Assembly (NCBI GenBank): GCA_043798445.1
Contig: JAZDOQ010000007.1
Coordinates: forward strand, 4,437-68,436
Source: Candidatus Gottesmanbacteria bacterium
Lineage (GTDB): Bacteria; Patescibacteriota; Microgenomatia; UBA10105; UBA927
Direction: 5' to 3'
DNA: 64,000 nt
Part shown: positions 1 to 64,000 of the stretch, in pieces
How the letters are laid out: every line of letters starts with the position of its first letter
Position numbering within the stretch: the stretch's first letter is position 1
The notes under the pieces: generated by a model
What the model was told of the DNA's origin: nothing
The model's input: the letters and a program-made list of their open reading frames with translations, nothing else
Databases searched by the model: none
Program-made: the position numbers and the translations under genes

Positions 1-29
1 AAGGAAGAATTACGTATCGTGTCAGATAA
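1..29 (+). CDS. infA: translation initiation factor IF-1, extreme 3' end (gene starts outside the window)
   Basis: Frame 3 reads GRITYRVR then stop, matching the conserved IF-1 C-terminus. It lies directly upstream of rpmJ, as in the canonical cluster. Confidence 0.6.
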
Positions 30-33
30 ACCT

Positions 34-147
34 ATGAAAGTCCGAGCAAGCGTAAAAAAAATGTGTAATAAATGTAAAATCGTTCGTCGACGCGGACGGG
101 TGTTTGTGATTTGTGAAAATCCAAAACACAAACAACGACAAGGATAA
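34..147 (+). CDS. rpmJ: 50S ribosomal protein L36 (37 aa, below the ORF-track cutoff)
   Basis: Hand translation gives [37 protein letters not shown], a typical L36 with a Cys-rich zinc motif, located between infA and rpsM. Confidence 0.95.
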
Positions 148-155
148 CAATTATT

Positions 156-572
156 ATGGCACGTATTGCAGGAGTTGATATTCCAAACGAAAAACGACTT
201 GATATAGCCCTCACGTATATTTACGGCATTGGCCGAACCAACGTTTCTGCCGTAATGAAAGCAGCAAATATTGAACCTTCCCGAAGAGCAAATACCCTTA
301 CTGATGAAGAAATCAGTCATATAGCTAAAGTTATTGAAAAAACCTGTGTCGTAGAAGGAAGCCTTCGACAACTCATTGCGCAAAACATCAAACGCCTTCG
401 GGAAATCGGATCATATCGAGGACTTCGACATGCGAAAAAATTACCTCTTCGTGGACAGCGGACACGGTCAAATGCCAGAACGAGGAGAGGTCGGAGATTA
501 ACCGTCGGAGCAATGAAGAAAGATGATCGGGCAAAAGTAGATACGAAGACAACTGAAGGATCAAAGAAATAA
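156..572 (+). CDS. rpsM: 30S ribosomal protein S13
   Basis: The ORF starts MARIAGVDIPNEKR and contains SYRGLRH, both S13 signatures. Confidence 0.97.
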   Translation: MARIAGVDIPNEKRLDIALTYIYGIGRTNVSAVMKAANIEPSRRANTLTDEEISHIAKVIEKTCVVEGSLRQLIAQNIKRLREIGSYRGLRHAKKLPLRGQRTRSNARTRRGRRLTVGAMKKDDRAKVDTKTTEGSKK

Positions 573-587
573 AGGACAAAAAACCGT

Positions 588-959
588 ATGGCAACAACAA
601 AAACACCAAAGGTCGTTGAACGAGGAAAAGTCTTTATTACGGCAACATTTAATAATACGCTCGTGACAATCACTGATGTAGCAGGCAATGTATTGTATTG
701 GAGCACATCAGGTTTGGTTGGATTTAAAGGTGCGAGGAAAGCAACACCATTTGCTGCCACTTCAGCTATGGAATCAATTGGAAGAAAAGCACTCGATAAC
801 GGCATGCGGGATGTAGAAGTGTTTATCAAAGGACCGGGTGCTGGCCGTGACGCAGCACTTCGTGCGCTTCGCGCTGTAGGACTTAACATTACGCTTATTG
901 CAGATGTGACGCCGATTCCACATAACGGGGTACGGCCGAAGAAAAAGAGGAGAGTATAA
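588..959 (+). CDS. rpsK: 30S ribosomal protein S11
   Basis: Contains the S11 signature [12 protein letters not shown]...[14 protein letters not shown]. Confidence 0.97.
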
Positions 960-963
960 CACT

Positions 964-1584
964 ATGGCACGATATACCGGACCAAAAAATAGATTAGCTC
1001 GTCGGGAAGGCATGGATTTAGGCCTGAAGACAATCGGATCTCATGCACACGTATCCATGTTGAAACGACTCACTATTATTCCTGGTCAGCATGGAGTAAA
1101 AGGCCGTAGAAAGGTAACAGGATACGGAATACAACTAAGGGAAAAACAAAAAGTGAAACGCATTTATGGAGTTCTTGAGAAACAATTTAGAAAAGTGTTT
1201 GCGGAAGCAAAAAAATGGAAGGGGAACACAGGAGAAAAACTGCTCGAATTTTTGGAACGGCGCCTTGATAATGTGTTGTATCGGATGAATATTGCACCAA
1301 CACGTGCGTCAGCCAGGCAATGCGTGAGTCATGGACATGTATTTGTGAACGGAAAAAAATTAAATATTCCTTCCTATAGAGTGGATGTTGATGATGTTAT
1401 AACATTGGATTCCAAAGGAATGGAAATTCCAGCAATAAAAAAACTCCTTGATGAAAAAAGTCCGCTCATGGCAGCATGGGTCGAGAGAAAAGGACCAGCG
1501 GGGAAAGTCGTACGGCTTCCAGAGCGCACCGATGTATCAGAAGACATGCAGGAACAATTAATTGTTGAGTTTTATTCACGGTAG
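964..1584 (+). CDS. rpsD: 30S ribosomal protein S4
   Basis: Starts MARYTGPKNRLARREG and carries an S4 RNA-binding domain. Confidence 0.97.
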   Translation: MARYTGPKNRLARREGMDLGLKTIGSHAHVSMLKRLTIIPGQHGVKGRRKVTGYGIQLREKQKVKRIYGVLEKQFRKVFAEAKKWKGNTGEKLLEFLERRLDNVLYRMNIAPTRASARQCVSHGHVFVNGKKLNIPSYRVDVDDVITLDSKGMEIPAIKKLLDEKSPLMAAWVERKGPAGKVVRLPERTDVSEDMQEQLIVEFYSR

Positions 1585-1597
1585 AAGGAGGAAAATT

Positions 1598-2518
1598 ATG
1601 GCAGATCCAAATTTTTTGATTAAAACAGAAGTGGAAGAGAAAGCATATGGAAGATATTCTATCGAACCTCTTGCACAAGGATACGGACAAACATTAGGAA
1701 ATAGTTTACGCCGCGTGCTTTTAACATCTCTTTCCGGGTCAGCTATCACATCCGTCAAAATTGAAGGTGTGAAACATCAATATACAACGCTTCCTGGACT
1801 CAAAGAAGATATTGTTGAATTTCTATTAAATGTTAAAAAGATTCGGTTAACTATTGAAGGCGATGAAATGGGAAAAATGACACTTTCCAAAAAAGGTCCG
1901 GGAGAAATTACAGCAGGAGACATCGAGGCAGCTGCTGGTATAACGATTGTTAATCCGGAATTAGTTCTTGGAACACTTGCCGACAAAAAAGCAGAGATTA
2001 TCATGGAACTTACCGCACAAAAAGGATTTGGATATATGACGGCAGATGAACAACACCTTGATGAAATTGGTGTTATTCCTCTTGATGCTCTCTATACACC
2101 AATTATTCGAGTAAACTATCGGGTAGAAGCAACTCGTGTTGGCAGGATGACGAACCTTGATAAATTAGTACTTGATATCTGGACAGATGGAGCAACAGCT
2201 CCTTTTGCCGCACTTAAAAATTCAGCAAAAATTCTTGCATCATATTTTGCTCAGATTTATGACCCAAAAGTAATTGGCGTCGAGGAAACAAAAGTTATTT
2301 CTCCGCTCGTATCAGATGAAGTATTGAAAATGCGTATTGAAGAGCTGGATATCCCAACCCGAATTGTGAATGCATTATCAAATGGGGGAATCGAAACAAT
2401 CGGACAACTCTTAAGTACGCCAAATGCAGAACTCATGAAGATTAAAAATCTTGGTGCAAAATCACTCACGATCATTGAAGAAAAATTGAAGGAAAAGGAT
2501 GTTTCTTTAGAAGTCTAA
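1598..2518 (+). CDS. rpoA: DNA-directed RNA polymerase subunit alpha
   Basis: ATG at 1598 follows a GGAGGA ribosome-binding site. The N-terminal assembly domain and the C-terminal domain (IPTRIVNAL...LGAKSL) are both present. The longer ORF-track start at 1562 overlaps rpsD. Confidence 0.95.
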   Translation: MADPNFLIKTEVEEKAYGRYSIEPLAQGYGQTLGNSLRRVLLTSLSGSAITSVKIEGVKHQYTTLPGLKEDIVEFLLNVKKIRLTIEGDEMGKMTLSKKGPGEITAGDIEAAAGITIVNPELVLGTLADKKAEIIMELTAQKGFGYMTADEQHLDEIGVIPLDALYTPIIRVNYRVEATRVGRMTNLDKLVLDIWTDGATAPFAALKNSAKILASYFAQIYDPKVIGVEETKVISPLVSDEVLKMRIEELDIPTRIVNALSNGGIETIGQLLSTPNAELMKIKNLGAKSLTIIEEKLKEKDVSLEV

Positions 2519-2522
2519 GCGT

Positions 2523-3029
2523 ATGCGTCATACATATTTTGGAAAAAAATTATCTCGAACAACAGATCAACGCAAACAACTATTGCGGAATCTCGCATGT
2601 GATTTAATAAAACATGGACAAATGAAGACCACAAAAGCAAAAGCAATTGCGGTGCGGGCAAAGGTTGAGAAGTTGATAACGAGAGCCAAAAAAGGAAATC
2701 AATTTGCATACCGGTTAGTGCTTGCAGAGCTTGGGAATGCAACGGCCGCAAAACAATTAGTAGAAGATGCAAAACTGAGATTTTCAGGAAGAAATAGTGG
2801 ATATACACGAATTTTACGGTTTGGGTTGTCAGGAAGTGACGCGAGGGATCTCGTACAATTGTCTTTTGTTGATCCGCGAATCGAAACTGAAGTAATCAAA
2901 CCTGTTGAGAAAAAAGATCCTACTATGAAAAAAGCTGTTACAAAAAAACTGGTAAGAAATAACTATGAGAACACAATTTACGAAAGCTACAAAGAAAAAA
3001 GAACTTACCCGCGCATGGCACGTGGTTGA
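2523..3029 (+). CDS. rplQ: 50S ribosomal protein L17 with a Lys-rich C-terminal extension
   Basis: Contains the L17 core MRHTYFGKKLSRTTDQRKQLLRNL...GYTRI. The tail overlaps rplM by 65 nt. Confidence 0.9.
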   Translation: MRHTYFGKKLSRTTDQRKQLLRNLACDLIKHGQMKTTKAKAIAVRAKVEKLITRAKKGNQFAYRLVLAELGNATAAKQLVEDAKLRFSGRNSGYTRILRFGLSGSDARDLVQLSFVDPRIETEVIKPVEKKDPTMKKAVTKKLVRNNYENTIYESYKEKRTYPRMARG

Positions 3030-3387
3030 TGTTAAAGGGAAAGTGTTGGGATATGTTGCAACAGAGATTGCAATGAAATTGCTTGGAAAAAGCAAACCAA
3101 ATTATACAGCAAATCTTGATTGTGGTGATTCAGTGGTAGTTATTAATTGTGCACTCGTTGAAGTTACCGGGAAAAAAGAAAAAGAAAAGATGTATGGTAA
3201 TTATTCCGGATATCCTGGAGGACTCAAAGAAAAAGCATTGTGGCAAGTTCGGAAAGAAAAACCAACAGAGATTATAAGACATGCAGTGTGGGGGATGCTG
3301 CCAAAAAATAAACTTCGGGATCGGTTAGTAACCCGTCTGTTCTTATTTGCTGATGAGAATCATCCGTATCAAAAAAATATTAAATAA
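2965..3387 (+). CDS. rplM: 50S ribosomal protein L13
   Basis: Contains the L13 pattern RAWHVVDVKGKVLGYVATEIA...YSGYPGGL. Confidence 0.93.
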   Translation: MRTQFTKATKKKELTRAWHVVDVKGKVLGYVATEIAMKLLGKSKPNYTANLDCGDSVVVINCALVEVTGKKEKEKMYGNYSGYPGGLKEKALWQVRKEKPTEIIRHAVWGMLPKNKLRDRLVTRLFLFADENHPYQKNIK

Positions 3388-3396
3388 CTCTTAGTT

Positions 3397-3855
3397 ATGG
3401 AAAAAACAACCAAACCAGAACAACCGTTATATTACGAAGCAGTTGGTCGAAGAAAAACATCAACCGCTCGGATCCGTATGCACGTTGTTAAAGATGAAAA
3501 AGCAACGATTGCTGGAAAAGAAATGGAAAAAGGAGAAATCATTGTGAATGATCGACCAGTCGAAAATTATTTTCCAGGAGAAGTGTTGAAAAAAATGTAT
3601 ATGGAACCATTCCGTACAACTAATACCGTAAATCGGTTTGCAATAACAATTAAAACAAATGGTGGCGGATTATACAGCCAGCTTGGTGCTGTTATTCATG
3701 GTATATCCAGGGCGCTTGAAAAGGTGGATAAGGAAAAATTCCGTCCAATCTTGAAGAAACGTGGATTCATGACCCGTGACCCACGGGCAAAAGAACGAAG
3801 AAAAGCAGGATTTGCTGGGAAAGCCCGTGCACGGAAACAATCTCCAAAACGGTAA
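3397..3855 (+). CDS. rpsI: 30S ribosomal protein S9
   Basis: Contains GRRKTSTARI and GGGLYSQLGAVIHGISRAL, and ends in the typical KR terminus. Confidence 0.95.
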   Translation: MEKTTKPEQPLYYEAVGRRKTSTARIRMHVVKDEKATIAGKEMEKGEIIVNDRPVENYFPGEVLKKMYMEPFRTTNTVNRFAITIKTNGGGLYSQLGAVIHGISRALEKVDKEKFRPILKKRGFMTRDPRAKERRKAGFAGKARARKQSPKR

Positions 3856-3901
3856 CAAGGTTTTGCCTATTTGCAATATCTCTCAACAGTAGGGTACCAT
3901 T

Positions 3902-4255
3902 ATGGGTATGGTAGCCACCGTATTTTATTTTATTGCGTCCTTTTTAGGGGATATTCTTGCCTATATTTTTTACCAGCAATATATAGATGGGCATAAAAAG
4001 AATCCGTTATTGCTTGTTTATGCAATCATATCTGCATTTTTTGTATGGTTCTTTATTTTTAAAATACAGGATAAAGGCCAGACACTTCGGTTGTTTGTTC
4101 CTTTGTGGGCTGCAGGAACAGCGGTATTCGGGTATTTCGCAATGGGGGTCGCGACGAAGACATCACTAAAAGAGATGTTGAGTCTACAAGCTATTTTTTC
4201 TGTTGCATGTATTGGTGTCGGTATCTATCTCCTTCAGAGGTTAATAACACATTAG
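3902..4255 (+). CDS. small integral membrane protein, about 4 TM segments, function unknown
   Basis: Four hydrophobic stretches are visible in the translation. No recognisable motif. Confidence 0.45.
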   Translation: MGMVATVFYFIASFLGDILAYIFYQQYIDGHKKNPLLLVYAIISAFFVWFFIFKIQDKGQTLRLFVPLWAAGTAVFGYFAMGVATKTSLKEMLSLQAIFSVACIGVGIYLLQRLITH

Positions 4256-5256
4256 GAGCCGAGTACGCGTTGATAGGCAATGCTCGCAAGAGTTTCAACA
4301 AATTGGTCATAGGTCCATTTGAGTGTATAGACAGAGGCAAGCGTTGCATCTTCTTCGTCATAATAATTTAAACTTGGATTCATGTTGACGTCGACAATAT
4401 ATGGGATATTTTTGGAATCAATCCGAAAATCAAATCGTGCAATATCACGACAGGTAAATGTTGTATATGCTTTTATGGAAAGCTCCTGTATTTTTTCATG
4501 TAAACGCGGAGAAAGTTTTGCAGGAGAATCAACGCGTGCGTTCCAATATTCCCATGACTTTTTATCCCACTTGGCTTCATAGGTATAAATACTCCATTTC
4601 TTTTTAAACTTTTTCCCAAACCCGATTTCACAGTAGGGAAGTGTCATTATATTGTTATCATTTCCTAAAATAGTGACATGGATTTCTCTCCCTTTTATAT
4701 ATTTTTCAACGATAACTTCTCCGGGATATTGGGCTAAAATATATTGAACGCGCTCCGTAAGTTGTGAGAAATTGTTAACAACAGAATCTTGTGAGATACC
4801 GATTCCTGCGTGTTGATGAGATGGTTTTACAATTAGTGGATACGACAAACTACCAGTTGTAATTTTTGATCTTCGGTTAAAAATTTTGTATGGAGGAGTA
4901 CTGATATACCCTTGAGTCATTTTTCTTTTTACCCATGCTTTATTTGTTGCATACCGAAAACTCTTCATATCGTGTCCCACTTGTGTTCTTCCCAATTGTT
5001 CTAATCGGTGACCAACCTGTAGATATAACTTCCAGCTGTCATCTTCAACTAAATTAAATACCACATCCCCGGGAAGTTTTACCACTCGTCGCCAATTTTT
5101 TGGTGTCACCGCTATTTTTTTAACGACATGACCGCGTTTTCGGAGTGCTTCAGCTATTCCTTTGGCACATAATCTTGTATCCTCATCGTCATCTTTGGGT
5201 CCGTTGTAATAAAGAATGAGAGCAGATAACGATGTACGAAATGAAATTGGTTTCAT
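4252..5256 (-). CDS. ATP-grasp protein of the D-alanine--D-alanine ligase family
   Basis: LIVKPSHQHAGIGIS and EVIVEKYIKGREIHVTILG are consistent with a Ddl-like ATP-grasp fold. The exact substrate cannot be called. Confidence 0.6.
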   Translation of the reverse strand: MKPISFRTSLSALILYYNGPKDDDEDTRLCAKGIAEALRKRGHVVKKIAVTPKNWRRVVKLPGDVVFNLVEDDSWKLYLQVGHRLEQLGRTQVGHDMKSFRYATNKAWVKRKMTQGYISTPPYKIFNRRSKITTGSLSYPLIVKPSHQHAGIGISQDSVVNNFSQLTERVQYILAQYPGEVIVEKYIKGREIHVTILGNDNNIMTLPYCEIGFGKKFKKKWSIYTYEAKWDKKSWEYWNARVDSPAKLSPRLHEKIQELSIKAYTTFTCRDIARFDFRIDSKNIPYIVDVNMNPSLNYYDEEDATLASVYTLKWTYDQFVETLASIAYQRVLGS

Positions 5257-5348
5257 GAATAACGGGGCAGGTGTAAAGATTTAAAAAAATATTAGATTAT
5301 AATAAGTATATAGAATGAATAGAAGAATAACAATTATTAAATCAGCAG

Positions 5349-5421
5349 TCGGGATGTGCGGGCTCGGACCGCAGACCTCACGCACCCCATGCGTGCGTTC
5401 TACCAACTGAACTACATCCCG
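5349..5421 (-). tRNA. tRNA-Pro (anticodon GGG), 73 nt, no encoded CCA
   Basis: Hand-folded cloverleaf on the minus strand: CGGGATG-TA-GTTC-AGTTGGTA-GAAC-G-CACGC-ATGGGGT-GCGTG-AGGTC-TGCGG-TCCGAGC-CCGCA-CATCCCG-A. U33, G37 and G18G19 are present. The T-loop reads TCCGAGC, so position 55 is C. Confidence 0.85.
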
Positions 5422-5693
5422 ATTTTTGGTTTTACATTTTTCTTTTCTAACAAATTGACAATAAGAGATTTTATTTGTTTTCCAAAACCCGTTTTATAAA
5501 ATAATTCTCGTTTCCTCGCATCTTCTTTACAAATATATGTTTCAAAATATTTTAATTCAAATGGTCCATTTTGTTTTGTCCACGTGTTAGTTCCGTAATT
5601 GTGTTGATTCGTTCTGATAGTTGGTAGTATACTCGTTGATCCAATATATATATATCCATTTTTTAGACTTTTTAGAAAATATGTATAGAACAT
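5412..5693 (-). CDS. GIY-YIG (URI-domain) nuclease family protein, 93 aa
   Basis: YTYFLKSLKNGYIYIGSTS...RTNQHN...RELFYK fits the GIY-YIG core. Its last codons ATC GGG ATG TAG are the first 10 nt of tRNA-Pro. Confidence 0.8.
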   Translation of the reverse strand: MFYTYFLKSLKNGYIYIGSTSILPTIRTNQHNYGTNTWTKQNGPFELKYFETYICKEDARKRELFYKTGFGKQIKSLIVNLLEKKNVKPKIGM

Positions 5694-5698
5694 AAGTA

Positions 5699-5752
5699 TT
5701 CTACCAACTGTCAGCCAAAGGCTGATCGGCCCTTGGCCGAAACTACATCCCG
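5699..5752 (-). repeat. Exact copy of tRNA-Pro positions 1-24, interrupted by a 30-nt insertion (5711-5740)
   Basis: The minus strand reads CGGGATGTAGTT + TCGGCCAAGGGCCGATCAGCCTTTGGCTGA + CAGTTGGTAGAA. The two flanks are identical to the first 24 nt of the downstream tRNA. Confidence 0.85.
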
Positions 5753-5849
5753 TGTGATATATTGTATTCTACCATCCGCTGTGCAAAAATGGTATGAAGC
5801 TTCAGTCATATAAATTTATTAATTTTTGCCCGAAATAAAGGAGTTTCTT

Positions 5850-6887
5850 ATGCCAGTTGATGCAAAACTTCAAGCAGTCCGTCTTGCAATGGATCAGATT
5901 GAAAAACAATATGGGAAAGGTTCCATCATGCGGTTTGGAGAGAGGTCAACGGACAAATTAGCAATCGATGTTATTTCAACTGGTATTCTTCCGCTTGACT
6001 TGGCTCTTGGTGTTGGTGGACTCCCAAGAGGCAGGATTGTTGAGATATACGGTCCTGAAGCATCTGGAAAAACAACAGTCTGTTTGTCAGTTATTTCGGA
6101 AGCACAAAAATTAGGCGGAACGGCAGCATTTATCGACGCAGAACATGCACTTGATCCATTATGGGCGCAGACTTTGGGAGTAAAACTTGAGGATCTCCTT
6201 ATTTCTCAACCGGATTCAGGAGAACAGGCGCTTGAAATTGCTGAGACGCTAATTCGTAGCGGTGGTATCGATGTCATCGTTGTTGATTCTGTCGCAGCTC
6301 TTGTCCCGAGAGCTGAGCTCGAGGGAGATATCGGAGACAGCATGATCGGTGTACAAGCCCGGCTCATGTCGCAAGCACTCCGTAGGTTAACTTCGGTTAT
6401 CTCCAAGTCAAAAACGGTCGTGATGTTTACCAATCAACTCCGACAAAAAATTGGTGTCATGTTTGGAAATCCGGAAACAACACCTGGAGGACTGGCAATG
6501 AAATTCTATGCATCCGTCAGGCTTGATTCGAGGAAAATCGAATCCCTGAAAGATGGAGACAAAGTCATCGGAAGCCGTCACCGGATCCGTGTGGTGAAAA
6601 ACAAGGTGGCTCCACCGTTTAGGATTGCCGAATTTGATGTCATGCATGATGGTATTTCCAAAGAGGGAGCACTCATTGACGTGGGACTTGAATTTAACAT
6701 CCTTTCCAAGGCTGGAGCATTCATTAAGCATGGAGCTCAGATGTTAGGACAAGGTAAAGAAGCAACAAAAGCATTCTTTAGGGAAAATCCAAAAGTTTCC
6801 AAAGAAATCAGTGAAGCTATCTGGAAAATCGTTCGATCAGGATCTGTTCAAACAAAGGTCGTGGTCGGCGGTGAAGAAGCAGAATGA
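5850..6887 (+). CDS. recA: recombinase RecA
   Basis: ATG at 5850 follows an AAGGAG site. Contains the Walker A motif GPEASGKTT and [11 protein letters not shown]. Confidence 0.97.
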
Positions 6888-7387
6888 ACGAAGAGCTTCA
6901 AAAACTCATAGGCGCAGCTATTGCGTACATATCTATCCACCCACGAAGTGAGGCGGAGATTCGTATCTATCTTCATAAGCGCGTGGTAAAGCTCCACATG
7001 CCTGAAACAGCCATTCCAATGGCTCTAGAACGCCTTCAAGAGCTTCGCCTTGTTGATGATGCAGCATATGCGAGAATGTTTGTGGAGAGCCGTATGAGAA
7101 GCCGTCCCAAGGGGGAGCGACTGATTCGGTTAGAGTTGAAAACAAAAGGTGTTCAACCTGACGTCATCGAAGCTGTTTGTGGAAAGCTGTTTGAGAAAAA
7201 CAGTGAGGGGTCTACTGAACTTAATCTTGCCAGGCGGGCAGTTGAGAAGAAATGGCGATTGTGGCAAAAATTGTCCTTTATGGACAAGAAACAAAAGATT
7301 TATCGGTATTTGGCCGCACGAGGATTTTCGTCGTCTGTTATCTATAATCTCATTGACGAACTGGTTGGAAATCACTACAATACGTAA
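6884..7387 (+). CDS. recX: recombination regulator RecX
   Basis: Joined to recA by an ATGA overlap. The repeated three-helix pattern and its position after recA fit RecX. Confidence 0.8.
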
Positions 7388-7540
7388 CCATAAGAAACCA
7401 AACGTAGATATATATTGATTGTAGGATTATGACAACACCTTTAGTACTATTTTCTCCTACCAACCAATCCGTCTAATTAATCATTAAGGACGGTCTATCT
7501 GCGTGGGTTTTTAACAGTGTATTTTTCTGGAGGAAAAACT

Positions 7541-9073
7541 ATGTTTGACGTACTAAAAACCTTATCAAGTCTCGTTAAGTCACGACCGACCGTGACAATA
7601 TCCACTAAAGCAACAATAAAAAAGCAAAGTTTAGAACAGGTAAAAGCGCAACCAGCTCAAGTTGCACAGGTGCAACTTGGAAAGGCCCAGGCCCAGGCGC
7701 AGGCTCAAGTGCAAGCGCAACTTGCCATGGCGCAAGCCCAGGCGCGTGAACTTATTGTTGAAGCAAAAGATGAAGCATACCGCATAAAGCGGGAATCTGA
7801 AGAAGAAGTGCGAAAACGACTTGATGTTATTGGAAAACGGGAGGGAGCTGTTGAAGAGAGAGAAAAGCATGTACATGATGTTGAAATTACTACACAAAAA
7901 CGATTGTCTGATGCTGAGACAATAAAAGTCGAACTGACAAATAAATTGGAGAAAGCTGCTCGGATGACAAGTGAAGATGCGAGGAAATTTGTTCTTGAGG
8001 AAGCGCAGGAAAAAATGAAACCGCTCGTCGCAAAAGAAATTAAAGAAGCATATATCCGGGCAAAGGAAGAATCCGAAAGTAAAGCGAAGGAAATATTGGT
8101 TGATGCAATGCGCCATGGAGCAACAGAGTATGTTGCTGAATACACCGTGTCTGTCATTAAGATTCCAGATGAAGATGTAAAAGGAAGAATTATTGGAAAA
8201 GAAGGACGGAATATCCGTGCTTTTGAAACAGCAACTGGCGTTGATGTTGATTTGGATGAAGAAGGGGTCATACGGCTTTCCTGTTTTGATCCGGTACGTC
8301 GTGAGATAGCTCGCGTTGCTTTAGAGAGATTACTCAAAGATGGTCGTGTACAACCGGGACGGATTGAGGAAATTATCGAACAGGTAAAAAAAGAAATTGA
8401 ACGCATCATGTTTGAAGAAGGACAAAAATTATGTCACGCTGTTGGTGTATACAATTTGCCGTCACCAATAGTTGCGACACTCGGCCGGTTTAAATACAGA
8501 TTCTCGTATGGACAAAACATGATTGCACATACGCTTGAGGAAACAAAGATTGGTATTGCGCTTGCAAAAGAAGTTGGTGTTGACGCAAACATTGTGAGAC
8601 TTGGCTGTTTGCTTCATGACATTGGAAAAGTTATTAACGACAAAGAGGGAAGTCATATTGAACTTGGGGTTGAGCTGTTGAAAAAATATGGGTTGCCGAC
8701 AATGGTCATCGACTGTGTTGCACAACATCATGAAGATACACCATTTACGAGTGCTGAGTCTATGCTTACTTATATTGCTGATGCAATATCAGGAAGTCGA
8801 CCAGGAGCTAGGTATGAAAATTATGATGAATATATCAAGCGGCTCAAAGATCTTGAAGATATCGCAAAAGCACATGAGGGGGTGAAAGAAGTGTTTGCAT
8901 TCCAAGCGGGTCGGGAACTTAGAGTCGCGGTTGATCCAGGGATGGTTGATGATGCAACGGCAACGATCATTGCGCAAAAAATTAAAGAAGAAATTGAAGA
9001 AAAAATTACATTCCCGGGTCAAATAAAAGTGACTGTGGTTCGGGAACTTCGCGCAATAGAAGTTGCACACTAA
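7541..9073 (+). CDS. rny: ribonuclease Y (KH + HD domains), without an N-terminal TM helix
   Basis: Contains the KH motif GRIIGKEGRNIRAFE and the HD motif LLHDIGK...AQHHE. ATG at 7541 follows GGAGGA. Confidence 0.9.
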   Translation: MFDVLKTLSSLVKSRPTVTISTKATIKKQSLEQVKAQPAQVAQVQLGKAQAQAQAQVQAQLAMAQAQARELIVEAKDEAYRIKRESEEEVRKRLDVIGKREGAVEEREKHVHDVEITTQKRLSDAETIKVELTNKLEKAARMTSEDARKFVLEEAQEKMKPLVAKEIKEAYIRAKEESESKAKEILVDAMRHGATEYVAEYTVSVIKIPDEDVKGRIIGKEGRNIRAFETATGVDVDLDEEGVIRLSCFDPVRREIARVALERLLKDGRVQPGRIEEIIEQVKKEIERIMFEEGQKLCHAVGVYNLPSPIVATLGRFKYRFSYGQNMIAHTLEETKIGIALAKEVGVDANIVRLGCLLHDIGKVINDKEGSHIELGVELLKKYGLPTMVIDCVAQHHEDTPFTSAESMLTYIADAISGSRPGARYENYDEYIKRLKDLEDIAKAHEGVKEVFAFQAGRELRVAVDPGMVDDATATIIAQKIKEEIEEKITFPGQIKVTVVRELRAIEVAH

Positions 9074-9102
9074 GCGTGTATTTTCCGTTATACTTTATAC
9101 GT

Positions 9103-9960
9103 ATGACGTGGCAAGTATTCGTGTGTCTTGCGGTGTTATTGTATTCAGTAAATGGACTGTTGCATCGAGTGTTGATGAAACAGACGCATTCTGATGCATA
9201 TGCACAGGCTGTTGTATTTAACGGATTGACCGGACTATTTTCACTTATCATTCTCCTCTTTCAAAATAATTTTCATTTCTATGTTCTTTCAGTACAGCAA
9301 CTTGTATTACTGATACCTGTCGTTATTTGTGTGAGCGTTGCGACAGTTTGTACGTTTAAAGGGTTGAAATTAATCGAGGTCTCTGAACATACCATTCTTC
9401 TTACCACATCAAAGGTGTGGTTGATTATTGGTACGCTCGTTATATTGCAAGAGCGTTTTACTAGTCTAAAATTATTTGGTGCAATCATAGTATTAGTTGG
9501 CGTGTTTATCGCGGAGTGGAGAAATCGAAAATTTGTTTTTAATACAGGTGCCATCTATGTGTTAATCGCGGCGTTTTTGTATGCAACAGGGGAAGTTCTC
9601 TCTTTTTATATATTGAGAAATCTTGATGCGATACCGTTCATGGTGTACACAAGTTTTTTCGGCCTCATACTGTTGTTGGCAATGAAGCCTAGTATCATAA
9701 GAAAATTATCGTTTTATATTCAACCGAAATTCGGATTAAATATTATTGCAGTCTCTGTCAATGATACGCTGGCAACATTATGTGTATTTCTGGCGTACCA
9801 AGTTGGACGAAATGCACTGCAGATTGGTCCATTGATGGCAACCCAAACGATTGTGACCGTGATACTTGCATTATTTATTCTTCATGAACGCGATTTCATG
9901 AAGCAAAAAATTCTTGGAGCAGTTACTGTCGTTGTCGGAACAGTACTTCTTATAGTGTAA
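9103..9960 (+). CDS. EamA/DMT-family transporter
   Basis: About 10 TM segments arranged as two EamA-like halves. Confidence 0.7.
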   Translation: MTWQVFVCLAVLLYSVNGLLHRVLMKQTHSDAYAQAVVFNGLTGLFSLIILLFQNNFHFYVLSVQQLVLLIPVVICVSVATVCTFKGLKLIEVSEHTILLTTSKVWLIIGTLVILQERFTSLKLFGAIIVLVGVFIAEWRNRKFVFNTGAIYVLIAAFLYATGEVLSFYILRNLDAIPFMVYTSFFGLILLLAMKPSIIRKLSFYIQPKFGLNIIAVSVNDTLATLCVFLAYQVGRNALQIGPLMATQTIVTVILALFILHERDFMKQKILGAVTVVVGTVLLIV

Positions 9961-10180
9961 ATGATTTCGTAGCGTTGCAACAGTGTTTCTAAAAATATAT
10001 TTTACTATTTCGCGTCCTTACGCATTTTCTTTTTAATCTATTACGATTCGGATTGTATTAGTGCGATATATTTTTTGACATCTTGACAGTACAATCCAAA
10101 TTCCATATCGTGATTCATAGAGATTGTTACAACAGTCTGAAAAAAAATTTGCTGCCCGGTCAGGAGGTGAACATACTACT

Positions 10181-10453
10181 ATGACAAAAGCAGATTTAGT
10201 CGAAGTTGTCGCAAAAAAAGCAAGCCTCACTGCAAAAGCAGCTCGAGAAGCAGTGGCTGCAGTGTTTGCTGCAATGACAGACACTCTAAAAAAAGGTGAT
10301 AAAGTCGTTGTGACTGGTTTTGGAACATTCATGATCCGATCCAGAAAAGCACGAACCGGAAGAAATCCACAGACCGGTAAACCAATCAGTATTCCAGCTC
10401 GTAAGACCCCGGGTTTCACAGCAGGAAAAGCATTAAAGAAAGCCGTTCGGTAA
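10181..10453 (+). CDS. hup: DNA-binding protein HU
   Basis: MTKADLVEVVAKK...GFGTFMIRSRKARTGRNPQTGKPI is the HU/IHF signature. AGGAGG lies upstream of the ATG. Confidence 0.93.
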   Translation: MTKADLVEVVAKKASLTAKAAREAVAAVFAAMTDTLKKGDKVVVTGFGTFMIRSRKARTGRNPQTGKPISIPARKTPGFTAGKALKKAVR

Positions 10454-10476
10454 TACGAGATGGCGCAAGTAGTATA

Positions 10477-10528
10477 GGAAAACTCCTTATACTTTTACTA
10501 AAAAGTACAGGAGCTTTCCTTTTTTTTT
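10477..10528 (+). terminator. Rho-independent terminator after hup
   Basis: A long hairpin forms from GGAAAACTCC..TACTTTT-ACT-AAAAGTA..GGAGCTTTCC and is followed by a run of 9 T. Confidence 0.75.
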
Positions 10529-10553
10529 AGGACCATGTACACTAATAAGTAGT

Positions 10554-11267
10554 ATGGTAAAAAAATCATCCACAACCAAAATAGAAAAAAGTGAAAGTTT
10601 GCTCTCTGAATCACCAATGAAAGAAACGCCACCGCAAGTTATGCAGGTTGTTGAGGTTATGGATGAAGAAGAAAAAAATGTTGATGTGCAGGATGTGGAG
10701 AGTGAGAAAACAAAAGAAGAAAAGCATCAAGAAATTGTCAGTGAATTTTTTGCCAAAAAAGAGCAACCGGTATCACCAGTAGGATATCCGGATATCAGCG
10801 TGCATAAAAAATCACCAATAAAAGGAGTGATACTGTGGGCGCTTGGCGTATTTGCCATTGTTGCGCTTATTGGATTCATCATTATCAGCGCTAGTCGTGG
10901 CGGTATAAAGATGCCGGAAATCGGCGCAAAGCCAACACCTACCGTTACGCCGGCTCCAACTGCTGTGCCAACACCAATTGTTGACAGGAAGTCATTAAAA
11001 GTTCAGGTGTTGAATGGCTCAGGAATTGCAGGGGTTGCAGGAACGATGAAAACGTTGCTTGAAGAAAAAGGCTACACGGTATCAGGAACCGGGAATGCAA
11101 AAACATACGATTATGCAAATACAGAGATTCAGGTCACCGCTGAAAAAGAATCATTCCTTTCTATATTGCAGGCAGATCTTGCAGGCTCTTATACGATTGG
11201 ATCAACAGCGGCCGGTCTAAAAAGTTCTTCTCTCTATGATGCAGTCGTCATTATTGGGAAAGAATAA
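10554..11267 (+). CDS. membrane-anchored LytR_C (LytR/CpsA/Psr C-terminal) domain protein
   Basis: An acidic N-terminus and a single TM are followed by the LytR_C-like stretch LKVQVLNGSGIAGVAGTMKTLLEEKGY. Confidence 0.65.
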   Translation: MVKKSSTTKIEKSESLLSESPMKETPPQVMQVVEVMDEEEKNVDVQDVESEKTKEEKHQEIVSEFFAKKEQPVSPVGYPDISVHKKSPIKGVILWALGVFAIVALIGFIIISASRGGIKMPEIGAKPTPTVTPAPTAVPTPIVDRKSLKVQVLNGSGIAGVAGTMKTLLEEKGYTVSGTGNAKTYDYANTEIQVTAEKESFLSILQADLAGSYTIGSTAAGLKSSSLYDAVVIIGKE

Positions 11268-11291
11268 GGCAACTCTGCTACAATCGTCTCC

Positions 11292-12425
11292 ATGAAGTAC
11301 TTCATTTTTGTATTTGGATGCGCAGCAAACGTGGCCGACAGCGAACGGATTACGACATCGTATGTTTTGCGCGGATGGAAGGTGGCAACTGATATACGAG
11401 ACGCCAATGAGGTTGTTATTGTTACCTGCATGATCAGACAATCAGCAGAGGATAGGGTAAGTGGGTTACTTCGTAATCTTGGTAAAGAAAAACAAAAGGG
11501 AAAACAAGTAAAAATTATCGTGACAGGATGCATGAGTGGTATGGCCATCCGGGATAAAACTGGAAAGATGATGACAAACCTAAGGAAACGGTATCCAATG
11601 GTCGATGAGTTTGTCGGTATTGAAGAGGTTGGATATACGAATGAACAACTTCGGAGTGATGCAAAACACGCGCTCGTTATCATCAGTAATGGATGTAACA
11701 ATTTTTGTTCCTATTGTGTCGTTCCATTTGCCAGGGGCAGGGAAATAAGCAGACCGTTTGAAGATATAATTTCCGAGTGTCAAGAACTTGCTAATAAAGG
11801 GTATACGAGTGTGACCTTGGTTGGACAAAATGTTAACTCCTATGGATCAGACTTGGTGCATGATAAAAGTAAGAAACCAATATATGTGAAACACCTGGGA
11901 AAAATGCGGATTCCAACATTATTCCCATATTTACTTTCAGAAGTCGCACGGACTCCAGGTTTTACTGCAGTTGATTTTATTTCGAGTAATCCATGGGATT
12001 TCTCGGATGAACTGATTGAAGTGATTGCGAAATACAATACTATAAAACGGCTTATTCATTTGCCGGTGCAGTCGGGAGATGCATCTGTTTTAAGACGCAT
12101 GAATCGTTGGTATACCCCTTCGGGGTACAAGAAATTGGTGGGAAAAATTCGAAAAAAAATTCCGAATGTTACATTTTCAACGGATATTATTGTTGGATTT
12201 CCTGGGGAAACAAAAAAACAATTTGAACATACGGTATCATTATGTAAAGACGTAGGATTTGCGAAAGCATATATTTCCATGTATTCAGACAGACCTGCAA
12301 CATTTGCTCACAACACATTGGGAGATACGATATCGTATGAAGAAAAAAAGAAACGATGGGAACTGCTTGATGAACTCATAAACAAAACAAATCTTCGGAA
12401 AGGAACGTATCCGCTGTATGAATAA
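11292..12425 (+). CDS. miaB: radical-SAM methylthiotransferase (MiaB/RimO family), no obvious TRAM domain
   Basis: Has an MTTase N-domain (FGCAANVADSE) and the radical SAM motif CNNFCSYCVVP. It sits directly upstream of and overlaps miaA. Confidence 0.7.
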   Translation: MKYFIFVFGCAANVADSERITTSYVLRGWKVATDIRDANEVVIVTCMIRQSAEDRVSGLLRNLGKEKQKGKQVKIIVTGCMSGMAIRDKTGKMMTNLRKRYPMVDEFVGIEEVGYTNEQLRSDAKHALVIISNGCNNFCSYCVVPFARGREISRPFEDIISECQELANKGYTSVTLVGQNVNSYGSDLVHDKSKKPIYVKHLGKMRIPTLFPYLLSEVARTPGFTAVDFISSNPWDFSDELIEVIAKYNTIKRLIHLPVQSGDASVLRRMNRWYTPSGYKKLVGKIRKKIPNVTFSTDIIVGFPGETKKQFEHTVSLCKDVGFAKAYISMYSDRPATFAHNTLGDTISYEEKKKRWELLDELINKTNLRKGTYPLYE

Positions 12426-13317
12426 GGTGCTTATCATTTGTGGACCAACCGCAACCGGAAAAACTGCTGTGGCGGTGAAACTCGCAAAGAAATTTAATGG
12501 AGAGCTTGTGTCTGCGGATTCCCGGCAGGTGTATCGCGGGATGAACATTGGGACAGGGAAGGATACGATGTCGCTTCAGGGGATACCGATATGGATGTAT
12601 GACGTAGTGAATCCTGATGAATCGTTTAATGTTTCTCAGTATCAGATTCTTGCAGCACAGGTGATTGCCGGTATTATGAAACGTGGGAAATTACCTATCA
12701 TTGTCGGAGGAACAGGACTCTACATTAAATCACTCATTAGTTCATTTGATGGAGCGGGAGTTGGACCTGATGAAGCGCTGCGGAAAAAACTTTCGACATA
12801 CTCACTCAGTGCATTGCAAAAAATGCTTCAGGATGTGGGAAAGGAATTGTGGGACGTAATGAATGTATCAGATAGACAAAACCCACGAAGGCTTATTCGG
12901 AAAATTGAGATTGCCCATGGAACAAAACAAGAACAACCGGTAAAAAAAATACCGTATGATGTATGTCAAATTGGTTTACGGATGGATAGCATTGCGTTGT
13001 ATAAACGCATTGATGAACGGGTTATGAGGCGTGTGGAAGAGGGGGTTGAACAGGAAATCCGTATACTTCTTCAAAAAGGATACCGATGGGACCTGCCTTC
13101 AATGAGCGGTTTAGGATATCGTCAATGGAAAGCGTATGTTGATAAGACAAACACAAAAGAAGAAGTGATCGAGCGATGGAAGTTTGATGAGCATGGATAT
13201 GCCCGGCGTCAGATGACGTGGTTCCGGGCTGATAAGACAATCCATTGGTTTGACGCAGCAAAGCGTGGAATAGATAAGGAAATAGAGTCAGCGGTTACTT
13301 CATGGTATACTCTATGA
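12418..13317 (+). CDS. miaA: tRNA dimethylallyltransferase
   Basis: Contains the P-loop GPTATGKT, SADSRQVYRGMNIGT and the PIIVGGTGLY motif. Confidence 0.92.
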   Translation: MNKVLIICGPTATGKTAVAVKLAKKFNGELVSADSRQVYRGMNIGTGKDTMSLQGIPIWMYDVVNPDESFNVSQYQILAAQVIAGIMKRGKLPIIVGGTGLYIKSLISSFDGAGVGPDEALRKKLSTYSLSALQKMLQDVGKELWDVMNVSDRQNPRRLIRKIEIAHGTKQEQPVKKIPYDVCQIGLRMDSIALYKRIDERVMRRVEEGVEQEIRILLQKGYRWDLPSMSGLGYRQWKAYVDKTNTKEEVIERWKFDEHGYARRQMTWFRADKTIHWFDAAKRGIDKEIESAVTSWYTL

Positions 13318-14303
13318 TAGATATGGTATCCAAAATAGAAATTTCCCATAAAACTATTATCTTTACCTTAGTGCTTCTTGCATCAATATGGTTAGTATTG
13401 CAGATTCGCGATATTTTGTTTCTTGTCTTTGTCGCATTCATCATCATGTCAACACTCCGTCCGATTGTTGACTGGATGGGGACAAAAAGAATACCTCGAT
13501 TCATCGCAGCGCTTCTTGTGTACATTGTCGTGTTCGGCTTAATCGGATTTTCTATCGCTGGTCTTATTCCATCTCTCATCTCTCAAACAACGAGTTTTTC
13601 CCAGGCATTTCCAACCGTCATTGCCAGAGTAATACCGTACTGGAATATTGATTTGAATTCATTCTCTCAACAGCTTGCTCCGATCGGAGAAAATTTAGTG
13701 AAAGTAACGATAGGTATTTTTTCAAATATCATTTCCATCTTGATGGTGATGGTATTCTCCTTTTATTTCCTTCTTGAAAGGAAACATGCAGATAAAATTG
13801 CTGCCGGATTTGTAGGGGAAGAAAAAGCGACATCATTTATAACTGTGGTACAACGCATTGAAGGAAGATTGGGTTCATGGATGATGGGACAACTGTTTCT
13901 TATGTTTACTGTGGGACTGCTGTGCTATATCGGACTTCTTCTTTTGGGAGTGAAATATGCATTACCTCTTGCTATCATTGCAGGACTTCTGGAAATCGTT
14001 CCGAACATTGGTCCGATTGTCTCTGCGATTCCCGCTATGTTGATTGCGCTTTCCATTTCTCCGGTTATGGCATTAAGCGTTGGTGTTTTATATCTGGTTA
14101 TTCAACAACTTGAGAATAATGTTATCGTGCCGCTTGTGATGAAAAGAAGTGTGGGATTATCACCAATCATTACAATTTTCTCATTGCTTGTTGGTGGAAG
14201 ACTCGCAGGCATTACTGGTGCAGTGCTTGCGATACCAGTTCTTCTTATTATTCAGGAGCTCATCATTGCAGTTGCTGGTGCAGGAGACAAAGATACGAAG
14301 TAA
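13302..14303 (+). CDS. AI-2E family transporter (UPF0118/PerM-like)
   Basis: Multi-TM protein containing the conserved IPNIGPIVSAIPA segment. Confidence 0.8.
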   Translation: MVYSMIDMVSKIEISHKTIIFTLVLLASIWLVLQIRDILFLVFVAFIIMSTLRPIVDWMGTKRIPRFIAALLVYIVVFGLIGFSIAGLIPSLISQTTSFSQAFPTVIARVIPYWNIDLNSFSQQLAPIGENLVKVTIGIFSNIISILMVMVFSFYFLLERKHADKIAAGFVGEEKATSFITVVQRIEGRLGSWMMGQLFLMFTVGLLCYIGLLLLGVKYALPLAIIAGLLEIVPNIGPIVSAIPAMLIALSISPVMALSVGVLYLVIQQLENNVIVPLVMKRSVGLSPIITIFSLLVGGRLAGITGAVLAIPVLLIIQELIIAVAGAGDKDTK

Positions 14304-14316
14304 AGATTCTTAAGCA

Positions 14317-14696
14317 CGCGCTGAAACAACTATAAGCCAGATTCTGTAACCTTTCGGTCGATCTTCATTTATCTAATGCCCGCATGCTTCAGTCCTGGCA
14401 ACTGTGTGCTCATAACGGACTAGTCGTCGGTTGCAGCGAGTGGGATTGCCAACGTTTCACTTGTATTTCATGAGTCTTGCGACCGGTAGAAACACACTCG
14501 TCTCTGTGGCTCTCTCATCCTGTCAATTCAGGAATCGTTCCCGCCGACTTTCGAAGGCGGAACACCAGCCACGCACTAGAGTGCTTACACACACAGTACA
14601 TGGTCACCCTTTACAGGGGGTCCCCTCACAGTTAGCTGTCTGGACTTTCCTGACCCTGACTAATGTCAGGGCCTAAAGATCCGTTGTTCCAGCGCG
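14317..14696 (-). ncRNA. rnpB: RNase P RNA (bacterial)
   Basis: The minus strand contains GGTCAGGAAAGTCCAGAC (the CR-I/P4 5' strand) and ACAGAATCTGGCTTATAG (the CR-V/P4 3' strand). P1 can form between GCGCTGGAACAAC and GTTGTTTCAGCGC. Ends are approximate to about 5 nt. Confidence 0.85.
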
Positions 14697-14770
14697 TAAT
14701 CCGTAGTATACCACACCAAAAACGAAACCCAGCTCCGTAAAAGGAGCTGGGAGGCAGAAAATTCTTACGC

Positions 14771-14798
14771 GTAAAAATACCTGCTTTTTTCAGGTATT
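14771..14798 (-). terminator. Rho-independent terminator after the DUF5679 gene
   Basis: The minus strand reads AATACCTG-AAAAAAG-CAGGTATT followed by TTTTA. Confidence 0.65.
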
Positions 14799-14802
14799 TG
14801 TG

Positions 14803-14952
14803 TTAGCCGCCAATTTTGAACATTCCGGTTCCACATGTTGGGCATTTGCCTTTCATTGCTGGTTTTCCGTTTTTCAATGTGACTTTTACCGCTGCTGGAT
14901 CATCTCTTTTTGCTCGACATTTTACACAATACATTGTTGTCATAGTACTCAT
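14803..14952 (-). CDS. DUF5679-type small zinc-ribbon protein (49 aa, below the ORF-track cutoff)
   Basis: Hand translation gives MSTMTTMYCVKCRAKRDDPAAVKVTLKNGKPAMKGKCPTCGTGMFKIGG, with CxxC...CxxC. GGAGGTG lies upstream. The start could instead be the ATG at 14943. Confidence 0.8.
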   Translation of the reverse strand: MSTMTTMYCVKCRAKRDDPAAVKVTLKNGKPAMKGKCPTCGTGMFKIGG

Positions 14953-14975
14953 TCACCTCCCTTCAATTTCGTTTA

Positions 14976-15257
14976 TTACCGTAGAATTTTTGACAAAAAT
15001 AATTCAAATACAATAAACAAAAATACGACAATCAGTGTTTTGACGAGATCTTTTCTAATGGCGCGTGACTCTGTTTCAGGGAATGACAATGTTGTCGTTG
15101 TCGTTGAAAGAGTGGGCGCTAGTACGGGCAGCGTGAATATTGAACGTGCTGGCTGTTGTAATGATGGTGTCTGTTCAATATGGGGGACGTCATCCAATCG
15201 TTGGAGTTTTCTTCTGTACTCTGCAATCAGTTTAGCCTTTTTTGTTTTTTTTGGCAT
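14976..15257 (-). CDS. hypothetical protein with a basic N-terminus and C-terminal TM
   Basis: The ORF has a Lys-rich start and a hydrophobic tail. No family recognised. Confidence 0.4.
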   Translation of the reverse strand: MPKKTKKAKLIAEYRRKLQRLDDVPHIEQTPSLQQPARSIFTLPVLAPTLSTTTTTLSFPETESRAIRKDLVKTLIVVFLFIVFELFLSKILR

Positions 15258-15366
15258 AGGTATTTGAGGCTAGCGTTGAGCGTAACACAGCTTCAAGAGT
15301 GTTGTCAACAGCTGGAGGAAAAGTAGTGTTTTTCTCAGTTGACAATAGAACAACTTCCATACTACT

Positions 15367-15852
15367 ATGATGGATACGAAAGGTGTTCAACTGAACATGG
15401 ATGTTTTTATTGGAGTTTCCGTATTTTTAGGTGTGTGGATGGTCGTGTTGACTGTAGTTGTTTTCCGCATGATAGGCCACTATAACAAGTTAACTGTTGG
15501 AGTCTCGTCAAAGACCATGCAAGAGGTGTTATCTTCGCTTCTTAATAAACAGGAAGCAAGTATGAAAGATATTGCAACGCTTCAAGAAGCACTTCGGTAT
15601 GTAGAAGCTGATGGAAAGCTGCATCTGCAACGGATCGGTGTTGTTCGGTTTAATCCGTTTTCTGACACCGGAGGAAGTCAAAGTTTTACTCTAGCGATTC
15701 TTGATGGAAAAGATAACGGCATTATTATGACGTCTCTCTATGCGAGAACAGGTAATCGGTGGTATATTAAACATATTAAAGCAGGATTGTGTGAAGATGT
15801 TGAGCTCTCGAAAGAAGAGCAGTCAGCAATTAAAAAAGCACGACCGGTATAA
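15367..15852 (+). CDS. DUF4446 family protein
   Basis: An N-terminal TM is followed by RIGVVRFNPFSDTGGSQSFTLAILD, which is characteristic of DUF4446. Confidence 0.7.
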   Translation: MMDTKGVQLNMDVFIGVSVFLGVWMVVLTVVVFRMIGHYNKLTVGVSSKTMQEVLSSLLNKQEASMKDIATLQEALRYVEADGKLHLQRIGVVRFNPFSDTGGSQSFTLAILDGKDNGIIMTSLYARTGNRWYIKHIKAGLCEDVELSKEEQSAIKKARPV

Positions 15853-15881
15853 GTGTTTCTTTAGGAGGAAAAAGACAATCT

Positions 15882-17063
15882 ATGAAAAAACAAAATCTGC
15901 TCATCAGCGGCATTATTGCAATTGCCTTGTATTTGATCTCAACGGGAGTATCTGCTGCGGTATTTAACGCGGTTGGTACGAAAACAACCGGTGGAAAAAC
16001 AACACTGAAAGTTGATTCAACTGGAAAGCCGCAAAAACATTTTACGATTGATCCGTCAATTCCACGCACTGAATCATGTCCCTTGAACGGAATGATGTAT
16101 ACAGCGCAGGAAAAAGCAGTGTGGGAAAAGCGCCGACCACTAGCGGTTATGATAGAAAATCATGCTGAATCACGACCGCAATCAGGGCTTTCATTTGCTG
16201 ATGTTGTGTATGAATCAGTTGCAGAAGGTGGTATTAGTCGGTTCATGGGCGTATTCTACTGTGGAATTGCAGCAGAAAACGTTAGTCTTGCACCGGTTCG
16301 GAGTGCTCGTACCTATTATCTTCCATGGGTGCTTGAATATGATGCCTTGTACAACCATGTTGGTGGAGCTGGACGATGTGAAGATGAAACAGTTGATGAA
16401 CGGGCAAAGGCGTTGTGTCAGATTGATCTGTGGAATATTAAAGATATGGATCAATTCGGCATTTCATTTCCAACCTGCTACAGAAATTATGATAGGCTTG
16501 ATCATACAGTGGCAACCGAACACACAATGGTCTGCCAAACAGACAAGTTAACAGAACTTGCTGCAACTCGCGGATGGACAAACGTTGATAGTAAGGGTGT
16601 GTCTTGGGATAAAAAGTTTAAATCATGGAAGTTTAAAGATGATGCAAAAGAGGGGGAACGGGGAGATGCAACGAACATAAGTTTTGTTGCATGGAAAGGA
16701 TATGAAAAAGATTACGGAGTGAAATGGATATATAATAAAACTGAAAATGTGTACATGAGAGAAAATGGTGGAGTTCCGCATCTTGATCTTGAAACCGAAG
16801 AACAGTTGCAGGCGAAGACCGTTATCGTTCTGTTTGCAAAAGAAACAGGTCCTGTTGATGATCATATGCATCTTTTATATGGTAACATCGGATCAGGAAA
16901 CGGACTCTTATTCGTTGACGGAAAAGCATCAAAGATAACGTGGGAAAAACTTGACAGGTCAGCGAGAACAATATTTTTTGATGAGTCAAAAAAAGAAATA
17001 TCATTTAACAAAGGACAAATTTGGATTGAAATGTTGCCGATTGGCACATCGGTAACCTATTAA
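15882..17063 (+). CDS. DUF3048 domain protein (YerB-like, secreted or lipoprotein)
   Basis: A signal-like N-terminus is followed by RPLAVMIENHAESRPQSGL...ADVVYE, typical of DUF3048. Confidence 0.75.
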   Translation: MKKQNLLISGIIAIALYLISTGVSAAVFNAVGTKTTGGKTTLKVDSTGKPQKHFTIDPSIPRTESCPLNGMMYTAQEKAVWEKRRPLAVMIENHAESRPQSGLSFADVVYESVAEGGISRFMGVFYCGIAAENVSLAPVRSARTYYLPWVLEYDALYNHVGGAGRCEDETVDERAKALCQIDLWNIKDMDQFGISFPTCYRNYDRLDHTVATEHTMVCQTDKLTELAATRGWTNVDSKGVSWDKKFKSWKFKDDAKEGERGDATNISFVAWKGYEKDYGVKWIYNKTENVYMRENGGVPHLDLETEEQLQAKTVIVLFAKETGPVDDHMHLLYGNIGSGNGLLFVDGKASKITWEKLDRSARTIFFDESKKEISFNKGQIWIEMLPIGTSVTY

Positions 17064-17087
17064 TGTTCCTGCCCGGAAAGATGAAAT

Positions 17088-17669
17088 ATGTTGCTTGAAG
17101 ATATTATCATCTCCAGAGTCCGGGTGAAAATGTTGCAATTGTTTTTAAGTCACCCGGGAGCAATTTTTCACGTTCGTGATATCGTTCGAAAAATTGGCGA
17201 AGAAATAAATGCGGTACGGCGTGAACTTTCCCGCATGGAAAAAGCAGGAATGCTTTCAAAGGAACAACGGGCAAACAGATTGTTTTATGGATTTCGAAAA
17301 GAATACCCATTGTATTACGAGTTTCTTGAGTTGATCGCAAAAACATCAGGATTAGGGCTTGATATTTTAAAACATAAAGCGAAATTGGGGAAACTGAAAT
17401 TTGTGATGATGTCAGGGCGTTATGTGCGTGGATTGCAACGCCGAAGTTTAACAGATGTTGATTTGTTGATTGTTGGAAATGTAGTGCTTCCTGAGTTATC
17501 ACAACTGGTGAAGGCTGAAGAAGTAAGACGGGAGCGGGAGTTAAACTATACGGTCATGTCTGAAGAAGAATTTACATTTAGAAAGAGGCGACGTGATCCG
17601 TTTGTGCTCTCAGTGCTTTCAGGATCCCGCATCATGATAATCGGAGATGAGGAAGAGTTGGTTGAATAA
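17088..17669 (+). CDS. putative winged-helix transcriptional regulator
   Basis: N-terminal wHTH-like segment VRDIVRKIGEEINAVRRELSRMEKAGML. The C-terminal domain is unassigned. Confidence 0.45.
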   Translation: MLLEDIIISRVRVKMLQLFLSHPGAIFHVRDIVRKIGEEINAVRRELSRMEKAGMLSKEQRANRLFYGFRKEYPLYYEFLELIAKTSGLGLDILKHKAKLGKLKFVMMSGRYVRGLQRRSLTDVDLLIVGNVVLPELSQLVKAEEVRRERELNYTVMSEEEFTFRKRRRDPFVLSVLSGSRIMIIGDEEELVE

Positions 17670-17687
17670 TTTTTCTTTTTTCACTCT

Positions 17688-19073
17688 ATGAAACATACAA
17701 AAAGAACGTTTGTGTTTCTTCTTTTATTAGGAGTTGTGCTTTCGTTCGTTGTGATTCCTCAAAACACCAGCATTACGATTCCATTTGGCAAAACCAAACA
17801 AACCATCACACTCAATCCTCCATTGATCGATACAACAGTGTTTGGAATAAAAATACAAAAAGAATTTAAAACACACCTTGGACTTGATTTGGCAGGCGGA
17901 ACACAGGTCTCACTTGAAGCAGACATGACGGGAATTCAAGTATCTGACAGACAAGATTCACTTGAATCTGCAAAGCAAGTCATTGAGCGGAGGGTAAATT
18001 TTTTTGGTGTGTCAGAACCGGTTATCCAATCAGCAGTGAGTGGAGAAACATACAGAATTATTGTTGAACTTCCCGGAGTTACGAATACCGAAGAAGCGCT
18101 TGCCCTTGTCGGTCAAACTGCAAATTTGGAATTTCGGGAAATTATCGAAGAAGCGCAAGCTGCAACATCGGCAGCGTATTTTTTCCCAACACTTGCAAAT
18201 ACAAAGTCAGTTGGAATTTCCGGAAAAGATTTGAAAAAATCCAGTATACAATTTAATACTAATAATGGAGAACCGGAAGTCGGTATTCTGTTTACTCCGG
18301 ATGGAGCAAAAAAATTTGCAGATGTCACGAAACGGTTGGTTGGAAAACCGCTTGCGATATTTCTTGATGACGTCATTGTTACCGCGCCAACCGTTAATAC
18401 AGAAATTACTAATGGAGAAGCAGTGATCACCGGAAATTTTACGGTTGATTCTGCAAAACAGCTCTCTATTCAGCTTAATGCAGGGGCTCTTCCTGTGCCT
18501 GTTAAAGTTGTTGAAAAACGGATGATTGGTGCAACGCTTGGAGCTGAGTCAGTAGAAAAAAGTACACGTGCTGGGCTTATTGGTCTTGCGATTGTTGCGG
18601 TTTTTATGATTGTTGAATACGGATGGTTGGGAGTGTTGGCAGATCTAGCACTTGTCATGTATGGACTTATTACATTTTCCTTGTATCGTATTATTCCTGT
18701 TACTTTGACATTGCCTGGAATTGCAGGTTTTATTCTTTCAATAGGTATGGCAGTTGATAGCAATATTTTAATTTTTTCCAGGTACAAAGAAGAACTGCGT
18801 CGGGAAAAGCCATGGCAAATTGCCATGGAGCTTGGTTTTGGAAAAGCATGGGAAAGTATCAGAGATGCAAACATTACGACCATCATCACCTCAATTATTT
18901 TGTTTAACCCGGGGAACTGGTCATTTCTTCCAACATCAGGACTCGTCAGGGGATTTGCCGCCACGTTATTTATCGGAGTTGTGACAAGCTTGTTTACCGG
19001 TATCGTTGTAACGAGAACGTTTATTCGTGTGCTCTATAAAGGACCGAAATCACCAAAAGGGGGAACAGCATGA
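17688..19073 (+). CDS. secD: protein translocase subunit SecD
   Basis: Contains GLDLAGG and a periplasmic domain, plus a C-terminal 6-TM bundle. Overlaps secF. Confidence 0.92.
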   Translation: MKHTKRTFVFLLLLGVVLSFVVIPQNTSITIPFGKTKQTITLNPPLIDTTVFGIKIQKEFKTHLGLDLAGGTQVSLEADMTGIQVSDRQDSLESAKQVIERRVNFFGVSEPVIQSAVSGETYRIIVELPGVTNTEEALALVGQTANLEFREIIEEAQAATSAAYFFPTLANTKSVGISGKDLKKSSIQFNTNNGEPEVGILFTPDGAKKFADVTKRLVGKPLAIFLDDVIVTAPTVNTEITNGEAVITGNFTVDSAKQLSIQLNAGALPVPVKVVEKRMIGATLGAESVEKSTRAGLIGLAIVAVFMIVEYGWLGVLADLALVMYGLITFSLYRIIPVTLTLPGIAGFILSIGMAVDSNILIFSRYKEELRREKPWQIAMELGFGKAWESIRDANITTIITSIILFNPGNWSFLPTSGLVRGFAATLFIGVVTSLFTGIVVTRTFIRVLYKGPKSPKGGTA

Positions 19074-19948
19074 TCCGGTTTTCAAAATATATTTGGGTAT
19101 ATTTTCTCATTTCCTCTTTCGTGCTGGTTCCTGGTATATATTCACTGTTTCGGTTTGGCCTTCAACCATCTGTTGATTTTACCGGAGGAACTCTTCTTGA
19201 AATGAAGTTTGATAGAAGTGTACCAGCAGCAACAATCGAAAGCGTTGGGAAAAAAGAACAGTTTCCCATTATGACTGTGCAAAACATTGGACCAACATCC
19301 TATGGAATTCGTGCAGGAAACGCAACAGATGAAGAAATCCTAACATTTCAAACTGCTCTGTCAAAAGAGGTGGGGAGTGAACCGGAACTATTACGGAAAG
19401 ACACGGTGGGTCCAATATTAGGTTCTGAGTTGCTCTTTAAATCTATCGTTGCAGCACTATTAGCAATCATTGCTATCCTTTTGTATGTTGCGTACGCATT
19501 TAAGAATATTAAATTTGGAGTGTCAGCCATTGTTGCGTTAATTCATGATGTACTTGTTGTATTTGGGAGTTTTTCTTTGTTTGGACATTTTTTGGGTATT
19601 GAAGTAGATACATTATTTATGACCGCATTCTTAACCACCATGAGCTTTTCCGTACACGATACGATTGTTATTTTTGACCGCATCCGTGAATACAGGAAAC
19701 GGGATCCAAGAGGAAATATCCGTGATATTTCCGATGTTGCTTTAAATGAAACCATGGGGCGATCACTCATCAACTCATTTACCATCATCTTCATGCTGCT
19801 TTCACTCGTTCTGATGGGAGGAGAAACAGTGAAATGGTTTGCCGTTGCCCTTCTTATCGGTACGATTACAGGTACCTATTCATCGCCATTTGTTGCAACG
19901 CCGTTTGTCATTTTTTTGGATTGGTTGGAACAGAAGAGAAAGAAGTGA
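19070..19948 (+). CDS. secF: protein translocase subunit SecF
   Basis: Contains GLQPSVDFTGGT and a 6-TM SecF core. Joined to secD by an ATGA overlap. Confidence 0.92.
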   Translation: MIRFSKYIWVYFLISSFVLVPGIYSLFRFGLQPSVDFTGGTLLEMKFDRSVPAATIESVGKKEQFPIMTVQNIGPTSYGIRAGNATDEEILTFQTALSKEVGSEPELLRKDTVGPILGSELLFKSIVAALLAIIAILLYVAYAFKNIKFGVSAIVALIHDVLVVFGSFSLFGHFLGIEVDTLFMTAFLTTMSFSVHDTIVIFDRIREYRKRDPRGNIRDISDVALNETMGRSLINSFTIIFMLLSLVLMGGETVKWFAVALLIGTITGTYSSPFVATPFVIFLDWLEQKRKK

Positions 19949-21302
19949 TTGTTGTAAGCAACACCTCGCGTTCATTTTTGAGTGTTCCTTTTTCAACTTT
20001 ACTAAAAAGCTCGTTGAGCGTTTCTCCAACAATTGGTCCTGGACGACATCCAAGAATGTTCATGACATCATTTCCGTTAACTTTTAAATCTTTGATAGAG
20101 AATGGTTGTTTTTGGACTTCCTCGAGTCGTTTTTTGAATAGTTCAAGTCTCCATGATGTTTCAAGAGCGCCTCCACCGAGCCTATCTCCGATGCGAAGCG
20201 CAAGCATATCATTCATGTTTTCTTTTCCGACTCTTCGGATGATGCGGCGGATTGCACTGTCAGTCTGCCGTTCATCAACGCTAAATTGATGCCATCTGAT
20301 GAGTGTAAGGATCCGTTCACTGTCTTTTTTAGAAAACCGTAATCGTTCGACGATGCCTCTTGCTATTGATGTACCCGCAACCTCATGATTGTAGAATGTG
20401 ATGAGTCCTGTGTCGTCTTTCCGAAATGTTTTTGGTTTCCCGACGTCGTGGATGAGAGTTGCAAACTTTACAATAGGGTCTGTTGATGGACATTCCTCCA
20501 TGGCCCTGATTGAGTGAACGCCAACATCATACAAATGATGTCGTTTTGGACTTTTTTGTTCTGTTTGGAATGCCGGTACCATTTCCGGCAAGATACAGGC
20601 AAGGAGTCCTGTGTTTTTGAGAAGAACGATGCCATCGGCGCCATATGGACTCACGAGAATTTTTAAAAATTCATCCCTGATACGTTCTTTTGATATCTCC
20701 ATCAGGAGTGCTGCATGTTTTTGAATTGCTTGTGTTGTTTTCTCTTCTATTTGAAATCCTAATTGGCTTGCAATACGAATCGCGCGTATCATGCGAAGCG
20801 CATCCTCTGTAAATCGTTCCTCAGGATTGCCAACCGTCCGGATGATTTTATTCGTAATATCGTCTTGTCCGTGATATGGATCAACAATGGCGGTGCCGTT
20901 CAATGCAATTGCATCAATGGTAAAATCTCTCCTGGACAAGTCTTCTTCAAGTGTTGTTCCCCAGGAAATGATATCCGGATGACGGTGATCTTTGTATCCT
21001 TTTTCACTTCGATACGTTGTTATCTCGTAGATATCAATGGGCTTTTCCGTTTCTTCATGTTTTTTGTCAGATGCATAGATTTTGATGCCGACCGTACCAA
21101 ACAGATTGTCATAAAAACTATCAGAAAATACAGCCAGGATTTGTTCCGGTGTTGCATTGGTGGTGAAGTCCCATCCTTTGGTTGGTAAGCCCATCAGGGT
21201 GTCTCTAACAGACCCACCGACTGCATAGCAGGTATACCCTGCAGTTTGCATGGTAGTGATTATTTCCTTGGCTTTTGGATGCATGGACTTGATTGTGCTC
21301 AT
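19908..21302 (-). CDS. cca: CCA-adding tRNA nucleotidyltransferase with HD domain
   Basis: Has a PolyA_pol head (GGSVRD...) and the HD motif IHDVGKP. This fits the absence of encoded CCA on both tRNAs in the window. Confidence 0.85.
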   Translation of the reverse strand: MSTIKSMHPKAKEIITTMQTAGYTCYAVGGSVRDTLMGLPTKGWDFTTNATPEQILAVFSDSFYDNLFGTVGIKIYASDKKHEETEKPIDIYEITTYRSEKGYKDHRHPDIISWGTTLEEDLSRRDFTIDAIALNGTAIVDPYHGQDDITNKIIRTVGNPEERFTEDALRMIRAIRIASQLGFQIEEKTTQAIQKHAALLMEISKERIRDEFLKILVSPYGADGIVLLKNTGLLACILPEMVPAFQTEQKSPKRHHLYDVGVHSIRAMEECPSTDPIVKFATLIHDVGKPKTFRKDDTGLITFYNHEVAGTSIARGIVERLRFSKKDSERILTLIRWHQFSVDERQTDSAIRRIIRRVGKENMNDMLALRIGDRLGGGALETSWRLELFKKRLEEVQKQPFSIKDLKVNGNDVMNILGCRPGPIVGETLNELFSKVEKGTLKNEREVLLTTITSFSSVPTNPKK

Positions 21303-21337
21303 ACGGATATTTCTGTTCTTATGATACCATAGAGAAC

Positions 21338-23026
21338 ATGAAAAGCTGGAATATAAAAGATGAACATCCGGAAAAGATTAGGAATGTAGAAGATGTACTT
21401 CGCGTGCTTCTTAAAAATAGAGGACTCACAACAAAAAAAGAAAAAGACATATTTCTTCATCCAAAAGATCCGTTACAGCTTGAACCACACGATGTTGGTA
21501 TTGATGCGCAACAACTCAAAAAAGCATTGCATAGAATAGAAAAAGCGATTGAAAAAAAAGAATCCATTGTTGTGTATGCGGACTACGATGCAGATGGGAT
21601 TACCGCAGGAGCAATTATGTGGGAGGCGCTGTATGCGTTAGGCGCACACGTGATGCCGTATGTTCCCCATAGAATTGAGGAAGGGTATGGATTATCGGAA
21701 AAAGGTATTCAAACGTGTATAACGGAATTTAATCCATCACTTATTATTACGGTTGATCATGGTATTACGGCATGGCAACAAGTGGAATATGCAAAAAAAC
21801 TCGGGATCGATGTCATTGTCACTGATCATCATTTACCTCCCAGTCATATTCCTGATTGTTTGATTGTGCATACAACAGAGCTATGTGGTGCAGGTGTATC
21901 CTGGTTTGTTGCAAAAATGCTGTTGGCAAACAGTGATACCGTGAAAGCAAACGATCTTCTTGCGCTTGCTGCCATTGGAACAATTGCTGATATGGTGCCT
22001 CTCGTTGAATCAAACAGAAGTATTACTAAATATGGACTTGTTGGGATTGGGAGAACAAAGCGGATTGGACTGCGTGCACTCATGAAAGAATCAGGACTTG
22101 AAGATAAGGCAATCGTCACATCGGATATTTCCCATAGTATCGCGCCACGACTCAATGCCATGGGTCGGCTTGATCATGCGATAGACGCACTTCGACTTCT
22201 TTGCACAACAAATGGTGAACGGGCAGCAATGCTTGCGTCAAAACTTGGGTTAACCAACAAAGAACGACAACAATTAACCGTTGACACAACACTTCATGCA
22301 TTAACGGGACTTGCAAAAATTAAGGATGTAACTAAGCGAAAAATGCTTATGATATCGGACACGTCATACAACCCCGGGATCATCGGACTTGTTGCCGGTA
22401 AGCTGGTTGAAGAATATTACCGACCAAGTATTGTGATAGCTGTTGGAGAAATAGTTTCTAAAGCCTCAGCTCGGTCAATTGCCGGATTTAATATTGTTGA
22501 ATTTATACGAAAGGCCGGGGATTTGCTTGTTGATGTTGGCGGGCACCCGATGGCAGCAGGGTTTACCATTGAAACAAAAAATCTTTCAGCATTGAAAAAA
22601 TTCTTTGAATCAGCGATTGATGGTGCAATTTCAGACATGTTGTTTACCAGATCTCTTATCATCGACACAGAATTACCGGTTCAACTGATAACAAAATCAT
22701 TAGTGTCTGAAATTCAAGCATTTGCTCCGTATGGACTGGGGAATTATGAACCAATATTTGTTTCACGAGGGCTTACCATCGATCAAATACGAAAAATTGG
22801 AGCAAAATTAAATCATTTAAAATTAAAATTGAAAGATGATGGAAAGAAGATCATAGATGCTGTTGCATTCGGATTTGGAAACATGGCAGACACGTTGCCC
22901 GTTGGAACCCGTGTTGATGTGGCCTATACGATTGATGAAAACGTGTGGAATGGAACAACAACACTGCAATTAAAGATTCGTGATATTCACGCCCTCTCCC
23001 TTGTCAAGGATTATCCGAAGCTTTAG
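21338..23026 (+). CDS. recJ: single-stranded-DNA-specific exonuclease RecJ
   Basis: Contains the DHH motifs VYADYDADGIT and VTDHH, and the DHHA1 motif GGHPMAAG. Confidence 0.9.
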   Translation: MKSWNIKDEHPEKIRNVEDVLRVLLKNRGLTTKKEKDIFLHPKDPLQLEPHDVGIDAQQLKKALHRIEKAIEKKESIVVYADYDADGITAGAIMWEALYALGAHVMPYVPHRIEEGYGLSEKGIQTCITEFNPSLIITVDHGITAWQQVEYAKKLGIDVIVTDHHLPPSHIPDCLIVHTTELCGAGVSWFVAKMLLANSDTVKANDLLALAAIGTIADMVPLVESNRSITKYGLVGIGRTKRIGLRALMKESGLEDKAIVTSDISHSIAPRLNAMGRLDHAIDALRLLCTTNGERAAMLASKLGLTNKERQQLTVDTTLHALTGLAKIKDVTKRKMLMISDTSYNPGIIGLVAGKLVEEYYRPSIVIAVGEIVSKASARSIAGFNIVEFIRKAGDLLVDVGGHPMAAGFTIETKNLSALKKFFESAIDGAISDMLFTRSLIIDTELPVQLITKSLVSEIQAFAPYGLGNYEPIFVSRGLTIDQIRKIGAKLNHLKLKLKDDGKKIIDAVAFGFGNMADTLPVGTRVDVAYTIDENVWNGTTTLQLKIRDIHALSLVKDYPKL

Positions 23027-23027
23027 A

Positions 23028-24431
23028 ATGAGTTCTATGAGAACTCTTATTGCAACAACCCCGGAAAAAATAGGAAAAACCGTTACGCTTCAGGGGTGGA
23101 TCAACGCCCGACGGGATCATGGAAAGATCATGTTTTTGGATGTTCGGGACAGGACAGGAATTGTGCAGGTTGTTTCCATGAAAACACTTGGTGACGTAAA
23201 GCCGGAAGATTGCGTTGAAATTACAGGACTTATTAAGAACCGTCCGGAATCAATGGCGAATCCAAAGTTTATTACGGGAACTATAGAAGTGGAAGCGACG
23301 CAGTTGATAATTTTGTCCAAAGCAAAAGAATTGCCGTTTCCGATTGATACTGACGGATATGAAATCAATGAAGAAATTCGGTCAAAATACCGCTATTTGG
23401 ATCTTCGCAGGCCTAGGATGAATAGAAATTTGAAGCTTCGTTCAGAGATATCTACATTTGTTCGGAATTATTTAACCCAGCGGGATTTTGTGGAAATTGA
23501 AACACCGATTTTGACCAAAACCACGCCTGAAGGCGCGCGTGATTTTATTGTTCCGTCACGACTTCAGAAAGGTAAGTTTTATGCACTTCCACAGTCTCCT
23601 CAACAGTATAAACAACTCCTCATGGTTGCGGGAATGGAACGTTATTTTCAGTTTAGTCGATGTTTTCGGGATGAAGATCCGAGAAAAGACCGGGCATATG
23701 GAGAATTTACTCAATTGGATATGGAAATGTCCTTTGTCACTCAGGAAGACATCCTTAAACTTGTTGAAGAAATGTTTACGGAACTTGTGAAAAAGATATT
23801 TCCGGAAAAACATATTTCACAAACCCCATGGTCAAGAATTCCTCATAAAGAAGCGAAAGCTATATATGGTTCCGATAAGCCAGATCTACGAAAAAATAAA
23901 CAAGACAAAGATGAATTAGCGTTCTGTTGGATAATTGATTTTCCATTATTTACTGAACAATCTAAAGAGGATTTTTATCATGGTTCAGGGTCAGCTAAAT
24001 TTGCTCCATCACATCACATGTTTACCGCACCGCATCCTGATGATATTTTGCTTCTTGAATCAAACCCTATAAAAGTTAAGGGATTGCAGCATGATTTAGT
24101 TCTCAATGGATTTGAGGTCGGTGGAGGGAGTATAAGAATTCATGATTGGAATGTTCAGGAAAAAGTATTTGATTTGATTGGTTTTTCTGAGGCACAAAAA
24201 AAGCAGTTCGAACATATGCTTACAGCTTTTTCTTACGGCGTGCCTCCGCATGGAGGAATTGCGCCGGGACTCGATAGATTTTTGATGGCAGTATTGGGCG
24301 AACCGAGCGTTAGGGAAGTAATGGCGTTTCCAACTTCTGCCTCCGGTCAAACCAGTGTTATGGATGCACCGAGTACTGTTTCTGAGGAACAATTGACTGA
24401 GTTAGGATTACGCCTCAAAAAGAAAAAATAA
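23028..24431 (+). CDS. aspS: aspartate--tRNA ligase, bacterial-type core lacking the GAD insertion
   Basis: QSPQQYKQLLMVAG and FRDEDPRKDR (motif 2) are followed by GSDKPDLR, then almost directly by WIIDFPLF. Confidence 0.92.
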   Translation: MSSMRTLIATTPEKIGKTVTLQGWINARRDHGKIMFLDVRDRTGIVQVVSMKTLGDVKPEDCVEITGLIKNRPESMANPKFITGTIEVEATQLIILSKAKELPFPIDTDGYEINEEIRSKYRYLDLRRPRMNRNLKLRSEISTFVRNYLTQRDFVEIETPILTKTTPEGARDFIVPSRLQKGKFYALPQSPQQYKQLLMVAGMERYFQFSRCFRDEDPRKDRAYGEFTQLDMEMSFVTQEDILKLVEEMFTELVKKIFPEKHISQTPWSRIPHKEAKAIYGSDKPDLRKNKQDKDELAFCWIIDFPLFTEQSKEDFYHGSGSAKFAPSHHMFTAPHPDDILLLESNPIKVKGLQHDLVLNGFEVGGGSIRIHDWNVQEKVFDLIGFSEAQKKQFEHMLTAFSYGVPPHGGIAPGLDRFLMAVLGEPSVREVMAFPTSASGQTSVMDAPSTVSEEQLTELGLRLKKKK

Positions 24432-24447
24432 CATTAGTATCCCTGTC

Positions 24448-25422
24448 ATGCAGAATATTCGTACCATCATTAAAAAGATTCCGCGTGTTATAACAACACG
24501 CGTCGACAGATGGATTATTCTTGTGGCAGCAGTTGCATTTTTTTTGTGGTATCCAGGACAGAACCGGTATGTTGTTGAACAATTTGCCGGTATCAAAAAA
24601 CCGGCAGCTATTGAAATTCCTATTCCTGCCCCGTATCCGGTGAACAAAACCGGTATCGTTCCTGGAATTGAGATTTCAGCTCGTGCGGTCGTTGTACAGG
24701 ATCTGACATCTGGCGTGTATATATTTAAAAGAAACAGTACGGAACGGTTATCTCCGGCATCAACAACAAAAATACTCAGTGCGCTTGTTGTTTTTGATGC
24801 AATGAAGCTTGATGACATCGTTACGGTTGGACCGATTAAGAATAATGGACAAGTGATGGGACTTATTGAGGGTGAACGGATGACTGTTGAGAATTTACTG
24901 TATGGTCTCCTTATTCAATCCGGGAATGACGCAGGATATGCACTTGCTAATGCGTATCCCGGTGGCGCTGAGGAGTTCGTTGTTGCAATGAACAAGAAAG
25001 CTGAAGAATTACATCTTTCTGTAAGTCATTTTACCAATCCCGTTGGGTATGATGATCCTAACCACTATATGACTGCTGAAGATTTGTCACGCCTTGCAGA
25101 TGTTGCCCTGTCAAACAAAACAGTTGCAAAGATGGTTGGTATTCCGCAAATTACTGTTTCGGATGTAACGCATACATATTTTCATAAGTTAAGTAACGTC
25201 AATCAATTGTTAGGGAAAATTCCTGGGGTAGCTGGAATAAAAACTGGATGGACAGAAGAAGCAGGAGAAAATTTAGTAACACTTATTGAGCGGAATGGAA
25301 GAAGAGTGATTATTGTGGTGTTAAAAAGTGCTGATCGGTTTGGAGATACGATTCGTCTCATTGATTGGACGTTTGCTAATATTGAGTGGCAGACATATAC
25401 ACTGCAAGAAGACAATAGGTAA
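24448..25422 (+). CDS. D-alanyl-D-alanine carboxypeptidase (peptidase S11)
   Basis: Contains SxxK (SPASTTK), SxN (SGND) and KTG (KTGWT), with an N-terminal TM. Confidence 0.85.
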   Translation: MQNIRTIIKKIPRVITTRVDRWIILVAAVAFFLWYPGQNRYVVEQFAGIKKPAAIEIPIPAPYPVNKTGIVPGIEISARAVVVQDLTSGVYIFKRNSTERLSPASTTKILSALVVFDAMKLDDIVTVGPIKNNGQVMGLIEGERMTVENLLYGLLIQSGNDAGYALANAYPGGAEEFVVAMNKKAEELHLSVSHFTNPVGYDDPNHYMTAEDLSRLADVALSNKTVAKMVGIPQITVSDVTHTYFHKLSNVNQLLGKIPGVAGIKTGWTEEAGENLVTLIERNGRRVIIVVLKSADRFGDTIRLIDWTFANIEWQTYTLQEDNR

Positions 25423-25436
25423 AGTTCAGACTTCTT

Positions 25437-26501
25437 TTACTGTTTTTCTTCTACCCATGGAGCGGCAACTGCGGGAACGTAGGCCAGGAAATCATCATCG
25501 CCTTCAAAAACAAATACCGGTTGAAGGTATGTTTGTGGTTCGATGGAATCATAGTAAGCAAGATACGCTTTTCGAACGACAGCCGTCATCCCTTGTTTTG
25601 GATATCTGACAATAAACCCCTGTCCGTTTTGCAGTTCCGTCCATGCAAGACTGCTTGCCTTCAGTCCGTATGTTGCTGTTGTTTGGTAATCAATCGGCCA
25701 GAAGGTATAGGCAAATTGCAGGACCCGTTTTTTGATGTTTCTTGATCCTGAAAAGACGAATGAAATATGTCCTTCATTAGGATACGCAGTGACAATCTGG
25801 GTGTTGGCGACCGGTTCTCTAAAGAAATCTACCCGCACCGCATCTGCTTGAGACTGGCTTGTTGTTTGCGCTAGTGTATCTCCCGAAAGTTTCAGGAATT
25901 GCACGATGCTCGATCCTTTTTCAATATCCTTTTCATACAGGCCGTATGTTTGGAGAATATTTTTTGCCTCCATTTTGGCTGCATCTGCAAGGGAAATGTT
26001 CCGTTCAGTAAATAGTCCCATGTCTTTTTCATAGAGATAGCGAAGAATGAAATTTTTCGTTACGATATCGTAGCGAAGTTTCCGAAGTGGTGATTCTTGA
26101 TCTTCAAAGCGGTACAAATATTTTGTTTCCTGGATGGGCTCATTGATAAATTCAAGTCGTTTTGCAAATTCAGTTGCTTTGGTAAGCGCCAAAAGATTTG
26201 GTGCTGATTTTGGCATGAAATACACCATTGCTGACTCAGATGCTTTTGGTACGGTTCCTTCAATGGTTTCCAGTTGAAAGGTGAGTGTTCCTGATGGGGA
26301 TGATGCAGGAGATGGGAATTGTACAACTGGTAGTTTTCCAAACGCATGCGTTGGCGGTGGTGCTTTTGGCGGAAAAATCATGATAAATACGGAGCTTGTG
26401 ATGCTCCAAAAAATACGGAGAATAATGTAAGAAATAATCGCAAGAATCGTCCAATTAATGGCTTTTCTCGTCTGATATGCAGTTTCTGTCAGGGTGGCCA
26501 T
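25437..26501 (-). CDS. hypothetical membrane-anchored protein
   Basis: Long ORF with one N-terminal TM. No motif recognised. Confidence 0.5.
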   Translation of the reverse strand: MATLTETAYQTRKAINWTILAIISYIILRIFWSITSSVFIMIFPPKAPPPTHAFGKLPVVQFPSPASSPSGTLTFQLETIEGTVPKASESAMVYFMPKSAPNLLALTKATEFAKRLEFINEPIQETKYLYRFEDQESPLRKLRYDIVTKNFILRYLYEKDMGLFTERNISLADAAKMEAKNILQTYGLYEKDIEKGSSIVQFLKLSGDTLAQTTSQSQADAVRVDFFREPVANTQIVTAYPNEGHISFVFSGSRNIKKRVLQFAYTFWPIDYQTTATYGLKASSLAWTELQNGQGFIVRYPKQGMTAVVRKAYLAYYDSIEPQTYLQPVFVFEGDDDFLAYVPAVAAPWVEEKQ

Positions 26502-26547
26502 AGGTATAAGTATACAGTATATATCTATGATACAATGCATGAGCATT

Positions 26548-27945
26548 ATGATGAAAGTTCGAACGCGTATTGCACCATCTCCAACAGGTCAGGATCTTCA
26601 TATTGGAAACGCTTACACTGCACTTATTAACTACGTGTTTGCAAAGAAACATAACGGTTTGTTTATCATCCGCATTGAAGACACAGACAGGACAAGACTC
26701 GTTGAAGGATCGGAAGAGAGAATTCTGAAATCACTTGAGTGGTTGGGAATTCCTCATACTGAAGGCCCTGATATCGGTGGACCGTTTGCTCCGTACCGGC
26801 AGTCCGACAGATTACCGATATATAGAAAATATGCTGAGGAGTTGGTGGAAAAAGGACACGCATATTATTGTTTCTGCACGTCAGAACGGTTAGGGGAAAT
26901 GAGAACAAAACAGGAAGCAAATCATCAGCCACCGATGTATGATGGGTTGTGCAAAAAGATTGATAAAGAAGAGGTGAAAGAGCGAATTAAAGAGGGAAAA
27001 AAATATGTCATACGGCTGAATGTGCCGGAAAAGGGAACAACAACATTTCATGATCTCATCCACGGTGATATTTCATTTGAAAACAAACTTCTTGATGATC
27101 AGGTACTTCTCAAATCTGATGGATATCCAACGTATCATTTAGGTGTTGTTGTTGATGACCATATTATGGAAATATCTCACATTATCAGAGGTGAAGAGTG
27201 GATTTCGTCAACACCAAAACATGTGCTATTGTATCAGTTTTTTGGTTGGACTCCTCCTGAATTTGCGCATGTATCTGTGCTTCGAAATCCGGACAAGAGT
27301 AAACTTTCTAAACGGAAAAATCCGGTATGGGTATCTGACTATCGTGCAAAAGGATATTTGCCGGAGGCAATGAAAAACTATATGGCAACTATGGCATGGT
27401 CCTATGATGGAAAAGAACTTTTTACCATTGATGAAATGATTGAAAAATTTGATATTGCCGACGTACAGACCACTGCACCGGTGTTTGACCAGGAAAAGTT
27501 ACGGTGGATGAACGGCGAATATATCAGGAAAATGGATGACGCAGAGCTTATTTCTAAAATCTGCGCATTTGATGCAACAGTGCCAAAAGAGAGTGATGCA
27601 ATTATGAAAAAAATATTGCCGCTTGTTAGGGAGCGGATGAAGACGCTTGGAGAATTTGAAACCCTAGCTGATTTCTTTTTTGTTCGGCCGGTTGCGTTTG
27701 AACGGGAATTAAAGAAAGATGTATTGAAAATTGCAGCGGATGCACTCACTAGCGCTTCTTCATGGACACATGACGCAATGGAAAAAGCGATACGTGATGC
27801 TGCGGACAAGGCTAAAGTGAAAGCAAAAGATGTGTTTATGGAACTTAGACTTGCGATTACCGGAAAGACCGTTGGGCCACCACTTCTTGAATCTTTGGAG
27901 GTGTTAGGAAAAGAAGAGATACTTGAAAGACTCTCATCACTCTAA
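26548..27945 (+). CDS. gltX: glutamate--tRNA ligase
   Basis: RIAPSPTGQDLHIGNAYTAL carries the HIGH motif, and KLSKRK is the KMSKS motif. Confidence 0.93.
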   Translation: MMKVRTRIAPSPTGQDLHIGNAYTALINYVFAKKHNGLFIIRIEDTDRTRLVEGSEERILKSLEWLGIPHTEGPDIGGPFAPYRQSDRLPIYRKYAEELVEKGHAYYCFCTSERLGEMRTKQEANHQPPMYDGLCKKIDKEEVKERIKEGKKYVIRLNVPEKGTTTFHDLIHGDISFENKLLDDQVLLKSDGYPTYHLGVVVDDHIMEISHIIRGEEWISSTPKHVLLYQFFGWTPPEFAHVSVLRNPDKSKLSKRKNPVWVSDYRAKGYLPEAMKNYMATMAWSYDGKELFTIDEMIEKFDIADVQTTAPVFDQEKLRWMNGEYIRKMDDAELISKICAFDATVPKESDAIMKKILPLVRERMKTLGEFETLADFFFVRPVAFERELKKDVLKIAADALTSASSWTHDAMEKAIRDAADKAKVKAKDVFMELRLAITGKTVGPPLLESLEVLGKEEILERLSSL

Positions 27946-28815
27946 ATAATCAACCCAATGTGGGTCGACTTCAACCGTTAAGTCAAGAAATACCTTTTTG
28001 TTTGTTGCGGTTTCGAGTTCTTTTCGTGATGCCATGGATATCTCTTTTATCATGAATCCACCCTTTCCCACAATCATTCCTTTGTACCGATCTTGATTGG
28101 TGAGAATCCTGGCTTTGACGTAGAGGCTGCCATTATCCCGTTCAATGGTTTCGTCAACAGCAACTGTTAACGAGTACGGTACTTCTTTTCGTAAAAACAA
28201 ATATGCTTTCTCGCGGATAATTTCTGAAAGAAACATTCTGCTGTCAAGATTAAGTGCTGGTTGTGTAAGTGTTTTTGTATCGATTGTCGGCTCTCCGACT
28301 GGGAGGTGTTCAAAAATTGCATCAAGAAGGCTGGGAATATTTTTTCCTTGCAGTGCCGAGAGTTCAACAACATCATCAAATTCATCTTCCAAGAATTTGT
28401 ATTGTACGATATGCGTTGGTCGTTTGATGTCGATTTTGTTTATTGCCAATATTTTAGTTGCGTTTGTTTTTCTGACAATGCCGAGTGCTTTGTTTTCTTC
28501 AAAATCCCGTTCTCTGGTGTGGTCAATAAGATACACAACAACATCGACATTTGATGAAAGTGCCTCCTCAGCTTTTGAGTTGACGCGCTTTGAGAGCCTA
28601 TCCGGCGTTTTTCCGAAAATTCCCGGGGTGTCGACAAAGATTATTTGCCCGCGTTCATCCTCATAGACGGCTTGGAGCGGAAACCGTGTTGTTTGCGGTT
28701 TTGGCGAAGTAATGGAGACTTTTTGTCTCAAGATCATATTGAGGAGCGTTGATTTGCCTGCATTTGGCCTACCGACAATACAGACGACTCCAACCTTCTT
28801 TTTTTCTGTTTTCAT
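27937..28815 (-). CDS. era: GTPase Era
   Basis: Contains G1 (GRPNAGKST), G3 (DTPG), G4 (NKID) and a C-terminal KH domain. Confidence 0.92.
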   Translation of the reverse strand: MKTEKKKVGVVCIVGRPNAGKSTLLNMILRQKVSITSPKPQTTRFPLQAVYEDERGQIIFVDTPGIFGKTPDRLSKRVNSKAEEALSSNVDVVVYLIDHTRERDFEENKALGIVRKTNATKILAINKIDIKRPTHIVQYKFLEDEFDDVVELSALQGKNIPSLLDAIFEHLPVGEPTIDTKTLTQPALNLDSRMFLSEIIREKAYLFLRKEVPYSLTVAVDETIERDNGSLYVKARILTNQDRYKGMIVGKGGFMIKEISMASRKELETATNKKVFLDLTVEVDPHWVDYLE

Positions 28816-28845
28816 ACATCGTATTGTACAATAAAATAGTAATGT

Positions 28846-29370
28846 ATGCAGACGCAGTCTGACAGCCAGCTTGTAATTCAAATTCAACAAGGAGATATCC
28901 GGTCGTTTGAGGTGTTTGTTAAAAGGTATCAGCGGAGAGTATGGGGGTTTGTCGGGAAACGGATTAATGATTCAGCTCTCGTTGAAGAAGTTGTTCAGGA
29001 TACATTATTCTCCTTTTATCGCACGATCGATCGGGTTGATACCTCAAAATCGATTTCCACATATCTTTTTGCTATCGCAAGACACAAACTCATTGATCGC
29101 CTTCGGAAAGAAAAGAAAGTGTTGCGTCTTGCAGATGAAGACAGTCTTGAGGATGATGAAAGACTATACGATCTGGTAACGAAGGATGAGCAGAAAACCC
29201 GCGTTGGGTCAGCCATACAAAAACTTCCAGTGCTACATCGTCGTGTTATCCGCCTATTTTATTTTAATGAGTTGTCATATGAAGAAATAAGTCGTACATT
29301 GAAGATACCAATAAATACGGTGCGGACACTGCTTAGAAGAGCGAAAGAAAAACTGAAACAGATTTTATGA
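28846..29370 (+). CDS. ECF-type sigma-70 family factor
   Basis: Has region 2 (FVKRYQRRVWGFV...) and region 4 (ELSYEEISRTLKIPINTVRTLLRRAKEKL). Confidence 0.8.
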   Translation: MQTQSDSQLVIQIQQGDIRSFEVFVKRYQRRVWGFVGKRINDSALVEEVVQDTLFSFYRTIDRVDTSKSISTYLFAIARHKLIDRLRKEKKVLRLADEDSLEDDERLYDLVTKDEQKTRVGSAIQKLPVLHRRVIRLFYFNELSYEEISRTLKIPINTVRTLLRRAKEKLKQIL

Positions 29371-29747
29371 AACAACATGACGTAACAAAGAAGGTGATGG
29401 AAAAAGTGGTACACTTTGAGGAAAATAGATCCGCGGGGTGGATGGAAAAATATTGGATCGCTCTCGTTTTTCTTTTTATTGGTCTTATATACGCGAGTAT
29501 TACGATTTACAAAGAATACCGGTTTTTTGATGAAGATTTCATGGTGTCATGGTATTTTGAAGATTGGGAACTGTTCCGGGTTGTGTGGAAGGATGCACTT
29601 GCGTTTATCTGGTCGTTTGTTCCCGTGTATTGGGTGTATGGACTTGGTATCGGTATCATCACTGTTATCGGAATAGTTGTTGGAACATATGCAAAGAGGA
29701 AAAAAATAACCAGGATATTGCAATCGATTAAAATGTATAAAAAGTAA
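29367..29747 (+). CDS. membrane protein, possible anti-sigma partner
   Basis: Joined to the sigma gene by an ATGA overlap. Has multiple TM segments and no recognisable zinc-binding anti-sigma motif. Confidence 0.4.
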   Translation: MKQHDVTKKVMEKVVHFEENRSAGWMEKYWIALVFLFIGLIYASITIYKEYRFFDEDFMVSWYFEDWELFRVVWKDALAFIWSFVPVYWVYGLGIGIITVIGIVVGTYAKRKKITRILQSIKMYKK

Positions 29748-29777
29748 TACAATATAATGTATACAAAAGGAGTATCT

Positions 29778-30098
29778 ATGGAAAAAATGAAAAATGGTAT
29801 GGGAGCAATAGTCGTTGTTATCGCAATTGCCATTCTTATTTTAATAACAGTTGGCGGTTTACTCATTCAACAAAAAAGATCGGCCTTTTTGTCTGAACAG
29901 CAAGGCGAAATGCAGATAACAGCAGACATTGGCGTTAATCCGACGCCAACAAAAACACAAATTAAACCGGCAGACGCAGCAGACGCAAAACTTGATGTTG
30001 ATTTTGCAGGCATTGATAAAAGCATGGGGGCAATTGATGCAGAATTTTTTGCAGTTGATGCGGGACTCAATGATCAGATGGGAGATTTGTCAGAATAA
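29778..30098 (+). CDS. small single-TM protein
   Basis: AAAGGAG precedes the ATG at 29778. One TM segment followed by an acidic tail. Confidence 0.4.
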   Translation: MEKMKNGMGAIVVVIAIAILILITVGGLLIQQKRSAFLSEQQGEMQITADIGVNPTPTKTQIKPADAADAKLDVDFAGIDKSMGAIDAEFFAVDAGLNDQMGDLSE

Positions 30099-30152
30099 TT
30101 AGTGAAACTTTTTGTACAGTCTGTACGTATACCTATATATAAGGAGAAAATT

Positions 30153-30959
30153 ATGAAGAAACTCATAGTTGTTATATGCGTCGCATTAATCACACCATTT
30201 GTGACTCCGGTATATGGTGAGGAAGGTGCTACATCAACAAGAGCAGTGGAACGGCTAGAAACGAGGGGTACGCAAAAAGCAGAGAAACGGGAAGAGATAC
30301 AAACGAATGCAACAACAAGACTTAAAGAAAAAGCCAACAAAGAAATTGACCGAAGAATTGCATCGCTGACAAAACTCATTGATAAGATCAATGCGGTGAA
30401 ACGGTTAACAGCCGCACAAAAAACAGAGATGGCTGTACAGGTGCAGACAGAAATTACGTCACTCACGAATCTGAAAACAACCATCGCAGGACTTACGGAT
30501 ATTGCAGCACTGCGGACGAGCGTGCAGTCAATTGTGAAGTCATATCGAATATACGTGTTGTATATTCCGAAAATGACTATCATTGCTAATGCAGACAAAA
30601 TTCTTAATCTTGTAGAAAAAGAGATGGCGGCGTTAACAGAAAAATTACAGCTGCGCATTAATGAAGCAAATGGAAAAGGGTATTCAGTTGAGGTTGTGAC
30701 GGCATTGATGGCAGAACGGCAAACAAAGTTGACTGAGGCAACAACGCAGGCAACTGCCGCAATTACCAAAGTTGTTGGGTTAACGCCTGATGGATGGCCG
30801 GGGAACAAGACGGAATTGCAGAGCGCGCGTAATATGTTGCAGCTTGCACGAAAAGCAATGAATGATGCACAGAAGTTCGCAAATCAGGTGCGGACTCAAT
30901 TAAAAGCAATGGGATCACCAAAGACAACGGTGACACCAACACCAACAGAATCAGAATGA
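30153..30959 (+). CDS. secreted coiled-coil protein
   Basis: AAGGAG site, signal peptide MKKLIVVICVALITPFVTPVYG, then long helical repeats. Confidence 0.5.
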   Translation: MKKLIVVICVALITPFVTPVYGEEGATSTRAVERLETRGTQKAEKREEIQTNATTRLKEKANKEIDRRIASLTKLIDKINAVKRLTAAQKTEMAVQVQTEITSLTNLKTTIAGLTDIAALRTSVQSIVKSYRIYVLYIPKMTIIANADKILNLVEKEMAALTEKLQLRINEANGKGYSVEVVTALMAERQTKLTEATTQATAAITKVVGLTPDGWPGNKTELQSARNMLQLARKAMNDAQKFANQVRTQLKAMGSPKTTVTPTPTESE

Positions 30960-31771
30960 TTCTATCATCAACTCAAATCCGTTTCTTTCAAAAGATGATA
31001 TTTGTTTGGTGGAAAATATACAGAAGGGATTTGCCATGGCGGCACATCCATGACCCATACAAAATTCTTGTTTCAGAGGTGATGCTTCAGCAAACGCAGG
31101 TATCGCGCGTCCTCGCGCGATATGCCGATTTTATCGAGGTATTCCCTACGGTACAGTCGCTGGCAAAAGCAACTCCTGCTGCTGTACTTCGGGTATGGAA
31201 AGGAATGGGATATAACCGACGTGCGGTATATCTTCATGCGACCGCCAAAAAAATTGTGAGCGAATATGGAGGTGTTTTTCCTACGGATGAACAGCAATTG
31301 TTGGCTCTTCCAGGAATTGGGTCATATACCGCCCGAGCAGTGTTAGTGTTTGCGTTTAAAAGGGATATCGCGATGGTGGATACAAATATTCGTCAGATTA
31401 TCACGCATTTCTTTTTTGATGATGTGTACCAACCTGAAAAAATTATCCAATCTGTTGCTGACAAGCTAGTTCCTCAGGGAACATCATGGGAGTGGCATCA
31501 GGCACTCATGGATTATGGAGCATTGAAATTGGAACGGAATAAGAAACAACGTGTAAAAAAGAAAATAAAACCGTTTAAAGAAACAAACAGGTATTTTCGG
31601 GGGAGGATCATTGATCAACTTCGAGAGAAATCATTTAAAGAGAAAGAACTGATAAAAATTCTCTGTTTAGCGTATGGGAAAGATATAACTTTTTATATGG
31701 GTCTTTTAGAGAGGTTAGAAGCCGAAGGTCTTATTACGCATAAAAAAGATATTTGGAGGCTACCCGCGTAA
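30956..31771 (+). CDS. HhH-GPD DNA glycosylase (MutY/EndoIII-like) without the 4-Cys cluster, with a C-terminal wHTH-like tail
   Basis: Contains VSEVMLQQTQV, the HhH motif LPGIGSYTA and the catalytic VDTNI. No Cys follows HQALMDYGA, where MutY and Nth carry Cx6CxxCx5C. Confidence 0.7.
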   Translation: MILSSTQIRFFQKMIFVWWKIYRRDLPWRHIHDPYKILVSEVMLQQTQVSRVLARYADFIEVFPTVQSLAKATPAAVLRVWKGMGYNRRAVYLHATAKKIVSEYGGVFPTDEQQLLALPGIGSYTARAVLVFAFKRDIAMVDTNIRQIITHFFFDDVYQPEKIIQSVADKLVPQGTSWEWHQALMDYGALKLERNKKQRVKKKIKPFKETNRYFRGRIIDQLREKSFKEKELIKILCLAYGKDITFYMGLLERLEAEGLITHKKDIWRLPA

Positions 31772-31775
31772 GTAT

Positions 31776-31822
31776 TTTGCAATATCTTGCAACATTATGC
31801 AATATCTTGCAATATCTTGCAA
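31776..31822. promoter_or_regulatory. Array of five (T)TGCAA hexamers at 10-11 bp spacing upstream of fic
   Basis: TTGCAAtatcTTGCAAcattaTGCAAtatcTTGCAAtatcTTGCAA. Each TTGCAA is self-complementary. Confidence 0.6.
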
Positions 31823-31841
31823 CGCAGTGTAAAGTTATAGT

Positions 31842-32831
31842 ATGAAATTCCCTCCAATATTTGAAAAAACAGAGTCATTATTAAAAACGATATACGATCT
31901 TGATGTCCTTAAAGCTGCGTTTGAACTGCACCCAATTGCAAAAGAGGTTGTTGTTTTAAAAAGAGATAAATCCATTCTTAAAAGCGCTTTGTTTTCAGCC
32001 CGCATTGAAGGTAATCCACTTACATTTGAAGAAATAACAATGGATGGTCATGAACTGTCAGGTGATCCCAGTAAAAGAGAAGTATTTAATCTTGTGACTC
32101 TCTACGAACATATAGATTCATTTACATCGAAATCATCATCTAAGGAATTGATAAAAGACATCCATGAACAGGCATTACACGGTATTTCAACAAGCAATGG
32201 GCTTTTCCGAATAGAAGATTCAGCCATTTGGAATCAAGCCGGTGTTGCAGTGTATATTACTCCTGCTCCACAACAAATTTTCCCTTTGCTGGATGAACTA
32301 TTTTCATGGATCAAAGATTCAAAAGAACATCCTGCTATTGTTGCATCACTTGCTCATATTTGGTTTGAAAAAATTCATCCATTTGATGATGGGAATGGAA
32401 GAGTTGGTCGGTTTTTGAGCACGGTTCTTTTATCAAAAGGTGGATTTGGGTTTGGAGGTTTGGTTCCAATTGAAGAATATCTTGAAAAGTTTCGGGATGA
32501 TTATTACTTTGAACTTGGAAAAGATAAACAGGATGTTACTTCGTTTATTGAATTTTTTATTCGTGGTTTAGTTTCTCAGATTCAGACGAGTCTTAAGGAA
32601 AGTGAAACTATTGATGCTTCAGATACGGTATCTCTTTCGCCAAGACGGGCGGAATTGGTTGCGATTATTCGGGATCATAAAAGTATTTCATTTGATGCGC
32701 TTGCGAGAAGATTTAGAAGTGTTCCATCGCGTTCATTGCATAATGATTTGTCTCAGTTGATTAAAACAGGGTATATTCGAAAAAGAGGAGCAACGCGCGG
32801 AGTTTTATACGAGCCAACAACCATAAGTTGA
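31842..32831 (+). CDS. Fic family protein with an N-terminal inhibitory helix (class II architecture) and C-terminal wHTH
   Basis: Contains the Fic motif HPFDDGNGRVGR. The upstream SARIEGN fits the (S/T)xxxE(G/N) inhibitory motif. Confidence 0.88.
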   Translation: MKFPPIFEKTESLLKTIYDLDVLKAAFELHPIAKEVVVLKRDKSILKSALFSARIEGNPLTFEEITMDGHELSGDPSKREVFNLVTLYEHIDSFTSKSSSKELIKDIHEQALHGISTSNGLFRIEDSAIWNQAGVAVYITPAPQQIFPLLDELFSWIKDSKEHPAIVASLAHIWFEKIHPFDDGNGRVGRFLSTVLLSKGGFGFGGLVPIEEYLEKFRDDYYFELGKDKQDVTSFIEFFIRGLVSQIQTSLKESETIDASDTVSLSPRRAELVAIIRDHKSISFDALARRFRSVPSRSLHNDLSQLIKTGYIRKRGATRGVLYEPTTIS

Positions 32832-32843
32832 TATACTAATAGC

Positions 32844-33506
32844 ATGACTGCCAAAAGCTCGCGTGTCGCGTATTCACTTCCACTACTTGTTCTTCTGTTT
32901 TCGTCACTTATCCTTAATCTCGTGCTTCTTAAGAAGAACACCCCTGAACGGATAGGGACTTCCGTCATCGGTGTCATTGATGGGGATACGGTAGTGCTTG
33001 AAGGAAAGGTCCGGGTACGACTACGATATATCGATGCACCAGAACCTGAATTCTGTGGAGGGAAAGAGGCACAAGACGCGTTAGAAAAACTTGTCGTTGG
33101 TAAGAAAGTTATCATCGAGGAACAGATTCCTGATCAGTATGGGAGAGGAATGGCGATGGTGTACGAAGGGAACATACTTGTTAATCAGAAGATGCTTGAA
33201 AGTGGGTGGGTCAGATATCATCACGATACGACAAAGGACAAGGAAATGCTTAAGGCAATTGCTGATGAGGTGAAAAAAGAGGGAAAAGGGTTGTTTGGGA
33301 AATGTCAGGGGAAGGAGAATATAAAAAATCCTACCTGCAACGTAAAGGGAAATATTGATGATGCCACTGATGAGAAGCGGTATTACATACCAGGGTGCGC
33401 ACAGTATGCGTTTACCATAGTTGAACTAGATGTTGGAGAGGCATGGTTTTGCAATGAAAAAGAAGCACGAGCTGCAGGATACACAAAAGCAGATACGTGC
33501 AAGTAG
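32844..33506 (+). CDS. secreted or anchored thermonuclease (SNase) with a C-terminal Cys-containing 'sunset'-like domain
   Basis: An N-terminal TM is followed by the SNase core VIDGDTVVL...VRLRYIDAPE. The tail is CNVKGNI...YYIPGCAQY...WFCNEKEARAAGY. Confidence 0.8.
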   Translation: MTAKSSRVAYSLPLLVLLFSSLILNLVLLKKNTPERIGTSVIGVIDGDTVVLEGKVRVRLRYIDAPEPEFCGGKEAQDALEKLVVGKKVIIEEQIPDQYGRGMAMVYEGNILVNQKMLESGWVRYHHDTTKDKEMLKAIADEVKKEGKGLFGKCQGKENIKNPTCNVKGNIDDATDEKRYYIPGCAQYAFTIVELDVGEAWFCNEKEARAAGYTKADTCK

Positions 33507-33548
33507 GCGTGTGTGATGGGCTGTTTTGAAGTATAATATGGAAGTTAT

Positions 33549-33619
33549 TGCGGGATCGTATAATGGTAGTACACGTCCCCCTGGAGGATGTTATCTTGGT
33601 CCGAATCCAAGTCCCGCAG
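33549..33619 (+). tRNA. tRNA-Gln (anticodon CUG), 71 nt, no encoded CCA, non-canonical C33 and C55
   Basis: Hand fold: TGCGGGA-TC-GTAT-AATGGTA-GTAC-A-CGTCC-CCCTGGA-GGATG-TTAT-CTTGG-TCCGAAT-CCAAG-TCCCGCA-G. U1:A72 and G73 match bacterial tRNA-Gln. Confidence 0.75.
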
Positions 33620-33762
33620 CAAGACTGGACACCAAGCGACCGTAAGCTCTAAAAAAGCCCGATTCTGCTTGCTAAGTGTCATTATATTTTAGAAAGTTTC
33701 GTACCACACGCTCATTGTCCAGAGAAAGACCGTAAAATAGGTCTTTTTTATGAGTTATACGG
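33617..33762 (+). repeat. Direct repeat R1, copy A (about 146 bp), starting in the last 3 nt of tRNA-Gln
   Basis: About 90% identical by eye to 35236-35378 (CAGCAAGACTGGACAC.AAGCGACCGTAAGC.CTAAAAAAGCCCGAT.CTGCTTGCTAAGT...). Confidence 0.85.
33726..33749 (+). terminator. Hairpin plus T-run inside R1 copy A
   Basis: AAGACC-GTAAAATA-GGTCTT followed by TTTT. The equivalent segment in copy B is degenerate. Confidence 0.45.
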
Positions 33763-33896
33763 ATATTTTCAGTTAAAAAATCTCTCTGGACACCAAAGCT
33801 AGTGTGAGAATCTCGTTTCTATCTATGACATAGGACTCGAACCGTTTAATCCTGTAATATACTTTTTGAGAGTTTTGTACAAATATAAGGCAAAGG

Positions 33897-33905
33897 TGTT
33901 AAAAT
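33897..33905 (+). promoter_or_regulatory. Extended -10 element (TGtTAAAAT) 7 nt upstream of the def ATG
   Basis: No Shine-Dalgarno lies between it and the ATG at 33913, which suggests a leaderless mRNA. Confidence 0.4.
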
Positions 33906-33912
33906 TGGCCTG

Positions 33913-34467
33913 ATGGCAAAAGAAATCGAAGAATTAGTTTCAAAATTTGAGAAAGTTTTGCAAGATTTTCCAGAAGTTTGTTACGCAGGAGATCCAGTTC
34001 TCAGAAAAGAAGCGCAAGAGGTTTCAGTCGAGGACGGAGTTTTGATTGGAAATAAATTAGGAGAAATTTTGATAAAGTATAGGAAAGCTGTTGGTTATGG
34101 TAGAGGTTTTGCGGCACCCCAGATCGGAGAAAATAAAGCAGTTTTCGTAACTTTTGTAAACAATGAACTTCAAACTTTTATAAACCCAAAAATAGTTGAA
34201 AAATCTGAAACAACAAATTTTTATAGGGAACTCTGTCTTAGTTCGGGAATAATGTCTGCAGATGTTGAAAGATCAGAGTGGATAGTTATGGAATGGACTG
34301 ACAAAAACAGTGGAAAACATAAAGAAAAATTTGATGGATTTTTAGCGAGACTTTACCAACACGAAGAAGCTCATCTTAGAGGAATTATTAATCTAGACGA
34401 GGCAACAAAAGGCGGAATTGAATTTGCCACTTTCGATCCTCTTAAAGAACAATTAAGGTCAAATTAA
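33913..34467 (+). CDS. def: peptide deformylase
   Basis: Three PDF motifs are present: GRGFAAPQIG, ELCLS and HEEAH. Confidence 0.88.
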   Translation: MAKEIEELVSKFEKVLQDFPEVCYAGDPVLRKEAQEVSVEDGVLIGNKLGEILIKYRKAVGYGRGFAAPQIGENKAVFVTFVNNELQTFINPKIVEKSETTNFYRELCLSSGIMSADVERSEWIVMEWTDKNSGKHKEKFDGFLARLYQHEEAHLRGIINLDEATKGGIEFATFDPLKEQLRSN

Positions 34468-34707
34468 TAAATAAATTTATGGAAGGCCAAAAAATAAGCT
34501 TATAATACTCTGGAGAGTGAAGCTGTAGTGAGAATCACTTTCTGGCAGCAAATACGGACTATAACCCTAAAGCCCGGATTCACCACCCCTGCGAAGCTGA
34601 GAGCCCTAAATAAAATTTTGGAAAAAATGAGAGTTTATTAGATAAAAATCAGAATTAATGCAGTTATAATGATTAAATGGTTCCAGACCATCTACCTCCC
34701 CGTTGAA

Positions 34708-34735
34708 TTGACATATAGCAGTAATTTGATATACT
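34708..34735 (+). promoter_or_regulatory. TTGACA, 16 nt spacer, TGaTATACT promoter ending 7 nt before the thioesterase ATG
   Basis: Near-consensus -35 and extended -10 elements. No Shine-Dalgarno precedes the ATG at 34743. Confidence 0.5.
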
Positions 34736-34742
34736 TCGCAAC

Positions 34743-35207
34743 ATGACCGAAGCAGATGAATCTCAGCCAGTTCCCGTCGACCAAACAGAGCTAACTATTG
34801 AGGTGGAAAATGATCAGTATGGCCATGTCAATTACAAAGCTTATCCAGGTCTTTTCGAACCGGGCCAAGATGCTTATATGTCTGCGAGGGGTCTTAGCTT
34901 TGACACAATAGAAGCAGAACACGGATTTAGAAGTGTGGTGCCAACATATACCCCAAAGATACATGCCGAGGTTTTTAATGGTGATAGAGTAAATGTTGAA
35001 ACACGTATTGATCGCGTAGGAAATTCAAGCTTTACATTTGGACAGGCAATGAAACGAGGAGGTACACATATTGCCGATTATTCAATGGTGGTTGTTTTAA
35101 TAGACGGTGATGGTGCTCCAGTAAGTATTCCCGATCCTATTAGACAAAAATTGCAAGCAGCTTCAGAAGCACCCGCATTGGGCGAAGATAGTCCTATTGA
35201 ACTATAA
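34743..35207 (+). CDS. hotdog-fold acyl-CoA thioesterase (4HBT/YbgC-like)
   Basis: QYGHVNYKAYPGLFE...VETRIDRVGNSSFTFG is a typical 4HBT pattern. Confidence 0.7.
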   Translation: MTEADESQPVPVDQTELTIEVENDQYGHVNYKAYPGLFEPGQDAYMSARGLSFDTIEAEHGFRSVVPTYTPKIHAEVFNGDRVNVETRIDRVGNSSFTFGQAMKRGGTHIADYSMVVVLIDGDGAPVSIPDPIRQKLQAASEAPALGEDSPIEL

Positions 35208-35217
35208 TGACTAAACG

Positions 35218-35244
35218 GGTCTTGACCGGCCTGCTCAGCAAGAC
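35218..35244 (+). repeat. 27-nt junction motif, copy b
   Basis: GGTCTTGACCGGCCTGCTCAGCAAGAC. It begins 11 nt after the thioesterase stop, and its 3' end is the start of R1 copy B. Confidence 0.8.
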
Positions 35245-35378
35245 TGGACACTAAGCGACCGTAAGCCCTAAAAAAGCCCGATCCTGCTTGCTAAGTATCA
35301 TTATATTTTAGAAAGTTTTGTACCACACGTTCATTGTTCGGAGAAAGTCCGTAAAATAGGTTTTTGCCAGTTATAAGG
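35236..35378 (+). repeat. Direct repeat R1, copy B (about 143 bp)
   Basis: See copy A. Confidence 0.85.
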
Positions 35379-35413
35379 TTAAATTTTCACACCCTTCTCT
35401 TACCCCTTTATTC

Positions 35414-35434
35414 GGTGTGAACACCCTGCTGAGC
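35414..35434 (+). repeat. Junction motif variant g
   Basis: GGTGTGAACACCCTGCTGAGC has the same layout of small hairpin plus CTGCT(C/G)AGC. Confidence 0.5.
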
Positions 35435-35595
35435 TTTACAAAAAAGAGTTCTTTTGTATTATCCGAGTTTTTCAAGGGTACAGGGCAATGTTATTTATAG
35501 CATTTCTTGATATATTCTTGCAAAAACATGTATTGAACTAGTACAAACCATTTGTCTCATTTAGCCTCAAAGTGGTACACTTATATGACAGTAGA

Positions 35596-35622
35596 GGTTT
35601 AGACCCGTAAGCTCAGCACAAC
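35596..35622 (+). repeat. 27-nt junction motif, copy c
   Basis: GGTTTAGACCCGTAAGCTCAGCACAAC, ending 7 nt before the AKR ATG. Confidence 0.75.
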
Positions 35623-35629
35623 TAACAGT

Positions 35630-36499
35630 ATGAAAATTTCTACAAAAAAACTTAAGAACGGATTTGAAATGCCAGTATTCGGCCTTGGTACGTGGCAAAT
35701 GGGAGGAAGAGAAACTCGTAATCCTCAAAATGATGATAAAAAAGATATCCTCGCTATTCAGGAGGCCGTTTCATTGGGGATTACGCAGATTGATACTGCT
35801 GAAAGTTACGCTGAAGGGTATACAGAGACACTTATTGGCCGAGCATTGAAAGGATATGACAGATCAAAATTCTTTATCGTATCCAAAATACACCGGAATC
35901 ATTTGGGATATGACAGTGTTTTCCGATCTTGTGAAGCAAGTTTAAAGCGACTTCAAATGACATATCTCGATTTATATCTCATACACTCACCCAGCGATGT
36001 GATTCCCATAACAGAGACATTACGGGCGATGGATAAACTCGTGCAAGATGGATTAGTAAAAAATATTGGAGTAAGCAATTTTAGGACAGCACGATTAAAA
36101 GAGGCGCAGGAACATACACAGAATAAACTTGTGGTCAATCAGGTATATTACAATTTAGTTATTCGGGAACCCGAAAAAGAAGGATTATTGGATTATTGTC
36201 AGCATAACGATATTTTATTGGAAGCATACAGACCGTTAGAGAAAGGGATGCTCGTTACACAAACAATTCCAATTCTTCAAGAGTTAGTGAGGAAATATGG
36301 GAAAACACCTGCGCAAATTGCTATCAATTGGCTTATTTCTCAAAAAAATGTCATTACAATATCAAAAACATCTACGATTGAACATTTAAGAGAGAATCTC
36401 AGCGCGATCGGGTGGAAAATGGAAGATAAAGATATAGAATATTTGCGGAAAAATTTCCCGGACCAAATAGAAAAATCAGAAATGCTCCCGTTGAGATGA
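35630..36499 (+). CDS. aldo/keto reductase
   Basis: Contains the AKR catalytic tetrad context (GTWQMGG, DTAESY, SKIH) and GVSNF. Confidence 0.9.
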   Translation: MKISTKKLKNGFEMPVFGLGTWQMGGRETRNPQNDDKKDILAIQEAVSLGITQIDTAESYAEGYTETLIGRALKGYDRSKFFIVSKIHRNHLGYDSVFRSCEASLKRLQMTYLDLYLIHSPSDVIPITETLRAMDKLVQDGLVKNIGVSNFRTARLKEAQEHTQNKLVVNQVYYNLVIREPEKEGLLDYCQHNDILLEAYRPLEKGMLVTQTIPILQELVRKYGKTPAQIAINWLISQKNVITISKTSTIEHLRENLSAIGWKMEDKDIEYLRKNFPDQIEKSEMLPLR

Positions 36500-36503
36500 G
36501 TAA

Positions 36504-36530
36504 GGTCGTAGACCGCTCGCTCAGCCAATT
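36504..36530 (+). repeat. 27-nt junction motif, copy d
   Basis: GGTCGTAGACCGCTCGCTCAGCCAATT fills nearly the whole 31-nt AKR/Ldh_2 intergenic gap. Confidence 0.8.
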
Positions 36531-37526
36531 ATGAAAATAAGAATAGACGAACTTAAAGAGCAAGTAAATAAATATCTACAGGCTAGTGGAATGAATAAAC
36601 ATGACGTTCAAGTGATGACAGAGCTTGTGGTTGAAGGGGAAATGATTGGTAACCAGTTTAGTTCTGTAGGTGAACTTTCTGGGAAACATGCAAGGCTCAT
36701 AGAGAACGCAAAAGGCGGTAAGGAAGAAGTAGCCACCGAAAAAACATCTTTACTGCTAATAAAAGGCAACGGTCGATTTGCACCACTAATAACCGCAGAT
36801 TACCTTGATGAAATGGTTAAGAAGGCCAAATCTCATGGCATTTACGCTTTTGGAATTTACGACAGCACCTACAATGATTTTTTTGATGTGTTCTGCCGCC
36901 GAATTGTAGCCAAGGATTGTATTGCACTTATTTTTGAAAATGGTGGCCCTCAGGGAGTTGTTCCTTTTGGTGGTAAAAAAGACATTATGGGGACGAATCC
37001 CTTAGCGTATGGCATACCTACACATAAATACCCGATTATTTTTGATGCGGCTACTGCTGCTCATGCTTGGGGAAGGATTAGACAAGCCAAAGAACACAAT
37101 GAACAACTCCCAGATGGGTATCTGGACAAAGATGGCAATCCAACAACTGATCCAAATTTAGCCGCAGCGATTCTTCCGTTTGGCGGCTTTAAGGGATATG
37201 CAATTAATCTGTTAGTTGAAGTTCTAAGTGGTGCTTTGGTTCGAGGTAAAAGTGGTTTAGATCAACCCATGGGTTCTCAAAGGTACATTGGGACTTTAAT
37301 TATCATTATCGACCCTGAGGCTTTTGGAGATATAAAAGAGTTTAAAGATTCAATGACGAAACTTGCAAATGATATATTGGCGGTTCCATCATCTGACCCA
37401 TCAAACCCGGTTCGTGTACCAGGGTTTAGAGGTTCAGAAAGACTTGAGCGATTCAAAAAAGATGGTTTTATCGAGATTGATGATAAAAATTGGGATAAGT
37501 TTTCTAGCGCCCTGAATATGTTATAA
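36531..37526 (+). CDS. Ldh_2 family (malate/L-lactate/sulfolactate dehydrogenase-like) oxidoreductase
   Basis: GTNPLAYGIP and FGGFKGYAINLLVEVLSG are typical of the Ldh_2 family. Confidence 0.82.
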   Translation: MKIRIDELKEQVNKYLQASGMNKHDVQVMTELVVEGEMIGNQFSSVGELSGKHARLIENAKGGKEEVATEKTSLLLIKGNGRFAPLITADYLDEMVKKAKSHGIYAFGIYDSTYNDFFDVFCRRIVAKDCIALIFENGGPQGVVPFGGKKDIMGTNPLAYGIPTHKYPIIFDAATAAHAWGRIRQAKEHNEQLPDGYLDKDGNPTTDPNLAAAILPFGGFKGYAINLLVEVLSGALVRGKSGLDQPMGSQRYIGTLIIIIDPEAFGDIKEFKDSMTKLANDILAVPSSDPSNPVRVPGFRGSERLERFKKDGFIEIDDKNWDKFSSALNML

Positions 37527-37538
37527 GGTCAGCCAGCA
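37527..37538 (+). repeat. Collapsed junction motif, copy e
   Basis: GGTC+AGCCAGCA equals the two ends of copy f (GGTC...AGCCAGGA) without the central 15 nt. Confidence 0.45.
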
Positions 37539-37565
37539 TAAAATAATTTATGACTATAGCTGTCA

Positions 37566-37712
37566 TCATTGTCGATTTATTGGACACATAATATTATAAT
37601 GAGAATCAATCGACATGGCTTGGCATTCATCGTCCTCAGAGAACTTTCTCGCGTAAAGACAATATTCGATCTTTGGTGGTACTATCGGTATGTTTTGATT
37701 GTAGGTACCCAT
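37566..37712 (-). pseudogene. N-terminal remnant of a serine recombinase (48 codons then stop)
   Basis: Hand translation gives MGTYNQNIPIVPPKIEYCLYARKFSEDDECQAMSIDSHYNIMCPINRQ. The stretch Y.YARK(F)SEDDE(C)QAMSIDS resembles the YxRKSSEDExRQxxSIxxQ N-terminus of recombinase-family proteins, but the presumed catalytic Ser is Phe. Confidence 0.4.
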
Positions 37713-37761
37713 TTCAAGGTACAGGGTACCGCAACGGTGGTGGAAGTCTAGTCGGAGAATA

Positions 37762-38139
37762 CTATATCTTAGACCTTGGATCTAATAGAATGGCTGCCAT
37801 GAAGAAAAACAAAAGGAATAAAACTACCGCTACGACTACCTTTTCAAGTACAGACATCTCTTTCTTCTTTAATGTAATAGGAATTGATACTAAAAGAAAA
37901 ATTTCGGCGACAAAAGAACCATAACCCAATAATGTAAAGATATTTTGAATAACTAATGGAAAAGAGGAGATGTCTTCTCTTACGTCTCCTAACAGGTCAA
38001 GAAAGGTGGGTATTTTTAGAATATCTTGAGTAATATCTTTCAGGAAATGAATCAAAACAAAAATATATAAAATTGGGAGTAATTTTCTCCATAATTTATA
38101 TATTAATATTTTCATACTCTTATTAATTTCTCTAGCCAA
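37762..38139 (-). CDS. small membrane protein (3-4 TM)
   Basis: Hydrophobic ORF and last gene of the minus-strand operon. Overlaps the upstream gene by 28 nt. Confidence 0.45.
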   Translation of the reverse strand: MAREINKSMKILIYKLWRKLLPILYIFVLIHFLKDITQDILKIPTFLDLLGDVREDISSFPLVIQNIFTLLGYGSFVAEIFLLVSIPITLKKKEMSVLEKVVVAVVLFLLFFFMAAILLDPRSKI

Positions 38140-39080
38140 GGAATACTCTCATTTTGTCTTTTCCACCACAGGTCTTCCCAAATATAGTGCACCGCCAGTT
38201 GTTTGTACTCACCAAATATATCAAAATGTTTGAGAATTTTTGCAACAGGTACAGGATTTTCAGGATCAACATCAAAAAACACTTTAGAATAAATCTTTTG
38301 TTCCCAGGGAGAAACATGGTTAAAGAAATCCCAGTGATGAAATACGTCAAAAAGCAAATACCAAACTGTTGCGGGTCCAACCCCATATAGTTTTAGCAAC
38401 TCATTCATTTGAGTTTCCCTGTCCTTTTTTCTTAACTCCATTTCGTCCATTAAACCTTGAGCAAAATAATTGTCTATTTTCTTTATAGATTTGGCACGGT
38501 ATCCCAGCTTTAGTGCTCTCAATTGGTCCTCGGTTATATTTTGCAATCTACCCGGCTTAAAGAAGCACCAAAGTTTTTTATCATCAAACTCCAGTTTGGT
38601 TCCATAATTTTCAAGAAGTGCCTTAAACATTTGAACTGATCGTCTAACAGTTGCATTTTGCAAAACAATTCCGATGAGAAGATACTCATATAGAGAACTC
38701 GGGTGTCCTGGTTTCATCCCTTGCCACTTTTTTACGATGGGTCCGAGGATTTTATCGTTTTCAAATTCTTTATAAAATGATGTTAAATCTAGTTCTAGGT
38801 TGTATTTATATTTGATTTCATCAATTAAGCTGTCAATAAATTCTTTATCCAGTTTATCTTCGGAATAAATACTGATTTCAATTTTTGGATTTACAGTTGA
38901 TCCGATATTTTTAAAGCGAATACCCAAACACTTATCTCTCCACGTCCAGGTTTGCCAACGATTTCCGACCTCCCACAGATTGTCGCCAGATGTAAAGTGA
39001 TCTGGTTTGTGGAAAGTAGCATCAAAATTAAATGGAGTATTTGGAGTAACTTCTATTTGACATACTTTTCGTAGTTTCAT
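38112..39080 (-). CDS. HhH-GPD superfamily DNA glycosylase (AlkA/Ogg-like)
   Basis: LKLYGVGPATVWYLLFDVF is a helix-hairpin-helix followed by a Gly/Pro loop. Subfamily not resolved. Confidence 0.5.
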   Translation of the reverse strand: MKLRKVCQIEVTPNTPFNFDATFHKPDHFTSGDNLWEVGNRWQTWTWRDKCLGIRFKNIGSTVNPKIEISIYSEDKLDKEFIDSLIDEIKYKYNLELDLTSFYKEFENDKILGPIVKKWQGMKPGHPSSLYEYLLIGIVLQNATVRRSVQMFKALLENYGTKLEFDDKKLWCFFKPGRLQNITEDQLRALKLGYRAKSIKKIDNYFAQGLMDEMELRKKDRETQMNELLKLYGVGPATVWYLLFDVFHHWDFFNHVSPWEQKIYSKVFFDVDPENPVPVAKILKHFDIFGEYKQLAVHYIWEDLWWKRQNESIPWLEKLIRV

Positions 39081-39457
39081 ACTTTGACTTCAGATGAAAA
39101 AGTCAGCTGATAGTCTGGAATACCTAAATTCACTCCGTAATCTTTAACAGCATCATATTCTTTGGGGTTGTGTCTATTAACTTTAAACACTTTACCTCTA
39201 AAAATAACAAAGTGATAATTTTCATTTTTGTAATCGGCATACCATTCGTGTTCCGCATCTAAACTACTACTAAGTTTTGCTGCAATTTCCCCAGCCGAAG
39301 TTTCAGAAATTTCTACAGTATGTAGCGTCCACTTCTTTAACCACGGGGTTTTGTGAGATGGCGTTACCTCTTCTACTTTTGTGGATATGATTTTTATATC
39401 ATCAAGCAAATCTGTATTTTGAAGACTTTCTTCAATTATTATCCCTTTATAATTCAT
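39077..39457 (-). CDS. hypothetical protein (126 aa)
   Basis: ORF in an operon with 4-nt overlaps at both ends. No motif recognised. Confidence 0.45.
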   Translation of the reverse strand: MNYKGIIIEESLQNTDLLDDIKIISTKVEEVTPSHKTPWLKKWTLHTVEISETSAGEIAAKLSSSLDAEHEWYADYKNENYHFVIFRGKVFKVNRHNPKEYDAVKDYGVNLGIPDYQLTFSSEVKV

Positions 39458-39758
39458 AGGTTTTTTGCTTCCCACATTTTAACTAAATCAAGCATTTCTT
39501 GTTCAAAATCAGGAATAAATACGATCTCAATTTTATTGTTATTGCTCTCATTTAAAATCTTATTATCGGTTAAACCTTCATAATAGAATTTCTTAACCAT
39601 GCATGTTCTGTCGGGTCATTGAGTTTTCTACCAAGGCTAACACCTTCTGCGATTACTTTACCATCTTTAACAACAATTGCTCCCGCAGGGAAACCACCTT
39701 CATCAACCGATTTTTTGGCTTGTTCAACAGCTAGTTTTAAATAATCTTTATCGTTCAT
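39454..39758 (-). pseudogene. CMP/dCMP-type (guanine/cytidine) deaminase with its catalytic core deleted and frameshifted
   Basis: The N-terminal fragment MNDKDYLKLAVEQAKKS...DPTEHA breaks exactly at the HAE zinc motif (it reads HAW). A second frame, 39600-39454, encodes MVKKFYYEG...MWEAKNL, which resembles a deaminase C-terminus. The PCxxC region is missing. Confidence 0.5.
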
Positions 39759-39761
39759 GTT

Positions 39762-40745
39762 TTATTTTTCTAATACTGATATTTGGGATTTGGGTAGCCA
39801 ATCCCTAGATATAAAATTCAATAAATCGTCAGCCGTTAGAGCTTCCATGTCATGTGCCATGCGGCCAGCTTTTTCATCTCCAAATTCCTTTTTGTCGATG
39901 ATTAAGTATCCTCTACCAAGCGCTGAGATGAAATCTAACGATTCAATCGGCTGTACGATTTCATCAGTAGAAACTTGTGTATCTCCCCAAGAAACCGCGG
40001 CTATAAACTCTATATTATTTGGAACATCGGATACATCTTTATGAATATCCACATGCGCTTGATAAAAAATATCTGTATTCAATTTTGCGTCACCTATCTG
40101 AACACGCTCTCTTGCCCAATCTGTATTTAAATGGTCATACCAAACTTTCAAAAACGGATGATCATCTGTTCGGAATCTTCCTAGAGATCCAGAAAGTGAC
40201 ACAACTCTATTTATCCTTTTACACATTTCAGGTTCACTTATTGCATACTTAATTAACGAAAGTATAAGTGCCAATGGACCGAATGAATGTCCGCACAAAG
40301 TAATTTGAGAAAAATATGGTACAAATGTTTCCAGAGCAACCAATGGCTCATTCAGCCAATCAGTTATTGAGTTTTCTAATTTACTTCCAAGAACAATTTG
40401 ATTAAGTCTTTTTCCAATTTCCTGCCGTTCTTCACAATTTAGATAACCCGAAGAATATTTACCATTTATCAAAGTCCCGTTATGTCTTGCCAAAAATACT
40501 GTATATCCATTTTCCAAAATTTTTGTCAACCACAATTGTTCAAATTGAGTCGAACCACCACCCGGAAATCCAGGCTCAAACAATATAAATTTATCTGTTT
40601 CTTTAAGGGGTAAGTAAATCTTTCCTTCGACTGTTCCTGATTTTTTTTGGAGAGTAACCCAATAAGAATTGGCGATGTCTTTATGATCTTTTAGTGGAAT
40701 TATTTTGTCCTTTTCAACAACTTGTTTGAATTGGTTAATATTCAT
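39762..40745 (-). CDS. alpha/beta-fold hydrolase
   Basis: Contains the nucleophile elbow GHSFG and an overall alpha/beta hydrolase pattern. Confidence 0.6.
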   Translation of the reverse strand: MNINQFKQVVEKDKIIPLKDHKDIANSYWVTLQKKSGTVEGKIYLPLKETDKFILFEPGFPGGGSTQFEQLWLTKILENGYTVFLARHNGTLINGKYSSGYLNCEERQEIGKRLNQIVLGSKLENSITDWLNEPLVALETFVPYFSQITLCGHSFGPLALILSLIKYAISEPEMCKRINRVVSLSGSLGRFRTDDHPFLKVWYDHLNTDWARERVQIGDAKLNTDIFYQAHVDIHKDVSDVPNNIEFIAAVSWGDTQVSTDEIVQPIESLDFISALGRGYLIIDKKEFGDEKAGRMAHDMEALTADDLLNFISRDWLPKSQISVLEK

Positions 40746-40746
40746 A

Positions 40747-41448
40747 TTAGTTTGATGTTTTAGTGTTTCTTTTGTTCAGTACAACATGGTCCATAATCAT
40801 AGTCATGTCGCGCTCAATCATAAAAACAATTACTTCCGCAACTTTGTTTGTATCCATCCAATCTGTGTTTTCTTTAGGTTTACCTGCTTTCTCAAAAAGG
40901 GAGGTGTGCATTCCACCAGGATAGAAACCACTTACCTTTACATTCGTATTAGCCAAATCTTCTTTGAGAGAATCTGTAAATCCAGTAACCCCAAACTTGG
41001 ATGCAACATATACAGCCTGATTACTTCGGCCTTTTAGTCCAGAAGTAGAGGAGATGTTAACTATATGTGCTTCATTCGATTTTAATAGTTTGGGTAAGAA
41101 AGCTTTGGTGGAAAGAATTACACCTTTTAAATTTATATCAATTGCATCAGATATTTCTTTTTCAGTATTGTCGATTACCGAACCTTCGATCCAAATTCCA
41201 GCGGCATTAATTAAAACATCTACACGTTCTAAATCATCGGCTATTTTTTGAATTTCATTTAGTTTGCTAACGTCAGCAGAAGATCCTTTAACATTATTAC
41301 CCAATGACTTTACTGCATTTTCGATTTTGTTCTTATCTCGTCCGATAATAAAAACATTAGAGCCTTTGTTTATAAACAATTTTGCCAAAGAGAAACCAAG
41401 ACCATCTGAGCCACCTGTAATAACGACAGTTTTGTCTTTTAGTTTCAT
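40747..41448 (-). CDS. short-chain dehydrogenase/reductase (SDR)
   Basis: Contains TGGSDGLG (TGxxxGxG), NAAG and YVASK (YxxxK). Confidence 0.9.
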   Translation of the reverse strand: MKLKDKTVVITGGSDGLGFSLAKLFINKGSNVFIIGRDKNKIENAVKSLGNNVKGSSADVSKLNEIQKIADDLERVDVLINAAGIWIEGSVIDNTEKEISDAIDINLKGVILSTKAFLPKLLKSNEAHIVNISSTSGLKGRSNQAVYVASKFGVTGFTDSLKEDLANTNVKVSGFYPGGMHTSLFEKAGKPKENTDWMDTNKVAEVIVFMIERDMTMIMDHVVLNKRNTKTSN

Positions 41449-41635
41449 AACTGTATTTTACTCAAAACGACGAGGAAATGGAACTATCGTTAACTTATGG
41501 GGAAATGTTAAAAGAAATCCTTTGGAAAAGTTCTGAGTGCTTTTGCTATTTTGTTGATTACCTCGACACCCTTTTATACTGTCTCATTTGTCTCGTCTAG
41601 CCTTGATGTGAGACAATCAGTTATAGGGATAAGAA

Positions 41636-41662
41636 GGTCCTGACTGGCATGCTCAGCCAGGA
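41636..41662 (+). repeat. 27-nt junction motif, copy f (distal edge of the accessory tract)
   Basis: GGTCCTGACTGGCATGCTCAGCCAGGA can form an imperfect 8-9 bp hairpin around GCATGC. Confidence 0.75.
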
Positions 41663-41692
41663 TCAAATTGATAAAGATTGGAGGTGATACTA

Positions 41693-41944
41693 ATGGCGGA
41701 AGAAAAACCAATCGGGAAAGTTATCCACTATTACGATAATATTAATGTTGCAATTGTGAAACTTGAAAAAAAGCTGTCTGTCGGTAAAACAATAAAATTC
41801 GTGAAAGGGGATAATGTTTTTGAACAAACCGTGGAATCGATGGAAAAGGAGCATGGGAAGCTTATCGACGCAAAACTAGGCGATGAAGTAGGTATCAAAG
41901 TTGACCAAATAGCTAAAGTGGGAACTTTGGTGTACGCCGTGTAA
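41693..41944 (+). CDS. small EF-Tu domain-2-like (translation elongation factor-like) beta-barrel protein
   Basis: GGAGGTG site. PIGKVIHYYDNINVAIVKL...GDEVGIKV...GTLVY resembles the standalone EF-like barrel family. Confidence 0.55.
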   Translation: MAEEKPIGKVIHYYDNINVAIVKLEKKLSVGKTIKFVKGDNVFEQTVESMEKEHGKLIDAKLGDEVGIKVDQIAKVGTLVYAV

Positions 41945-42297
41945 CGTGCTGGGTGAGGTGGGACCGTATTTTTGTTGTTCAGATTCAGACAAAAGGAAAT
42001 CTTTCGACTTCCTTTTTGTGATGATGCGAGTTGAGGTGAGCAAATTTGTGTATAAAGCGCACCAGAGCTTCATAATATCCCATCATTAGGTAAAATCGGT
42101 CATCTATGGTATACTACCAATTAATTGCAGATGGTATGTAAATACTTCTGCTTACATATTGATAGGTTTTAAGTTAGAGATAAAAGATACCCCAATTTTT
42201 CAAATTTTGTATCTTCATTCCCACTTTTTTCACTTTTCATTTCTAAGCAGTAGTATTCGTGTATCATCACAAGATTTACCGAAGGAAAGGAGAAAAT

Positions 42298-42555
42298 ATG
42301 ACAAATAAATTATTTATCGGAAATTTGGAATACTCAACAACTGACGCACAGTTAACAGAGCTTTTTTCCACATTCGGGACAGTCGTATCTGCGAAAGTTA
42401 TCGTGGATAGAATGTCCGGTATGGGAAAAGGATTTGCTTTCGTTGAAATGGAAACACCAGAAATTGCAGCAGCAGCTATGGCTAAACTTGATGGTTCATC
42501 ATTTGCTAGTCGATCACTCGTCGTAAAAGAAGCAAAACCTCAAGAACGGAGATAA
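42298..42555 (+). CDS. RRM-type RNA-binding protein
   Basis: Contains RNP2 (LFIGNL) and RNP1 (KGFAFVEM). AAGGAG lies upstream. Confidence 0.88.
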   Translation: MTNKLFIGNLEYSTTDAQLTELFSTFGTVVSAKVIVDRMSGMGKGFAFVEMETPEIAAAAMAKLDGSSFASRSLVVKEAKPQERR

Positions 42556-42556
42556 T

Positions 42557-43729
42557 ATGCAAGGATTTAATAACAAACATCAACAAAACCGCGGATTCCT
42601 CGGAAATGGGAATGGTCGGCGTGGGATAAAACGATTAAATCCAAATCTCTTTATCAAAAAAGCAACTGATGTCGCCACTCAGGTTGAGTATGTGGCATCT
42701 GCACGATTTGCTGACTATGCAATTAGCGACAAGATAAAGCGGAACATTGAGGAACATGGATATACAATTCCGACAGCTATTCAGGAAAAATCAATTCCTG
42801 AAATTCTTTTAGGACGCGATGTTATCGGTATTGCTAATACCGGTACAGGTAAAACTGCCGCGTTTCTCATTACGCTTATTAACAAATGTATGCTCGATCA
42901 TAATCAGCGGGTATTGATCGTTGTTCCAACACGGGAACTAGCATGCCAGATCCGGGATGAGTTTTTCATCTTCGGGCGGGGAACAGGACTCGATGTTACT
43001 GCCATCATCGGTGGTGCAAACATTCAGAGACAGAAATATGCCCTTCGCAGGAATCCGCATTTCGTCATCGGAACTCCAGGAAGACTGACAGACTTGGTCG
43101 ATCGAGGAGAATTGAATTTAAATCTGTTTGGCAATGTCGTTCTTGATGAAGTTGACCGGATGGTTGATATTGGATTTATCAAAGATATCAAGTATCTCGT
43201 TTCCTATCTTCCGAAGGTCCGTCAGTCATTGTTCTTCTCAGCTACCGTTGATGGTAGAACACAGGAAATATTACGGGAATTCGTTACCAATCCGGTAACA
43301 GTATCGGTAAAACAGCAAAATACCGTCGAACATATTGATCAAAACATTGTGCATACTGGAGGTAAAGTAAAAATTGAAGTCCTGCACGATCTTCTTATTC
43401 AACCGGGATTTGATAAGGTTATTATCTTTGGTCGAACCAAATGGGGGATGGATAAGTTGTCACACGCATTAGTTGATCGTGGTTTTAAAACAGCAACGAT
43501 TCATGGAAATAAATCACAGGGGCAAAGACAGCGGGCGCTGTCTGAATTTAAAAATAATAGGCAAAACATATTAATTGCTACAGATGTTGCTGCACGGGGA
43601 ATCGATATTGATGGTGTGACACATGTTATTAATTATGACGCACCGGAAACCTATGATGATTATATTCATAGAATCGGAAGAACAGGGAGAGCCGGAAAAC
43701 AAGGAATTGCCTTAACATTTGTTGATTAA
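42557..43729 (+). CDS. DEAD-box ATP-dependent RNA helicase
   Basis: Contains a Q-motif, AxTGTGKT, DEVD (a DEAD variant), SAT and HRIGRTGRAG. Confidence 0.92.
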   Translation: MQGFNNKHQQNRGFLGNGNGRRGIKRLNPNLFIKKATDVATQVEYVASARFADYAISDKIKRNIEEHGYTIPTAIQEKSIPEILLGRDVIGIANTGTGKTAAFLITLINKCMLDHNQRVLIVVPTRELACQIRDEFFIFGRGTGLDVTAIIGGANIQRQKYALRRNPHFVIGTPGRLTDLVDRGELNLNLFGNVVLDEVDRMVDIGFIKDIKYLVSYLPKVRQSLFFSATVDGRTQEILREFVTNPVTVSVKQQNTVEHIDQNIVHTGGKVKIEVLHDLLIQPGFDKVIIFGRTKWGMDKLSHALVDRGFKTATIHGNKSQGQRQRALSEFKNNRQNILIATDVAARGIDIDGVTHVINYDAPETYDDYIHRIGRTGRAGKQGIALTFVD

Positions 43730-43741
43730 CACACTATTAGT

Positions 43742-44953
43742 ATGAACATTTTATTTATCAGCCCTAATTCCCCAAAAGAAAGTGTTGGTGGAATCGAACG
43801 GTACATTACCAATTTAATTAATTACTACAAAGATAGGTCAGATGCCGGTGTGTATTTGATCTTGCCAACAACGGGAGAAACAAAAGTCGAACAAGAAGGT
43901 AGCGTCACTATATATTACGATAAAAGCTTTTCAGTTCCCCGACAACCAGAACGTCACAAGAAACAAATCACGAAAAATGCACGTGTGTTTTCAACGCTCG
44001 TTGAAATAATTATTAAAGACAAAAAGATCGATATCATTTGCGCAGAGAATTTGGCAATAGGTACGCCTGCTATATATAGTTTACTGTTAAATATGATTGC
44101 CTCTCAATATCAAATCCTTCTCGTGTTGCGGCTTCATTCATTCCCAGTAACTGAACTTCAAAAAGAACTCGTAAATCAACTGATGTGGAGTAGGGTAAGC
44201 TGCGTGAGCAAGAGCGTTGCTGGTGATTGTTTCCAAAAGGGGACTGATATCGATATATTATCAACCGACTATTTAGGAGTGAATACAAGCGAGTTTACGG
44301 ATGGTAAAGTTGGAAAAGGTCTGCTTAAGAAAGAATTGGGAATGAATGACAACGCAAAAATTATTTTAACTGCTACACGAATTATTGCAGGATCATTTAC
44401 TATTCTTCGGGAGAAAGGTGTTATTAACTTAATCAAAGCTTTTTCCAAAATGCATACACGCTACCCGAGTTGGCGATTACTGATTGCCGTCGGAATACCT
44501 CCTGAAAGTTTAAAAAATGAATTTGAACAATCACTTGAAATGTTGATGGGGTATATTAAGCTTCACGGTATTGAAAAGCAAGCTATCGTAAAGACATTTC
44601 CTCTTGAGGATATGCCAAAGGTATACAAAGAATCAGATGTATTTGTCTTAACATCTGAAAATGAAACATTCGGGCAGGTGTTTATTGAAGCCATGAGCTG
44701 TGGTATCCCTGTTATTGGTACAAAAGTGGGTGGAATACCGGAAATTATCAGTGATTCATATAATGGGTATTTAGTCCAACCTGATGATGCAAGTATTCTT
44801 GCACAACGGATTGAAAAGCTGATGAATGATACAGATCTTCGGGGAAAATTCATAAAGGGAGGTATAAAAACAGTAAAAAGCAATTTCACTGCTGAAAGGC
44901 AATTTGCTGAATTCCATGCAATGTTGGCGGCTACAGCTATCGATCACAGCTAA
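43742..44953 (+). CDS. glycosyltransferase family 4 (GT-B)
   Basis: The C-terminal E..FG....EAMSCGIPVIGT.VGGIPE matches the GT4 EX7E region. Confidence 0.85.
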   Translation: MNILFISPNSPKESVGGIERYITNLINYYKDRSDAGVYLILPTTGETKVEQEGSVTIYYDKSFSVPRQPERHKKQITKNARVFSTLVEIIIKDKKIDIICAENLAIGTPAIYSLLLNMIASQYQILLVLRLHSFPVTELQKELVNQLMWSRVSCVSKSVAGDCFQKGTDIDILSTDYLGVNTSEFTDGKVGKGLLKKELGMNDNAKIILTATRIIAGSFTILREKGVINLIKAFSKMHTRYPSWRLLIAVGIPPESLKNEFEQSLEMLMGYIKLHGIEKQAIVKTFPLEDMPKVYKESDVFVLTSENETFGQVFIEAMSCGIPVIGTKVGGIPEIISDSYNGYLVQPDDASILAQRIEKLMNDTDLRGKFIKGGIKTVKSNFTAERQFAEFHAMLAATAIDHS

Positions 44954-44982
44954 CAGTAATTCTGTGGTATCATTGCATAGAT

Positions 44983-45726
44983 ATGGATACACTTTTGTAC
45001 ATCATCTTTGCAAACTTCGTTATTAGTTTAGGCGGATTGGTGGGAGTATTTACTCTATCAATCAAAGAATCTAAATTATCCCGCATTTTGATGCTTCTTG
45101 TGTCATTATCAGCTGGAGCATTGATGGGTGGAGCGTTCTTACATTTGTTGCCGGAAGCCGTTGAACTTCTTGATGTGAATACGGTATTTACTATTGTTCT
45201 TATTTCATTTGTCACTTTTTTCTTTATAGAGAAATTGCTCCATTGGAGACATTGTCACAAAGGACATTGCGACGTACATACATTTGGATCCATGAATCTC
45301 ATTGGAGATTCTATTCATAATTTTATTGACGGTCTTATCATCGCAGCTACATTTTTAACTGATATCAGGCTTGGTATTGTGACAACGCTTACCGTTGCAC
45401 TCCATGAGATCCCGCAGGAAATTGGTGATTTTGGAGTACTTCTTTATTCAGGATTTGGAAAGAAAAAAGCACTCATTGCAAATTTTCTGGTTGCACTCAT
45501 TGCAATATTTGGTGGGGTTGTCGGTTATTTTCTTTCTTTTTATGCTGAACATTTCATTACATATCTTCTTCCTTTTGCAGCAGGAGGATTTATCTATATT
45601 GCGGCTTCCGACCTAATGCCTGAAATTCGAAAAGAGCAGAGCCTGAAAAAGTCTATTGTGTCGTTTGGATTTTTTCTACTTGGTATTGGAATCATGGTTC
45701 TTACTAAAAAATTCGGAGCCGAATAA
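44983..45726 (+). CDS. ZIP family metal (zinc) transporter
   Basis: HEIPQEIGDFGVLL and a His-rich loop (HWRHCHKGHCDVH) are ZupT-like. Confidence 0.88.
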   Translation: MDTLLYIIFANFVISLGGLVGVFTLSIKESKLSRILMLLVSLSAGALMGGAFLHLLPEAVELLDVNTVFTIVLISFVTFFFIEKLLHWRHCHKGHCDVHTFGSMNLIGDSIHNFIDGLIIAATFLTDIRLGIVTTLTVALHEIPQEIGDFGVLLYSGFGKKKALIANFLVALIAIFGGVVGYFLSFYAEHFITYLLPFAAGGFIYIAASDLMPEIRKEQSLKKSIVSFGFFLLGIGIMVLTKKFGAE

Positions 45727-45729
45727 ATC

Positions 45730-46302
45730 ATGACAATTACTTCAGCGTTATTTGTAAAAAGCATTAATGGTACAGATAAGATTTTGTACGACGGAAAATT
45801 TCAGGTGGCATTCGTTGGAAGATCGAATGTCGGAAAATCCAGTTGTATCAATTCCCTTGTCCACGAAAAACTTGCACGTTCAAGTAAAGCACCCGGAAAG
45901 ACAAAACACTTGGATATTTTTTTGATTAATAACAAATTTTATTTTGTTGATTTTCCGGGATACGGATTCGCGCATGCCTCGGGTGATGAGCGGGAACGGT
46001 ATAGAAAAATGATGATGTGGTATTTTGAATTTTCCGAAGTGAAACGGAGAACTGTTATTCATATCGTCGATAGTGTTGTCGGAATGACAGCGTTTGATTT
46101 ACAGATGGTTGAATACCTGGAAAAATTGAATATTGACCGAGTTATTATTGCAAACAAAATTGATAAACTGTCAAAGCAGGAACAACGAATACATATTGAC
46201 GAAATTGTGAAACAAGTCGGTGGTGCAGCGGTTATTCCATATAGTACAAAAACAAATGAAGGTCGAAGTTCTTTACTTTCAATTCTTGAGCACATGGTAT
46301 GA
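45730..46302 (+). CDS. engB: ribosome-biogenesis GTPase YsxC/EngB
   Basis: Contains GRSNVGKSS, DFPGYG and NKIDK. Confidence 0.9.
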   Translation: MTITSALFVKSINGTDKILYDGKFQVAFVGRSNVGKSSCINSLVHEKLARSSKAPGKTKHLDIFLINNKFYFVDFPGYGFAHASGDERERYRKMMMWYFEFSEVKRRTVIHIVDSVVGMTAFDLQMVEYLEKLNIDRVIIANKIDKLSKQEQRIHIDEIVKQVGGAAVIPYSTKTNEGRSSLLSILEHMV

Positions 46303-46322
46303 AAGACATGATTGTCATTTTT

Positions 46323-47114
46323 CTATTTTAAAGAATTCTTCGTAAAATATTGGATCCACGTGGTAATGAATTGTATGACCATATCGGCGATCCGATACAA
46401 TATTCCATTCTCTTCCCTACTGGTTTTTATATTCTGTGCCGTAAATCCGTATATTTTTGTGTCGTCCTCCGGTACATAAGCGGTATTAAATGAATCATCT
46501 TTTTCTCTTTGTGTTGGTTTCGGGGCAGTGGAGATAATTGGTGTTGTTGTACTTTGAGGAGAGGGAGTGGATGTGTTTGTCGGTGTTCCGGAAAAGACAA
46601 TGGTTGTTCCGGTTTTTGTTCCAACTGCATTTGTGGTGAGTTCGATTACGGCAACAGCTGTGTCCGTCCGAAAAATGATGGAGGATATTTTTTTAGCTAT
46701 GGCTTTTATCGTTATGGTTGCGATGACACCGGAACCCCTTTTTGGCACATCTGGTGAAGCACCGACGATAAAGGCTATAACACCATTCGTTGCTGTGGCG
46801 GTTGACAATACTTCTGGAAGATATGGTCCGGGAACGATGTTGGTAATTGCAAGCGCTGTTTTATCATATATTAGGTACACTTCACTCGCACTAACTGTTT
46901 TACCATTGGTGTTCATGAGAATATTGAGCGTTGTTTCCTGATTAAGCACACCTGTTATTTGTGATGGACTTATGGATAAGGAAACAGCCGTATTAGTCGC
47001 ACGGCTTCGAACATCTTGCGTTATATTTATCGCAATAACACCAAGGACTAATCCACCAATGAGAAACAGTGTTGTAAGGAGAGAAGACATTCGAAAACGA
47101 GGTGTGTTTTGCAT
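46323..47114 (-). CDS. cohesin-like domain protein with N-terminal anchor or signal, S/T/P linker and conserved C-terminal tail
   Basis: A roughly 140-aa beta-rich module (VSLSISPSQITGVLNQETTLNILMNTNGK...GVIATITIKAIAKK) resembles cohesin. Its neighbour carries a dockerin. Confidence 0.5.
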   Translation of the reverse strand: MQNTPRFRMSSLLTTLFLIGGLVLGVIAINITQDVRSRATNTAVSLSISPSQITGVLNQETTLNILMNTNGKTVSASEVYLIYDKTALAITNIVPGPYLPEVLSTATATNGVIAFIVGASPDVPKRGSGVIATITIKAIAKKISSIIFRTDTAVAVIELTTNAVGTKTGTTIVFSGTPTNTSTPSPQSTTTPIISTAPKPTQREKDDSFNTAYVPEDDTKIYGFTAQNIKTSREENGILYRIADMVIQFITTWIQYFTKNSLK

Positions 47115-47118
47115 GCTG

Positions 47119-48534
47119 TTATTTATTAAAGTTTTTTACAATTACGTTGTAATCAAAAATATCCACCTTCCCGTTTTTATCAATATCGGAAGGAATAAAT
47201 CCCGGAATACCGGTTTTTTTGAAATTAGCCAGAAGTATGTTGTAATCGAGCATATTAACCTTTCCATCTCCATTTATATCTGCAGTTTTTTGGGTGGACG
47301 TTGGTGTTGCTGATATAAAGGGAGTGTTGACTGGTGTGTTCGTTGGCTTGAAGGTGGGGGTAGGTGTTTGAGTGGTGGTGGAGGGGATACCGACACACGG
47401 ACGGGTCGTATTTTCCCGAATCGCATCCATAACACCATAATAGGCTGGTTTACGTTGGTAGTTCTCATCAAACAGGAGGGGTTTGGCATCAGTGAGATTA
47501 GCATGATTTGGTAAACGAACCCAACTATATTTATCTGAGATGCCCCAGGTTCCTAGTGAAATACAGTTACTATGTGACAAACATTTTGCAGTGACTTTTT
47601 TATAGAGATTTGCAACATCTTCTTGGCTGTGTCCTGCTTGATATACATCCATTTCCGTAATGAGCACTTTCACATTGGCATCCTGCGCCTTTTGGAAATA
47701 ATAGTTCAAATCTTGAAGATATCCCGCGCTAAACTGTTCACCAGTTGTAGATATGAGATGGTTTTCTAACCCCACGGCATCGATCTGTATTCCTCTGGCC
47801 TTGGCGTTTTTGACATACTTGAAGAATGCATCTACCTCCACGATATGCATTCTATCCTTACCGACCGCATCATTGAGTACTAGAATAGCGTTTGGAGCTA
47901 TTTCATGGGCATATTCAAACGCTTTATCGATATAATCCAACCCGATGATGGATTTAAAACAATTAGTGCTCATTGCGCCGTTTTCCGAAAACGCTTCGTT
48001 GACAACGTTCCACACAGTAACAGTGTCGGCGCCATGTATCATGGTCGTTTGAATGTGGGTTTTCATTATTTCTAAAAGCTGTGATCTTGTCCATGTTCCA
48101 CAATTATTTTCGGTAAAAAGCCATGTCGGTGTATAAGAATTAGTCTTTCCATTGGTCCATATGAGATGGTAAAAATGTAGCTTCATGTTGTTGTTACGTG
48201 CAAACGTTATCACTTCATCAAAGCGGGTAAAGTCATTGAAACCCTGTGTTTTTTCTGTTTGACGCCATGTGTCCTGATATTGCATAAACATACTGGCGTA
48301 TTCTTGTGCTGCAATTTGTTTACACAAGGCAGCATTTGTCTGGTTTGATCTGAAACATTCGCCAATCAGCCCCGCAACGTTAAATTGGCGTTTTTTAGCG
48401 TATTGGCTTAATGTACTTTCTTCAGGTGGTGGAAGACCGCATTTGTTTGTAGTCGCATCACCAAGTACACTAGGAAAAAATGTAGAAAAAAGTATAGAGA
48501 TAGATGTAATAAGAGAAGTTATGAGGTTTGTCAT
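47119..48534 (-). CDS. glycoside hydrolase family 10 (endo-xylanase-like) with a C-terminal type-I dockerin
   Basis: GH10 motifs are WNVVNEAF (acid/base Glu) and VLITEMDV (nucleophile Glu). The dockerin is the duplicated Ca-loop DINGDGKVNMLDY...DIDKNGKVDIFDY. Confidence 0.85.
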   Translation of the reverse strand: MTNLITSLITSISILFSTFFPSVLGDATTNKCGLPPPEESTLSQYAKKRQFNVAGLIGECFRSNQTNAALCKQIAAQEYASMFMQYQDTWRQTEKTQGFNDFTRFDEVITFARNNNMKLHFYHLIWTNGKTNSYTPTWLFTENNCGTWTRSQLLEIMKTHIQTTMIHGADTVTVWNVVNEAFSENGAMSTNCFKSIIGLDYIDKAFEYAHEIAPNAILVLNDAVGKDRMHIVEVDAFFKYVKNAKARGIQIDAVGLENHLISTTGEQFSAGYLQDLNYYFQKAQDANVKVLITEMDVYQAGHSQEDVANLYKKVTAKCLSHSNCISLGTWGISDKYSWVRLPNHANLTDAKPLLFDENYQRKPAYYGVMDAIRENTTRPCVGIPSTTTQTPTPTFKPTNTPVNTPFISATPTSTQKTADINGDGKVNMLDYNILLANFKKTGIPGFIPSDIDKNGKVDIFDYNVIVKNFNK

Positions 48535-48589
48535 GCGATAAGTTCCCAAATCCTTAATAAGGATAGTATAACAAAAAGTAGTATATTTT

Positions 48590-50125
48590 TTATTTTAAAG
48601 AAGTCTTCGTAAAATATTGGATCCACGTGGTAATGAATTGTATTACCGCATCGGCGATTCGATACAGGATTCCATCCTCTTCCCTATTTGTTTTTATATT
48701 CTGTGCCGGAGATCCATTTATTGGTGTGTCATCATTTTGTATGTTTAGGTTAGTAGCAATGGTGGGAATGTTCGTTAGTGTTTGCGTGGGTTTGAGGACG
48801 GAGGTAGGAGTTCGAGTAGAAGTGTATGTTGGTATTTGTGTGGGTTTAAGAGTGGGCGTAGATATTTGAGTGGGAGTAATGGTTGGTTTGATAGTAGGAG
48901 TTCGGGTGGGAGTGCGCGTTGGTGTGTTCGTTGGTTTGAATGTGGGTGTAGGTGTTTGAGTAGGGGTAGGGAGGTTGCCGACACATGGACGGGTATTGTT
49001 TTCCCGAATCGCATCCATGACACCATAGTAGGCCAGTTTACGTTGGTAGGTCTCATCAAACAGAAGCGGTTTGGCATCAGGGAGATTAGCAAATTGAGGC
49101 AGACGTGCCCAACTGTCTTTATCTGATATTCCCCAGACTTCTAGCGAAATACAGTTACTGTACTTTAAGCACATTGCGGTAACCTTTTTGTACAGTTGAG
49201 CAACATCCTCTTGGCTGTGTCCTGCTTGATACACATCCATTTCCGTAATGAGTACTTTGACATTGGCATTTTGTGCCTTTTGAAAAAAATAGTTAAGATC
49301 GTCTAAATATCCGGAGCCAAATTGATCTCCGTTTTTTGATAGAAGGTGATTTTGTAATCCTACCGCGTCAATGGGTACACCGCGATTTTTAGCACTTTTG
49401 ACATAGGTAAAAAACCCATCCACTTTCGATCGGAGCATCCGATCTCTGCCAAAAAATTCATTGAGAACCAAAAGAGCATGTGGTGTTGCTTGCCGTGCAT
49501 ACCGAAACGCTTTATCAATGTAATCCAATCCTATAATCTTATAGAAACAGTCCTGAACCATCGATCCATTCTCCTCAAACGCCTCATTCACCACGTTCCA
49601 GACAGTGACCATATCACCTGCATGGCTTATCATTGCCTGTATATGAGTCTTCATGATTTGATCGAGCTCCTGTTTACTCCAGTTGCCGCATTGACCCGGT
49701 TCAGGAAACAACCATTTGGGAGGATATGTGTTCTTGTTATGGTTTGTCCAAACAAGATGATAAAAATGCAGTTTGGAATTGTTGTTTCTGGAAAATGTTA
49801 TCACCTCGTCAAATTTGGTGAAATTGTACGATCCTCGGGTTTTTTCTGTGGTTGCCCAATGGTCTTGATACGGGACAAACATTCCAGGGAATTCATTGAT
49901 TGCGGTTTGTTGGCATGTTGTCCGAAGAGGATTATCAGTTTTGAAACATTGATTAATTTGTCCGCTGACATTAAAGTTTCGTTTTTGCGCATATTGACTG
50001 AGAGTGCTTTGTTCAGCCGGTGGGAGCTGGCATTTGTTGGTTGTTTGGTCACCGAGTACAGTAGGAAAAAATGTGGAAAAAAGTATAGAGATAGATGTAA
50101 TAAGAGAAGTGATGGAGTTTGTCAT
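48590..50125 (-). CDS. glycoside hydrolase family 10 paralog with a long Pro/Thr linker and the same C-terminal tail as the cohesin protein
   Basis: Contains WNVVNEAF and VLITEMDV, a roughly 70-aa (TPT/KPT)n linker, and the tail REEDGILYRIADAVIQFITTWIQYFTKTSLK. Confidence 0.85.
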   Translation of the reverse strand: MTNSITSLITSISILFSTFFPTVLGDQTTNKCQLPPAEQSTLSQYAQKRNFNVSGQINQCFKTDNPLRTTCQQTAINEFPGMFVPYQDHWATTEKTRGSYNFTKFDEVITFSRNNNSKLHFYHLVWTNHNKNTYPPKWLFPEPGQCGNWSKQELDQIMKTHIQAMISHAGDMVTVWNVVNEAFEENGSMVQDCFYKIIGLDYIDKAFRYARQATPHALLVLNEFFGRDRMLRSKVDGFFTYVKSAKNRGVPIDAVGLQNHLLSKNGDQFGSGYLDDLNYFFQKAQNANVKVLITEMDVYQAGHSQEDVAQLYKKVTAMCLKYSNCISLEVWGISDKDSWARLPQFANLPDAKPLLFDETYQRKLAYYGVMDAIRENNTRPCVGNLPTPTQTPTPTFKPTNTPTRTPTRTPTIKPTITPTQISTPTLKPTQIPTYTSTRTPTSVLKPTQTLTNIPTIATNLNIQNDDTPINGSPAQNIKTNREEDGILYRIADAVIQFITTWIQYFTKTSLK

Positions 50126-50224
50126 ACTATGAGTTACCGAGCTATCAATAAGTATAGTATACCAAAATAAAACGATTATTGTGGCTACGGTAAATACTGA
50201 TTATAAATCTGATATACTGGGAAA

Positions 50225-50914
50225 ATGGCAAAACGGATTAGTATTGTCGTAATTATCTTGTCTCTTGTCTTTGGTGGTATTGCAATTTGGTATAAGACCC
50301 GCCCCGTTGAAGAGAAAACAGAAGTCTTAGGTAAAAATATATCTATTGCTATGGAAACATCGAAACCATTACAATCATTTGATGATCAAGTGACACAGAC
50401 TGCGTCAAGCGCGGCGTCACTATATTCTATGGAAATCAATACAAAGAAAGCATATGAAGCAATTATTCGAACAAGCGTTGGTGATATAACGGTTGCACTT
50501 TCTGCAAGTGCAACACCAATTACAGTTAATAACTTTGTTGCTCTTGCGAGGAAAAATTTTTACGACAACACGATTTTCCATCGGGTGATCAAAGGATTCA
50601 TGATTCAGGGTGGAGATCCGAATGGAACCGGAAGCGGTGGACCTGGATACCAATTTGATGACGAACCGTTTACAGGTGAATACTCCCGAGGGACAGTTGC
50701 GATGGCAAATGCCGGACCGAATACCAACGGGAGTCAATTTTTTATTATGCATGCTGATTATCCGTTGCCAAAAAATTACGTTATTTTTGGAAAAGTAACG
50801 AGTGGTATTGAGGTAGTAGATACGATTGCAACAGCAGGAACCAAACCGGGCGGGGAAGGATCAACGCCGATTGATCCTGTGGTCGTTCTATCTGTGAAAA
50901 TAGTTGAACAGTAA
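50225..50914 (+). CDS. membrane-anchored cyclophilin-type peptidyl-prolyl isomerase
   Basis: Contains FHRVIKGFMIQGGDP and GTVAMANAGPNTNGSQFFI. Confidence 0.92.
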   Translation: MAKRISIVVIILSLVFGGIAIWYKTRPVEEKTEVLGKNISIAMETSKPLQSFDDQVTQTASSAASLYSMEINTKKAYEAIIRTSVGDITVALSASATPITVNNFVALARKNFYDNTIFHRVIKGFMIQGGDPNGTGSGGPGYQFDDEPFTGEYSRGTVAMANAGPNTNGSQFFIMHADYPLPKNYVIFGKVTSGIEVVDTIATAGTKPGGEGSTPIDPVVVLSVKIVEQ

Positions 50915-50932
50915 CTGTATAATAGAAATATT

Positions 50933-51505
50933 ATGAATACATCATCCCAGACTCAACAAAATCTTTTGAAAGCATTTGCCGGAGAAAGTCAGGCGAGAAA
51001 TAAATATCACATGTTTGCCAAAATGGCTCGGAAAGAAAATTTGGAGTGGATTGCGCGCGTGTTTGAGGAAACAGGAGATAACGAACGGGCGCACGCAGAG
51101 GAATTATTCGAGATGATTAAGGGGGAAGTGTCAGTTCCTAATGTTACACTCGATATTCATGCTTTTTCAACAAACACATCCGAGAATTTAAAAATGGCTG
51201 CAATCGGGGAGAAGTATGAATGGACAATCATGTATCCGGATTTTGAGAAAATTGCAATTGCTGAACGGGATGTTGAAGCAACGCGGTTGTTTGGAAATTT
51301 GAAAAAAGTTGAAGAAAAACATGAAGAACGATATATCATCCTTGCAAAGCATATTGATGACAAAACACTCTATGATCAGAATATGGAATTAGAATGGAAA
51401 TGTGTAAACTGCGGATATATTCATCGGGGGAAAACACCACCTACAAAATGTCCCGTGTGTCAAAAACCATCCACCTGGTACATGCCGCTTGGACTCGTAC
51501 GGTAA
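50933..51505 (+). CDS. rubrerythrin
   Basis: Has ferritin-like diiron ExxH motifs and a C-terminal rubredoxin-type CxxC...CxxC. Confidence 0.9.
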   Translation: MNTSSQTQQNLLKAFAGESQARNKYHMFAKMARKENLEWIARVFEETGDNERAHAEELFEMIKGEVSVPNVTLDIHAFSTNTSENLKMAAIGEKYEWTIMYPDFEKIAIAERDVEATRLFGNLKKVEEKHEERYIILAKHIDDKTLYDQNMELEWKCVNCGYIHRGKTPPTKCPVCQKPSTWYMPLGLVR

Positions 51506-51509
51506 TTTC

Positions 51510-51983
51510 ATGAAAGTATTTGTTCCGAAACCAAAACAAATCCCGTTTACAACTACTGGTTATCAGCAACTTCTTGACGAGAAAAAGAAACTGATAGGAG
51601 AACGGCCTGATGCAGTTGAACATTTACGGAAAGCCCGTGAGATGGGAGATTTATCTGAGAATGGATACTACAAAGCATCACGAGCAAGGTTATCATCGCT
51701 TGATGCAAGACTTCGGCATCTGGAACGATTAATTCGTTTTGGCAAAATAGTCGAATCAGCACACACGGGATTTGTTGATATTGGAAGTACAGTAACAATA
51801 TCAGATGGACAAAAAGAAATGACATATACGATTGTCGGTGGGTATGAATCTGATCCAAAACAACATACCATTTCCTATCTTTCACCAATCGGAAAATCAT
51901 TGATGGGAAAACAGCAGGGGGATGCTATTACTGTTACCATACCTTCCGGAACTGTACGGTATAGGATACTTCTTTTACAGTGA
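51510..51983 (+). CDS. greA: transcription elongation factor GreA
   Basis: An N-terminal coiled coil containing GDLSENGYY is followed by a C-terminal FKBP-like domain. Confidence 0.87.
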   Translation: MKVFVPKPKQIPFTTTGYQQLLDEKKKLIGERPDAVEHLRKAREMGDLSENGYYKASRARLSSLDARLRHLERLIRFGKIVESAHTGFVDIGSTVTISDGQKEMTYTIVGGYESDPKQHTISYLSPIGKSLMGKQQGDAITVTIPSGTVRYRILLLQ

Positions 51984-51996
51984 TAGTAGGAACGGT

Positions 51997-52641
51997 TTAG
52001 TTATTAAGAAAGGCTATGAGCCATCCAAACATGCTAAAACCTTTGCGTTCTGCTAAAACCCTTTCTTCAAGTGCTGTATTTTCCTGAATCAGAGCATCGA
52101 CTGCTTCCTGGATTTTTGTTTGATCACTGGTGTTAAATACTTGAATTTTAAGTTGCATCAGCTGCTCTATCCGTAACCGATTTTGTTCAACTTGACTGCT
52201 TAATGCTTTGACTGATCGGTGATCAGTGCCGGTAAGAAATCTTGAAAATCCGGATTTTGCGTCAATTTTTTGAATATTTTGGGTAATGACGTCATGAGCC
52301 AGCATTTGTCCTTTGACGACATCTTCTACCTGTTTTTTTACAATACTTCCCATGGAATAGGAAGATGAAAGCGCTTTCAGTGTCTCTGCAGCAACTCCTA
52401 CGGAATTGAGGGTTTGTGCTTGTTTTTCCTGTTCACTTGTTTGAACCATGAGGTTGCTTGCGCTTCCCTGATTTTGCGTTTGTACTTGATTTTTGTTTTG
52501 TACTTGAACTCCACTTGGCGTGACTGTTTTACTTATTTGTACCTGCGTTTGTTGCTGAGTCGCTTGAGCACCGCCTGAATTCGCTGCGTATATAGGCATT
52601 GCGATAATACCAGCAATAATAAGGCTAATGATATGTTTCAT
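51997..52641 (-). CDS. secreted Gln-rich coiled-coil protein with a hydrophobic C-terminus
   Basis: Signal peptide and a low-complexity Q/V/T region. No family recognised. Confidence 0.45.
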   Translation of the reverse strand: MKHIISLIIAGIIAMPIYAANSGGAQATQQQTQVQISKTVTPSGVQVQNKNQVQTQNQGSASNLMVQTSEQEKQAQTLNSVGVAAETLKALSSSYSMGSIVKKQVEDVVKGQMLAHDVITQNIQKIDAKSGFSRFLTGTDHRSVKALSSQVEQNRLRIEQLMQLKIQVFNTSDQTKIQEAVDALIQENTALEERVLAERKGFSMFGWLIAFLNN

Positions 52642-52743
52642 AGGTGTCCTCCATAGTATGTAGTACCTTTATTACCATAACATATCTAAATGAAAGAAAA
52701 TAGGTTAATGGACTGTATTACATATAGAAAGGTGGTGAAGTAT

Positions 52744-53115
52744 ATGAATACAAAATTACTCGCAGTTGCAGTTGGGATTGGAGCGCTCGGACTCGGATCA
52801 AGCATATTTGCCGCTCAGGCGTTTGCCTATCGTGGTGATCCGTCAGTTCAGGGACCAAACTACACTCCCGAACGTCATGAAGCTATGACAAAAGCATTTG
52901 AAAGAAATGACTATGAAGCTTGGAAAGTTCAGATGCAAGGGAAAGGTCGTGTTCTTCAAGTTGTTACAAAAGAAAATTTTGCACGATTTGCAGAAGCACA
53001 CAGACTCACACTTGCAGGAAAAAAAGATGAAGCGTTGAAAATTCGTCAAGAATTGGGTTTGGGATTACACAACGGTTCCGGTCAAGGAATGGGATATGGA
53101 AGAAATTCCCGATAA
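52744..53115 (+). CDS. small secreted protein
   Basis: GGTGGTG site and signal peptide MNTKLLAVAVGIGALGLGSSIFAAQA. Confidence 0.45.
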   Translation: MNTKLLAVAVGIGALGLGSSIFAAQAFAYRGDPSVQGPNYTPERHEAMTKAFERNDYEAWKVQMQGKGRVLQVVTKENFARFAEAHRLTLAGKKDEALKIRQELGLGLHNGSGQGMGYGRNSR

Positions 53116-53192
53116 TAAAAAGAAGTACCATACACTTTCCCCTTGCTAAATCATTGGTAAGGGGTAAAGTGTATTACAATTATCATATAGGT

Positions 53193-53732
53193 ATGAAGCA
53201 CGATATATCAGACGAAGCGTTAGTTCAGTATATACGGACAAAAGACCAGGAACGCTATCGGGATATTATGATTCGGTATGAAGAGAAATTACTTCGGTAT
53301 GCGGAACATTTGGTTAGAAATTCGGCACTTGCCGCAGACATCGTGCAGGATTCATTTATCAAAGCGTTTAAAAATCTGCAAGGATTTGATAGTAAAAAGA
53401 AATTTTCAAGCTGGATATACCGAATTGTTCATAATGAAGCGATAAATGCGGTAAAACGGTTTCATAAAGAGGTAAAACTTGTGGAAGCAGATGCTATTTG
53501 GAACAATGAAAAAATTGAAGATGACTATGTGAGAAAAGAATTGAAGGATAAAGTGAAACATTGCCTTGAGCAAATGTCGTTTATGTATCGCGAGCCGATA
53601 ACATTATATTTTCTTGAAGAAAAATCATATGAAGAAATCAGCGATATTTTGCGGATGCCAATGGGGACAGTTGCAACCCGTATCAATAGGGGAAAGCAGC
53701 TGATGAAAAAAATATGTCAAAAAAACGCATAA
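53193..53732 (+). CDS. ECF-type sigma-70 family factor (second copy)
   Basis: Has region 2 (DIVQDSFIKAFKNL) and region 4 (EKSYEEISDILRMPMGTVATRINRGKQLM). Confidence 0.8.
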   Translation: MKHDISDEALVQYIRTKDQERYRDIMIRYEEKLLRYAEHLVRNSALAADIVQDSFIKAFKNLQGFDSKKKFSSWIYRIVHNEAINAVKRFHKEVKLVEADAIWNNEKIEDDYVRKELKDKVKHCLEQMSFMYREPITLYFLEEKSYEEISDILRMPMGTVATRINRGKQLMKKICQKNA

Positions 53733-54205
53733 CTATATCAAATACCGTAATGGACGCAATTCATTCTCATCGTGTTATCATGCGGCCAAAACTTTTCTTT
53801 GTAATCGGCTCGATTATGTCGATTGCAGGAATGACAGCATCATTTATTATTGCAATCTTTGGTTTTAGCATAATTCGGTTTTTACTCCGGTCACATGGCC
53901 CGATGAAGCAGTATCGTTTGGAACAGATGCTGCAAGCATTTCCCGTTTGGAGTCTTGTTGTTGCCGTCGTGGGATGTATTGTTGGTATTATGTTACTGCG
54001 TCGGTATGACATTTCATACAAAAAGAATTTCCTGTTGATTATCGGTGGAATATTACTGTCTTTAGTTTTGTCTGTATATCTTCTTGATGTGACTGGAATT
54101 TCAGATGCGTTGATGAGAACAGGTCCGATGAAAAGAATGATGCGCGGATATGAAACAGAATCGAAGAAGCCTCCGTTCCGGACTGGTGGTAAATTCCTTA
54201 GATGA
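53714..54205 (+). CDS. multi-TM membrane protein, possible anti-sigma partner
   Basis: Overlaps the sigma gene by 19 nt. Four TM segments. Confidence 0.4.
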   Translation: MSKKRITISNTVMDAIHSHRVIMRPKLFFVIGSIMSIAGMTASFIIAIFGFSIIRFLLRSHGPMKQYRLEQMLQAFPVWSLVVAVVGCIVGIMLLRRYDISYKKNFLLIIGGILLSLVLSVYLLDVTGISDALMRTGPMKRMMRGYETESKKPPFRTGGKFLR

Positions 54206-54206
54206 T

Positions 54207-55097
54207 TTATTTTTGCCACCTGACAAATGATCCCTGAGGCAACAATCTGTCCGTGCTCTTCTCCTTCGTTGTTAATTCTCCAAAAGTTAATTTTCCTCCG
54301 ATAGGGGAAAATATTGATTTCATGATATTGTAGAGTGCAATGGCCGAAAGATCAGCGGTGTATGCGTTAAGAAGAATAAATGTTGCTTTTGGTGACAATA
54401 TGTGTTTGATTGCAGGAAGAAGAATCGGTAAATCATCAGCGAGTTTCCATACCTCTCCTTTTGCGCCACGGCCAAATCTGGGTGGATCGAGAATAATGCC
54501 GTCATACGTGTTGCCGCGGTTTGCTTCCCGAACAACAAACTTTACAGCATCTTCAGCAATCCATCTGGTTTGTTTTTCATCAATGTTATTTTTTATACAG
54601 TTCTCATGTGCCCATGTAATTGACGGTTTGGAGCTATCAACGTGGGTGACATGCGCACCGGTCGTACAGGCAGCAACGGTTGCTGCTCCTGTGTAGCCAA
54701 ATAGATTAAGAACCGATATGTTTGGTGTAATTATGGATTGCATCCATGACCAGTTCACTGCTTGTTCAGGGAATATCCCAACGTGCTTAAAATCCGTTGG
54801 GTGGAGCACGAACTGCATATCGTGATAGCGGATAGTCCATGGAGTCGGCGGCTGTCTTTTAATCTTCCATTCACCGCGATCACTGTCCGTCCGAATAAAG
54901 TGAGCGTCAGCGTTTTCCCATAAGGATGAGGGTTGGCTGGGTTTCCAAATAGCTCTTGGATCCGGACGGATCATCGTGTAGTTTCCAAAAGTTTCGAGTT
55001 TTTCTCCATCACCGCTATCAAGGAGAGCGTATTCTATCCAGTCATCTGCATGTGCGGTAGGTATGGCATTCATGATAGAATTGTACCATGAAAACAA
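54207..55097 (-). CDS. class I SAM-dependent (RlmI/RlmK-like) methyltransferase
   Basis: LNLFGYTGAATVA (SAM motif I) and ILDPPRFG (DPPxF) are present. The start may be the ATG at 55073. Confidence 0.75.
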   Translation of the reverse strand: MFSWYNSIMNAIPTAHADDWIEYALLDSGDGEKLETFGNYTMIRPDPRAIWKPSQPSSLWENADAHFIRTDSDRGEWKIKRQPPTPWTIRYHDMQFVLHPTDFKHVGIFPEQAVNWSWMQSIITPNISVLNLFGYTGAATVAACTTGAHVTHVDSSKPSITWAHENCIKNNIDEKQTRWIAEDAVKFVVREANRGNTYDGIILDPPRFGRGAKGEVWKLADDLPILLPAIKHILSPKATFILLNAYTADLSAIALYNIMKSIFSPIGGKLTFGELTTKEKSTDRLLPQGSFVRWQK

Positions 55098-55936
55098 TGC
55101 TTATAGTGTTTGCACACCCCGATGATGAATCGTTTGGCACAGGCGGAACAATTGCAAAATACGCAGGGTTAGGGTGGAAAATTGATCTGATTGTTGCCAC
55201 AAACGGTGAAAAAGGCCAGAATGGTACGTTTACCTGGGCGCATGATGATGCACTTGCTGATCTTCGGAAAAAAGAACTGGAAGCTGCAGCGAACATATTA
55301 GGTATTCGTAATATTACGTATTTAGCCCAATCGGATGGGGGACTTTCAACATTGTCTCCTGGTACGATTGAGGATCCAATATATAAAAAGATGATAGAAC
55401 TACTGCCTGATATCGTCATCACACACGATACAATGGGGATCAGTAATCATCCTGATCATATTAAAGTGTGCTTCGCGACGACATTTGCGTTTCAAAAATA
55501 TGTAGAACATATAGAGGAGCTGAAACATCCTGAAGATTTTAAACCAGGAAGAGGAAAAGTATGGAAAGAAGCTGCGCATCTTCAGATGTTTGGTGAGCTC
55601 GATCCGGAAAGCAAAGAACCGAAGTTGTATTACACGTGTATGCCGGAACACGTAGCCTCGTATTTGAAAAAGATGAAGATAATTCCTGAACAGTCATTTG
55701 ATAAGCCGTGGATAGGCACAAAGGATAAGCTTGTTACAACGACTATTGCTATTGAAGGGACGAAAGTGAAAAAAGGAAAAGCGCTTCTCTGTCACGAGAC
55801 ACAACAGGCGGATACAGACAGGTTCATTGATTTTGATAATCATCCGCTCCATACGCAAGAGCACTTTATCCTGCGGATGCAGGGTATTCATGAAGTATTC
55901 ATGGGAAAAACTGATCGTGTTGCCGAAACTCTCTAA
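55088..55936 (+). CDS. PIG-L/LmbE family deacetylase
   Basis: AHPDDESFGTGGT and the HPDH motif are present. Confidence 0.85.
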   Translation: MKTMLIVFAHPDDESFGTGGTIAKYAGLGWKIDLIVATNGEKGQNGTFTWAHDDALADLRKKELEAAANILGIRNITYLAQSDGGLSTLSPGTIEDPIYKKMIELLPDIVITHDTMGISNHPDHIKVCFATTFAFQKYVEHIEELKHPEDFKPGRGKVWKEAAHLQMFGELDPESKEPKLYYTCMPEHVASYLKKMKIIPEQSFDKPWIGTKDKLVTTTIAIEGTKVKKGKALLCHETQQADTDRFIDFDNHPLHTQEHFILRMQGIHEVFMGKTDRVAETL

Positions 55937-55980
55937 ATCTTGCAATTTTTGTACTAACTGATACTATATTGGTATCAGTT

Positions 55981-56379
55981 ATGAAACTCACAAGACAGGA
56001 AGAACTCAGTATTCTTATTGCTGCTGAACTTGCGGTTCATGATGGACAACGGCTTTCCTTAACAGATATTGGTGCAGCGCACGGAGTATCCAGCGCATAT
56101 TTGAAAAAAATTATCAGACGTTTGAAAACTTTCGGGCTGGTTGAGAGTAAAGAAGGTGTAGGAGGAGGGTATGTACTTGCAAAACCAGCAATAGACATCA
56201 CTGTGCTTGAAATCCTGCAGGCAGTTGGATCAACGAATGATGCATCAGAACTTCGTGGGGCTCGTGTTTGTCCACTTCAGCCGGATTGTTTACCACAACG
56301 CATCAGACAACAAATTGAAACTACATTTTTAACATATTGCGGCAACGTAACCTTAGATCAAGTTATTAAAAAAGGATGA
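55981..56379 (+). CDS. Rrf2 family transcriptional regulator
   Basis: A wHTH (ISAAHGVSSAYLKKIIRRLKTFGLVESKEGVGGGY) is followed by Cys residues. It sits at the head of the suf operon. Confidence 0.85.
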   Translation: MKLTRQEELSILIAAELAVHDGQRLSLTDIGAAHGVSSAYLKKIIRRLKTFGLVESKEGVGGGYVLAKPAIDITVLEILQAVGSTNDASELRGARVCPLQPDCLPQRIRQQIETTFLTYCGNVTLDQVIKKG

Positions 56380-56382
56380 GTT

Positions 56383-57180
56383 ATGGAAAAAAATATCACG
56401 TTATCGCTTTCTCATTTATTTGTTGATGTCCTTAAGGGAAAAAATATTCTTCACGATGTTTCGATTATTTTTGAGGCAGGAAAAACACACGTTATCATGG
56501 GGCCAAACGGAAGTGGGAAATCAACGCTTGCCCACGCGTTGATGGGAAGTTTAGAGTATGCTGTTAAAGGAAAAATCCTTTTCGGGAAAAAAGATATAAC
56601 CAGGATTCCTGCATCCGATCGGGCAAAACTTGGGATTTTTCTTGCATTTCAGTCTCCCATTGCTATCTCCGGCGTCAGCGTAATCAATTTGCTACGTACA
56701 GCATATCAGGAATTGCACCCGGATAACAAAAAAATAGATACGAAAATACAGAACCCCGTATTAGCTTCCAGGTGGAAATCTTCAGACATGACACTTTCTG
56801 ACTTATTGAAAGCAATTAATCGGTATGCGGCGTTGCTTCATATTGATCCACTGCTTTTAACACGAAGTATTCATGAAGGATTCTCAGGCGGAGAGAGGAA
56901 AAAGATTGAAGTGCTGCAGGCGTTAGTACTGCAACCGAAATTTGCGATATTTGATGAAATTGATACGGGACTTGATGTTGATGCGCTGCAAATTGTTGCA
57001 ACTGGCATTGATCTGCTTCGGAAAAATGGCACGGGTTGCATTATCATCACACACTATCAGCGGTTACTCAAATATCTTCAACCTGACACGGTCGTTGTGA
57101 TCAAAAATGGCAGTGTGTCTAAAACGGGAGATGCAGCACTTGCTAAAGAAATCGAGACAAAAGGTTATGGTTACTCATAA
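56383..57180 (+). CDS. sufC: Fe-S cluster assembly ATPase SufC
   Basis: Contains Walker A (GPNGSGKST), the signature FSGGERKK and Walker B (FDEIDTGLD). Confidence 0.95.
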   Translation: MEKNITLSLSHLFVDVLKGKNILHDVSIIFEAGKTHVIMGPNGSGKSTLAHALMGSLEYAVKGKILFGKKDITRIPASDRAKLGIFLAFQSPIAISGVSVINLLRTAYQELHPDNKKIDTKIQNPVLASRWKSSDMTLSDLLKAINRYAALLHIDPLLLTRSIHEGFSGGERKKIEVLQALVLQPKFAIFDEIDTGLDVDALQIVATGIDLLRKNGTGCIIITHYQRLLKYLQPDTVVVIKNGSVSKTGDAALAKEIETKGYGYS

Positions 57181-59713
57181 ACAATCATTCATGCCGGCTC
57201 CATACGCATTTGGATTTCATAAACCTGACAATTATGTATATAAATCTGGACAAGGATTGGATAAAGATGTTATCCGTGCAATGAGTACACAAAAAGATGA
57301 GCCAATGTGGATGTTGGAATTCAGATTGAAAAGTTTTGGAATATATTCAAAAAAAAAGATGCCTATCTGGGGACCATCGTTATCTGATATTCAATTTGAG
57401 AATTTGTACTATTATCTTCGGCCGGTGAAAAGTCAAGCAGAGAGGTGGGAAGAACTTCCTGATGCAATCCGTGATACCTACGAAAAAATCGGCATTCCTG
57501 AAATGGAGAAAAAATTTCTTTCGGGAGTGAGTGCTCAATGGGAATCCGAGGTTGTATACAAAAGCATTGAAAAAACACTCCATGAAAAAGGTGTCATATT
57601 CACTGACATGGATACGGCAGTGAAAAAATATCCGGAACTTGTAAAGCAATATATGGGAACACTTGTTCCTGCTGGCGACAACAAATTTGCAGCATTAAAC
57701 GGTAGTGTATGGTCCGGCGGATCGTTTATTTATGTTCCAAAGAATGTGTCTGTCGGCCTGCCGCTTCAGGCATATTTTCGGATTAATGCTGCCAACATGG
57801 GGCAATTTGAAAGGACACTCATCATTGCTGATGAGGGAAGCTTCGTTCACTACATAGAAGGGTGTTTTTTAAAAGGAACAAAAGTTAAAACCCGTTATTC
57901 TGAAAAATGTATTGAAGATATTCAGCCAGGAGATTATGTGTATACACACAAGGGGAGATATCAGCGAGTACGTCGTGTCATGACACGACCATGTGTAGAT
58001 AAAATATATACAATTAAATATTACGGTAACAGTGGTGCTACATTGCGAGTGACAAAAGAGCATCCGTTGTTGGTATGTAAACGCCAGAGAAAAGAATATA
58101 CCAATAGAGCCTTTAGTCCTCAATGGATTCGAGCAGGTGAATTATCAAAAGATGATTATTTGATGTATCCCATTATTAAACAGAAACAAGATAATCCGTA
58201 TGTCTATACTGACGGCGTATTTTCATATCAAGTGAAAAATAATATTTTGTCAGCCAATATACCATTTGGAAACGGAATACATATGAGTAATCGTTCTGTA
58301 AAATTTTTTCTTAAACCCGATTTTTTTAGACTTGCTGGGTATTTTTTAGCTGAAGGTCATATTGACAAAGAACATTACATTATGTTCACATTCAATGAAA
58401 AAGAGACAGAATATATACTAGATACAAAAAAAATAATTCGGAACTATTTTAAAAAAGACGTTATTGTAGGAAAAAATAGAAATCACGGAGTAACATTGAC
58501 ACTCTGTTCTACAATTGCGGCAAGGTTGTTTACACATATGTTCGGGATGACAAATAGGTCAAAGCATATTCCTGAATGGATGATAGCCGCAGAAAAGAGA
58601 TTCATCAAACAATTAATAAAAGGGATGTGGTTAGGGGATGGTAGTTATGATAAAAAGGGAAATATGTTCCGTTATTCATCGGTGACGAAACAATTGATTC
58701 AGAGTTTTTATGATATATTACTTAGATTAGGCATTGTTGCCTCTATAAATCTTCAGAAACGTGAACATCCTAAGCAGCCTATGTATTCAATTATTCTCTC
58801 GAGAGTATGTAATACAAAATTCAGTAACATTGTTGGAATGAGGGCAAGGAATGGAAGACATGAAGGTTCTCCATTCTATCTCAATTCAAATTATCTATTT
58901 TTATCAGTTAAGTCTATTACATCAAAAAAAATGAAAACTAAAGTATATAACTTCAGTGTTGAAAAAGATGAATCATACGTGGCTGAAGGAGTTGTTTCTC
59001 ACAATTGCACCGCACCAATCTATTCAACTGATTCTCTGCATAGTGCCGTTGTTGAGATTTTTGTGAAAAAAGGTGCGCGTGTCAGATATTCAACGGTGCA
59101 AAATTGGAGTACAAACGTGTATAACCTGGTGACCAAACGTGCTCGTGTTGAGGAAGAAGGGATAATGGAATGGGTTGATGGAAACATAGGATCAAAAATA
59201 ACAATGAAGTACCCGGCAGTTTATCTTGTTGGACGAAAAGCACATGGAGAAGTCCTTTCCATTGCCTACGCTGGAAAAAGACAAATCCAAGATACAGGAG
59301 GAAAAATGATGCATCTTGCTCCAGAAACAACCTCACAGATTATTTCAAAATCCATAAGTAGCGATGGCGGACGAACATCGTATCGGGGACTCGTTCATAT
59401 AGCGCGCGGTGCGAAGGGCTCACGAAGTAAGGTTGTATGTGATGCACTGATTGTTGATGACAAGTCTCGTTCTGATACGTATCCGAAGATGGATGTCCAT
59501 GAAACAAATAGTGTTATGGAACATGAAGCAAGCGTTTCAAGAATTTCCGATGAACAACTTTTCTATGTAACAAGCCGCGGCGTTTCTGTGAATCAAGCTG
59601 CATCCATGATTGTGAATGGGTTTATTGAGCCGATTGTTAAGGAGTTGCCGCTTGAATATGCAGTGGAACTTAATAGGTTGATGGATTTGGAAATGCAAGG
59701 ATCTATGGGGTAA
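57167..59713 (+). CDS. sufB: Fe-S cluster assembly protein SufB, interrupted by an intein
   Basis: The exteins join as ...FVHYIEG|CTAPIYSTDSLH..., the conserved SufB core. The extein total is about 467 aa. The start could be 57191. Confidence 0.93.
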   Translation: MVTHKQSFMPAPYAFGFHKPDNYVYKSGQGLDKDVIRAMSTQKDEPMWMLEFRLKSFGIYSKKKMPIWGPSLSDIQFENLYYYLRPVKSQAERWEELPDAIRDTYEKIGIPEMEKKFLSGVSAQWESEVVYKSIEKTLHEKGVIFTDMDTAVKKYPELVKQYMGTLVPAGDNKFAALNGSVWSGGSFIYVPKNVSVGLPLQAYFRINAANMGQFERTLIIADEGSFVHYIEGCFLKGTKVKTRYSEKCIEDIQPGDYVYTHKGRYQRVRRVMTRPCVDKIYTIKYYGNSGATLRVTKEHPLLVCKRQRKEYTNRAFSPQWIRAGELSKDDYLMYPIIKQKQDNPYVYTDGVFSYQVKNNILSANIPFGNGIHMSNRSVKFFLKPDFFRLAGYFLAEGHIDKEHYIMFTFNEKETEYILDTKKIIRNYFKKDVIVGKNRNHGVTLTLCSTIAARLFTHMFGMTNRSKHIPEWMIAAEKRFIKQLIKGMWLGDGSYDKKGNMFRYSSVTKQLIQSFYDILLRLGIVASINLQKREHPKQPMYSIILSRVCNTKFSNIVGMRARNGRHEGSPFYLNSNYLFLSVKSITSKKMKTKVYNFSVEKDESYVAEGVVSHNCTAPIYSTDSLHSAVVEIFVKKGARVRYSTVQNWSTNVYNLVTKRARVEEEGIMEWVDGNIGSKITMKYPAVYLVGRKAHGEVLSIAYAGKRQIQDTGGKMMHLAPETTSQIISKSISSDGGRTSYRGLVHIARGAKGSRSKVVCDALIVDDKSRSDTYPKMDVHETNSVMEHEASVSRISDEQLFYVTSRGVSVNQAASMIVNGFIEPIVKELPLEYAVELNRLMDLEMQGSMG
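57863..59005 (+). mobile_element. SufB intein (381 aa) with a LAGLIDADG homing-endonuclease domain
   Basis: Starts at Cys1 (CFLKGTKV). Block B is TKEHPLL. The LAGLIDADG motifs are LAGYFLAEGHI and LIKGMWLGDGSY. It ends VVSHN, followed by the +1 Cys (CTAP). Confidence 0.9.
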
Positions 59714-59719
59714 AACCGT

Positions 59720-60331
59720 ATGAGTGAAAAACATATTATTAAACTATTAAGCGCCAATGATTCATCATTTGTGTATACGATGACAAAAAAAGAAACACTA
59801 ATTGTTGATATTATCATTACGTCTTCTGTATCGTTGCATGGAGATGTACGGATTACTATGGAAGCAAAAGGAGGATCTGCAACGGTCCGTTGTCTAGTGT
59901 TGCCTAAACAAGGCGCTGTAATTACCCTGTCGATGTATCAAACACACAAAGCATCTAGTACAAAAAGTAACCTCTCGGTCAAATCATTAATTGTCGATAC
60001 AAGCACCGTTATTTTTAAAGGGAATGTGTATATTGGCAAACATGCGAAAAAATCTGATGCCTATCAAAAAAATGTGAATTTGTTGGTAGGAGATGGCGGA
60101 GTAATTACAACAACGCCGACGCTTGAGATTTTAAACAATGATGTCAAGTGTACTCATGGAGTGACAACCGGTACGATTCCAAATGATGTACTGTGGTATA
60201 TGAAAACGCGGGGTATTTCAGAAGATCGGGCAAAGTCACTCTATATTGACGGATTTATTCATGATAGTATATTTTTTATTCAGGACAAACGAATAGAAAA
60301 TTTGATATATAATCAACTGAGACAACCATGA
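59720..60331 (+). CDS. sufD: SufD-like protein, short form (203 aa)
   Basis: A SufB/D beta-helix C-terminal region (ILNNDVKCTHGVTTG) lies between sufB and sufS. Confidence 0.72.
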   Translation: MSEKHIIKLLSANDSSFVYTMTKKETLIVDIIITSSVSLHGDVRITMEAKGGSATVRCLVLPKQGAVITLSMYQTHKASSTKSNLSVKSLIVDTSTVIFKGNVYIGKHAKKSDAYQKNVNLLVGDGGVITTTPTLEILNNDVKCTHGVTTGTIPNDVLWYMKTRGISEDRAKSLYIDGFIHDSIFFIQDKRIENLIYNQLRQP

Positions 60332-61557
60332 TTGATGTAACAGCTATCAAAAACGATTTCCCCATTCTTAAACGTCGTATCAACGACAAGCCGATTGTGT
60401 ATCTTGATTCAACGGCAACAGCGTTAAAGCCCCAGTCTGTTATTGATGCGATAACCACATATTATACAACCTATACAGCAAATGTATTTCGCGGTATTTA
60501 TACACTGTCCGAAGAAGCTACTGCTGCGTATGAGCATGCCCGTCAACTCGTTGCTGACTTTATCCATGCTTCATCGGTAAAAGAAATTGTATTTACCAAA
60601 AATACTACGGAGTCATTAAATCTATTAGCATATACATTGGTTCCTGATCGAATCACCAAAGGCGACTCCGTTGTCACAACAATCATGGAGCATCATTCCA
60701 ACTTTGTTCCCTGGCAGCAATTGGTACCAAAATATGGTGGAAAGCTCCGTGTGTGGAATATCAAGGATGACGGGACACTGGATATCAAAGATCTTCAAAC
60801 GTTGGTTGACAAAAAGACAAAGATTGTTACCCTAACTGCGGTATCAAACGTGCTCGGGACAATCACACCGGTTGCTGATATCGTCAAAGCAGTAAAGCGC
60901 ATTGCATCAGAGTGTCTTGTTATTGTTGATGCAGCACAAGCAGTACCGCACATGCCGGTTGATGTGTCTGTGTGGGGTGCTGATGCAATTGTATTTTCAG
61001 GACATAAAATGGTTGGACCAAGTGGTATTGGGGTTCTATGGATGAAAGAAGCGCTGCTTGAGGCAGCATCTCCATTTCTTTATGGAGGCGACATGATTCG
61101 GGAAGTACACGTTACTGAAACCGCATTTAATGATATTCCCCACAAGTTTGAAGCAGGAACACCGTTTATTGAAGGAGCAATCGGGTTGGGTGCAGCAGTA
61201 TCATATCTTCAGGCAATTGGGATGAAAAATATTAGAGAACATGAAAAAGAATTGACTGCGTATGTGTTACAAGCGCTTTCTGCGATTCCTGATGTTACGA
61301 TGTATGGTCCGAAAAACCCGGATATTCGCGGTGGTGTTATATCGTTTCGGTTGCGAGGCGTACATCCGCATGATGTTGCACAAGTGTTGGATCAAGATAA
61401 TATTTGTATCCGTGTTGGGTATCACTGCGCCATGCCGCTTCACGAGTATCTTGGTATTGGTGCAACCTGCCGTGCTTCCTTTTATATGTACACGACAAAA
61501 GAAGATATTGACATGCTAGTGAAAGGAATTAAAAAAGTGCAGAAAATGTTTAGCTGA
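60328..61557 (+). CDS. sufS: cysteine desulfurase SufS
   Basis: Contains the PLP site SGHKMVGPSGIG and the catalytic loop RVGYHCA. Joined to sufD by an ATGA overlap. Confidence 0.93.
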   Translation: MIDVTAIKNDFPILKRRINDKPIVYLDSTATALKPQSVIDAITTYYTTYTANVFRGIYTLSEEATAAYEHARQLVADFIHASSVKEIVFTKNTTESLNLLAYTLVPDRITKGDSVVTTIMEHHSNFVPWQQLVPKYGGKLRVWNIKDDGTLDIKDLQTLVDKKTKIVTLTAVSNVLGTITPVADIVKAVKRIASECLVIVDAAQAVPHMPVDVSVWGADAIVFSGHKMVGPSGIGVLWMKEALLEAASPFLYGGDMIREVHVTETAFNDIPHKFEAGTPFIEGAIGLGAAVSYLQAIGMKNIREHEKELTAYVLQALSAIPDVTMYGPKNPDIRGGVISFRLRGVHPHDVAQVLDQDNICIRVGYHCAMPLHEYLGIGATCRASFYMYTTKEDIDMLVKGIKKVQKMFS

Positions 61558-61565
61558 AGCGAGGT

Positions 61566-61934
61566 ATGGATATATACCGGGAAATTATTTTAGATCATTA
61601 TAAACATCCGCATAATTTTGGACACCTGGAAAAACCAAGTGCCTCAAACACGCTGTTTAATTCAGCATGTGGGGACAAAATAACGATGGAAGTACAAATT
61701 GATGCAGAAGGGGCAGTGGTTGACGTCCGGTTTTCAGGAGAGGGGTGTGTGATAAGCCAGGCATCCGCATCCATGCTCACAGACAGCATAAAAGGGAAGT
61801 CAAAAGCAGAAATTATGAAGCTCACCGCTTCTGATATTTTTTCCATGCTGCAAACAGAATTAACAGCCTCTCGGGTAAAATGCGCAGTGCTTCCGCTTGA
61901 AGTGCTTCAAAAAACACTATCTAGTACCGTATAA
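61566..61934 (+). CDS. sufU: SufU/IscU-type Fe-S scaffold/sulfur acceptor
   Basis: Contains YKHPHNFG, NSACGD, GEGCVISQAS and the conserved Cys in RVKCA. Confidence 0.87.
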   Translation: MDIYREIILDHYKHPHNFGHLEKPSASNTLFNSACGDKITMEVQIDAEGAVVDVRFSGEGCVISQASASMLTDSIKGKSKAEIMKLTASDIFSMLQTELTASRVKCAVLPLEVLQKTLSSTV

Positions 61935-61941
61935 TACATAT

Positions 61942-62196
61942 ATGGATACACAAGACCAAAAAACAGTTTTAAAAATTCGTTCATACACCATAACTATCGA
62001 TCGTGCTCTTTGTATTGGCGCTGCAACCTGTATTGCGCTTGCGCCACATGCATACACATTGGACAGTGAGGCAAAAGCAGTATTCCTGCCAACAGCTGCA
62101 GAGGAAACAGACGAATCACTTCTTGATGCAGCTAAAGGGTGTCCTGTTATGGCGATAACAATAAAAGACGATACGGGAAAACAGATTTTTCCTTAA
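61942..62196 (+). CDS. small ferredoxin (3 Cys, probably a single cluster)
   Basis: Contains CIGAATCIALAP...GCPVMAI. Confidence 0.7.
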   Translation: MDTQDQKTVLKIRSYTITIDRALCIGAATCIALAPHAYTLDSEAKAVFLPTAAEETDESLLDAAKGCPVMAITIKDDTGKQIFP

Positions 62197-62199
62197 ATC

Positions 62200-63933
62200 A
62201 TGAAAACAGATATAACATGGGCGATAGGTGGAGAAGCGGGATTTGGCATTGTGTCTTCTGGCACCATGCTTTCCAAAACATTTTCTCGTGCAGGATATGG
62301 TGTGATTGCAAACAATGAATATCCTTCTCTTATTCGGGGTGGACACAATTTTGTTTCTGTCCGTATCACTACAAGTATTGTTCACGCACCAAAAAAATCT
62401 ATTCAATTTCTGATTGCCTTAAATAAGGAAACTGTTGATCTTCATAAAGCTGATTTAGAAAACAATGCATATCTTGTGTACGATGAAAAAGATTATGCGT
62501 GGAAAAAGGAAGAATTTAATTATCCCGTTACCCTTATTTCCGTTCCTTTTTCTGATCTTGTAAAACAAAAACATGGCGATGCGGTGATGCGAAACACGAT
62601 TGCTCTTGGAGTAACCATGTTTTTGCTTGGAAAAGATATTTCGTTTCTTACCCGGGTTATTCACGATCAGTTCAAAGTAAAAGGAGAGATGATTGTTGCT
62701 GAAAATATCGATATTGCAACGAGTGGATATGAGTATGTCAAAGAACATTTTCCAATGCTCACGGATTTGAACATGGCCGAAGGAACAGTGAAAGAACCAC
62801 AATTAGTAATGAATGCAAGCGAAGCAGTTGCACTTGGCGCAATTGCCGGAGGAATGAAATTTGCTGCTATTTACCCAATGACGCCAATTAATGCGCTTAT
62901 TACACTCTTTGCAGATCATGCTGAAGAACTCGGCATTGTGTACAAACAACCGGAAGATGAAATTGCAGGCATCAATATGGCAATTGGTGCATCTTTAGGT
63001 GGGGTAAGAAGTATGGTTGCAACATCAGGAGGCGGATTTGCTCTTATGGTTGAGGCAATCTCTATGGCAGGCATCATGGAAGTACCGGTAGTTGTTAATC
63101 TTGGTATGCGCCCGGGTCCTGCGACAGGAATGCCAACGTGGACAGAACAGGGAGAGCTTCATATGGTGCTCCGTGCTGGTCATGGAGAATTTCCACGTAT
63201 TATTTTAGCTCCTGGGGATGTGGAAGAGTCATTTATTCTCGCCAAATTTGCGTTTGAGGTCGCAGAACAGTTTCAAACACCGGTATTTATCCTTACTGAT
63301 AAATACCTCAATGAAACCCTGTGGCAACTTCCGCGTGCCGTGTTGAAAAATCAGGCAGCAGTTGGAGATGTGAAAAATACGGCTGATATGGATGCAATAC
63401 CGTTTAAGCGGTACGACATCTCAACTCCAAGCGGCATATCAAAACGCAGCGTGCCGGGAGAGAAAGATCACGAATATATTGCAAACTCGTATGAACACGA
63501 CGAACATGGGTTTACAACCGAAGAATCCGCAATGCGGAAAGCAATGGTTGATAAACGCTTGCGAAAAATGAAAGCGATATTGCAGATTGCTCCGGCGCCT
63601 GCTGTGTATGGGGAGGAAAATGCTGATATTACTTTTGTTTCGTTTGGATCACTCAAAGGAGTTATTCTTGAAGCGATGAGAGAGCTGGGGGTGAGGGGTG
63701 TAAAAATAAAACTCATTCATTTTTCTTGGGTGTATCCGTTTGTGGAAGAAACAGTAAAAAAATTATTAACCAATGAAAAGCGATTGGTTTCTATCGAGCA
63801 AAATGCAACAGGACAACTGGCATCACTTATCAGAGAATTAACAGGAGTAGCTATTACGGAACAATGGCTTAAATATGATGGGAGGCAGTGGACTACTGAG
63901 GAGATTGTTTTGAGAGTGAAAGGAAATAAATAA
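62200..63933 (+). CDS. 2-oxoacid:ferredoxin oxidoreductase, fused gamma-alpha subunit
   Basis: An N-terminal gamma-like domain (GEAGFGIVSSG) is followed by an alpha core (YPMTPIN...). Confidence 0.87.
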   Translation: MKTDITWAIGGEAGFGIVSSGTMLSKTFSRAGYGVIANNEYPSLIRGGHNFVSVRITTSIVHAPKKSIQFLIALNKETVDLHKADLENNAYLVYDEKDYAWKKEEFNYPVTLISVPFSDLVKQKHGDAVMRNTIALGVTMFLLGKDISFLTRVIHDQFKVKGEMIVAENIDIATSGYEYVKEHFPMLTDLNMAEGTVKEPQLVMNASEAVALGAIAGGMKFAAIYPMTPINALITLFADHAEELGIVYKQPEDEIAGINMAIGASLGGVRSMVATSGGGFALMVEAISMAGIMEVPVVVNLGMRPGPATGMPTWTEQGELHMVLRAGHGEFPRIILAPGDVEESFILAKFAFEVAEQFQTPVFILTDKYLNETLWQLPRAVLKNQAAVGDVKNTADMDAIPFKRYDISTPSGISKRSVPGEKDHEYIANSYEHDEHGFTTEESAMRKAMVDKRLRKMKAILQIAPAPAVYGEENADITFVSFGSLKGVILEAMRELGVRGVKIKLIHFSWVYPFVEETVKKLLTNEKRLVSIEQNATGQLASLIRELTGVAITEQWLKYDGRQWTTEEIVLRVKGNK

Positions 63934-64000
63934 TGGACGATCAATTTTTAACAGCAATAAAGCCAACGTGGTGTCCTGGATGTGGAAACTTTGGTATTTG
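63933..64000 (+). CDS. 2-oxoacid:ferredoxin oxidoreductase beta (TPP-binding) subunit, 5' end only
   Basis: Hand translation gives MDDQFLTAIKPTWCPGCGNFGI, the typical beta-subunit start. Joined to the alpha gene by a TAATG overlap. Confidence 0.7.
   Translation, partial: MDDQFLTAIKPTWCPGCGNFGI

Follow-up and report, generated by a model that had tools for sequence, protein, structure and literature searches.

A GIY-YIG nuclease gene and a double hairpin lodged in a bacterial tRNA-Pro gene: a putative homing-type element of minimal size

Introduction

Endonuclease genes of the mORF type, among them one encoding a GIY-YIG enzyme in atp9, duplicate the ends of the genes in which they are lodged, as observed for Glomus atp6, atp9, cox2, and nad3 (PMC3630166). 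The mORF insert in atp6 comes without a stop codon and lies in phase with the flanking sequence (PMC3630166). The bacterial locus described here resembles these gene hybrids in that a free-standing endonuclease open reading frame (ORF) and a replacement gene end are located within a gene, the native end persists as a fragment, and the presence or absence of the insert varies between close relatives. A gene hybrid of the mORF type at Allomyces atp6 is also said to have been described by Paquin et al. in 1994. The differences are equally clear. Whereas the hosts of the mORFs are mitochondrial genes for proteins, here the host is a bacterial tRNA gene, and the duplication takes in its 5' or its 3' part. 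The nuclease consists solely of a catalytic domain of ~90 aa, and the displaced copy of the tRNA nearly always bears a GC-rich palindrome. Finally, the duplicated parts are usually identical, whereas those of the mORFs are diverged and foreign.

The SegB protein of phage T4 is a GIY-YIG homing enzyme encoded in a cluster of tRNA genes (PMC2330249). With SegB and I-TevI the present system shares the GIY-YIG catalytic fold, tRNA genes as neighbors, and an inferred spread by break repair. The Seg enzymes and I-TevI differ, however, in that they contain more than 200 aa including a DNA-binding domain, and their genes are intergenic, with neither a tRNA duplication nor a palindrome. In both size and the pattern of the Y..Y..R..H..E residues, the protein agrees with UPF0213 / COG2827 (YhbQ-like) and SLX1, which provide the best matches of solved structure. 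No linkage of the UPF0213 family to tRNA genes is reported in the literature that was searched.

Genomic islands and prophages that enter tRNA genes by means of an integrase are 9-120 kb in length, carry a tyrosine or serine recombinase, and usually repeat the 3' part of the tRNA (PMC9897764). [quoted passage not shown] Double-hairpin elements are known from Allomyces mtDNA (Paquin et al. 2000, as cited in PMC3787672). The Allomyces elements, the REP/RAYT sequences, and the Rickettsia palindromic elements are like the palindromes considered here in being short, GC-rich, composed of one or two hairpins, scattered through genomes, and sometimes tolerated inside genes. They differ in that there is no relation in sequence, and in that the palindromes described below are systematically embedded in a displaced tRNA beside a GIY-YIG gene.

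Organization of the tRNA-Pro locus

Positions given below refer to the window, that is, the whole 64-kb stretch of DNA, from a CPR bacterium, that was analyzed, and all of the features discussed lie on its minus strand. The intact tRNA-Pro(GGG) gene extends from 5421 to 5349, as judged by ARAGORN (5348-5421) and by the Rfam tRNA model RF00005 (56.9 bits, E 3e-11). Upstream of it lies the ORF for a GIY-YIG protein of 93 aa, which was recognized from the ORF list and its Pfam match and which runs from an ATG at 5693 to a stop at 5414-5412. The terminal codons, ATC GGG ATG TAG, run into nucleotides 1-10 of the tRNA, an overlap of 10 nt that includes the TAG. Lacking a stop codon itself, the ORF ends on the one supplied by the tRNA. 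The 64-kb window contains no additional GIY-YIG gene.

A second, displaced copy of the 5' part of the tRNA precedes the ORF. Nucleotides 1-12, CGGGATGTAGTT, are located at 5752-5741 as an exact repeat of 5410-5421, and nucleotides 13-24, CAGTTGGTAGAA, at 5710-5699 as an exact repeat of 5398-5409. Between them lies a 30-nt double-hairpin element (DHE; 5740-5711), which folds as two hairpins; nowhere else in the 64 kb is the DHE core pattern matched. The copy is followed by TAC, the beginning of a 5-nt leader, TACTT (5698-5694), read directly from the sequence. With the 30-nt insert removed, the displaced copy matches nucleotides 1-24 of the tRNA-Pro at 24/24 positions, the insert splitting it into 12 + 12. 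Two 12-mer matches in the same order and in a span of 750 nt greatly exceed what chance would yield. The uninterrupted 24-mer occurs but once in the 64 kb, even when three mismatches are permitted.

The displaced, interrupted fragment adjoins the native promoter flank, and the intact tRNA adjoins the native 3' flank. This arrangement agrees with the initial annotation, according to which an insertion had rebuilt the 5' half of the tRNA and left the displaced fragment upstream. An insertion point between nucleotides 24 and 25, as given there, is too specific, for the 24-nt duplication allows the boundaries to slide by up to 24 nt, such that any point within nucleotides 1-24 is equivalent. The duplication had also been viewed as the footprint to be expected of homing. 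It is not generic to homing, but rather is typical of the special mORF or gene-hybrid type, in which an ORF and a second copy of a gene end enter together and the native end persists as a fragment, and this is what is observed here.

Upstream of the displaced copy and outside of the insertion lies the resident tRNA-Pro promoter, an extended -10 element with the sequence TGGTAGAATAC at 5774-5764. A second copy of TGGTAGAATAC is found at 5706-5696. Here the D-loop fragment and the TACTT leader together form a second TGGTAGAAT, a -10-like motif that ends 4 nt before the ATG and, as judged from its sequence, is a candidate promoter for the ORF. A scan of the region for promoter and terminator consensus sequences performed no better than shuffles.

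The start codon of the ORF is enclosed by an inverted repeat. One 20-nt arm lies inside the ORF at codons 21-27 (5633-5614), and its partner (5714-5695) covers the end of the second hairpin, nucleotides 13-24 of the tRNA, and the leader. The arms are complementary at 18/20 positions, a value matched by 0/100 shuffles, and the RNA fold places the AUG within a stem (z -4.95). As a feature of the family the repeat was rejected, given that it is present only in the window and in locus L023.

Empty sites in close relatives

The tRNA-Pro(GGG) genes of related organisms were compared with that of the window, and empty sites were found at L044, L047/L048, and L049. In these the promoter and the tRNA are present, and there is no ORF, fragment, or hairpin insert. 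The RecA proteins encoded there are 92% (L044), 92% (L047/L048), and 85% (L049) identical to that of the window, and the neighborhood of recA and tRNA-Pro(GGG) is common to all; L044 additionally retains the L13-S9 and ATP-grasp genes of the window neighborhood. The upstream flank aligns up to position +1 of the tRNA (59/73 with L047), and in the relatives the tRNA follows directly.

The segment at 5752-5422, 331 bp in length, is thus absent from three close relatives that share both flanks, and it represents an insertion polymorphism. The proposal that the ORF and a 24-nt segment of tRNA form an insertion of roughly 330 bp is thereby borne out, and none of these three relatives has kept the partial copy, an outcome that would have spoken against it. 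Presence or absence at a single homologous site between close relatives is also the behavior of free-standing homing endonucleases. An element is present at the same recA-linked tRNA in the more distant relatives L005, L006, L008, and L018, and the pattern could stem from loss instead of gain. Given the identity of both 24-nt copies in the window, neither can be shown to be foreign.

The empty sites also settle the nature of the upstream TGGTAGAATAC. It had been placed at 5781-5771 and listed ahead of the partial tRNA copy. The correct position is 5774-5764, and in L044, L047, and L049 the motif is kept as TGGTAGAATACAA / TGATAGAATACAA, 13-24 nt upstream of position +1 of the tRNA. The upstream motif is a conserved promoter -10 element and no part of the footprint, and the idea of a third tRNA remnant was rejected.

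Could the locus have arisen from more ordinary causes, namely as the remnant of an integrase island, as a group I intron, or as an assembly artefact? Integrase islands classically leave a partial duplication of a tRNA (PMC9897764), and group I introns are common in the tRNA genes of Patescibacteria (PMC13011429). The entire insert measures only 331 bp, however, its sole ORF is the GIY-YIG gene, with no tyrosine or serine recombinase, and the duplicated part is the 5' end of the tRNA. The tRNA itself is continuous, and apart from chance miRNA-type matches at E<=10, the Rfam search of positions 4800-6300 returned only the tRNA. As for an artefact, the same architecture has been assembled independently in dozens of samples. 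An origin of any of these kinds is hardly credible.

The GIY-YIG protein

The Pfam GIY-YIG model PF01541 matches residues 1-72 of the protein with an E-value of 5.2e-12 and a score of 46.3 bits (cut-off 22.6). In an alignment with 15 relatives, Tyr 5, Tyr 16, Arg 27, His 31, Asn 32, and Glu 63 are invariant and Gly 18 is nearly so. By analogy with I-TevI, Tyr 5, Tyr 16, Arg 27, His 31, and Glu 63 are taken by us to be catalytic. When compared with solved structures, a profile gave whole-length matches to the UPF0213 proteins 1zg2 (BH0048; E 3.7e-12) and 1ywl (EF2693; E 2.7e-10). The next matches were SLX1 chains, and I-TevI (1mk0) appeared at an E-value of 0.005. The protein is in keeping with the UPF0213 / SLX1-like enzymes of ~80-100 aa that consist of the URI/GIY-YIG domain alone. 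There is no separate DNA-binding domain, as the catalytic domain accounts for residues 1-72 of the 93 aa, and the tRNA itself encodes part of the C-terminal tail, which is variable. None of the NCBIfam models matched the ORF at threshold, and exact-protein look-ups with the window ORF and P0001 found nothing on record.

Across the family the dN/dS values of the ORFs range from 0.08 to 0.29, and the ORFs are under purifying selection.

Distribution among tRNA genes

The scan for related loci was run with an alignment of 9 sequences, one of 15 sequences being too diverse. As judged by ARAGORN, 32 of the 40 genome loci encoding relatives have a tRNA on the same strand within 36 nt of the ORF, for which the binomial P is 3e-25 under a generous chance rate of 10%. 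At the other eight, either tRNA-derived sequence abuts the ORF or the locus is cut by contig ends or gaps. The ORF stops 10 nt inside of the tRNA at nine loci in addition to the window, and 23 nt inside at eight. Seven loci display a mirror layout, in which the ATG is positioned 0-3 nt past the 3' end of the tRNA. The duplicated part of the tRNA is nucleotides 1-24 in the window and nucleotides 8-76 in the mirror layout. The leader was considered as a remnant of a tRNA 3' end, which would unify both layouts, but the sequences bear no resemblance and the idea was rejected.

At least ten isotypes serve as hosts, including tRNAs for Pro, Val, Ala, Asp, Ile, Arg, Asn, Tyr, Trp, and Ser. In a tree of the ORFs the identities of the host tRNAs are mixed, and the two layouts fall in largely separate clades. 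The tRNA-gene architecture recurs in further clades, including one of Bacteroidota type. The expectation that GIY-YIG paralogs would be linked to tRNAs and to partial tRNA duplications accordingly holds for this clade, with the same layout repeated at many tRNAs. That the arrangement might be new also stands: a search of the literature on GIY-YIG proteins, tRNA genes, UPF0213, and homing endonucleases uncovered no prior description of a tRNA-embedded GIY-YIG gene, and the family, a large one, is apparently undescribed so far.

With the palindromes removed, most of the displaced copies are 100% identical to the neighboring tRNA (24/24, 26/26, 66/66, 67/67, and 68/68), an identity that points to recent or repeated events. 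A second copy of tRNA-Val at L032 contains different stems, as is consistent, on sequence grounds, with a foreign allele. Diverged or differently compensated copies are also found, to a lesser degree, at L015, L016, L022, and L033. Products of turnover include a tandem copy (L019), extra interrupted fragments (L013, L029, and L014), remnants without an ORF (L071, L103, and L148), and a fresh pseudogene (L042). Carriage of the element by phages was rejected, as the viral contigs of IMG/VR yielded no relatives of the window ORF.

An alternative explanation is that the nuclease benefits its host, for example as a guard against palindrome insertion or in repair, and that it is kept beside tRNA genes for co-expression, the duplications being by-products of local rearrangement. 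UPF0213 proteins elsewhere are the products of ordinary chromosomal genes, and the purifying selection and the tight co-orientation of the ORF with the tRNAs, to which it is transcriptionally fused, would fit such a role. Against it, the closest relatives do without the ORF and show no visible compensation. Likewise, a beneficial gene is difficult to reconcile with so many isotypes as neighbors in a mixed phylogeny, with pseudogenes, tandem copies, and ORF-less remnants, or with an ORF that lacks its own stop codon. We consider a host function of this kind highly improbable.

The double hairpin

The DHE of the window is composed of two perfect hairpins, each with a 6-bp stem and a 3-nt loop, namely HP1, TCGGCCaagGGCCGA (5740-5726), and HP2, TCAGCCtttGGCTGA (5725-5711). 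In a comparison of 39 family members, covariation in the stems follows two separate hairpins, with 65 double-sided changes, a number not attained in any of 500 shuffles. The notion that the 30-mer is a single long palindrome or a dimer site was rejected, its pairing in that form being no better than that of shuffles. The initial annotation had correctly noted a 30-nt insert in the tRNA copy, but had treated as anonymous what is a conserved double hairpin and a near-obligatory part of the system.

A palindrome is present in the displaced tRNA copy of every clade, and between clades the palindromes are unrelated. In the CPR clade it is the 30-nt double hairpin, and in the Bacteroidota-type clade and L144 it is CCCTGCCTGCCGGCAGGCAGGG. 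Although the displaced copies are ~100% identical to the tRNA, the palindrome is missing from only ~1 of 41 loci (L027), which indicates that the palindrome arrives with the element or immediately thereafter. The orthologous loci L010 and L017 are 90% identical, yet the DHE is located at position 17/18 in one and at 8/9 in the other, which suggests that it may be actively relocated. The insertion points in the tRNA copies (8/9, 12/13, 17/18, and 55/56) all follow TT or YT, and several DHEs occur within one displaced copy at L001, L028, and L014.

The hairpin pair is not exclusive to GIY-YIG loci, a possibility that was rejected once metagenomes were scanned. At least 127 sites in at least 120 loci were recovered, most of them without an ORF or a tRNA. 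They are often flanked as ttt|..|aaa; some occupy the loop of a larger hairpin, others lie in frame within coding sequence. Among the 127 sites, which were sampled randomly, the ORF is found within 600 nt of just eight, and most lack tRNA-like flanks. As a conserved hairpin unit that recurs in many unrelated contexts, the DHE agrees with palindromic repeat elements of the REP, MITE, or double-hairpin type.

These observations bear on two further explanations. According to one, the loci received a homing-type ORF and were colonized secondarily by the palindromes, selfish repeats with no relation to it and with a preference for T-rich positions in the loops of tRNAs. The palindromes would persist only in the dispensable displaced copy, hits in the functional tRNA being lethal. 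The breadth of the DHE family in metagenomes, the TT or YT at the insertion points, and the multiple DHEs per copy speak for such colonization. At 40% GC, however, TT is too common for the sole DHE in 64 kb to have struck a 24-nt fragment, and to have done so at ~36 independent loci. Moreover, 'young' displaced copies that are 100% identical to the tRNA already bear a palindrome. Secondary colonization is, in our opinion, quite unlikely.

The other is a transposon-like partnership, in which the GIY-YIG protein would be a structure-specific nuclease and the palindrome, as a hairpin or cruciform, its substrate. The ORF and palindrome together would form the autonomous unit, with solo palindromes as non-autonomous copies, as REPs are to RAYT or MITEs to a transposon. 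Cleavage of the palindrome inside the tRNA homology would yield recombinogenic ends that integrate ends-in, thereby duplicating the tRNA segment. In its favor are the covarying stems, the clade-specific and almost unfailing occurrence of palindromes in displaced copies, the position of the window's only DHE within the 24-nt fragment, its differing position in L010 and L017, and the kinship to SLX1, whose structure-specific endonucleases are the nearest characterized relatives after UPF0213. The scarcity of ORFs and of tRNA-like flanks at the sampled DHE sites is difficult to explain in this manner, as is the failure of the DHE to proliferate in the window beyond one copy. In addition, the palindrome lies on only one side of the ORF, and hence there are no paired ends, and ends-in integration by simple gap repair should delete a palindrome located at the break. 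We regard a partnership as unlikely.

Discussion

On balance, the element is probably a very small, selfish, homing-type mobile element of tRNA genes, analogous to the mORF gene hybrids. As envisaged, it would consist of three parts: a cassette of ~275 nt with a few A/T-rich leader bases and the GIY-YIG ORF, which lacks its own stop; a GC-rich palindrome, in the window the 30-nt double hairpin; and a stretch of the host tRNA in duplicate. The placement of the cassette would rebuild one full tRNA, in the window the downstream one, from nucleotides 1-24 and the resident nucleotides 25-73. The second copy of the duplicated segment would remain on the native promoter and bear the palindrome. Transcription of the ORF would proceed from the tRNA's own promoter, to which the D-loop-derived -10 mimic may add, and translation would begin with little or no leader and stop at the TAG provided by the conserved U8-A9-G10 of the tRNA.

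By analogy with the mORFs, homing may be driven by the nuclease. The SLX1/UPF0213-like enzyme would break an unoccupied tRNA gene, in or beside the gene, and repair from the occupied copy would follow, with the tRNA sequence serving as homology. As in the mORFs, a replacement gene end would be carried in and the native end left as a fragment. Recombination between the tRNA repeats could subsequently remove the element and restore the empty site, giving rise to a cycle of gain and loss. From the sequence data we infer the activity and target of the nuclease, the direction of transfer, the expression signals, and the role of the palindrome; the insertion polymorphism, the family-wide architecture, the purifying selection acting on the ORF, and the covarying hairpins are observed directly.

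Certain features count against homing. The protein is a bare catalytic domain and, unlike I-TevI or the Seg enzymes, has no DNA-binding module. If the recognition site is within the tRNA, then the rebuilt tRNA would still be cleavable, and the immunity of the occupied allele is left unexplained. Finally, the homing model leaves the near-universal palindrome unaccounted for. A possible, though tentative, alternative is a new class of bacterial element in which an SLX1-like, domain-only GIY-YIG nuclease devoid of a sequence-reading domain acts by way of a cognate GC-rich palindrome. Such a nuclease would cut the hairpin or cruciform within the tRNA-derived homology, and the ends would invade tRNA genes, duplicating part of them. 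The tRNA genes would be targeted as conserved, self-complementary, and highly transcribed sequences. Each nuclease clade would have a palindrome of its own, and the solo palindromes that occur by the thousands in CPR and other genomes would represent non-autonomous progeny.

If the reading of a selfish homing-type element is correct, no smaller autonomous mobile unit would be known from bacteria, with ~330 bp and a single protein of 90 aa, and a first function would be assigned to one branch of the widespread UPF0213/SLX1-like GIY-YIG proteins. In the streamlined genomes of the CPR, nuclease elements would join group I introns and integrase islands as invaders of tRNA genes. There are practical effects, too: tRNA fragments and hairpin-interrupted pseudo-tRNAs are missed or mis-called by tRNA finders (L001, L030, and L032), and the element breaks assemblies at tRNA genes. 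How a bare GIY-YIG domain finds its target is a question tractable in vitro. If the palindrome proves to be the handle of the nuclease, the pair would constitute a structure-guided DNA-targeting system.

The insertion in the tRNA-Pro(GGG) gene

The intact tRNA-Pro(GGG) gene is located on the minus strand of the window at 5421-5349 (ARAGORN; Rfam, 56.9 bits). Its nucleotides 1-10 are the final ten bases of a 93-amino acid GIY-YIG ORF on the same strand, which extends from the ATG at 5693 to the TAG at 5414-5412 (Pfam GIY-YIG, E = 5e-12) and whose product is identical to a protein annotated in a Candidatus Gottesmanbacteria (CPR) genome. Upstream of the ORF, also on the minus strand, lies a displaced tRNA copy that exactly repeats nucleotides 1-12 (CGGGATGTAGTT, 5752-5741) and 13-24 (CAGTTGGTAGAA, 5710-5699), the two segments being separated by 30 nt. 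This insert (5740-5711), whose nature had been missed in the initial annotation, is built from two perfect hairpins, TCGGCCaagGGCCGA and TCAGCCtttGGCTGA; the G+C content of the window is 40%. The ORF, the tRNA, and the copy of nucleotides 1-24 had otherwise been recognized correctly, apart from one coordinate slip. Of the two minus-strand occurrences of TGGTAGAATAC, at 5706-5696 and 5774-5764, the latter had been placed 7 nt away at 5781-5771.

The tRNA-Pro(GGG) gene adjoins recA in several Microgenomates, and the contigs encoding the closest RecA proteins (92, 92, and 85% identity) were compared with the window. In the relatives L044, L047/L048, and L049, recA and its neighbors are present (the L13-S9 and ATP-grasp genes are common to L044 and the window), and the recA-proximal intergenic sequence leads directly into an uninterrupted tRNA-Pro(GGG), at which no ORF, partial tRNA copy, or hairpin is found. 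The upstream flank of the window aligns with these relatives to tRNA position +1, with 59 of 73 positions identical to L047. Compared with the empty sites, the window carries 331 extra bases (5752-5422), whose boundaries the repeat allows to shift by as much as 24 nt. Of the two tRNA copies, the interrupted one adjoins the native promoter and the complete one the native 3' flank. The element is an insertion relative to close relatives. Together with the family-wide pattern, the empty sites support the earlier proposal of a minimal selfish nuclease gene in a tRNA gene whose 5' part has been rebuilt. The aligned flank contains TGGTAGAATACAA (TGATAGAATACAA in L044) 13-24 nt ahead of the tRNA. Since it is kept in the empty sites, the upstream TGGTAGAATAC is a resident extended -10 promoter element, and its interpretation as a tRNA relic belonging to the footprint was rejected.

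Two local features were also observed. A 20-nt inverted repeat (18/20; window 5614-5633 and 5695-5714) pairs the D-loop fragment and leader with ORF codons 21-27, and the long stem so formed (RNA fold z = -4.95) encloses the start codon. The repeat is not shared by the family, something similar occurring in locus L023 only, and could be a translational control or a template-switch scar. The T-loop of the intact tRNA-Pro(GGG) (window 5362-5368) reads TCCGAGC, with C at position 55 rather than the near-universal U, versus TTCAAGT or TTCAACT in the empty-site relatives; the element-adjoining tRNA-Val of locus L016 (2181-2255) has TCCGAGT. Loss of the TT that precedes hairpin insertions in T-loops might confer protection, or it might be a sign of relaxed constraint.

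The protein family and its layouts

In a scan of one genome per species, relatives of the window ORF (identities of 49-75%, with a few distant or truncated exceptions) were encoded at 40 loci, all on CPR-like contigs. A same-strand tRNA lies within 36 nt of the ORF at 32 of these (ARAGORN; P = 3e-25 against a generous 10% expectation), and each of the other eight either shows tRNA-derived sequence directly against the ORF or is itself truncated by a contig end or gap. Loci retrieved for unrelated purposes yielded additional ORF-tRNA pairs, involving Asn, Tyr, Trp, and Ser tRNAs. The suggested association of GIY-YIG genes with tRNAs thus holds within this clade but not in another subfamily. At L047:5715-6020 and L048:5724-6029 (minus strand), a 101-amino acid GIY-YIG protein with a weak TIGR01453-like match is encoded downstream of rny, and no tRNA was seen beside it, the locus ending 18 nt upstream of its start. 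The association is therefore specific to the window-ORF clade.

Two mirror layouts are found in the family. Layout 1, the window type, comprises a hairpin-interrupted copy of tRNA nucleotides 1 to ~26, ~10 A/T-rich nucleotides, the ORF, and the intact tRNA, with the stop codon exactly 10 nt (the TAG of the conserved U8-A9-G10) or 23 nt (a D-loop TAG) inside the tRNA. Layout 2 comprises an intact tRNA, 0-3 nt, the ATG and ORF, the double hairpin, and tRNA nucleotides 18-76; the ORF 3' end reaches into tRNA nucleotides 8-17, just before the double hairpin. The layouts occupy largely separate clades of the ORF tree, in which Pro, Val, Ala, Asp, Ile, and Arg host tRNAs are interleaved. More distant ORF clades follow the same plan. 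At four Bacteroidota-type loci, a near-full-length tRNA-Arg(CCT) copy with the 22-nt palindrome CCCTGCCTGCCGGCAGGCAGGG in its T-loop is followed by the ORF and the intact tRNA-Arg, and in L144, CCCTGCCTGCCGGCAGGCAGGG lies in the D-loop of a fragment upstream of the ORF and tRNA-Arg(TCT). In L019, an intact tRNA-Ala(TGC) is followed by two identical copies, arranged in tandem, of a unit comprising ORF, hairpins, tRNA-Ala nucleotides 18-76, and a 71-nt spacer (L019:2492-3186). The ORF of L042 is a pseudogene with one stop.

A phage-type integrase gene (L200:2108-3232) lies ~300 nt downstream of an element-hosting tRNA-Arg(CCT), and the same tRNA may thus also be an integrase attachment site. Several loci are mishandled by tRNA finders: a tRNA-Pro(TGG) that carries an internal duplication of 11 nt is reported as tRNA-Cys (L030:2414-2499), a copy resembling tRNA-Pro(GGG), whose D-loop and T-loop both hold hairpin pairs, goes uncalled (L001:3265-3390), and a partial tRNA-Val headed by a hairpin is called as a tRNA (L032:1863-1932). 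Contig ends or N runs often fall exactly at elements (L013, L017, L025, L030, L036, L039, L041, L043, and many of the contigs under 3 kb encoding proteins P0136-P0165), an indication that short-read assemblies are broken by the tRNA repeats; L036 and L043 resemble the halves of a single locus. CPR-like element contigs L004, L010, L014, L017, L021, L024, and L029 carry the MAG labels "uncultured Gammaproteobacteria," "Pseudomonadales," or "Bdellovibrionales," probably through mis-binning or mis-labelling.

Residues Y5, Y16, R27, H31, N32, and E63 are invariant in the family alignment, and the ORF dN/dS is 0.08-0.29 for pairs of close and moderate relatedness; the protein is maintained. Among solved structures, the closest are those of the domain-only UPF0213 proteins BH0048 and EF2693, followed by the SLX1 structure-specific endonucleases, with I-TevI detected weakly. 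The 93 residues leave no room for a DNA-binding domain.

The palindromes

Two 6-bp stems covary strongly in 39 distinct double-hairpin copies from ORF loci, with 65 cells changed on both sides and none of 500 shuffles scoring as high; pairing across the two halves as one long palindrome was no better than shuffled. Note that these copies were gathered with a hairpin filter; the covarying outer positions fall outside the independent core pattern, which recovers the same sites. The 64-kb window holds a single double hairpin, and the empty-site loci hold none. Wherever the double hairpin interrupts a tRNA copy (8/9, 12/13, 17/18, or 55/56), the preceding bases are TT or YT. Between the orthologs L010 and L017, flank and ORF share 90% identity; the tRNA position of the double hairpin, its compensated stems, and the leaders differ. 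Turnover of this part of the locus is therefore rapid.

An unbiased pattern scan yielded at least 127 double-hairpin sites in at least 120 metagenome loci; among the matches listed, an ORF lies within 600 nt in 8 and a tRNA within 700 nt in 23. Exclusivity to ORF loci was accordingly rejected, and several scanned loci are ORF-less remnants, a hairpin-interrupted fragment followed by a tRNA. A clade-specific palindrome interrupts the displaced copy in about 36 of 41 ORF loci. The implication is thus one-way: almost every ORF locus has a palindrome, whereas most palindromes lack an ORF. Such a distribution might be attributed to palindromes colonizing tRNA copies independently. With the palindrome taken out, however, most displaced copies match the neighboring tRNA at every position (24/24, 26/26, 66/66, 67/67, 68/68), so the palindrome is already present in young or freshly homogenized copies and must arrive with the element or immediately after. 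This argues against slow secondary colonization, and independent colonization appears quite improbable.

Two successive TCNGCC-NNN-GGCNGA units make up the double-hairpin pattern, the loop being A-rich in the first unit and T-rich in the second. The double hairpin is a widespread repeat of low- to mid-GC environmental genomes (metagenome and viral loci L050-L198; for example, L065:1637, L137:4911/6099, and L154:491), often flanked by ttt and aaa and in some cases lying within a larger hairpin's loop. Some variants are open in all frames (TCCGCC... encoding SAKGGSASGG) and may thus sit inside coding regions; some high-GC viral matches look like chance or coding. CCCTGCCTGCCGGCAGGCAGGG is unrelated to it, interrupts the displaced copy in other GIY-YIG clades, and also occurs alone, including in genomes that have the double hairpin. 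Its sites are L042:2445-2466, L199:1463-1484, L200:1412-1433 and 1461-1482, L201:1510-1531, L144:6003-6024 and 6708-6729, L111:1619, L186:12676, and in L202 and L203.

Possible mechanism and relation to known systems

The identical repeats, selected ORFs, tandem, pseudogene, ORF-less remnants, and empty sites fit a cycle of gain and loss, in which recombination between tRNA repeats would delete the element precisely. The best-supported reading, and in our view a probable one, is the generic one of a selfish, homing-type element of tRNA genes spread by its nuclease. The ORF probably depends parasitically on the tRNA for its expression. The native tRNA promoter of layout 1 would drive transcription across the displaced fragment, the ORF, and the tRNA; four bases upstream of the ATG in the window, the D-loop fragment together with TAC re-forms TGGTAGAAT, which may serve ORF expression. 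In layout 2, tRNA 3' processing would yield an almost leaderless message.

The architecture is that of the mitochondrial endonuclease mORF gene hybrids. The homing-type reading has weak points: the bare catalytic domain has no obvious means by which to recognize a long site, any recognition site within the tRNA would still be there once the tRNA was rebuilt, and the classical scheme gives the palindrome no role; to call the footprint typical of homing, as was done initially, was an overstatement. The main rival does give the palindrome a role, as the structural substrate of the nuclease, with a cut inside tRNA homology leading to ends-in integration that would itself duplicate the tRNA segment. 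We regard this version as rather unlikely; that the nuclease-palindrome pairing constitutes a mechanism of its own is improbable but a real possibility. Small weights are left for a domesticated function or trivial causes.

As T4 SegB shows, the inheritance of a tRNA region can be driven by GIY-YIG enzymes (PMC2330249). Integrase islands likewise leave partial tRNA copies but are kilobases long and encode a recombinase (PMC9897764), in contrast to the 331-bp insert. In Patescibacteria, tRNA genes frequently contain group I introns (PMC13011429, which mentions neither GIY-YIG nor hairpins), whereas the tRNA-Pro of the window is uninterrupted and matches no intron model. The literature searched contained no account of GIY-YIG/UPF0213 genes lodged in bacterial tRNA genes together with duplications that a palindrome interrupts. 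PMC3630166, citing Paquin 1994, describes mORF hybrids as a free-standing endonuclease ORF lacking its own stop plus a duplicated gene end, with the host gene kept whole, a displaced fragment, and a patchy distribution among close relatives. The stopless ORF, duplicated end, displaced fragment, and patchy distribution are common to the window element, which by analogy would be a free-standing homing endonuclease of the mORF type and a new variant thereof.

Follow-up and report, generated by a model that had tools for sequence, protein, structure and literature searches.

The window examined here, a 64-kb stretch of a contig from Candidatus Gottesmanbacteria (Microgenomates, CPR), contains three co-oriented ORFs that, together with the features described within and upstream of them, lie on the minus strand, and all three were found where the first-pass annotation of this DNA had placed them. 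A gene for a 511-aa protein that NCBI names endo-1,4-beta-xylanase (GH10 paralogue 2; 48590..50125) is followed by the GH10-dockerin gene (47119..48534), which encodes 471 aa from the ATG at 48534 and has an in-frame TTG at 48549 as an alternative start, and by the gene for a single-cohesin protein of 263 aa (46323..47114), which NCBI names "cohesin domain-containing protein" of Ca. Gottesmanbacteria. The cohesin gene starts 4 nt past the GH10-dockerin stop codon, and the whole window contains one cohesin and one dockerin only. As the annotation had also noted, the regions upstream of the two GH10 genes are similar. The motif ATAAG(G/T)ATAGTATA has exactly two matches in the window, at 48557-48570 before the GH10-dockerin gene (TATACTATCCTTAT on the coding strand) and at 50148-50161 before GH10 paralogue 2 (TATACTATACTTAT on the coding strand), each beginning 23 nt from its ATG (counted to the first base of the ATG). 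The copy before GH10 paralogue 2 looks like a -10 promoter element, and the motif may be a putative promoter.

Modules of the enzymes and the cohesin protein

Both GH10 genes scored strongly against Pfam Glyco_hydro_10 (1e-61 for GH10-dockerin and 2.4e-67 for GH10 paralogue 2), and both carry the WNVVNE and ITEMD motifs by which the GH10 of the dockerin-bearing protein had originally been recognized, with the two catalytic glutamates kept and invariant. The GH10-dockerin protein consists of a signal peptide, a GH10 domain, a PT linker of ~37 aa, and the dockerin; its best sequence match in the PDB was 1xyz (E 1e-44), annotated as a 1,4-beta-D-xylan-xylanohydrolase, which we take to be the catalytic domain of C. 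thermocellum XynZ. The substrate of the GH10 enzymes would be xylan. GH10 paralogue 2 comprises a signal peptide (aa 1-25), a GH10 barrel (~31-385), a PT linker (~386-483), and a C-terminal helix (484-510). In its AF2 model the barrel has a pLDDT >95 and residues 389-482 are below 50, i.e., the ~98-aa linker is disordered. The coding region of this linker contains a 90-nt (30-aa) tandem duplication of 1.8 copies (48804..48968; Tandem Repeats Finder score 197, 74% matches).

The duplicated dockerin said to end the first GH10 was confirmed as a 53-aa module (47122..47280; DINGDGKVNMLDYNILLANFKK-TGIPGFIPS-DIDKNGKVDIFDYNVIVKNFNK) of the two-loop type I, with two Ca-loop/helix repeats and a Pfam Dockerin_1 score of 32.8 bits vs. 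a cut-off of 22.9. A regular expression for the 12-residue Ca loop, run on the six-frame translation of all 64 kb, matched only at 47245-47280 and 47152-47187, both within the GH10-dockerin ORF. The module is nearly the same as that of an orthologue (locus L001), and its inter-repeat linker, TG(I/V)PGF.P, is conserved among CPR dockerins (compared within CPR). Hydrophobic residues occupy loop positions 10-11 (ML, IF), which we take to be a recognition site and which are presumably also hydrophobic in C. cellulolyticum and C. acetobutylicum. Since the two repeats are near-symmetric, a dual binding mode is plausible.

A search of the 263-aa protein against Pfam Cohesin gave no match even at E<=1, so its identity as a cohesin must rest on homologues and structure. 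On both counts it is a cohesin. A representative search returned 891 homologues, PF00963 matched 98 of 109 homologues, and a profile built from the family matched only cohesins in the PDB. The cohesin domain (aa 41-175; 46590..46994) was modeled by AF2 with a pLDDT of 93-98, and 49 of the top 50 Foldseek matches of the model in the PDB were cohesin or cohesin-like modules, with the type I cohesins 1g1k (E 1.6e-10, TM 0.73) and 6kgf (TM 0.78) as the best. Therefore, the cohesin-like module proposed at 46323 stands by its homologues, family profile and fold, although not by the Pfam search that the annotation itself had named as a check. From its N-terminus, the protein has a hydrophobic helix with a QDVRSRA motif, the cohesin domain, a PT linker, and a C-terminal amphipathic helix.

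Shared tail and duplication history

In GH10 paralogue 2, the dockerin had been described as replaced by a PT linker and a different tail. The PT linker is there; however, the tail is the cohesin protein's own C-terminus. BLASTP aligned aa 465-511 of GH10 paralogue 2 (48593..48733; DDTPINGSPAQNIKTNREEDGILYRIADAVIQFITTWIQYFTKTSLK) with aa 217-263 of the cohesin protein (46326..46466) at 82 bits (E 4e-22). These ~47-aa tails are ~90% identical in DNA, and their last 43 codons show 84% amino-acid and 89% nucleotide identity, with ~85-86% identical synonymous codons. We found no further occurrence of this particular tail sequence beyond the two proteins.

The two GH10 genes had also been read as a recent tandem duplication with near-identical 5' ends. 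The ends are indeed close, with 89% amino-acid and 85% nucleotide identity over the first 35 codons. However, the cores share 63% amino-acid identity and 34-52% identical synonymous codons, vs. 62-82% identical synonymous codons at the gene ends, so a recent date does not hold for the entire gene; only the ends and tail look recent. Judged from these sequence comparisons, the GH10 duplication is old, with ends that appear to have been gene-converted. GH10 paralogue 2 probably arose when a duplicated GH10-Doc/Coh unit recombined between its PT-linker regions, after which gene conversion would have kept the ends of the paralogues similar.

Proposed attachment to the cell surface

The tail is predicted to be helical in both proteins, following a disordered linker. 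In the cohesin protein, the amphipathic helix spans aa 237-261 (nt 46332-46406; pLDDT 82-87), with a hydrophobic moment of 0.60 and a mean hydrophobicity of 0.34 (Eisenberg scale), while its best 19-residue Kyte-Doolittle window (0.95) is below the transmembrane level. A C-terminal amphipathic helix could equally serve protein-protein contacts. Among the 150 top-scoring cohesin relatives, ~36 end in a dockerin, ~14 in a transmembrane segment, and at least 28 in an amphipathic helix, so the C-terminal position is one that carries attachment devices. The amphipathic tails of the relatives follow the pattern F..I(I/L)..(I/L)..FF..LF+basic, and one relative with a transmembrane C-terminus (P0024) bears the sequence LPTTG, which resembles LPXTG. 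The combination of a PT linker and an amphipathic C-terminal helix is seen in a distant GH10 (P0171) as well. We infer that the tail is a surface anchor.

The first-pass annotation had instead given the cohesin protein an N-terminal anchor. Its N-terminal export signal (aa 1-39; 46998..47114) contains a helix at aa 9-29 (AF2) followed by TQDVRSRA, and a QDxRSRA-type motif after the hydrophobic helix is found family-wide among cohesin relatives. A strict regular expression (hydrophobic run then [RKQT][ST]x[AS]) matched 33 of the top 60 family members, in most cases as RS(R/K)A. Similar motifs follow the N-terminal helix of related GH10s of soluble type (P0162, P0158, and P0154). This helix probably belongs to a signal peptide that is cleaved off, with TQDVRSRA as the signal-peptidase site, and the presence of the motif on GH10 enzymes argues against an anchor. 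Were the helix to stay uncleaved, it would hold the cohesin protein as a transmembrane signal anchor, and the C-terminal helix might contact the host-cell membrane, the substrate or an S-layer, for example. Consistent with this, the hydrophobic helix is confidently modeled over 21 residues, many family members have long charged extensions before it, as is more typical of signal anchors, and the cohesin partner of GH10-Doc in locus L017, which has no amphipathic tail and so shows that the cassette can do without one, is presumably still functional. However, we consider a signal anchor unlikely, since the conserved RS(R/K)A obeys the small-x-small rule of signal peptidase I and also stands behind the equivalent helix in related GH10s, GH10 paralogue 2 with its ordinary short signal peptide (VLG|D) would have no anchor without the tail, and those family members whose C-terminus is transmembrane or LPXTG-like would have two.

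The shared tail could also be conceived of as an oligomerization or docking helix, with the tails pairing together or binding a third protein to give a small complex of two xylanases that needs no multi-cohesin scaffoldin. Tails that remain ~90% identical in DNA while the gene remainders diverge would be expected if one partner fits both, and polar residues at every 3-4 positions (R, D, Q, TT, Q, TK) form a narrow polar stripe. However, some two thirds of the residues in the helix are hydrophobic, an unusual share for a soluble coiled coil, relatives have transmembrane or LPXTG-like anchors at the equivalent position, and the local tail occurs on no second protein in other loci. Furthermore, tail sequences vary greatly among genomes with only their amphipathic character kept, as is typical of lipid binding and not of specific protein binding, and a docking role strikes us as distinctly improbable.

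A proposed one-enzyme tether and its relatives

The GH10-dockerin gene adjoins the single-cohesin gene, with the GH10 paralogue alongside, as had been pointed out together with the suggestion of a cognate pair, and this adjacency is conserved. In four further lineages, on Microgenomates-like contigs, a cohesin-family gene is likewise preceded directly by an enzyme-dockerin gene: as GH10-Doc with a 4-nt spacer in L001 (6512-7996 and 8001-8786) and a 2-nt spacer in L016/L017, as an enzyme C-terminus with Pfam Dockerin_1 and a 17-nt spacer in L011, and as a 401-aa dockerin protein of unknown family whose gene overlaps the cohesin gene in L012. This recurrence supports a cognate one-enzyme tether in which the dockerin would bind the neighboring cohesin. 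That the dockerin's partner is encoded elsewhere, e.g., in a multi-cohesin scaffoldin like P0002, with the neighboring cohesin binding other dockerins, could be argued from the 64-kb extent of genome covered, which leaves room for other cohesins as the true partners, from the nine cohesins of P0002, itself a relative of the cohesin protein, and from the 14 of 109 aligned relatives with both a cohesin and a dockerin, a sign of multi-level assemblies in the family, but it is very improbable, since adjacency in five loci with an overlap or a spacer <=17 nt and at least three catalytic partners is hard to account for without a functional link.

Our preferred reading, with a probability of roughly 0.6, is a monovalent, tail-anchored cohesin-dockerin enzyme tether in Ca. 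Gottesmanbacteria (CPR), with GH10 paralogue 2 bypassing the bridge covalently. The GH10-dockerin xylanase and the single-cohesin protein would be co-transcribed across their 4-nt gap and then exported, and the xylanase's dockerin would bind the type-I-like cohesin from next door, which would be borne on a Pro/Thr stalk of ~60 aa ending in the ~25-aa amphipathic helix. This helix, rather than the N-terminal one (probably a cleaved signal peptide), would provide the hold on the cell surface, most likely from within the cytoplasmic membrane's outer leaflet, where the C-terminal helix of E. coli PBP5 lies as well. GH10 paralogue 2 would have lost its dockerin and carries a longer PT stalk (~98 aa), owed in part to the internal 30-aa duplication; since it bears the cohesin protein's tail, it could attach directly, with a covalent link in place of the cohesin-dockerin bridge.

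The locus is a pared-down form of a known enzyme-tethering system, not a machine of a new kind. C. thermocellum OlpA and OlpC combine a type I cohesin with SLH, R. flavefaciens ScaE combines a cohesin with LPXTG, and at the cell surface these proteins bind an individual dockerin-bearing enzyme or scaffoldin. The protein described here likewise has one cohesin, and the OlpC cohesin complex (4dh2) and the ScaE cohesin (2zf9) were among its structural matches (ranks 11 and 24). Unlike them, it has an amphipathic helix at its C-terminus behind a PT stalk, with no SLH repeats or LPXTG motif found by Pfam or in the sequence, the gene of its partner enzyme lies right beside its own and is probably transcribed with it, and it belongs to a CPR bacterium with a reduced genome instead of a cellulolytic organism of the Clostridium type. 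The best structural matches (TM 0.73-0.78) belong to mesophilic clostridial type I pairs (C. cellulolyticum 1g1k/2vn5 and C. acetobutylicum CaCohA2-CaDoc0917, 6kgc-6kgf), yet identity to clostridial type I cohesins is only 14-20%, with the query below Pfam detection. As in C. perfringens (GH84C/GH33) and Archaeoglobus fulgidus, cohesin and dockerin occur here outside a multi-enzyme cellulosome, and non-cellulosomal cohesins were among the structural matches (2jh2, 2w1n, 2vo8, and 2xdh, the last from A. fulgidus). However, those systems join toxins or glycosidases together or have unknown partners, whereas the present one is an operon-like enzyme-plus-tether cassette.

Cohesin-dockerin genes in Microgenomates have already been published; according to the available part of that report, such genes of Ca. 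Shapirobacterales and Ca. Roizmanbacterium are expressed in groundwater and were read as carbohydrate degradation (PMC9123182). Such accounts of "cellulosome" genes are, as far as the available text goes, at the level of annotation (PMC9123182), and a keyword search of the literature returned, in the text available, no description of a conserved enzyme-Doc/Coh two-gene cassette, an amphipathic tail or a tail-grafted paralogue. For the tail itself, E. coli PBP5 offers a parallel: this exported enzyme is kept on the outer side of the inner membrane by an amphipathic C-terminal helix of 18 aa (PMC2909392). The tail shares its position, approximate length, and physicochemical class with the anchor of PBP5/PBP6 (DacA/DacC), but has no sequence homology to it and is here a putative membrane anchor. 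Unlike in PBP5/PBP6, it comes after a long disordered PT linker, on cohesin and GH10 modules.

The GH10 enzymes and the dockerin

The three genes under study are co-oriented, minus-strand ORFs on a MAG contig of Ca. Gottesmanbacteria (Microgenomates, Patescibacteria/CPR). They are GH10 paralogue 2 (50125..48590; 511 aa), the GH10-dockerin gene (48534..47119; 471 aa from its ATG, with an in-frame TTG at 48549 as a possible alternative start) and the cohesin gene (47114..46323; 263 aa), which starts 4 nt past the GH10-dockerin stop codon. Plus-strand housekeeping genes flank them, with a GT4 glycosyltransferase, a ZIP transporter, a small GTPase and a DEAD-box helicase-like ORF (this last recognized from sequence motifs alone) on one side and a cyclophilin and a rubrerythrin on the other. 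NCBI's names are already correct for all three proteins, and Rfam found no RNA families in the window.

The GH10 domains proposed in the first-pass annotation were borne out by Pfam in both genes (E 1e-61, profile positions 8-311 of 311, and E 2.4e-67, positions 33-311 of 311). Their sequence matches in the PDB were GH10 xylanases, the best being 1xyz, which is annotated as a 1,4-beta-D-xylan-xylanohydrolase and which we take to be the catalytic domain of C. thermocellum XynZ. In GH10 enzymes, the glutamate of the WNVVNE motif acts as the catalytic acid/base and that of ITEMD as the nucleophile; both were invariant in our GH10 alignments (E180 and E294 in A2; E181 and E295 in the 37-sequence A4). 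Strands and helices alternate over aa 31-385 of the AF2 model of paralogue 2 (pLDDT 93-99), and the predicted fold is the (beta/alpha)8 barrel of GH10. A type I dockerin consists of two repeats of ~22 residues, in each of which a helix comes after an EF-hand-like Ca loop of 12 residues (D-x-[ND]-x-[DN]-G-...-D), and both repeats are present at the C-terminus of the GH10-dockerin. Pfam assigned Dockerin_1 (PF00404) to the protein with 32.8 bits, against a gathering cut-off of 22.9 (E 7.9e-08), and its C-terminus holds the two loops, DINGDGKVNMLD and DIDKNGKVDIFD, with 31 residues between their starts. These were the sole matches to the loop regex in a six-frame translation of all 64 kb. The duplicated dockerin reported earlier also stands.

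Other GH10 relatives carry different modules. In the CPR-type proteins P0157, P0158, P0160 and P0162, the dockerin or tail is replaced by one or two copies of a C-terminal, cysteine-rich module of ~40 aa (C.x.KDK..CE..CG...KC.W....C); the Pfam record of these proteins lists GH10 only, plus PF02449 on P0162. Beta-sandwich repeats occur in P0154 and P0163, and N-terminal dockerins in P0166 and P0169.

A divergent cohesin and a recurring gene pair

Searched alone, the 263-aa protein matched no Pfam family at E<=1 and did not reach the gathering cut-off of Cohesin (PF00963); a single-sequence NCBIfam search gave no meaningful match, phmmer against the PDB gave none, and a word-indexed homologue search returned only the protein itself. 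It is identical to an NCBI entry named "cohesin domain-containing protein". When 1.84 billion representatives were searched exhaustively with HMMER, 891 homologues were retrieved, and PF00963 was matched by 98 of the 109 that were aligned (best E 8.8e-18), with a dockerin as well in 14 of the 109. When the profile of this alignment was compared with the PDB, it retrieved cohesin chains only (best 3l8q, E 3e-07). AF2, run with the homologue alignment, predicted a beta-sandwich of 12 strand segments over aa 44-174 (pLDDT 93-98), and 49 of its top 50 Foldseek matches in the PDB were cohesins or cohesin-like. The best of these were type I cohesins from C. cellulolyticum (1g1k, E 1.6e-10), C. acetobutylicum (6kgf, TM 0.78) and C. 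thermocellum. Because of the PF00963 matches of its homologues, the cohesin-only PDB profile and the Foldseek matches of the model, the protein is, by homology and predicted fold, a divergent type-I-like cohesin. Its earlier identification as a cohesin thus fails the Pfam check and holds through intermediates and profile, and through a predicted jelly-roll fold that superposes on solved cohesins. One homologue at 35% identity, the 2276-aa JGI metagenome protein P0002, has nine Pfam cohesins, Big_7, fn3 and a C-terminal dockerin; the cohesin family therefore includes true scaffoldins.

In four other lineages, a gene of this cohesin family lies directly downstream of an enzyme-dockerin gene. Locus L001 encodes P0003, the closest relative at 49% identity; the cohesin gene there begins at 8001, just past a GH10-dockerin gene whose last position is 7996. 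More distant GH10-dockerins (P0165 and P0195, ~50% identical to the window's GH10) are encoded at L016 and L017, where the next gene, a Pfam-positive cohesin, begins after a 2-nt spacer. The enzyme C-terminus at L011 is of a different kind and carries a Pfam dockerin, with 17 nt separating it from the cohesin gene, and at L012 the cohesin gene overlaps that of a 401-aa protein, of unknown family, with a dockerin at its end. A contig scan with the GH10 alignment gave just two close loci, one already known and the other cut before the dockerin. Since the adjacency recurs and the window contains exactly one cohesin and one dockerin, these two form a candidate cognate pair, and the loci together give indirect but good evidence that a two-gene cassette, "X-dockerin + single cohesin", is general in a Microgenomates-like group. 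Cohesins bind dockerins with high affinity in the presence of Ca2+, and for this pair the conserved gene adjacency would suggest binding.

Two observations concern the relatives themselves. The dockerins encoded beside cohesins at L012 (4334-5539), L016 (1363-2643) and L017 (6001-7281) have a single complete Ca loop, with YTI(F/Y)DYNNLV after it, and, judged from their sequences, look naturally truncated. The contig with the closest GH10-dockerin and cohesin orthologues, L002 (CAYUUX010000015.1), is titled "uncultured Gammaproteobacteria bacterium"; its gene content, and how closely it resembles the Gottesmanbacteria locus, suggest that the bin is probably mislabelled taxonomically.

In function, the window's cohesin protein is comparable to the single-cohesin anchoring proteins OlpA/OlpC and ScaE but, unlike them, it has no SLH or LPXTG modules: Pfam and NCBIfam found neither an SLH nor a sortase signal, and the protein ends in ...WIQYFTKNSLK. 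The first-pass annotation described a minimal cellulosome-like module. A cellulosome in the strict sense it is not: that term implies a scaffoldin whose several cohesins take up several dockerin enzymes, usually alongside a CBM, and this protein has one cohesin and no CBM, with one cohesin and one dockerin in the whole 64 kb window. An enzyme-dockerin and a single cohesin are close to the simplest cohesin-dockerin system imaginable, and a pair so compact and divergent may be of use as an orthogonal pair for designer assemblies. According to one study, cohesin and dockerin genes are expressed in Ca. Shapirobacterales and are also cited for Ca. Roizmanbacterium (PMC9123182). The occurrence of such genes beside a xylanase in Microgenomates is thus an extension of annotation-level reports and not a new principle. 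Among the passages found by keyword searches of the literature, none described the two-gene cassette, the amphipathic-tail class or a paralogue with a grafted tail.

The shared C-terminal tail and the N-terminal motif

The second GH10 had been described as ending in a different tail. Its C-terminus is instead that of the cohesin protein: the last 47 aa are common to the two (AQNIKTxREExGILYRIADxVIQFITTWIQYFTKxSLK), the tails align by BLASTP with 82 bits (E 4e-22), and DNA identity over the final 43 codons is 89%. AlphaFold predicted a terminal helix in each protein, at aa 237-261 of the cohesin protein (pLDDT 82-87) and at aa 484-510 of GH10 paralogue 2, where it lies behind a disordered Pro/Thr (PT) linker (aa 389-482, pLDDT <50). 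With an Eisenberg moment of 0.60 and a mean hydrophobicity of 0.34, this helix is strongly amphipathic. A transmembrane segment was considered and rejected, the best 19-residue Kyte-Doolittle window being too low at 0.95. The nearest functional precedent for the predicted tail anchor is PBP5, an exported enzyme whose C-terminal, 18-aa amphipathic helix fastens it to the cytoplasmic membrane on the outer side (PMC2909392). Both tailed proteins have N-terminal export signals and show the physical hallmark of PBP5-type anchors, i.e., a terminal amphipathic helix of ~18-25 aa on an exported protein, this being a functional class and not a homologous family; the precedent for membrane binding, and for release on deletion, pertains to PBP5 only (PMC2909392).

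An N-terminal anchor had also been assigned to the cohesin protein. A hydrophobic helix (aa 9-29) is followed there by TQDVRSRA, and a strict motif, defined by regex as a hydrophobic run and then [RKQT][ST]x[AS], was found in 33 of the top 60 family members, mostly as RS(R/K)A, with looser variants in several others. The fuller form, (T/K)xQ(D/E)xRS(R/K)A, lies at 46998-47024 on the minus strand (aa 31-39 of the cohesin protein); it is present in most members of the cohesin family (P0003-P0060) and in several CPR GH10s, with similar motifs after the N-terminal helix of P0154, P0158, P0162 and P0166. Signal peptidase I follows a small-x-small rule. Because the conserved motif fits this rule and occurs on GH10s as well, we infer a cleavable signal peptide in place of the anchor, and the tail would therefore be the only candidate anchor left. 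Ordinary signal-peptidase sites are less conserved than this motif, which may therefore be an export or processing signal specific to the lineage.

The C-termini of the 150 best cohesin relatives were sorted with a rough classifier. At least 28 had a PT linker and an amphipathic helix with the pattern F..I(I/L)..(I/L)..FF..LF, then basic residues; ~36 ended in a dockerin and ~14 in a hydrophobic transmembrane stretch, in one case with an LPXTG-like motif (LPTTG) ahead of it. A PT linker and an amphipathic C-terminal helix were found on a distant GH10, P0171, as well. As dockerins, transmembrane stretches and amphipathic helices all occur at the C-terminus of these relatives, this position appears to hold attachment devices. 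Not every cassette includes the tail: the cohesin protein paired with P0195 (L017, 7284-8114) does have a PT linker but ends ...GGKSNYIQRCTGANAGKCN, without an amphipathic helix. JGI metagenome contigs scanned with the tail peptides WIQYFTK and AQNIKT[SN]R gave no relative, and a homologue search with the tail alone returned zero candidates, missing even the query's own protein. None of the other loci encodes a second protein with its local cohesin tail; sharing of the tail is therefore so far specific to this genome.

Our boldest reading, to which we give a probability of about one in three, is that the PT linker and amphipathic helix form a widespread, undescribed surface attachment module of Microgenomates/CPR that takes the place of SLH and sortase signals and can move between cohesin tethers and enzymes, the second GH10 having exchanged the cohesin-dockerin bridge for the tether's own anchor. 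This module may work together with the N-terminal ...QDxRSRA export motif. Literature searches for amphipathic tails in CPR gave nothing relevant. CPR bacteria have tiny genomes and unusual envelopes and, to our knowledge, the display of enzymes on these envelopes is poorly known; the amphipathic tail shared by the two proteins is a candidate for such an anchoring device in CPR. If the reading is true, the second GH10 is a natural experiment in which bridged and direct attachment would be functionally interchangeable. By comparison with this tail-grafted paralogue, one could gauge what a cohesin-dockerin bridge adds over direct anchoring, the paralogue being an internal control.

History of the GH10 paralogues

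The GH10 proteins are 63% identical to each other, and their DNA is a mosaic. The proportion of identical synonymous codons was 34-52% in the core, 77% in the first 35 codons and 62-82% over the final third of the barrel together with the beginning of the linker; in the tail, compared between the cohesin gene and paralogue 2, it was 85%. The values for the core reject a recent duplication of the whole gene, which the first-pass annotation had favored on account of the near-identical 5' ends and the similar upstream regions. Because of this mosaic, we read the duplication from the codon comparison as old, with ends that were homogenised or recently exchanged. A possible route is that a [GH10-Doc][Coh-tail] unit was duplicated and that recombination then took place between its two PT-linker regions, which would delete the dockerin and the cohesin and leave paralogue 2 with the tail. 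Such a route would fit the homology boundaries and is parsimonious, not proven. The linker of paralogue 2 (98 aa) is about as long as the two linkers of the bridged pair together (~37 + 61 aa). Its coding region contains a tandem duplication (48804-48968; 90 nt, 1.8 copies, 74% matches), which lengthened the linker from within.

The common upstream motif noticed in the first pass was recovered: TATACTAT(A/C)CTTAT precedes both GH10 genes, beginning 23 nt from the ATG, and occurs nowhere else in the window. When 2 mismatches are tolerated, its count is not significant, as 22 of 100 shuffles reach 2. Considering its identical position ahead of both paralogues, the motif is probably a -10-like promoter element. 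A sigma-70 scan of the locus gave 11 promoter-like sites (12.6 +/- 3.8 expected) and did not pick out the motif; a terminator scan gave 7 sites (3.5 +/- 1.8 expected). Both results are at or near background.

Two further features lie outside the three genes. At 51997-52641 on the minus strand, a Gln-rich protein of 214 aa with a signal peptide and no Pfam match ends in a short hydrophobic stretch, GFSMFGWLIAFLNN, that recalls the shorter tails of the cohesin family. Positions 38001-42000 have a GC content of 0.35 (vs ~0.40) and a negative GC skew, and the minus-strand genes there are an SDR, an unknown ORF of 327 aa and one with a weak match to HhH-GPD; this may be an inserted or inverted segment.

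Follow-up and report, generated by a model that had tools for sequence, protein, structure and literature searches.

Anchoring scaffoldins of the SdbA/OlpB/Orf2p type combine a cohesin with SLH repeats, the classical wall-binding module of these proteins, and Ruminococcus ScaE combines a cohesin with an LPXTG sortase signal. C-terminal sorting signals are handled by sortases (LPXTG) or by exosortases, archaeosortases and rhombosortases (PEP-CTERM, PGF-CTERM and GlyGly-CTERM). They combine a signature motif (in the sortase type an LPXTG-like pentapeptide), a membrane-spanning helix (in the sortase type ~15-20 hydrophobic residues that stop translocation) and a basic end; they have a Pro/Thr-rich spacer upstream and Lys at the end, and exosortase-type signals are found on many substrate proteins per genome. 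A different kind of C-terminal retention is described for E. coli PBP5, whose last 18 residues are required for correct localisation and keep this exported enzyme at the inner membrane, on its outer face (PMC2909392). In-plane amphipathic membrane anchors are a recognised class (PMC1564421), and such a helix is described in pestivirus Erns, where it is long, C-terminal and retains an otherwise secreted protein on the lumenal/extracellular side (PMC4536213).

The locus we analyzed resembles anchoring scaffoldins in that a single-cohesin protein, with a putative attachment module at its C-terminus, lies beside a dockerin-bearing glycoside hydrolase. It differs from them in that this module is a 27-residue amphipathic helix, not SLH or LPXTG, and it differs from cellulosomes in being minimal (one cohesin, one dockerin enzyme) and in carrying the candidate anchor directly on an enzyme as well. 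The locus consists of three successive minus-strand genes in a 64-kb window, by which we mean the whole stretch of DNA analyzed, on a contig of 73.6 kb that belongs to a Candidatus Gottesmanbacteria MAG (Microgenomates, CPR). The genes encode two xylanases, GH10-B and GH10-A, and a 263-aa cohesin protein (NCBI MFH0749453.1 to MFH0749455.1), with the following features:

48590-50125, minus strand: GH10-B xylanase, 511 aa, MFH0749455.1; stop codon at 48590-48592
47119-48534, minus strand: GH10-A xylanase, 471 aa from the ATG at 48534, MFH0749454.1
47122-47283, minus strand: C-terminal type I dockerin of GH10-A (Pfam Dockerin_1, 7.9e-8)
46323-47114, minus strand: cohesin-domain protein, 263 aa, MFH0749453.1; stop codon at 46323-46325
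47022-47087, minus strand: N-terminal hydrophobic helix of the cohesin protein, aa 10-31; Kyte-Doolittle 2.42, Hessa -1.8 kcal/mol
46998-47018, minus strand: QDVRSRA, read from the sequence after that helix
46587-47000, minus strand: cohesin domain, aa 39-176; Pfam PF00963, E 4.4e-4, 20.9 bits, under the cutoff of 24.1
46467-46586, minus strand: Thr/Pro/Ser-rich linker of the cohesin protein, aa 177-216; AlphaFold pLDDT <50, without secondary structure

Because the intergenic gaps are only 55 nt (GH10-B to GH10-A) and 4 nt (from the GH10-A stop to the start of the cohesin gene), the three genes very probably form one operon. Housekeeping genes on the opposite strand flank it, with a gene for an EngB-type GTPase upstream and one for a cyclophilin downstream, and the 20 neighbouring genes between 34.7 and 64 kb include SDR, GT4, ZIP, EngB, cyclophilin, sigma factor, Suf and PFOR. 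We considered that the operon might be a foreign island and rejected this, as its composition was without anomaly.

The cohesin protein is composed of the N-terminal hydrophobic helix, a 'TQDVRSRA' motif, the cohesin domain, the Thr/Pro/Ser linker and a C-terminal tail. NCBI names MFH0749453.1 a 'cohesin domain-containing protein', and a first-pass annotation of this DNA had also called it a cohesin. For the single protein this label is weak: the 20.9 bits were obtained with the isolated domain, the full-length protein had no Pfam match, and a phmmer search against PDB sequences returned no match. It is solid once orthologues are considered, as judged from profile comparisons. The orthologues in two related CPR loci exceed the Pfam Cohesin cutoff (25.1 bits in L092, 36.8 bits in L096), and when a profile of four orthologous domains was searched against PDB, the top 13 matches were all scaffoldin cohesins (2vn5 and 1g1k, E ~5e-5). 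SLH repeats were not found by Pfam in the window cohesin protein. Its AlphaFold model, built from the single sequence, has a pLDDT of 44.5, which is too poor for a fold search, and we used only the terminal helices.

Both xylanases have clear catalytic domains (Glyco_hydro_10, 1e-61 in GH10-A and 2.4e-67 in GH10-B). GH10-B consists of a signal peptide, the GH10 domain (49010-49900), a Thr/Pro linker of ~87 aa (48734-48994) and a tail; the GH10 domain was its only Pfam match, in agreement with the first-pass statement that it is without a dockerin. Among the GH10 relatives that we inspected, the C-termini vary, with a dockerin in seven, a Cys-rich module in several, and otherwise a large extra domain or nothing. 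The catalytic bodies of GH10-A and GH10-B are 67% identical, and GH10-A is 71% identical to that of the relative P0008. Given these varied ends and body identities, sequence comparison indicates that C-terminal modules are shuffled among the xylanases of this clade.

The cohesin gene and GH10-B share their last 47 codons:

46326-46466, minus strand: tail copy 1, cohesin protein, aa 217-263; polar DDTKIYGFTAQNIKTSREEN, helix GILYRIADMVIQFITTWIQYFT (46341-46406), then KNSLK
48593-48733, minus strand: tail copy 2, GH10-B, aa 465-511; polar DDTPINGSPAQNIKTNREED, then GILYRIADAVIQFITTWIQYFT (48608-48673), then KTSLK

The consensus reads DDT..AQNIKT[S/N]REE[N/D], then GILYRIAD[M/A]VIQFITTWIQYFT, then K[N/T]SLK. 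The two peptides quoted in the first-pass annotation as near-identical tails are present exactly, with 35 of 41 residues identical, and since tblastn within the window gives E ~1e-20 the similarity is not due to chance. At the DNA level, blastn aligned 48733-48586 with 46466-46319 at 87.8% identity over 148 nt, and an ungapped comparison of the final 120 nt of both genes gave 90%, close to the earlier estimate by eye of about 88% over about 120 nt. The similarity extends from 'DDT' in the linker to 4 nt beyond the stop codon; the linkers upstream and the DNA downstream are unrelated between the two genes, and so is the remainder of the two proteins, as had been claimed. A third copy was not found in the 64-kb window by tblastn. 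Within the stretch AQNIK...SLK the copies differ by four substitutions, all conservative (S/N, N/D, M/A and N/T), and frame, length, stop position and the hydrophobic face of the helix are the same in both.

On the Eisenberg scale, the helix of the tail (~22 residues) has a hydrophobic moment of 0.60 and a mean hydrophobicity of 0.34. The helical wheel shows a polar face of R, D, Q, T, T, Q and K opposite a face of I, L, I, V, I, F, I, W, I and F, and 5 of the 22 residues are aromatic. Its best 19-residue Kyte-Doolittle window reaches 0.95, and its Hessa sum is +9.3 kcal/mol (unweighted), owing to an R, a D and two Q in the tail helix; the N-terminal helix of the cohesin protein reaches -1.8. 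The transmembrane prediction that the first-pass annotation had proposed thus returned no transmembrane segment, and the amphipathicity prediction proposed alongside it was positive. Of the '20-residue amphipathic or hydrophobic helix' that it had described, the first adjective stands and the second does not: the helix is amphipathic and too polar for a membrane-spanning segment. Partitioning into the interface is favourable on the Wimley-White scale, with a sum of -2.5 kcal/mol that does not yet count helix formation. AlphaFold places a helix at residues 235-261 of the cohesin protein (pLDDT 65-69), after the disordered linker. The net charge of the tail is only ~+1, and its KNSLK and KTSLK ends hold two Lys each, without an Arg/Lys cluster. 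Among 72 greedily called genes of the window, these two C-termini were the only ones with a moment of at least 0.5 combined with a hydrophobicity of at least 0.3.

Other identities of the shared segment were tried and rejected. As a shared 3' RNA element it gave fold z-scores of -1.1 and -1.3, with no common structure; as a terminator it had no terminator-like site inside either tail segment; and as a degenerate half-dockerin it had no Pfam match at E<=10, aligned to three dockerins no better than shuffles did and, by inspection against the dockerin F-hand (PF00404, a Ca-binding loop of 12 residues plus a helix), had the wrong residues at the Ca-ligand positions.

We searched for the tail in larger collections. 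An exhaustive HMMER search with a two-tail HMM against 1.84 billion (1.84e9) representative proteins returned the cohesin protein itself as the sole match; GH10-B was not listed, presumably because it is hidden within a GH10 cluster, as the representatives stand for 50%-identity clusters whose tail-bearing members are invisible. So short a profile also misses tails below ~50% identity. Degenerate-pattern scans with five different peptides in total, covering GTDB species genomes (QNIKT[SN]RE, IAD[MA]VIQF and WIQYFTK) and JGI metagenomes (WIQYFTK, AQNIKT[SN]R and VIQFITTW), yielded chance matches limited to the seeded peptide. The tail was absent from all 45 of the 45 GH10 relatives. A word-index search with the 47-aa tail was uninformative, as it also missed the cohesin protein itself and its 41%-identical orthologue in L092. 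By sequence, the tail appears confined to the cohesin gene and GH10-B in every collection searched.

The gene order of a GH10-dockerin gene followed by a cohesin gene is kept in three related CPR loci (L092, L093 and L096). In L092 (GCA_964448085.1), a gap of 4 nt separates P0006 (GH10 plus dockerin) from the next gene, whose 261-aa product shares 41% identity with the window cohesin protein and has the same layout: the same N-terminal helix, 'NTQDTRSRA', the cohesin domain, a Thr/Pro/Ser linker containing 'DDSF', and the C-terminal GWVGGIAKFFSLIVSLVKQLFFPSGK. It ends in an amphipathic helix, GGIAKFFSLIVSLVKQLFF, with a moment of 0.50, a mean hydrophobicity of 0.50 and a Hessa sum of +6.3, again non-spanning. 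The L092 and window tails have no significant sequence similarity (score 17, equal to the shuffle mean), and we treat them as positional and physicochemical equivalents only, from one orthologue. The GH10-dockerin gene of L093 (GCA_964429215.1) is partnered by a gene for a cohesin protein with three SLH repeats at its C-terminus, exactly the composition of a scaffoldin of the anchoring type. The cohesin gene of L096 runs off its contig. Because a helix in L092 and SLH repeats in L093 occupy the same position, comparison of these sequences marks the C-terminus of this cohesin protein family as the probable position of an attachment module, and the window protein is not alone in having an amphipathic helix there.

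The surroundings of further xylanases were also inspected. Around P0008 and P0005, the nearest GH10 relatives, Pfam found no cohesin gene, and neither tail had a sequence match there. The GH10 relative P0022 ends in an amphipathic stretch that is sequence-unrelated to the tail and is absent from P0022's neighbours.

Divergence between the two tail copies is low (Nei-Gojobori dS 0.22-0.29, dN 0.06-0.10, omega 0.2-0.34), and that between the GH10-A and GH10-B bodies is saturated (dS 2.3). Because the tail dS of ~0.25 is far below the xylanase-body dS of >2, the tail is a recent copy made within the operon, long after the xylanase genes diverged. By an argument purely of parsimony, in a clade whose module history is complex (bodies 67% identical between A and B, 71% between A and P0008), the distribution of modules suggests that the cohesin gene is the original home of the tail and that GH10-B received its copy at a position where most relatives have a dockerin or a different C-terminal module. 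Synonymous changes are marginally in excess (p = 0.035 over 38 codons, 0.086 over 41 codons and 0.045 over 47 codons), and the signal of purifying selection on the tail that this excess may reflect is marginal too.

The explanation that we favour, although we rate it as slightly short of an even call, is that the tail may be a small, portable, non-covalent C-terminal surface anchor, formed by a free-standing, aromatic-rich amphipathic helix. All three proteins would be exported through Sec by their N-terminal signal peptides; hydrophobicity scales locate N-terminal hydrophobic segments in both the cohesin protein and GH10-B. The helix would then lie in-plane at the cytoplasmic membrane, on its outer side, or on another surface layer, and retain the protein, with the Thr/Pro-rich spacer (~40 aa in the cohesin protein, ~87 aa in GH10-B) spanning the wall. 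The tethered cohesin protein would bind the dockerin of GH10-A, and GH10-B would be tethered directly by its own tail, acquired when two genes of the operon, 2.2 kb apart, recently recombined. The first-pass proposal that the two proteins are anchored in the same way is plausible and draws comparative support from the L092 helix and the L093 SLH repeats, without the sortase or exosortase handling with which it had been coupled.

The closest functional parallel is the anchor of PBP5 and PBP6 (DacA/DacC), which likewise involves Sec export and an aromatic-rich amphipathic helix of ~18-25 residues at the extreme C-terminus that is non-spanning and unprocessed. On the sequence that we take the PBP5 anchor to have, its moment (0.50) and hydrophobicity (0.37) resemble the 0.60 and 0.34 of the tail. 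There is no sequence homology between them, and the likeness is one of functional class and not of homologous family. The tail helix lies behind a long Thr/Pro linker, whereas the PBP5 helix is packed under a beta-domain, and the host of the tail is a monoderm-type CPR bacterium, to which membrane binding may extend by analogy. The Erns helix belongs to a viral glycoprotein unrelated to the tail in sequence and context.

How much the cohesin protein depends on a C-terminal anchor turns on its N-terminal helix, which is probably a Sec signal peptide with an S-R-A cleavage site. That the S-R-A after the helix is conserved, standing as 'NTQDTRSRA' in the L092 orthologue, and that a homologue bears SLH repeats both suggest cleavage; if the helix is cleaved, an anchor at the C-terminus is needed. 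If it is not, this strong hydrophobic helix could already anchor the cohesin protein, a second anchor would be redundant, and more weight would fall on an alternative that we consider unlikely, namely that the tail serves as a tag for helix-helix association. In that case the two tails, on GH10-B and on the cohesin protein, would pair with each other, form a bundle or bind another partner, so that GH10-B joins the cohesin/GH10-A complex without a dockerin, or the proteins oligomerise. The broad hydrophobic face (~180 degrees) is as found in helical bundles, and the near-identical tails sit on exactly the two proteins that would need to meet; the tail, however, has no clean heptad pattern. The L092 cohesin protein, moreover, has its tail, and a search of 20 kb of that genome segment found no second tail-bearing gene, so that a tail occurs there with no partner in view; the SLH repeats at the same position in L093 favour anchoring over pairing.

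More doubtful still is the possibility that the tail is a neutral recombination or gene-conversion patch, functionless in at least one host, probably GH10-B. The restriction of the sequence to two adjacent genes, across the window and all collections searched, its youth (dS ~0.25) and the marginal signal of selection (p 0.035-0.086) would all be consistent with such a patch. Against this, frame, length and stop are intact in both copies despite ~12% divergence, the hydrophobic face is fully conserved and the four substitutions in AQNIK...SLK are conservative. The similarity also stops at the stop codon and does not run into the flanking DNA, and the L092 orthologue keeps an equivalent helix.

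The first-pass annotation had likened the tail to the tripartite signals handled by sortases or exosortases, adding that it matched none known. The latter holds: neither NCBIfam, which includes curated models of C-terminal sorting domains (searched with the tail and the full-protein C-termini), nor Pfam (searched with the tail) gave a match at E<=10. The comparison itself is not supported. Like these signals, the tail is C-terminal, follows a Pro/Thr-rich spacer and has Lys at its end; unlike them, it has no signature motif, transmembrane segment, model match or nearby enzyme, and it has two carriers only. An LPXTG-like pentapeptide was not found in the last 60 residues of either protein, and the 20 neighbouring genes scanned (34.7-64 kb) included no sortase, exosortase or rhomboid gene. 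A stop-transfer or transmembrane segment is ruled out by hydrophobicity (0.95; +9.3 kcal/mol). A search for further proteins ending in the tail had also been suggested, and in the collections searched the sequence was found in these two genes only, which is the distribution that the annotation had itself named as speaking against its proposal; because of this confinement, a proteome-wide sorting signal is disfavoured. That the tail is instead a new, lineage-specific processed signal, with AQNIKT(S/N)REE(N/D)G cut by an enzyme that attaches the protein to wall or lipid, is highly improbable: the layout superficially has three parts (a polar motif, a helix and an end with Lys), both copies keep the polar motif and CPR surface biology is poorly known, but the helix is unfit as the stop-transfer segment that sortase- and exosortase-type signals require, no NCBIfam sorting-signal model matches, no candidate enzyme was seen among the 20 neighbouring genes scanned, there are two substrates only, conservation of the motif is uninformative between such recent copies, and the motif is absent from the L092 orthologue.

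The locus does not point to a new sorting pathway, and its importance is local, to CPR surface biology and to module shuffling in glycoside hydrolases. A broader idea, which we regard as improbable, is that CPR bacteria (Microgenomates) use fast-evolving, lineage-specific C-terminal amphipathic helices as portable display tags that are moved by short recombination, and such tags may be read by surface machinery or may self-assemble into dockerin-independent enzyme complexes. Were this so, the tail would be the first of them to be caught during transfer between genes. If the surface-anchor explanation is correct, the operon would encode a CPR 'mini-cellulosome' of minimal size, whose scaffold is kept on the cell by an amphipathic helix of 27 residues and not by SLH repeats or a sortase signal; evolution would have re-used the same helix for the direct tethering of a second xylanase, at the place that a dockerin occupies in relatives. 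The tail might in that case also find use in engineering, as a very small display tag. The locus would then be a compact natural example of the exchange of a surface attachment module.

Several GH10 xylanases of CPR bacteria related to those of the window (P0008, P0009, P0011, P0013 and P0019) end in a Cys-rich module of ~45 residues in place of a dockerin. The five share the pattern RCY.YKDK..CE..CG......F.C.W.....C..., for which no Pfam domain is on record, and it may serve in binding or anchoring as a small disulfide-rich unit. GH10-B, the window xylanase that lacks a dockerin, carries an internal repeat in its Thr/Pro linker, which shows that the linker has grown by duplication.

48804-48968 (-): direct repeat in the GH10-B linker (48968-48894 versus 48878-48804, 75 nt, 75% identical)

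A word-index protein search with the 47-aa C-terminal tail common to the cohesin protein and GH10-B did not find the protein from which the query was taken, and this type of search also missed the L092 orthologue of the cohesin protein (41% identical); its negatives for short or divergent queries are not to be taken as absence.

Two other genes of the window were annotated as follows.

51997-52641 (-): Gln-rich exported protein, 214 aa, probably coiled-coil, without Pfam matches
57107-59713 (+): SufB/SufD-family gene split by an intein that includes a homing-endonuclease domain of the LAGLIDADG type (Pfam matches Hint_2, Intein_splicing and LAGLIDADG_3, with SUFBD_core matched in two separate stretches)

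The last residues of the Gln-rich protein, ...RKGFSMFGWLIAFLNN, form a short hydrophobic segment; this may represent a second kind of membrane- or surface-associating C-terminus in the same neighbourhood.

The signal peptides of GH10-B and the dockerin-bearing GH10-A both read MTN[S]ITSLITSISILFSTFFP[T/S]VLG.

50051-50125 (-): signal peptide of GH10-B
48460-48534 (-): signal peptide of GH10-A

They are Ser/Thr-rich and carry no positive charge ahead of the hydrophobic core, which is unusual in signal peptides of the Sec pathway. In GH10-A, initiation at a TTG that lies five codons further upstream would add an Arg.

A polar motif, with versions such as TQDVRSRA, NTQDTRSRA, SLKSQAGS, NRSQASG and NRISKAS, recurs behind the N-terminal hydrophobic helix of the exported CPR proteins listed here, after an unusually long spacer.

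46998-47018 (-): polar motif behind the helix of the cohesin protein in the window
L092:11490-12275 and L096:2646-3242: the same arrangement at GH10-dockerin/cohesin loci of other genomes
N-termini of P0009 and P0022: the same arrangement in GH10 relatives

Judging by these sequences, the motif looks like a putative lineage-typical signal-peptidase site, and cleavage there would bear on whether the C-terminal tail is the sole anchor.
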